Positions 1 through 64,000 of a stretch of DNA of 64,000 nt are shown here, one piece after another. The position numbers were made by a program, and so were the translations under genes. The stretch is from positions 1-64,000 of the forward strand of contig NIVC01001527.1 in assembly GCA_002269645.1 (NCBI GenBank), given 5' to 3'. Every line of letters starts with the position of its first letter. Position 1 is the stretch's first letter. Origin of the DNA: Macrostomum lignano (taxonomy: Eukaryota). The notes under the pieces are model-generated. The model worked only from the letters and a program-made list of their open reading frames with translations, did no database searches and was not told where the DNA came from.

Positions 1-2
1 GC

Positions 3-604
3 TGCGCGAATCACTACGAAGTGCTTGGCGTTGCCATGGACGCAACCGAACAGGAAGTGAAGCGAGCCTACCGTAAACTAGCGCTGCTATGCATCCGGAC
101 AAGAATCCGTCGGCTTCTGGCGCCGCGTCCGAGGCTTTCAAAGCTCTAGTGAGCGCATTTGAAGTTCTGTCCGATCCGATCCGGCGGCGTCAGTATGACA
201 GTCAGGCAATTGGCTCAGCCAAACCGCGCCAGCCTAATAGTAGTAATAGTAATAATTGCCGAACCAGCCATCAGCCCAGTTACGCGGATCGCAGCACCGC
301 CACACCGCCAGCAATTTGATGGGCGGCAATATGCACTTTTATCCGCATGTTGGTCTGGAAGTACTTTTCAACAGCAGCAGCAGCGGCAGCGGCAGCAGGC
401 CGCTTTCTGCAGTTCGACAGCTGGTACGTGTTCTGGCAGCCGTTCTATCAGTTCGAGTTCGGGCACGCCAGCATGCGCAGTTCTCTGCCCCGTTTGGCTA
501 TCCTCATCATCCTCAGCAGCAGCATCATCATCCGTTCCAGCATCCGCAGAATCAGCCTCATCATCATTACCAGCATCAGCATCAATTTAATCCGTTTACC
601 TACG
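3..604 (+). CDS. J-domain (DnaJ/Hsp40) protein, 5'-partial, frameshifted in this sequence
   Basis: Frame 3 reads NHYEVLGVAMDATEQEVKRAYRKLALL; after a 1-nt gap at 90-91 it continues HPDKNPSASGAASEAFKALVSAFEVLSDPIRRRQYD (canonical J-domain with HPD). A Q/H/P-rich tail follows in shifting frames; the 3' end is uncertain. Confidence 0.8.
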
Positions 605-667
605 GTCAAGCGTTTGTGTTCGCGCATCATACGAAAATTTCCCTTATCAGTTTGTTTAAACTCAATA

Positions 668-1175
668 CACGAGGTGTGGCCAAAAAGTAACGAGAATTTA
701 GCTACAAAAACTTTCAGAACAAAAAAATGCGATTTCAGTCAACCGCTGCCTTCAAATTAATTGCCGCCACTTTCAACACATCGCCTCAGGTGCCAGCTCC
801 TGATGCAGCCCTGGAAGTCTCCTTAATGATGGCCCTCAGCACCCCTGTCACACTGTCCTTAATGGCATCCAATTCTTCAAATCTGGATCCTTTGAGGACC
901 TGCTTCACCTTGGGAAAGAGCCAGAAATCACACGCGCGCCATATCTCTTGTCTGTTGGCCAAAAAGCTGTCTCGATGTCCAATTGCAGCTGTTTCTGATC
1001 ATCAGGGAGAAACTTTGGCACCATCTTCGACGCTCTGCCGTCCATCCTGGAATCGCTTGTACCACTAATACACCTTGTCTCTGAGACATAGCATCATCTC
1101 TATACACCTCATGAAGCAGCTGGAGGCATTCCGATGGCTTCTTGCAATTCTCGTTACTTTTTGGCCACAACCTCT
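668..1175 (-). mobile_element. Internally deleted Tc1/mariner (mariner-type) element
   Basis: Inverted termini GAGGT(T)GTGGCCAAAAAGTAACGAGAATT at ~671-697 and ~1146-1174, flanked by TA. Minus-strand fragments LHEVYRDDAMS..WYKRFQDGRQSVED and CDFWLFPKVKQVLKGSRFEELDAIK match the N- and C-terminal motifs of mariner transposases. Confidence 0.75.
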
Positions 1176-1894
1176 TAACTGGCCGATGCAATTGTGATCT
1201 GTTGTTAATTTCTGCTCCCGTTCTGCTGAGCGCGCATACAAATTTATTCGTGTTTTTGTACGACTTTTCTGTGTACAAATCCGAATGTAATGCTCTTTCT
1301 TTCTTTAAAAGAATTTTAAATATATATAATGTCTGCGATGTGATGCCGTGCTTATATAAGTCAGTTTTAGCACTGTTATGTACTCTCAATGTGTATTTAA
1401 GTGCACCCAAATATTTAGATTTTTTCTCTATGCGCTAATAAACTACTGTGAGTAGTTCTGCCTATGTATACACTGCTACTTGCTGTGAATCATCAGCTAT
1501 TCCATTCTCTTAATATCTTTTTTCTTCTATACTTGCGCTATTTTTCTATTATTATTATCTTGCTTATTGTTGCTTTTTAAAACAAGAATAATTTCAAAAC
1601 TATTAAACTATTTATGCAATTGAAGAGCTGCTAAACGGCTGTACACATTGGAAGTTCTTGCTAATATTATTATGGCTTCGTTTAATTCAAAATTCATGTC
1701 TCGTCTTTTCCAGCCGTTTTGCAGCCTATATAGAGTATAGATTTGCGCGAAATTCTTGTCTAGAATTTCTGGCGCAAATGTTTTTCAACTTGCTGTTTAA
1801 ACAGCTGTTTTATTGGCTAAGCATTTTCTCTATCTGTTTAAATAACTGTTTAAATTGAGCATTTTCATACTGTAACTCATAAATTACTTTATGC

Positions 1895-1990
1895 CACATG
1901 TCGGCAAACTCAGGCCCGTGGGCCACATGCGGCCCGCAAAGCCTCTCTCCGGCCCTCGGTCTTTTGAAACTTCACAATAGAAATCCGGCC
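1895..1990. mobile_element. hAT(Charlie)-like non-autonomous element end
   Basis: GTCGGCAAACT followed by GGCCCGTGGGCCACATGCGGCCC, a typical subterminal motif of hAT MITEs. Related opposite ends occur at ~31100-31166 and ~40880-40930. Confidence 0.4.
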
Positions 1991-2009
1991 CGCTCAAGGT
2001 TTATATCGC

Positions 2010-2440
2010 TTCTCAGTTCTCTCATCTCTTTTTTTCTTTTTTCTTATCTCCTATCCTCTCTCTCCTCTCTCTCGTCTCATCTCATCTCCTCACATCTCTC
2101 TTCTCATCTCCTCTCCTCTCTCGTCTCCTCTCATCTCCTCACATCTCTCTTCTCATCTCCTCTCCTCTCTCGTCTCCTCTCATCTCCTCACATCTCTCTT
2201 CTCATCTCCTCTCCTCTCTCGTCTCCTCTCATCTCCTCACATCTCTCTTCTCATCTCCTCTCCTCTCTCGTCTCCTCTCATCTCCTCACATCTCTCTTCT
2301 AATCTCCTCTCCTCTCTCTCCTCTCAACTCCTCTACTCTGTCTCTTATCTCCTCTTCCCTTCTCTCCTCTTCTCTCTTCTCATCTTTCATCTCACCTCTC
2401 CTCTATTCTGTCATCTGTCATCATCTCCTCCTTCTTCTCT
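2010..2440. repeat. CT-rich low-complexity/tandem repeat
   Basis: Polypyrimidine tract with reiterated TCTCATCTCCTC units; boundaries approximate. Confidence 0.9.
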
Positions 2441-3234
2441 CTAGTTTATGGTTCATACAGACTGGTCCTGTAGTTCAGAAAGTTTTCCTAGACAAATTAG
2501 GTGTCGAGGTGATTTCTTGAACTGTGTGGCCCAACCCCAAAGTGTAATCCTTTATTCATGTTGAATTTTTGTCATATTATAATTTTTTACGTACTTGTAA
2601 CTGGCATAGTATCTGTCATAGTATTTTTCCACTTTTAAATATTGATCAAATCAAATGGCAATAAGAATTTGTTGTGTTCTTGTCCTAATTATTAGGTGTT
2701 GTGGCTAAAGTTTTAGAACAAAATTTGTTATGTTAATTCGTCTTTGTGCCTCGTCGCGTTTCGCAAATTTATATTTGTTTTTTTTTCTAGTTAGCTGCAT
2801 GTTGTAGCTTTTTTAGTAGAAACCTTGCTGGCGCAATAATATATAGTCGTAAGTAAAAAATCAAGCATCGATTGTCAAAAATTTCGTCTACTTTATATAT
2901 CTGCCGTTAAGAAGAATTCATTCCGGCTAAAAAATCTACGTCGTTGCGTCGTTTGTGGCTCAATCATTTATTATTTACTTGTAGTAATTTTTCCTAAAGC
3001 AGCTAGGTAACTCCGCAGGTTAAAGTCAGATACACAAATAACCGATATTCACGTCACACAGTACTTGCAGTCTGTTCCTTCAAATTTATTTTTGTTTTAT
3101 CCTTAATATAAAACCATGCTGTTATTTTTGTGTATATGTACATGTACCTATAAGACAAGCATCTTTGTCATGTATCTACAGTGTTTCTAATACCATGTAC
3201 GAGCGTGATCTCCCTCGTATCTAGGGGCAGAATG

Positions 3235-3450
3235 AGTTTAGGCAGTAAAAGCGTCTGGCTCTTGCGCCACGACTCTTAGTTCGATTCCGTGCGCGGCCCA
3301 CATCAATTTATGGACTGTGCTGCCGTGCACGAAAAATAGCCTGACCGAGGAAATTAAATCTTCATGCGATTCGTCATAACCATGATAGACAGTCAGATTG
3401 TACACATCCGACTCAAAAATCTGGGCCACAGTACACCCAATAAAACGTGC
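3235..3450 (+). mobile_element. Possible tRNA-derived SINE fragment
   Basis: GGCAGTAAAAGCGTCTGGCT... followed by B-box-like TAGTTCGATTCC (~3277-3288); no full cloverleaf. Confidence 0.3.
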
Positions 3451-3790
3451 GTGTATGCGTGCGTGCCTGCCTACAGTATCTGCACGCTTGTATGTGCTTA
3501 GCGTGCACGGCGGAATAAAATAGTTCACTTACTGTTGGTTGTCTAACGATATCAGGCCGTAAGTATTACAGCTTTACTATTGGAGAGTGCTAGCAAACCT
3601 TGCGAATATTTATCATTATCTGTATTATAAAACTTGAAGCAATATAAAGCGAACTGGCAGCTCTTGTTATAAAAACATTTTTTTTTCAATTACATACAGT
3701 AAATTCCAGTCAAATGTATCATATACGAAATAAAGTTTCATATTGAAAATGTTATGGCTCAATAACTAAATTCTAAGCTGACAGCTTAGG

Positions 3791-3796
3791 CAAGGA
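3791..3796. repeat. Left 6-bp target site duplication (CAAGGA)
   Basis: Identical CAAGGA at 26343-26348 immediately outside the other terminus. Confidence 0.95.
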
Positions 3797-4489
3797 AGTA
3801 GAAGGCATGAGGGGGCTTCTGGGACAAAATTTTTCACGTCCTCCATAATCCACCTAAATCCATCCATATTATCCCTGACAGAATCAGAAAAAAAAGGGGG
3901 GTCGCACTCGCTCACAAAACGTCCTCCATAATCCCATTAAATCCATCCATATTATCCCCGACAGAATCATAAAAAAAGGGAGGGGTCGCACTTGCTCCGA
4001 AAACTTCGAACATAATCGTATTAAATCCATCCATATTATCCCTGACAGAATCAGTGCATAACAGATGTCCACTAACACCTGTTATGTTCATTGACACCAA
4101 CATCCACCCATAGCATCTTCGAAACAATCGGAAAATAATCTGCATTCTTCTCCCCACATTCAATCCGAAGCGTTGAAACCAGATCCCTAAAACTTTAAAT
4201 CCCCTAACCCAGGGTCCTCACCCTTTGAAAAAAAATTAAATTTTCTCTAAAAATGTTTCCAGTTATCTCTCCAGGTTCTTATTACAAAGCGCACGAGCCT
4301 AATTACAAGAGCAAGTACCAATGCAAACTAGAATGCAGCGAATACATGAGAAAATATTGGCCCGACGTTGATATCAATGTCCCTAATATTAATCAAGCAC
4401 TTAAATCTCACTGGTTTGAAAAACACGGAGTAGTCATTAACAATTTTGACAGCTATTATAACTTTGCTGAAGTTATAAGGCAGTTATAG
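3797..4489 (+). repeat. Left terminal inverted repeat (~690 bp)
   Basis: Reverse complement of 25649-26342. The outer ~300 bp is near-identical (a handful of differences); the inner part is more diverged with indels. Confidence 0.93.
4253..4489 (+). CDS. Small TIR-encoded protein of unknown function (78 aa)
   Basis: Intact ORF preceded by AAAA-ATG; paralog at 25649-25885 is about 70-75% identical with conservative substitutions. Confidence 0.75.
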   Translation: MFPVISPGSYYKAHEPNYKSKYQCKLECSEYMRKYWPDVDINVPNINQALKSHWFEKHGVVINNFDSYYNFAEVIRQL

Positions 4490-4684
4490 TAGCCAACTAC
4501 ACTACAAGGTTGTACCCTGTAGAGTGCAGACGCAAGATCTAAAAAATACTGACAAAATCATGTGCAGCATAAAGCGGCTCGTATTTGTAAGCGATAGCTT
4601 ACTGATAGTAAAGCTATTTGAACATGGCGCGAATTCCTCACATGGTGGACTAGAAAATGTCGCCATGTGCAAGGGCGTATAAAT

Positions 4685-4815
4685 AGCAGTTCCACTCAGC
4701 TGGCTAGAGGTGGAGCCGACCTCGTGTGGCTATGACTGACTGACGAGGGCAAAAAAGCCCAAAACCGGTCTCAGTCTGCCCCGCATGGTTCGATTCCCAC
4801 TGGTTACATGATTTT
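4685..4815 (+). ncRNA. Putative Pol III tRNA-like/VA-like RNA
   Basis: D-arm-like CTC-AGCTGGCTA-GAG (4695-4709), B-box GGTTCGATTCCC (4787-4798), TTTT at ~4812-4815, internal stems CCTCGT/ACGAGG and GGGC-A6-GCCC. The cloverleaf is imperfect. Confidence 0.3.
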
Positions 4816-4962
4816 CACGAACGTTCGTAAAAATCATGTGCAGCATAAAGCGGCTCTCAGTGGTTACATGATTTTTACGAACTTTCGTAAAAATCATGTG
4901 CAGCATATAGCGGCTCTCAGTGGTTACATGATTTTCACGAACGTTCGTAAAAATCATGTGCA
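4801..4962. repeat. 60-bp tandem repeat (~2.7 copies), each with a 34-bp palindrome
   Basis: Units start at 4801, 4861 and 4921; core ACATGATTTT(C/T)ACGAAC|(G/T)TTCGTAAAAATCATGT. Confidence 0.9.
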
Positions 4963-5200
4963 TAACAGGAATTCGCACGAATTCAACTGTGCAAAATAGC
5001 ATTTTTCTGAGAAAGACTAGTGCGCAGTTGGATTCGCGCCATTTCCTGTCTTAACAGGAATTCGCACGAATTCAACTGTGCAAAATAGCATTTTTCTGAG
5101 AAAGACTAGTGCGCAGTTGGATTCGCGCCATTTCCTGTCTTAACAGGAATTCGCACGAATTCAACTGTGCAAAAAAAGCTTTTTTTCTGAGAAAGACTAA
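4963..5200. repeat. 89-bp tandem repeat (~2.6 copies), each an imperfect inverted repeat
   Basis: Units start at 4963, 5052 and 5141; arms ACAGGAATTCGCACGAATTCAACTGTGCA / TGCGCAGTTGGATTCGCGCCATTTCCTGT. Confidence 0.9.
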
Positions 5201-5463
5201 TGACAGACTTGTGTTTTTTATGTGCGAATACTTGCGAAGTTAACCAACTTTTGGCATAATAAAACAATAGACTGAGCACAGACTATCTTTTTGTGTCCGA
5301 TTTCTTTTGTGTTTTCAATCCTTTCACTAAATACTGGTTAGAAAAAAATAATGCTTGGTCAGTCCAAAAAGCGTGAGGTTGCCTACTAATAAGTAATATG
5401 ACTAGAAAAAATATACTCAAAATTCAAAATAAAACTGAAATAAAATATTTAGTAATTTTAACA

Positions 5464-6326
5464 TCACATTCTCTCAATGATTAACGTCAATACAAACTCT
5501 TCCCCATTAAAATCAACGCCCATCCCATCTTCAGTCTCAAACTGTAGCACAATCTCGTGAATCTCCTTATTACTCAATACAACTCTTTTCACTGGATTTG
5601 GTTTCTCTACCACCATCTGTCCTCCAGCAACAGAGTTGGAGATGTTGTACAAAATATTCGTTCGCTTTCCCTTAAATACCCAATCAAGACTGAGATTGCT
5701 TCTGATTAGAATATTCAAACCCTTTACAATGTCTGCAATATTGGGTGCTAAGAACAAACCGCTTACATTTTCCCGGGCCATTTTAACAGTCCCCGATGCT
5801 TGAGTGGCGGTCCGCGCCGCGGATTCTGCCTTATAAACTTTCTTCTCGAATCCCAGTTCCCTATACCAAGTGTCATCTTTAAACTCAACCTCCGCATCTT
5901 TGTGAACTTGCATGACCACTCTCATTACAGTGAGATCATAGGTTAGTTTGACAGGGAAAGTTTCTTCTCTGGCTTACTCGCATCAGGTGTCTCAAAATGG
6001 CCTCTTTTAGTAAAGACATTTTCTAGAAAGTTATTGTAGGTATCCACACTTTGCGTGCTCACATGGAATACCACAGGGTCTGCTGCTGCACCTTTCCATT
6101 TGTAATAAAACTTATTATTTGCTGCCATCACATTGGGAACGTTTGACCAACCAGTGAAGTCGTTAAGATAGACATGGTAATTAGCGCCAGGATCCAGGCG
6201 AATCGCCTGCTCTAATTTTTCAACAAACATCCCGTTTGAGTCATTAATTCGCCCGGTTATTGTAATAGGAATGCTCTCCTTAGAGTGTGAAACAATGTTG
6301 TTTAGTCTTTCGGCTATAGCTTCCAT
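5464..6326 (-). CDS. Minor capsid protein (penton, PX); one frameshift near 5960
   Basis: ORFs 5943-6326 and 5464-5925 join by adding one A (GAG AAG AAA [A]CT TTC CCT GTC). Motifs YHVYLNDFTGWSNVPNV..NNKFYY, LGFEKK, ILYNISNSVAGGQMVVEKPN..DFNGEEFVLTL resemble Polinton pentons. Confidence 0.8.
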
Positions 6327-6347
6327 TTTTTTTACATAAAAAAATAT

Positions 6348-7634
6348 TTAAACTTTACTGGATGAATTGTTGATCATGTTAAGCTTCACCTTCCTCTCAA
6401 ATGCATAGATAATGTACAGGTCCACGGGTGTTGCGGCAGTCCTTTCAATGTTAGTCACGATATTCACAGGGCTGTTATCAGTAGGCATTTGTCTGGCAGA
6501 CACATCAGCGCCAAACATCGGATATAGAGTTCCATATTGAAGAGCAGTGATAGCAATTCCATTGTTCTCTTTCACAGCCAAGTCGACTAACTCGCTGTAA
6601 AATTTGCTAATCTTGTTCTGACTGAAATCTCCATTTTGTGGCAGTGCAGGGTAAAGATTATCACTGATTTCATGCTGAATGGACCGCACGTCTCCATGCA
6701 TGTAGCGTATAATGCTATTTGGGTTTCTCATATTAATAATGATATACCTTGGATTGCTGCATGATCCCTCTTTGATGCAGATGTTTGTTCTAGTTTCGTT
6801 TCGCTCATCTCGACACATGTAGGCCGTGTATGCAACATCAATGTCCTTCTCTATTGCCTTAAGATAGTCTGCTTTTAGTGCAGTCTTTGGCTCAATGACT
6901 TCCAAATACAGCTCGATTCCGGTTAGCTTCACAGCCATCCCAGTGTGGTCCGCCCCAGTCCACAACACTCTACTGCGATCATCTCTAGTCAGTCTAAATG
7001 TGTAGCTAAAGTTACTAGTCAGTCGATTAAATGTATTACAGAATCCACTCATGAATCTCAATGGTACAAATACATCAACAGACCGATACAGCGGGTTCTT
7101 AGCAGCATCATCAGCACCTTGCAATGCATAGTTGTATCTCTTCTTCCTCTTTTTATAGCCACTGTCATTGATGTCTCCTTCTTTTTCATCTGCGATAAAA
7201 CCCGCACCACTTCCCAATTGAATAAAATCAGGATTCTCGATCAAACAATGAGCGTCATAGACAATTCCAAAGTTGGCGATTCGCTCCAACTCAGTGCTCC
7301 CATTCGATACACTAAACTCCTTGAACATGTACGCCCAAAAGTTACTGATCAGAGCCACATCCGCATCATGCTTGTCAACGTTAGCACGAGCCGCATCCGC
7401 ACCACCCTTTGTCTTGAATTGAAATGTCATATGGAAGCCGCTCTTAAGACTGTGCACACTAACCAAAGACGAACATCCATTGTATGTAAATGTCAGTGTT
7501 TGACCAGGACCAAGATTAGTTTCATTCTGATTTTCCTGACTGGGAACTCTTACCTGAGTCGCTTTGATTGTGCTATTATCACTCAAAATAGGCTTGTTAA
7601 TCTTGTAGAAAACTGGTGTCAGTGGGTCGTTCAT
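6348..7634 (-). CDS. Major capsid protein (double jelly-roll, PY/hexon-like), 428 aa
   Basis: Intact ORF; VALISNFWAYMFKEFSV..ELERI, FVPLRFMSGFCNTFNRL..YTFRLTR, VKLTGIELYLEVIEP follow the Polinton MCP pattern; adjacent to the penton. Confidence 0.8.
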   Translation of the reverse strand: MNDPLTPVFYKINKPILSDNSTIKATQVRVPSQENQNETNLGPGQTLTFTYNGCSSLVSVHSLKSGFHMTFQFKTKGGADAARANVDKHDADVALISNFWAYMFKEFSVSNGSTELERIANFGIVYDAHCLIENPDFIQLGSGAGFIADEKEGDINDSGYKKRKKRYNYALQGADDAAKNPLYRSVDVFVPLRFMSGFCNTFNRLTSNFSYTFRLTRDDRSRVLWTGADHTGMAVKLTGIELYLEVIEPKTALKADYLKAIEKDIDVAYTAYMCRDERNETRTNICIKEGSCSNPRYIIINMRNPNSIIRYMHGDVRSIQHEISDNLYPALPQNGDFSQNKISKFYSELVDLAVKENNGIAITALQYGTLYPMFGADVSARQMPTDNSPVNIVTNIERTAATPVDLYIIYAFERKVKLNMINNSSSKV

Positions 7635-7664
7635 TTTTTAACTAAAAATAAAATAAAATAAGAA

Positions 7665-8882
7665 ATGAAGCGAAAAAGTACACAGCAGATATCTGAATTG
7701 GAGAAGCTGGCACAAGCAGAGAAACGAGTTACCGGGCTAATAAATAAGGAGCAACAATCCTACAATGAGTTTGTCCAAGCAGCCACAGAGTTTCATAAAC
7801 CCGGGTATGGAGAAGCTAAGAAAAATATTGATCAGGTCAAAGAAACTATCGACGACATACAGGAAACCCAAGTGCAAAAGGTTTTGGGCAAAATTCCAGA
7901 AGCACCACAGATACAGCCGCAACCACAGACACAACCGCAACCACAACAATCACAACAACAATCACAACCACAACAGCAACTAAAAGTGACAGATAATATT
8001 TTTGGACCAGTAGAGCGTGTCGAACATGATGGGAAATATGTATTTGGAATAAGTATGTGGAGAAAAAACATTTATAATGAACCAGTGGAATATTATATCG
8101 ACATAAATAAGGAAAATATTTCTGTTGTCAAAGGCTCAGAAACTATGAAAATTCCTTTCACAGACACCTTACTGACTTTTATGACCAAGAACCAAGAGAA
8201 AATCTCCGAGAAGCAGCTAAAGAACTACAGAAATCTAGTGACTTTTTCTCTTGTTAGAGATATAGAAATACTAAAGGTCCCAGAAGTTCTGAAACACATG
8301 TACGATAGCGGTGTCAACCTGACTAAATTCAAAAAGTACAAGCACTTTAAACAATGGTTCGATTTGCCAGATCAGGCGGAAGTCATAAAATATCTAGAAC
8401 AACAACAGCAACAACAACCACAACCACAGCAGCAGCAACATTTCACAGAAGTACTCAGGCAACTGGAAAATGCAGATCCGACTCAAGTAGCTAAATATAA
8501 AAATGATCACCCAGATGCCTGGCAACACTTAGAACAACACTCTCCAGATCGAATGAACAGAATCAAGCAAAGAGTTTTCACACCTCAACAAAGACAGGCA
8601 CCACATGACAGTTCCATCTCTGAAAGTGAGCAGTCTTTTGCATCACCTCCCCAGCAGCTACAAGCCCAACCAACTCCACAACCCCAAGACCAACCGCCCT
8701 CAACAGGAAAAGGAATTTCTGAAATCTACAAGCGAGTAGCGGTTCTTCTAGGAGCAGCAAAGACCGGAATGAAAGATGAAAATAGAAAAGAATTTGTCAA
8801 CATCCTGGACAAAATGATGGAAAAGAAGTATATTGACAAACGGGCGAGAGAGCTTCTGCTTTCGCGGTTCAACAAAAAATAA
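7665..8882 (+). CDS. PZ-like (adintovirus 'GasderminX'-type) protein, 405 aa
   Basis: N-terminal helix ending FHKP, central DNIFGP..FGI..QLKNYRNLV, C-terminal GKG-ISEIYKRVAVLLGAAKTG..EFVNILDKMMEKKYI, as in Polinton PZ proteins; Q/P-rich linkers. Confidence 0.65.
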   Translation: MKRKSTQQISELEKLAQAEKRVTGLINKEQQSYNEFVQAATEFHKPGYGEAKKNIDQVKETIDDIQETQVQKVLGKIPEAPQIQPQPQTQPQPQQSQQQSQPQQQLKVTDNIFGPVERVEHDGKYVFGISMWRKNIYNEPVEYYIDINKENISVVKGSETMKIPFTDTLLTFMTKNQEKISEKQLKNYRNLVTFSLVRDIEILKVPEVLKHMYDSGVNLTKFKKYKHFKQWFDLPDQAEVIKYLEQQQQQQPQPQQQQHFTEVLRQLENADPTQVAKYKNDHPDAWQHLEQHSPDRMNRIKQRVFTPQQRQAPHDSSISESEQSFASPPQQLQAQPTPQPQDQPPSTGKGISEIYKRVAVLLGAAKTGMKDENRKEFVNILDKMMEKKYIDKRARELLLSRFNKK

Positions 8883-8898
8883 TTTATTTCAAGTAAAA

Positions 8899-9288
8899 AT
8901 GCCGATTATTTTTGAGAAAGACGTGGACAAATACTATGACAAAGAGGAACTTAATCTCATTAAACGCGGATCTGGACTTTTCCCTGCAGGCCACTATCCA
9001 AGAAAAGAACGCTCTGGGAATGGCCTTGCCGATTTGATCGCTCAGGGGGCCAAGATTTTTAAGGTCATTGGAGAGAACAAAGAGAACATCAAGAACGTTG
9101 CCGAAGCGGCTGGCAGTGTAGCCACAGCAGCCAAAAAGATAAAGGATACTGTAACACCTAAACAAGAGATTCAGCCTCCACTGGCCCCGCTGGCTCCATT
9201 GGCCCCAAATCCAGACAGTGTGGACCCTGCAGTCTATGAGAAGATGAGGGCTAGCATTAAAAAAGGAAGTGGTTTCAAATTTGACTAA
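8899..9288 (+). CDS. PW-like small virion protein with GxG motifs and an amphipathic helix, 129 aa
   Basis: ATG at 8899 after AAAA; KRGSGLF, RSGNGLADLIAQGAKIFKVIG, terminal KKGSGF. Confidence 0.6.
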   Translation: MPIIFEKDVDKYYDKEELNLIKRGSGLFPAGHYPRKERSGNGLADLIAQGAKIFKVIGENKENIKNVAEAAGSVATAAKKIKDTVTPKQEIQPPLAPLAPLAPNPDSVDPAVYEKMRASIKKGSGFKFD

Positions 9289-9315
9289 AGGGTACTTTCC
9301 GAGGGTACAAGACTA

Positions 9316-9462
9316 GTCCCGAAATGACACATCTAAGTCCCAAAATGACACATCTAAGTCCCGAAATGACACATCTAAGTCCCGAAATGACACAATTAAG
9401 TACCAAAATGACACATCTAAGTCCCAAAATGACACATCTAAGTCCCGAAATGACACATCTAA
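9316..9462. repeat. 21-bp tandem repeat (~7 copies) GTCCC(G/A)AAATGACACATCTAA
   Basis: Directly visible upstream of the ATPase; in frame with it (MTHLSP[K/E])n. Confidence 0.92.
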
Positions 9463-9500
9463 ATTATTTATTATTTAAATTTTTTTTTATCATAGAAAAA

Positions 9501-45910: not shown

Positions 45911-47144
45911 CTGTGTGCTTCTCTCCCTTCAATCACTTGCTCCCAATATCCCCCAATCGACATCGCACTTTCACGTTTTCCAAGACTTGTATTCCCATCA
46001 CCGACAGAAGCACAGTCCCGCTATTCCCGAATCCGGAGCCGAAATTTCAAGCCGAGCTCTCCATCCCTTGCCCCTAGGCGTGGAGCAGCTTCTGAGCCGA
46101 GTGGGGAAGTATTGCATTAACACTGTCGGTCTTGCTTCAATGAACCCGGGGCCTGCGTACTCGAGAGTCTGCACTCGATTTCCTCAGCGTTTGTCTTATT
46201 TTTCTTCTATCTCATTTACGCCTGTAGGCGCTGGAGCCTCGATTTAGATTAATCTTCTCAGCCTCTCTGCATCATCTCCATTCTGTGTCACCTCGATTTT
46301 CTATTAGCGGCCTTCAGATCCCGGCAAGCGGGTCCCCGGGTCTTATCATTATTCGCTGCTTCTTACTTCAGCTCTTCTGCTCTGCTCACTTGAGCTCGAT
46401 TTCTTCCAATCTGTCTCTCGGCCTCTTGTGCGCCAGATCAAGGACTCTTTCTTTCTTCTCTAGCGATATTGACTCCAGTGTAATCAGAGTAATCGTACTG
46501 ACAAGTATAATTTATTGATTTATTTTTAGGCAATTGTCCGTAATTTCCTGAACTGGAATTCGTTTCTGTGTAAATTTGTTTTTAAAAATTCTAATATCAG
46601 TTTACCTGAGCTTCCAATCCAGATATTTTGCCTGTGGTCCTTGATATATGCTGATTTCCAAATCTCGTGCCAGAGGTCCTTGATATATGTTGATGTGAGA
46701 AAGTCCTGCACGGGTTTACTCGAGTTTCCAGTCCAAATCTCTTGCCAGTGGTCCTTGATAATATGTTGGTTTCTAATGTAAATCTCTTGCCGGTGGTCCT
46801 TGATATACTCGTATGTTGATTACATCCATGTTTTCTATTATCGGCTTTCCTGTTTATGAATTATCATAATCTACTAGATTCCCTTGTGACCGTCTACAAA
46901 TGTCCGTCCCATAATACTCATTATTGCATGCATCATGATTCGTCACGTTCCGGTATTGAATAATGATCCAAATAAAAAAGCAGCGATTATCTTATTCCTT
47001 TGATCAGGCAGTTTTGGTGTCTTTGAAAAATTCACCAATGCACGAGTGACGATAAATCTACAATTGAAAACTCTACGATTCGTGACCGAGCATTAGGAAA
47101 TTTTTGTGGAAAACTTCTAAACTTAATATCCAGAATGAGTCTCA

Positions 47145-47910
47145 TGACCCAATATAGGGCTCATGACCCAAAATGAGGCTTATGGCCCAGGATGACTCTC
47201 ATGGCACAAAATGGAGGCCCATGACCCAGGATGACTCTAATGGCACAAAATGGAGGCCCATGACCCAAGATGAGTCTCATGACCCAGGATAGGGCTCATG
47301 ACCCAGAATGAGGCTCATGACCCAGGATAGGGCTCATGACCCAGGATAGGGCTCATGACCCAGGATAGGGCTCATGACCCAGGATAGGGCTCATGACCCA
47401 GGATAGTGCTCATGACCCAGGATAGTGCTCATGACCCAGGATAGGGCTCATGACCCAGGATAGGGCTCATGACCCAGGATAGGGCTCATGACCCAGGATA
47501 GGGCTCATGACCCAGGATAGGGCTCATGACCCAGGATAGGGCTCATGACCCAGGATAGGGCTCATGACCCAGGATAGTGCTCATGACCCAGGATAGTGCT
47601 CATGACCCAGGATAGGGCTCATGACCCAGGATAGGGCTCATGACCCAGGATAGGGCTCATGACCCAGGATAGGGCTCATGACCCAGGATAGGGCTCATGA
47701 CCCAGGATAGGGCTCATGACCCAGGATAGGGCTCATGACCCAGGATAGGGCTCATGAACCAGGATAGGGCTCATGACCCAGGATAGTGCTCATGACCCAG
47801 GATAGTGCTCATGACCCAGGATAGGGCTCATGACCCAGGATAGGGCTCATGACCCAGGATAGGGCTCATGAACCAGGATGAGACTCATGACCCAGTACAG
47901 GGCTCACCAC
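47145..47910. repeat. 19-bp minisatellite ATGACCCAGGATAGGGCTC
   Basis: More than 30 near-identical copies, degenerate at the 5' edge. Confidence 0.95.
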
Positions 47911-48567
47911 CCAGGCTCATGCCCCAAGATATGGCTTCTAACCCAAGACAATTTATCCTGGGAGTTCGACAAATGATCAGAATATTGTTTTAAAGATGCC
48001 AATGGCTGCTGGGGTCTCCTAAAAGAGGAAGACCCACTCTCTTCAAACACTATTCTATTCGTAGTTTATCGTACCGAATACCCGATACAGTCGGCAAAAC
48101 TTTACTGCTCATAAATTATTGTCAAAGCCCCGCAATTTGGTTGTTTTTATCCTCCCTCCTACCGCGGCTCGGTAATTTGCTTTGAAGTTTCGGTAGAAAA
48201 AGATAAGCCTTCTAGATTAAGGAAAACTCTGAAAAAACAGACTCACATTGCGGTCCCATCATTAATTCCCCATCGCAAGCATCCCGATTCCCAAGCTCCT
48301 CTGCAGCTCGCTTATGCACTCCCAAAGGGGATTACTGGTACCTATCTTATCTCTAACTCGCTGTGTTTTGGCTTATATTACAGTCTAAGGCTTTCTAAAA
48401 TTAAACTAAGCAGGAAGGAAGTGGCCGTGTACTAATAACTGTCTCTAGGTATGCTATTATTAACCTGCTTTCCAGTGAGATTGCGTGCTTCGCTAGGTAT
48501 TGAAGACTTGCTTTACTAATGCGCTTGTTAGTTGCTAGTCAGGTGTCTGCTCCAGCCTCTCTCGCAC

Positions 48568-48990
48568 TCTAATCCTCTCTCACTCACTCTAATCCTTTCT
48601 CATTCACTCTAATCCTTTCTCACTCACTCTAATCCTTTCTCACCCACTCTAATCCTTTCTCACCCACTCTAATCCTTTCTCACCCACTCTAATCCTTTCT
48701 CATTCACTCTAATCCTTTCTCACCCACTCTAATCCTTTTTCATTCACTCTAATCCTTTCTCACCCACTCTAATCCTTTCTCATTCACTCTAATCCTTTCT
48801 CACCCACTCTAATCCTTTCTCACCCACTCTAATCCTTTCTCACCCACTCTAATCCTTTCTCACCCACTCTAATCCTTTCTCACCCACTCTAATCCTTTCT
48901 CACCCACTCTAATCCTTTCTCACCCACTCTAATCCTTTCTCACCCACTCTAATCCTTTCTCACCCACTCTAATCCTTTCTCACCCACTAG
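48568..48990. repeat. 20-bp minisatellite CACCCACTCTAATCCTTTCT
   Basis: About 21 tandem copies. Confidence 0.95.
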
Positions 48991-50854
48991 CTCACTCTTT
49001 TTCTCTCCACTTCTCTGTTTTCAGTGATGTTTTCATTCGTTTTAGTTTGTTGCAATTCCGATATTTACGAGTATACGAGTACTTCAGCATGGAGTTATTG
49101 CTTAGCGACAAACACCTAACGGAATCAATTCCCGAAGTCTAATTAGCACAGTAATAAATCTGTCCTTTAGCGATGACTACAGTTAATGCACAGGCTGTTA
49201 GGCAACTAGCACTTATAATAGCAACAAGAACACTAAATCTTTGGCTAAAGTACATTCTGTCTGTCTGTCTGCCAAAAGTGCACAGGCATAGATGCAGAGA
49301 TATTTCCCTAATGATTTGCGCGAAGTCTTCACTGGCCATAACTCATTAATTTATATGTTTATTGTTGTTCGTTAGCCATTTCTGCACGAGCTGCACTGGT
49401 AGAAGAACTGGTATATGTACATTACGTTATTGTAGACTGATTGATGGCTACAAAATAGTTTTGCCTAAATAGCTGGCCTAATTTAAGCTGCCAGATTTTA
49501 TGGAGTCTAATAATGCTTGTTTACTACTCTTTCATTTATGGACAAGTCTTTTGGGATTTGATTGCTAGGAATTTCAGTTTTTATGTTAACTCTGCCACGT
49601 GCACTCTTTCAGCGACGATAAAAGATAGAAAATTTGGATGGATTTGGAGATAGCGGAAAGATGCTATGAGATGGAAGAGATTAGATGATAGGCGCGGGAT
49701 TAAGGGATAGAAAAGATTGGGGTTAGAAGGGATGGGAAGATTGATAGGAAGATAGAAGGGATGGGAGATAGAAGGGATGGGGAGATAGATGGGAAGATAG
49801 TTGGGATTGGAGATTCAAGGAATGGGGAGATAGACTGGGTTGGGAGATGAAAGGGATGGGAGATAGAAGGGATAGGAAGATAGGAGGGATAGGGTGATAT
49901 ATGGGAAGATGGGAGGGGCGAAAGAACTAATCAGCTATTTCTATACCGGCATGTTTTTCAGCAAGCGAAGTCAGCACACTGCTATTGGCATTTTGGTCAG
50001 CGAGGCTTCAGTTAAAAAAAACCAAGCAAGGATGGGTTTCTTTGACAGTTGCTGTCCCAATGCCAGAATGGAAGCATTAGTATTGGCTTATTATAGGTCT
50101 TAGGGCATATATTTATGCTAACATTCTGTGGGTTGGCATTTCTTTTATCGTCTCTTAATAAGATGCGTATTGTTTTAGGTAGGCTAGATTAGCTAGCTTG
50201 CACTTTCTAAGAGAGCCAGATTTTGTAGCGTACACTTGCTTAGTGACTAGATGGAATAATAGCCCCATAAATTTTATTATTTTCCTATATTCAGATAAGC
50301 GACTTCTCCTTCCAAATAGGAAATATGCCTGAATTGGGGGTGCGCTTTGCCGGAATCTCGCAGCCTCCTTTAAGAATTGCTAATCAGAGCGGAACAGTGA
50401 GGCCCGGAAATTCTATTAGCGGGTCCAATTCTTCTTAATAAGTCGCCTGCGCAGGGAGAATCTAATGGGAAGAAAATCAGTTCCAGGATATCAAAGTAGG
50501 TCGAACTAATCCCATTGGGGATTTTCCTCTCCCTCTCTTTCGACCGACTTTTCCTCCTAGATTTTTCTTGTGTACCAGCCTATGATTTCTTCTTCTGTGC
50601 CACTAATGAAGCCGGTCTCTTTCTTTCGGTGCAGGTGTGCACACGCGCACTTTAAATCCTGTTCATGGCGCTTCTGGCTTGCTTTTGTCTGGTTTCTGCA
50701 ACTTTTCAGCTTTTCTTCAATCAAAGGTCGTTCTAATAGTTTTTTTGTTATTTTCTTTTCAAATTTATTCTTTTTTCGGATAGTTATCTGCGGCACAAAT
50801 CGAAATTTCGCACTTTATACGGAAGTATATTCGACGCTACATATCGGCTAAAAA

Positions 50855-51108
50855 CTAATTTATTTTTCTGACGCTACATATCGGTTAATATTTGATTTGT
50901 ATTTCTGACGCAACATATCAGCTAAAATTTGATTTATATTTCTGACGCTACATATCAGCTAAAATTTGATTTATATTTCTGACGCTACATATCTGCTAAT
51001 ATTTGATTTATATTTCTGACACTACATATCGGCTAAAAAGTAGTTTATATTTCTTACGCTACATATCGGCAAAATAAATTTATATTTCTGACGCTACATA
51101 TCGGCTAC
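50855..51108. repeat. 37-bp minisatellite containing TTTCTGACGCTACATATC
   Basis: About 7 copies. Confidence 0.88.
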
Positions 51109-51569
51109 ACTCCCAGATAGTTTAATGTTGCCGTCGAAATATTTATTCTGCTTATGAATTCAGAAACTGAGCTGCCCCGTTCCAATATAAATTTCCCACG
51201 GCCTTGTAAAACTCAAACTCAAAAAAATATGTCAGGTGTCACGCGAACCCCCGCCCTGGATGTTTTTATCCGACGGCAAAATTCAGACGCTCACATAATT
51301 TAATCAGAGTCGGCGGCTGTGGATAGACTTGCGTGACTGGCTTTGTATAAAATGCAATATGCAGTGAACCATTACAGGAATATTTATATATATATATATA
51401 TAATATGACGAAATTACTTCAAGGAAAGGCACGCTTCGATACTTTGAAAAGCTTGCATCCTGTGGTGCCGATTTAGGTGATACTTTGAGCATAAAAATAA
51501 CGCATTGGCATTAGCATCTGCTGTGTTATTAGATGCCAGTCTTAATGATTGAAATCAGCCCAATCAATA

Positions 51570-51920
51570 CGACCAAAACCAAGCAAGTCTGTATGATCAA
51601 AACCGAGCAAGTCTGTATGACCAAAACCAAGAAAGTCTGTATGACCAAAACCAAGCCAGTCTGCATGAGCAAAACCGAGCCACACTGTATGACCAATACC
51701 GAGTCCGACTATGACCAAAGCCAAGACAGAGTTTATGTCCAGAATGACCAGAACGAATCCAGTGTGTGTGTGTGACCAGAATGAATCCAGTCTATATGAC
51801 CAGAATGAATCCAGTCTGTATGACCATAACGAATCCAGTCTATATGACCAGAATGAATCCAGTCTGTATGGCCAGAAAGAATCCAGTCTATATGACCAGA
51901 ATGAAATCCATTCTGTATGA
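51570..51920. repeat. 24-bp degenerate minisatellite (TATGACCAGAATGAATCCAGTC..)
   Basis: 8-codon periodicity in the ORF track. Confidence 0.85.
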
Positions 51921-52110
51921 CCCTGTAACAACTGCAACTCCCACAGAGGCTGCAAACTTCGATCAGTCTGTGCTCTCATGCTCATCAAAGCTCTGCAGCG
52001 AATGCTTCCCAGGATTCTGCATCCACCAGCAGACTCTGATCCCGATTTCTAAGAAATGCACCACATCCGGCTGCGGCTCCAGGCCACCTAAGCGAGCGAA
52101 ATTTGCTCGA

Positions 52111-55100
52111 ATGGCTGAGCACTTCGAGTACAATCATATACCCGCTCATTTGTCTTCGATTCAGGTGAGTCGCGTGCGCGCGTGAAAATTAAAAGTATTA
52201 ATAACCCCCCTTCGAATCTCCGAATAAGTAAAACCAATCAACACCAAATTAAGAGGACGAATGACTCCTAATATAAGGAGAACAGATGACCCCAGATAAA
52301 GGAGGACAAATGACCCCAGATAAAGGAGGACGAATGATCCCAGATAAAGGAGGACAAATGACCCCAGATAAAGGAGGACAAATGACCCCAGATAAAGGAG
52401 GACAAATGACCCCAGATAAAGGAGGACAAATGACCCCAGATAAAGGAGGACGAATGATCCCAGATAAAGGAGGACAAATGATCCCAGATAAAGGAGGACA
52501 AATGACCCCAGATAAAGGAGGACGAATGATCCCAGATAAAGGAGGACGAATGACCCCGGATAAAGGAGGACAAATGACCCCGGATAAAGGAGGAAAAATG
52601 ACCCCAGATAAAGGAGGACAAATGACCCCAGATAAAGGAGGACAAATGACCCCAGATAAAGGAGGACATATGACCCCAGATAAAGGAGGACAAATGACCC
52701 CAGATAAAGGAGGACAAATGACCCCCATATTACATCAAACAACTCTGACAAATGGCCCCAAACGAAGAGGACCCCGGATCTATGTATGACTGCGTGTTTT
52801 TGAGTTTTCAATTTTTTACCATATTTAAGCAACCCTCTGCAATAATCTTGTATTTTTGCAGAACTTCCACGTCAAGTCCGTCCTATGCTACCGTGGCCAC
52901 CTAATTGTGCTGCACCTGGTTCGCAACATGGCCTCTCAATTCGGCCTGGTGGATCTGCAGATTAACAAATTTCTCGGCATATTTGGCAAACAATTCACCG
53001 AATTCTCGGTCGAACTAGTACGCGGCGAAATCGCACCGGACGAGACTAAATGCTTGGTTTTGATGCCCTCAGTCAGGTACCCGCATTTTGACGTGCTGCA
53101 CCTGTACGATTTGCGGACCAAGGAGGCTCTGTCAGAGGTTGGTTACTAGGGGCTTATTGGTATATTTACCAACACTTTCACCGATCCTAATTCACCTATT
53201 CACCGATCCTAATTCACCTATTCACCGATCCTAATTCACCTATTCACCGATCTTAATTCACTTATTCACCGATCTTAATTCACTTATTCACCGATCCTAA
53301 TTTACCTATTCACCGATCCTCATTCACCTAGTTACCGATCCTAATTCACCTATTCACCGATCCTAATTCACCTATTCACCGATCCTAATATTCACCTATT
53401 CACCGATCCTAATTCACCGATCCTAATTCACCTATTCACCGATCCTAATATTCACCTATTCACCGATCCTAATTCACCTATTTACCGATCCTAATTCACC
53501 TATTCGCCGATATTAATTCACCTATTCACCGATCCTAATTCACCTATTCACCGATCCTAATTCACCTATTCACTGATCCTAATTCACCTATTCACCGATC
53601 CTAATTCACCTATTCACCGATCCTAATTCACCTATTCACCGATCCTAATTCACCTATTCACCCATCCTAATTCACCTATTCACCCATCCTAATTCACCTA
53701 TTCACCGATCCTAATTCACCTATTCACCGATCCTAATTCACCTATTCACCGATCCTAATTTACCTATTCACCGATCTTAATTCACCTATTCACCGATCCT
53801 TATCCACCCATTTACATGTACCAATACTGAAGCATCCATTCACCAATACTGAAGCATCCATTCACCAATACTGAAGCATCAATACACCAATACTGAAGCA
53901 TCCATTCACCAATACTGAAGCATCCATTCACCAATACTGAAGCATCCATTCACCAATACTGAAGCATCCATTCACCAATACTGAAGCATCCATTCACCAA
54001 TACTGAAGCATCCATTCACCAATACTGAAGCATCCATTCACCAATACTGAAGCATCCATTCACCAATACTGAAGCATCCATTCACCAATACTGAAGCATC
54101 CATTCACCAATACTGAAGCATCCATTCACCAATACTGAAGCATCCATTCACCAATACTGAAGCATCCATTCACCAATACTGAAGCATCCATTCACCAATA
54201 CTGAAGCATCCATTCACCAATACTGAAGCATCCATTCACCAGTCCCGCTCCACGTATTCACCAATTCTCATCCACCCATTCACCGTCGCCCCACCGCAGC
54301 TGATGATTCCCCGCGCCGGCTGCCTATTCGCATTCGATCCCCGCTTTGCCAACCTCCGCCTGGCTGCCACCAATTTCGGCCGGGTGTCATCGACCGCCTC
54401 CTCCGGTGGCTCCACTGCCGGCAACAACGCGCAGCACCAGCACCCGCTCCGGGCCGCCACGCCGAGAGCCGCCGCCGCCGCTGCTGCCGCCGCTGCCGCA
54501 GCAGCTGCCGCCGCTTCAGGCGGCATCTGCGTGTTGGACTGTCACAAATGGCTGCGACTTCGCACTTCGCCGCTCGGCCTGCCGCCTGATCAAACTGTTC
54601 GACGGCTTCTGTACACCAAGGCTGGTCATCTGCTGCTGGCGGTTACTACTGAGACTGCCGAGTGCCTCTGCTCTGGCGGAGGTGGCGGCGGCGGTGGCGG
54701 CGGCGGAGGTGGTGGTGGTGGTCGTCGCTCAAGGTGATTTTTATACTTTTGTCAAACTGAAGTCAGAGTGGTGCTGACCAATCAAACTGCAGGAAGAGTT
54801 GGAGTTTAGTCTCGACCAATCAGAACACGAGAAGGGATAGAGAGAGACTGCCAATCCTAGTCTCGACCAATCAGAACACGAGAAGGGATAGAGAGAGACT
54901 GCCAATCCTAGTCTCGACCAATCAGAACACGAGAAGGGATAGAGAGAGACTGCCAATCCTAGTCTCAACCAATCAGAACACGAGAAGGGATAGAGAGAGA
55001 CTGCCAATCCTAGTCTCGACCAATCAGAACACGAGAAGGGATAGAGAGAGACTGCCAATCCTAGTCTCGACCAATGAGAACACTAGAGAGAACAGAGAGA

Positions 55101-56051
55101 GATCCAATTGGAAATTAAAAAACTTTCTAGGCAGCCACTGGCCTGTCAGCTAGTCGCGTTCAACTCGGACACCCTGGTCCGTGTCTACTGCCTTCGCTAC
55201 AGCCGCTATGCCTGCCCGCTGCACAGCTGCCCGGCTAATTACACGCCGGTGCTGTCCAGATGCGGATCCAGAATTGCCTACGCAACTAATTTCACCTATG
55301 GCTCAGCGGCTTCTAGTGGCACAACTAGCGTTGCCGTGGCTTCAATTAATTCGACTGTTGGCGTTGCCGGACCTCCTGGACTGGCTGCAGGGCTCGGCTT
55401 GGCGACCGGTTCGACTTCTAGCGAGTGTTCGGTTATGGTTAGACAGCTGCCGCAGCCCCTCACTCTCAGGGCGATGGCTAGGGAGGTCATCTTGCAGGTA
55501 ACCTGGGATGATACCCGAGTATATTGCCACCTGTGTGTGTGAAATACCTGGGTATATTTTCATATGTGTGTGATAGATACCTGGGTATTGTCACCTGTGT
55601 TTGTGTGATAACTACCTGGGTATTGTCACCTGTGTGATAGATACCTGGGTATTGTCACCTGCGTGTGTGTGATAGATACCTGGGTATATTGTCACCTGTG
55701 TGTGATAGATACCTGGGTATATTGTCACCTGTGTGATAGATACCTGAGTATTGTACCAGTGTGATATATACCTGGGTATATTGTCACCTGTGTGATAGAT
55801 ACCTAAGTATTGTACCAGTGTGATATATACCTGGGTATTGTCATCTGTGTAGTATAGACGCCATGGTATTGTCACCGTAACTTACGTGTACACCCGAACC
55901 CCACTCACTCCGCCAGATGTGGCCAGACCAGTACCTGTGCAATCAAGTGCTGTTGCCAAGGCGACTGCAGAGCTACTTGAAATTCTTGCCCGATTTCACC
56001 TGCGCCGGATCTTGCCTATCCAGGTCCAGCTCTACGGCTACCAGCTATTGA
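52111..56051 (+). CDS. SOCS-box protein with a predicted beta-rich N-terminal region, 5 exons, ~421 aa
   Basis: Exons 52111-52164, 52862-53137, 54300-54733, 55131-55497, 55917-56051 (GT-AG, phases consistent, 1,266 nt). Spliced PLTLRAMAREVILQ|MWPDQYLCNQVLLPRRLQSYLKF fits the SOCS-box pattern. The start may lie further upstream. Confidence 0.72.
52285..52726. repeat. 24-bp minisatellite ATGACCCCAGATAAAGGAGGACAA (intronic)
   Basis: About 18 copies. Confidence 0.95.
53180..54241. repeat. Two adjacent 22-bp minisatellites (intronic)
   Basis: ATTCACCGATCCTAATTCACCT (to ~53800) and CCAATACTGAAGCATCCATTCA (53820-54241). Confidence 0.95.
54808..55075. repeat. 51-bp minisatellite (intronic)
   Basis: CTAGTCTCGACCAATCAGAACACGAGAAGGGATAGAGAGAGACTGCCAATC, about 5 copies. 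Confidence 0.93.
55540..55875. repeat. ~30-bp degenerate minisatellite (GATAGATACCTGGGTATTGTCACCTGTGT)
   Basis: Intronic, directly visible. Confidence 0.85.
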
Positions 56052-57399
56052 GGATGGCTAATGTTGATGACTACCGATATGTATCGATATCAATATTTAT
56101 TTAGGCTGTATCTTAGCTAGCGTGCAACCAGCGTGTTTAGAGAACGATCATAAACTGTTTTTGAAATGAATAAGTAAAATATTAATATTTCGTTACCTAG
56201 ATTTCATGCTCACCGATTCGAATAAAAAGTATGCACAAGCGTATATTCAGCTCTAACAGCCGATATTTAGCGAACTTTTTAATTTTCCTATATTAAGCTA
56301 GTGTAGTTACAAACTAGAATATGCTTTGTAGGGAGTTTTGTTTGCTTTCTACTTATCTTATTCATTTATTTATGTGCATGTACTCGTTCCTACAGATATC
56401 CCTAGCCCTGTTTTTTCATTTGTCATTCGTCAATAAAATTTGAACTCGTGCCATATCGATTCTTTTTATTCTTATAATCGAGGAATTCGTTTTAATAACT
56501 GTAAATAGTTTTGGCGCGAATTCAAGTTTTTTTGGCAACTGTCATAGCTGCACTAAAATTCAGTTTACATTAATTTTTTGTTTTTTTACTAAAATTGCTT
56601 TTATTCTTTGTTTTAATACCTTGATGCAGTTTTTTGTGTTAATAAATGTCAATTTCCTTTGGTTTTATAATTCATTTTTTGTTTAAACGGTTTTCCCGCG
56701 AATTCATGGCTTCTTTGTAAATTTTATCCAGCAGTTTTTTGCTATATCCACTGCTTATACTATTAAACTGTTTAGAAGGTGTACATTTTTGTTTAATGTA
56801 TTTTTTAATCATCCATTTTGTTGTTTTCCGGCATTATTTGTTTTACTGTTTTTGTAACTATTCATTTTTAACGAAGAGTTTTTCGCTTTAAAAAATCTCC
56901 CTTAGTTTTTTCGCTGGCATTTTATTGAATCTAATTCTTCAATGTATCTTTTCAAAAATATGGATTTTCATCGATCGTCCTGCTTTTGTATAAACAGACA
57001 AATTTCAGTCCTTATGCTTGTTGTCTTAATTTCTTTTTTTCTTATCTCTTCCGTTAACTTTTTTATTTTGAACCCCACCGCAGCACTTTCCCTATTCGAG
57101 ACTTAGTTTGGATTTTTGTGGTAAATATTATCGGTGTTAATATCTGATTTATTGCCTGCTGTGTTTTCTCATTTTAATGCTTCTCTGTTAATAACTTTTT
57201 TCATAAGACTGTTTTAATCATAATAACCTTTATATATATAAGTTCGGATTGTTATACATATATATATATATATGTACTGCTTCTAAACGGTACGCCCTGT
57301 GCAGATTTGTTTTTTTAATGTTTCTTCATGATTTTGCCTGCCAGAACACCTGTTCAAGCAATTGACAAATTGTGTTCTAGATAAATCAGCCACCTAGCC

Positions 57400-57690
57400 C
57401 ACGTCCCGCACCCACCCCCACGCCCCGCACCCACCCCACGCCCCGCACCCACCCCACGCCCCGCACCCACCCCACGCCCCGCACCCACCCCACGCCCCGC
57501 ACCCACCCCACGCCCGCACCCACCCCACGCCCCGCACCCACCCCACGCCCCGCACCAACCATACGCCCCATGCCCACCCACACGCCCGCACCCACCCCAC
57601 GCCCGCACCCACCTCCATGCCCGCACCCACCTCCATGCCCCGCACCCACCTCCATGCCCCGCACCCACCTCACGCCCCGCACCCACTCCA
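57400..57690. repeat. C-rich 18-bp minisatellite ACCCACCCCACGCCCCGC
   Basis: G-tract-rich on the minus strand (G-quadruplex potential). Confidence 0.9.
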
Positions 57691-58647
57691 CTCCGCAGTA
57701 ATCTCACTTCCTTCACCGATAGCTTTCCATTTTGTAGAAAATCTGTAAACAATGACCCATATTGTTTTGAGTTCTAGTTCTTATTGCAGATTTGTTTTAG
57801 TTGTTTCAATACGATGCAATGAAAACTGTTCTTTCAAGTCTTTATTCTCCAGTTTGGTACAAAGTAGATCCTAAGCGTGATCGAATAATATACTGAAAAT
57901 TTTCATTATATTATTTGGTTTGAATTACTGCAATCCTGCAAATAATTGTGAGCACACTTGCATAACTTGCTGGTAACATGTATTGTATTTTATGCTTGAC
58001 TTGCTGCTGAAATATTATTGCAGTTTCATATTAATTTGTGTGAGCGCTTTTTAGATTTTCCGTTTTTGTGTTCCGTTGATTTTTTACTTATAGTTCACAT
58101 TATTATTATTGTCTGACTCACAAGTTTTTATGTTTTAGTCCGAATTACACTACTTGTGTAAGTAGCAAAGCTGTAATGTGTGGCTTGTAAGTTTTGTTTT
58201 TATTATATACAAGGTAACCATATCGGTTTGTAGTAGTTGCTGGATGTTTGCCCTGTGTGGGCTAATAAATAATAAACAATAAAATAATGCAGAGCTAGTA
58301 AAGTGAAGTTTTAATTTATTTGTTCGTTTATTATTATTACTTTTTTAATATAGTGGGTTAGTTACGTATACATTGTATTGACTATTGATATAAATTGAAA
58401 TATGAACTGTATACTTGATATCAGCTAATGACAGTTTCATCATTGCAGGATAACAGACAGAGAAAAATAAATTTAGTTTGTTCAATTTTTAAAACAACTT
58501 CTACCAACAGCTGTGTTATAATAGGGACTAGACTAGAATAACACCGTGAGTTTATTTCTGATCAGTTCACCAGAACAATAAAAATGGCGTCGTTTTGTCT
58601 CATGAGACGGCTCACAAGTGCTTGAAGATGCAGCAATTATTCATAAA

Positions 58648-60332
58648 TTATCTACGACTGAAAATCAGCCGATAATCTCCGGGCACTCGCAGTGATCCCA
58701 TGTGTCCCCTGAGGATGTCGTCCTTCTTTGCCGCACTCTCCGGCTCCGGCCGCACCCGGTACCGCTGCATGATGGCCGTGAAGAACAGGAAAATCTCCAT
58801 TCGCGCCAGAGACTCGCCAACGCAAGAGCGCCGACCAATCAGGAACGGGATGAGGTACGGACTGCTCCGGTAGCGACCTTTGTTGTCGAGAAAGTGCTCA
58901 GGGTAGAACTCGTTCGGTCTCTCCCAGTACTCGGCTCGGTGGTGGACGCCGTAAACCAGTGGGATGATGATCGCATCGCTCGGGATTCGGTAGCCGTGGA
59001 AGGTTGCGTCTTCCACTGAGCGATGGAAAACTCCGATGGCAGCCAGCGAGGCTTTTCTGTAGGTCTCGTCGATGACAGCGCTGGTGTAGTGCAGTTCTGT
59101 CCTGTCCTGCATCCGTGGACGCCTCGATTGACCGACGACGGAGTCGAGCTCGTTCTGGACTCGGTCCTGCACCTCCGGATAGAAGGCCATGTAGAGCAGC
59201 AGCCACTCCATCGATCGGGCGGTCGTGTCAGTGCCGGCCAGGTAGAACTCGAAGCACACTCGGATGAGCTGGAACTCCTTGAACGTCTCAAAGTCGCCAG
59301 CCTTCTCAGCCTTGCGCTTCTCCTGTTGTAAAATTTACGAAATGGTTTAGCACTAATTGGTTTACTTTTATACTAGTGCTGGTCTTCGGACCAAATTCTA
59401 AATTCTTCCAGCGGTCTCACCTGGATGTACGCATCGCACAGGCAGGTGGGCTGCACATCGGACCCAGCCGGCATCGCCGCCTCCCGCAGTCGGATCTGCT
59501 GGCGAAAGAACTCGTTCAGGTATTCGACATCGCGAAACACCCGCGTAGACATCGGTATGATGTCCAGCAGCTTCTCGGCGGCCGGGAACAGAAAGCAGGC
59601 GGTCTCGGAGATGCCCGACTCCAGCGTGGCCGCGATCAGGCTGGTCACCTTCTTGAAGTCGGGATCGTCGCGGTGAAACCGCCTGCCAAGCGTCATCTCG
59701 GTGATGACGGAATTCACGGCCAGCAGAAATGTGTCCAGAGTTTTCACCGGCTGCGCAGCCTCCGCTGCCTCGTCCAGCTGCTGCAGCAGCGGCTCCAGCT
59801 GGTCCTCGATCATGCCAACCGCCTTGGAGCCGGAGAACCCGATCTCACGCAGGGTCCTCAAACTCAGTCGTCTCTGATGGCACCAGACTTTGCCTTCGAC
59901 TAGAAATATGCCACAGTTCCTGGTCATCTTCTCAAACAGGCGCAGTCTTGGCCTGCCCGCAAACACCGGGTCGTCCAGCATCTCCTTCATCAGCGGATAG
60001 GAGTTCACTACCACAAACAGTCGGCCGCCCAGATAGAACGAGCACAAGTCGCCGTACTTCTGGCATTCCTTCTGCATCGTCAGGTGCAGGCACAGGGCGT
60101 CGGCCCAGGGCAGTCGCCCCAGCAGCGGCACCCCGACAGGCCCGGGCGGCAGGTCGCGAGCTCGCCTCCAGCTGCAGTAGGCTGCGTAGGCGGCGGCGGC
60201 GGCTGCCACGGCTACCATCGCCGTAGCTGCCGAGCACATTGTCGAACTGCTGGACGTCGAACTCGAAGCCAAGCCGGTGACCGCCAGCGTCCAGTGCAGC
60301 CAGTCGGTGAACAGTTGGCGATGCGGTTGCAT
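58648..60332 (-). CDS. Cytochrome P450, clan 2 (CYP2-like), 2 exons, ~528 aa
   Basis: Exons 60332-59421 and 59322-58648. PPGP hinge, WxxxR, AGTDTT, ETYR (ExxR), PEHF, heme motif PFLIGRRSCVGESLA. Confidence 0.93.
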
Positions 60333-60914
60333 TGCAGTTTGGCTTATGTAGGCTGTCTTATTAGATGGCGAACAGACGAAGGCGTAAAGGGAGCGGTTAC
60401 TGTCTAGCGGAGCGGCGCTTGTCCTTCATTAGATAGTCCTCGGGTTAAGGGGGGGGGAGACTCCCAGCCAACCGGGTGTGTGTCTGCGGGTGGCCAGTTG
60501 TGCCTTAGCTTTTTAGCCAATTGTGTTTGCCAAAGAAAGCTCTCGACAGGGTGCTATTTTTATATCTGCGTCTGTCTAACCGCGCTTACGCAGCGAGTAT
60601 TTGCGCATTGCTGCTGCATGGGTTCGTCAAGTTTATTCACACAAGCTCAGGGCGCAAATACCGCAGACAAGAAATGGAAGAATCCATGCCGAAATTTAAT
60701 TTGTTTCCCAAAACGATTCTGAATTAGACTAGACAATGTAACCTTGTAGAGTGCGACTGCAGCGGAGTATAGTGTAAAAAACAGTCAATATTTTTAATCG
60801 CGTGATCTTAGTTTCTTAAATAATTTGTTTCCATTTAAATGAGACGGTACGGCAACTAGAGTTCAGTCTGGATCATTTTGCTAAAAACCGCTCATTGACC
60901 CCTAGAAAAGCCAC

Positions 60915-61630
60915 TAAATGACTACTAGAAAAGCCACTAAATGACTACTAAAAAAGCCACTGAATGACTACTAGAAAAGCCACTAATTGACTACTAGAAA
61001 AGCCACTAATTGACTACTAGAAAAGCCACTAATTGACTACTAGAAAAGCCACTAATTGACTACTAGAAAAGCCACTAATTGACTACTAGAAAAGCCACTA
61101 ATTGACTACTAGAAAAGCCACTAATTGACTACTAGAAAAGCCACTAAATGACTACTAGAAAAGCCACTGAATGACTACTAGAAAAGCCACTAATTGACTA
61201 CTAGAAAAGCCACTAAATGACTACTAGAAAAGCCACTGAATGACTACTAGAAAAGCCACTAATTGACTACTAGAAAAGCCACTAAATGACTACTAGAAAA
61301 GCCACTGAATGACTATTAGAAAAGCCACTAATTGACTACTAGAAAAGCCACTAATTGACTACTAGAAAAGCCACTAATTGACTACTAGAAAAGCCACTAA
61401 TTGACTACTAGAAAAGCCACTGAATGACTACTAGAAAAGCCACTAATTGACTACTAGAAAAGCCACTAAATGACTACTAGAAAAGCCACTGAATGACTAC
61501 TAGAAAAGCCACTAATTGACTACTAGAAAAGCCACTAATTGACTACTAGAAAAGCCACTAATTGACTACTAGAAAAGCCACTAAATGACTACTAGAAAAG
61601 CCACTAATTGACTACTAGAATAGCCACTAC
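60915..61630. repeat. 23-bp minisatellite GACTACTAGAAAAGCCACTAA(T/A)T
   Basis: About 31 copies. Confidence 0.95.
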
Positions 61631-63189
61631 ATGTAATTGACTAGGAGCTTGACTTGGCTAAAAAGCCCCTAGAAGCTTGTTATAAAAATCAATGAAAAAT
61701 CGTCAGAAAGCACAACATTTCCAAACGAATACTAGCAATAACTTGCTGTCTGAGACCAATACCGTCCTCTAGTACAGACAACAGAATTCTTGTGTCTCTA
61801 GACCCTGAATTCGTGGCTTTTTGACCTTATACCTATTTATCCCATTCAACACCATCACCACTGAAAGCCAGTCCAGTAGGCTTACTAATTTAAGGTTTAA
61901 GGTCAGACGGCTTGACCCAAGGTACGAGCAATATCATATACGAAATCCGCTTTGCTGTACAAACGTACGGCACAGCCCGGAGCCTCGTTACTTCACTGTT
62001 AGCTTCACCCTGCCCTAACTCTTCCCCCTTAGTGGAAAGGAGGTTGTTCCCTCCTGAAAGAGGCCGCCTGCGAGTTCGCGCGCACTTTTTAATCATTTTT
62101 CATTTTCTGCTACAGGCATAGGCTTTCTTTTTCTAAAACCAGCTGTGTATAACAAAATCTGCGCAATATTATTAATCCCTGCAGATTCAGTAGAAACTTG
62201 CCTAAATTTTTAAGCCTAAATTTTTTCACAATTATGAAATTTCACAACTCTAACAATTTACACTCGACATCACAATTTCCAAGCTTCACAACTTCCCTAG
62301 CTAGTCTTCCATTGCTGATCTATGTTGGTAACCCGTCTCAAAAGTAAAATGATCTGGAATTGAGCACTTGGAGGAAATTTGAGCAGTGCATAAGTTCGAG
62401 AGGCAAAAGTGCAACAGGTTCAGACGAGTCGCCTAAGTGCAAAAGGCTAAAATGATATGCAAAGTGAACTTTTGGGGCAGTTGTCAGACACTTGAACTCG
62501 GCTCGCCCCTCCGCCAGTCGCGTCATGTCAATAACCCTGGAACGACACGGATTCAGCTCTCCTCTTTCCTCTCCCTCTCTCTGTCTTTCTTTCTTACCCA
62601 GACTTCTCTATATACTCCTCAAGCGCATTTTAAATACTTCAGTATAATATTGTACGTACTCGAACTCTGAGTCATGGAGTACTAAAACATAGTCCATCTT
62701 GATTTATAGTAACTACTTGCAGAAACATTTTCCCAAGATCTATCTGCAACATAAGCAACAACAACCACAACAATAACAGCTAACAAAACAAAAACCAACA
62801 ACGAATGTGCACCTATTTCCGCCCACCGGCTGCCTGCAGCGTCATCAGCAGCACCTCTTATACCTTGGGTTGCTGTATTGTTTAATAGCTAAGCTAAATT
62901 CCATGCTAATAGAAATAGTTTTCGCATTCCATGGCTGTTTAGTTTGTCGAAGCGAGAGAGACAGGTAGAGAGAGACAGAGAGGCTTAGATGAGCTAGTTA
63001 GAAAGCACTTGCTTTTATTAAAGTACGCTTGGACTTATCCAGGGCTGTCTTTTTAACTGTCCCCGCCTTGCAGAGGTGTAGTGTGAGCTTGTGACATAGA
63101 AGAAGCAAGATAGAGTAGCTGGTATTCATATGAAATTACACAGAATGACATGCGAGTAGTTGTTATGAACGGCAGACACAAGAGGTCAC

Positions 63190-63958
63190 AAGACCTAAAA
63201 TACGAGTTCAGTGGTCCAGATGCCAGGTTACACTTGTCACTAAGCCTAAAATATGAGTTCAATTGTCCAGATGCCAAGTTACACTGGTCACTAAGCCTAA
63301 AATATGAGTTCAGTGGTCCAGATGCCAGGTTACACTGGTCACTAAGCCTAAAATACGAGTTCAGTGGTCCAGATGCCAGGTTACACTTGTCACTAAGCCT
63401 AAAATACGAGTTCAGTGGTCCAGATGCCAAGTTACACTGGTCACTAAGCCCAAAATACGAGTTCAGTGGACCAGATGCCAAGTTACACTGGTCACTAAGC
63501 CCAAAATACGAGTTCAGTTGTCCAGATGTCAAGTTACACTGGTCACTAAGCCTAAAATATGAGTTCAATTGTCCAGATGCCAAGTTACACTGTTCACTAA
63601 GCCTAAAATATGAGTTCAGTGGTCCAGATGCCAGGTTTACACTGGTCACTAAGCCTAAAATACGAGTTCAGTGGTCCAGATGCCAAGTTACACTGGTCAC
63701 TAAGCCTAAAATACGAGTTCAATTGTCCAGATGTCAAGTTACACTGGTCACTAAGGCTAAAATACGAGTTCAATTGTCCAGATGCCAGGTTTACACTGGT
63801 CACTAAGCCCAAAATACGAGTTCAGTTGTCCAGATGCCAAGTTACACTGATCACTAAGCCTAAAATATGAGTTCAGTTGTCCAGATGCCAAGTTACACTG
63901 GTCACTAAGCCTAAAATATGAGTTTAGTGGTCCAGATGCCAGGTTACACTTGTCACTA
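63190..63958. repeat. 51-bp minisatellite
   Basis: CTAAGCCTAAAATACGAGTTCAGTGGTCCAGATGCCAAGTTACACTGGTCA, about 15 copies. Confidence 0.95.
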
Positions 63959-64000
63959 AATATAAATACAAAGTGATAATTAGCAGGGTTTGTCTGCGTC

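Follow-up and report, generated by a model that had tools for sequence, protein, structure and literature searches.

An A/T-rich start block ahead of 14 genes of a Macrostomum lignano Polinton, overlapped in two 30-bp head-to-head spacers, as a candidate compact promoter

Compact and overlapping promoters are already known from large DNA viruses, with a 2009 vaccinia study reportedly describing overlapped promoters between divergent genes, and promoters matched to those of a helper are known from virophages and PLVs of protists. In poxviruses, the late promoter is described as a core, 5-7 bp and TAAAT, the intermediate promoter has TAAA with A/T 15-19 bases upstream (PMC5294985, PMC11980589), and two overlapped promoters lie between divergent genes (PMC3185747). 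TCTA in mavirus and the EMALEs and AAAATTGA in Gezel-14T are promoters copied from the giant-virus helper (PMC8547959, 10.1101/2022.07.28.501842), ASFV has motifs 4-12 bp from the start and median 5' UTRs of 9 and 14 nt (PMC7163114), and the yeast pGKL linear plasmids use a TAAAN initiator (PMC6211774). Maverick-Polinton-related PLVs have been recovered from entomopoxvirus occlusion bodies and are proposed to be parasites of a large DNA virus, in a paper whose main text contains no promoter analysis by word search (PMC11296320), as is the case for three more of the papers covered. The literature covered on animal Polintons (including PMC5173321, PMC11071296, 10.64898/2026.10.13.758929, 10.1101/2025.10.09.676808 and 10.64898/2026.06.19.733378), with most subscription papers outside its scope, held no paper on promoter anatomy and none showing a virion cycle. 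At stake are the mode of transcription of animal Polintons and the question whether they act autonomously or depend on a helper virus.

The window, the whole stretch of DNA that was analysed, comprises 64,000 nucleotides of a Macrostomum lignano contig (NIVC01001527.1) and contains a Polinton of 22.5 kb, into which a DNA transposon has been inserted.

3797-26342, no strand: Polinton/Maverick, adintovirus-type, with terminal inverted repeats (TIR) and a 6-bp target-site duplication (3791-3796, 26343-26348)
6348-7634, minus strand: major capsid protein (MCP), 428 aa, open, Pfam DJR-like
7665-8882, plus strand: gene PZ (label from the sequence-only reading), 405 aa, open, no family match
24696-24985, minus strand: integrase, 5' part; the 3' part is at 16904-17610, split off by the nested transposon
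25016-25543, plus strand: phospholipase A2-domain gene (PLA2), 175 aa, PF08398, E 7e-14
17611-24695, plus strand: nested DNA transposon, 7.1 kb, host-machinery control, GT..AG spliced and spliced-leader trans-spliced at 21305

The long terminal inverted repeats with the 6-bp duplication, the double jelly-roll (DJR) MCP together with a packaging ATPase, and a protein-primed polymerase are the characters that place the element among the Polintoviricetes. The Pfam DJR-like match of the MCP is below the cut-off (E 1.5e-4), a sequence search of the PDB gave no match, and comparison with DJR-positive relatives gave E 2e-16 to 4e-9; the A32-type ATPase has a Pfam match over the cut-off. A search with the DNA polymerase B of the protein-primed type (pPolB) returned 7550 matches among 8000 candidates, one of them named adintovirus PolB. 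The pPolB gene is spread over several frames here, as is the protease-like gene, and the penton-like gene lies in two; the protease-like gene is provisionally labelled, from adenovirus-type cysteine protease motifs recognised by eye in three frames. A pX-like gene of 152 aa was also found. Among the labels that the sequence-only reading had given to the divergent genes, those of MCP and PLA2 stand, and that of integrase probably does, through a weak similarity to rve-positive relatives (pairwise E 8e-6 and 1e-3), with no match in a Pfam scan of either part; PZ gained no support from Pfam or Atlas. Scans for close relatives with MCP or pPolB gave no match, and Rfam gave 0 matches.

Two copies of a 78-aa gene lie just inside both terminal repeats, at 4253-4489 (+) and 25649-25885 (-), and are identical at 190/243 aligned bases; leads to RNase T2 are weak (Pfam E 0.0027; Atlas 0.90, low recognition) and the predicted fold is unreliable (pLDDT 55). 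Between the left of these genes and the penton end, non-coding DNA at 4780-5190 carries direct repeats roughly 60 and 86 bp long, seen by eye, which are a possible enhancer or origin.

The two divergent gene pairs had been described as separated by exactly 30 bp of almost pure A/T, and this description is correct: 28/30 bases in spacer 1 and 29/30 in spacer 2 are A/T, CAT and ATG stand at the ends, and the ORF map contains no further head-to-head junction within the Polinton.

7635-7664, no strand: spacer 1, MCP (-) start block overlapped with PZ (+) start block; three AAAAT repeats
24986-25015, no strand: spacer 2, integrase (-) start block overlapped with PLA2 (+) start block; near-central AAATTT palindrome at positions 14-19

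The A/T richness of the spacers and its position exceed chance. Within the Polinton all stretches with 28/30 A/T (8/8) are at gene starts, whereas elsewhere in the window such stretches are not rare, the nested transposon having 6 and the host flanks 10. That the two spacers are homologous in sequence was considered and rejected, as they are identical at 17/30 positions for 14.7 expected (p 0.23), their middles at 9/18 for 10.8 expected, and the likeness is no greater than composition predicts; AAAATAAAATA is common to both. The equal lengths are suggestive only, since 30 = 30 would arise in about 1 in 25 cases if gaps were drawn from 16-40 bp and more commonly under a tighter size constraint. 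The contig X11 record 12, from an RNA-like run, bridges spacer 2 (24696-25186) without a gap, at 32 differences; the length of spacer 2 is therefore kept in one copy. We infer that the length of spacer 1 is also kept within the species from colinear contig offsets in X11 (114 at 7602, 221 at 7709) around a place flagged as a skipped repeat; 7636-7675 was skipped as repeat in contig mapping, and contig breaks there are uninformative.

The spacers are not special, and represent an instance of an element-wide start signal that is shared with related elements. In addition to the four divergent genes, the following ten genes carry the block:

4223-4252, plus strand: start block, left TIR-linked 78-aa gene, ATG 4253
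6327-6356, minus strand: start block, penton-like gene, ATG 6326, 21 bp after the MCP stop
8869-8898, plus strand: start block, 129-aa gene, ATG 8899, 16 bp after the PZ stop
9471-9500, plus strand: start block, packaging ATPase, ATG 9501, start chosen downstream of a 21-bp repeat array
10288-10317, plus strand: start block, 272-aa gene, ATG 10318, 16 bp after the ATPase stop
11199-11228, plus strand: start block, 249-aa gene, ATG 11229
12377-12406, minus strand: start block, protease-like gene, ATG 12376
16305-16334, minus strand: start block, protein-primed DNA polymerase B, ATG 16304
16888-16917, minus strand: start block, 152-aa pX-like gene, ATG 16887, 16 bp after the integrase stop
25886-25915, minus strand: start block, right TIR-linked 78-aa gene, ATG 25885

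The array at 9320-9460, which lies between the 129-aa gene and the start block of the ATPase, holds some seven repeats of 21 bp; every one has an in-frame ATG, and the ATPase ORF thereby becomes 59 codons longer upstream.

Each block comprises a near-pure A/T core (-24 to -13), a tolerant gap (-12 to -6) and an A-run adjoining the ATG. With zone limits set by eye, G+C over the 14 starts amounts to 60/140 bases at -40 to -31, 15/84 at -30 to -25, 3/168 at -24 to -13 and 19/98 at -12 to -6, and A occupies 65/70 positions at -5 to -1. The A-run is 4-7 long and sometimes interrupted by G, and TAAA occurs in the last 9 bases of 8/12 starts. A rule that demands 20 or more A/T among the final 25 bases and 4 or more A among the final 5, fixed after the data had been seen, holds for 14/14 gene starts, two of which (ATPase and protease) were hand-picked, and for 1/557 other ATGs. 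An independent test was provided by weight matrices built from the loci of other elements: when 571 ATGs are scored with the matrix made from 45 starts called mechanically in L003, L006 and L010, the 14 starts take ranks 1-15, whereas the matrix from 49 starts of insect-type loci scatters them over ranks 10-356. The term insect-type is based on the grouping of L008 and L019 with ant-named proteins in a pPolB tree and on a 100/100 ATPase clade. Similarly, AAAT is found in the core at 11/14 starts here and 33/45 in L003, L006 and L010, compared with 4/49 in the insect-type loci.

The anatomy of the block is also visible in how copies differ. The two TIR-linked paralogues keep the core and A4-ATG while the ten bases between differ, and among the 40 of 564 substitutions and 12 of 62 indels listed for other same-species copies, the penton start differs at -7, -8 and -10 and has two bases inserted there. 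Of the three G/C bases that the spacers contain, two fall where one gene's core coincides with the other gene's tolerant gap, and the third is within the A-run of PZ. Tandem stop-to-ATG gaps measure 16, 16, 16, 21, 92, 124 and 212 bp; in each of the four short ones the block stands behind a TAA stop that is located in the core. Non-coding DNA more than 30 bp from starts has 0.39-0.52 GC in seven stretches, the exception being a 64-bp sub-stretch beside the penton stop with 0.16 GC. A start-block-like stretch precedes a 12-codon ORF at 5351 (+) within 5321-5463; for this region, with the 84% A/T 64 bp beside the penton stop, we propose a gene that was lost, a very small peptide or a terminator.

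In related Polintons, the head-to-head gaps vary, although they separate other gene pairs. The PLA2-ATPase gap, with starts fixed by homology, is 34 bp in L003, 39 bp in L010 and 44 bp in L006, and the gap of another pair in L042 is 40 bp. Across 69 pPolB-bearing loci, 0/49 mechanically called head-to-head gaps are exactly 30 bp and neither MCP/PZ nor integrase/PLA2 occurs as a head-to-head pair. A fixed 30-bp rule for the family is therefore rejected, as far as other gene pairs can tell; 30 bp is the short end of a compact class, and the exact length is of little importance. The loci closest in MCP, ATPase and PLA2 carry the block at 16/16, 11/15 and 8/14 starts under a looser rule. By contrast, the insect-type loci lack the A/T block: the ATPase/PLA2 junction spans 316-328 bp in four of them (L008, L011, L021 and L025), which, as a positive control, have a TATA at Pol II distance, namely at -40, -43, -34 and -46 of the ATPase ATG, respectively (4/4), and the gap in L019 is 77 bp.

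An ATPase tree of 16 rows (L013 omitted as a duplicate of L012) unites the window element, L042, L003, L006, L010 and the insect-type loci in one 95/89 group, and the pPolB tree, made by a quick method, leaves the window element unplaced. Since A/T-raised starts are seen in many other loci too, the compact state may be the older one, on a tree rooted at the midpoint only. When short A/T spacers of back-to-back type were sought by pattern, at least 122 stretches emerged; 3 of the 80 examined have ORFs of at least 70 aa on both sides, two of them spacers of 27 bp in giant-virus bins, too few to serve as evidence.

Other observations were made on the related loci. In L003 (about 3145, -), L010 (about 8045, -) and L042 (about 7606, +) the integrase frame overlaps the PLA2 end, with a conserved A6C heptamer after the PLA2 'GLG' motif; L003 and L042 lack a separate ATG for the integrase N-terminus, and L003 has a stop in that frame. 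A programmed -1 frameshift giving a PLA2-integrase fusion is possible in these three loci, while in the window element the two genes are instead head to head. The pPolB relative L016 is on a contig named within a giant-virus bin, and 44 Polinton-type polymerase loci (L026-L069) in bacterial or archaeal genome bins are probably eukaryotic or viral contamination.

The sequences themselves give the block with its zones, its presence in related elements and the absence of TATA and acceptor motifs; promoter function, start sites, short leaders, a reading polymerase and a helper are inferred. The explanation that we tentatively prefer, as the leading candidate but at somewhat short of even confidence, is that of start-proximal promoters with near-leaderless mRNAs, read by an RNA polymerase that a large DNA virus supplies on co-infection. 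Each Polinton gene would have its own promoter inside the 25-30 bp ahead of its ATG, made of the A/T core, the short tolerant gap and a T-A-run start site adjoining the ATG, and the 5' leaders of the mRNAs would contain only a few templated bases. A head-to-head pair could fit into one block length because each A-run is the far T-run of the other gene and the cores overlap, and 30 bp would be near the minimum without being a fixed number. The Pol II TATA-to-start spacing is about 30 bp, so that a start set by a core at -24 to -13 would fall inside the ORF; the core is too near the ATG for a TATA box and at the distance seen in poxviruses, ASFV and yeast linear plasmids, which makes a large-DNA-virus polymerase the most likely reader. 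The Polinton would then act like a virophage in an animal, borrowing the polymerase of its helper. The motifs of known helpers are not matched here, as strict TAAATG, the poxvirus initiator, is found at 0/14 starts, TCTA at 2/14 and AAAATTGA at 0/14. The sequence-only reading had proposed a compact two-way promoter with near-leaderless mRNAs, and this is indirectly supported: the same block stands before 14/14 genes, is recognised by the matrix of relatives and lacks Pol II TATA geometry. What falls away is a dedicated 30-bp bidirectional element, in favour of an element-wide promoter unit used twice. Its other proposal, of promoters placed within the opposite ORF, keeps some probability, as a contig of an RNA-like run extends across the integrase/PLA2 spacer.

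An A/T block with an A-run is low in information, and several machines could read it. The same compact promoters and near-leaderless mRNAs might instead be served by host nuclear Pol II without TATA, the block melting or excluding nucleosomes and the A-run acting as the initiator, perhaps aided by an unassigned protein of the element; we consider this possible but rather unlikely. The whole anatomy of the block is compatible with it, the element is integrated in the nuclear genome and has contig cover in the RNA-like runs, five ORFs without any family could supply a factor for Pol II, and in some protists A/T-rich Pol II promoters that work in two directions give very short leaders. It must, however, dispense with the TATA spacing discussed above, as TATAWAW is absent within 100 bp of all 14 starts (0/14), and the insect-type clade displays what a Pol II Polinton promoter looks like, from which the block differs. 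Furthermore, no RNA polymerase, TBP or TFIIB family was matched in a Pfam scan of 18 proteins, and the starts of the nested transposon and of a host cytochrome P450 (58648-60332, -, in two long open stretches) are without the block.

To a lesser degree, the block could be a signal at the RNA level, namely an A-rich translation context, an unstructured U-rich leader and a possible T-run terminator, with the promoters further upstream inside neighbouring ORFs or the terminal repeats, which appears improbable. An A-run ahead of the ATG is a common start context in invertebrates, but such a context needs no core with 98% A/T at -24 to -13 plus a tolerant gap. Contigs are present in all 30 bins in the three RNA-like runs, and all four runs consist of contigs, which show neither strand nor single transcripts and may include DNA. 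The contig across spacer 2 favours an RNA-level signal and would be unexpected from strictly leaderless transcripts; carried-over DNA or read-through would also give such a contig. Runs of at least 6 T are missing from sense coding DNA (0 for 4.4 expected, p 0.012, one among many motifs tried) yet fill several spacers, a weak hint of T-run termination, although they are also under-represented in the controls and occur within about 140 bp after only 6/14 element stops. AATAAA is non-discriminating: coding DNA here contains 8 for 9.9 expected (0.85 of expected, with 0.91 in TATA-type controls and thus no separation), and near stops it is found at 0/12 here, 10/47 in insect-type and 15/44 in compact loci.

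It is very unlikely that the blocks are acceptors for spliced-leader trans-splicing, by which long transcripts would be divided into mRNAs of one gene each, as happens in host operons. The host does trans-splice, since two runs have a loose end at 21305 that agrees with the Macrostomum spliced leader as published, and GT..AG joints are present inside the nested transposon in three runs presumed to be RNA; a T tract with TAG at -8 to -11 is found at four starts (MCP, ATPase, 249 aa and pPolB), so that some genes might be trans-spliced. The host acceptor is YTNCAG (PMC8629364). This motif is present at the leader-bearing transposon start but at 0/14 Polinton starts, YAG is not enriched (4/14 compared with 188/557), and AG is missing from the final 15 bases of 7/14 starts. 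Among the 24 of 328 loose ends listed, none shows the leader at a Polinton start, and the 15 of 33 joints listed include no GT..AG joint inside the Polinton. In the multi-exon gene of the nested transposon (ATG 21313) the terminal AUG of the leader would be immediately followed by UGA.

That short non-coding gaps simply drifted to A/T and became equal by accident is barely credible and is rejected for the block by the 39-52% GC of non-coding DNA away from starts and the ranks from the cross-element matrix, although the spacers are no more alike than composition predicts and chance, which would give equal lengths in a few percent of cases or more, may account for the exact equality.

If the preferred explanation of start-proximal promoters read by a helper polymerase is extended to related elements, animal Maverick-Polintons might be of two kinds, a TATA type represented by the insect-type loci and a compact type with 25-30 bp promoters in large-DNA-virus style, represented by the element described here and its closest relatives, the latter type a helper-polymerase-activated, virophage-like element in the animal germ line; we regard this as a speculative and rather doubtful proposal. 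A promoter signature that splits helper-type from Pol II-type elements makes the question of a helper testable and, if the idea of two kinds is true, promoter anatomy could sort thousands of Polintons by lifestyle and indicate their helpers.

Among the known systems, the insect-type Maverick/adintovirus loci L008, L011, L021 and L025 share the gene kit, a head-to-head pair and the same supported ATPase clade, and differ in the long spacer, the TATA and the lack of an A/T block already described. The entomopoxvirus-associated PLVs come from occlusion bodies, whereas the Polinton here is seen only as an integrated copy. Like ASFV and pGKL, the Polinton has an A/T element some 4-12 bp upstream of the predicted start and probably very short A/T-rich 5' UTRs, but those systems encode their own polymerase and the Polinton shows no TGA-type upstream motif. 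Virophages and PLVs are likewise integrating and polymerase-less, with one A/T-rich signal per gene and single-gene units; their motifs are scarce or absent here, and their hosts are protists, in contrast to an animal with no known helper. The likeness to poxvirus intermediate and late promoters, which is one of composition only, lies in an A/T core, a short spacer and a TAAA-type start at the ATG, and in head-to-head genes placed on one short non-coding stretch whose two strands are T-rich and A-rich, respectively; the Polinton differs in lacking strict TAAATG, in an A-run sometimes broken by G and in having no polymerase. Taken together, and by analogy, the layout is closer to the promoters of large DNA viruses than to those of animals, and the Polinton may borrow a helper polymerase.
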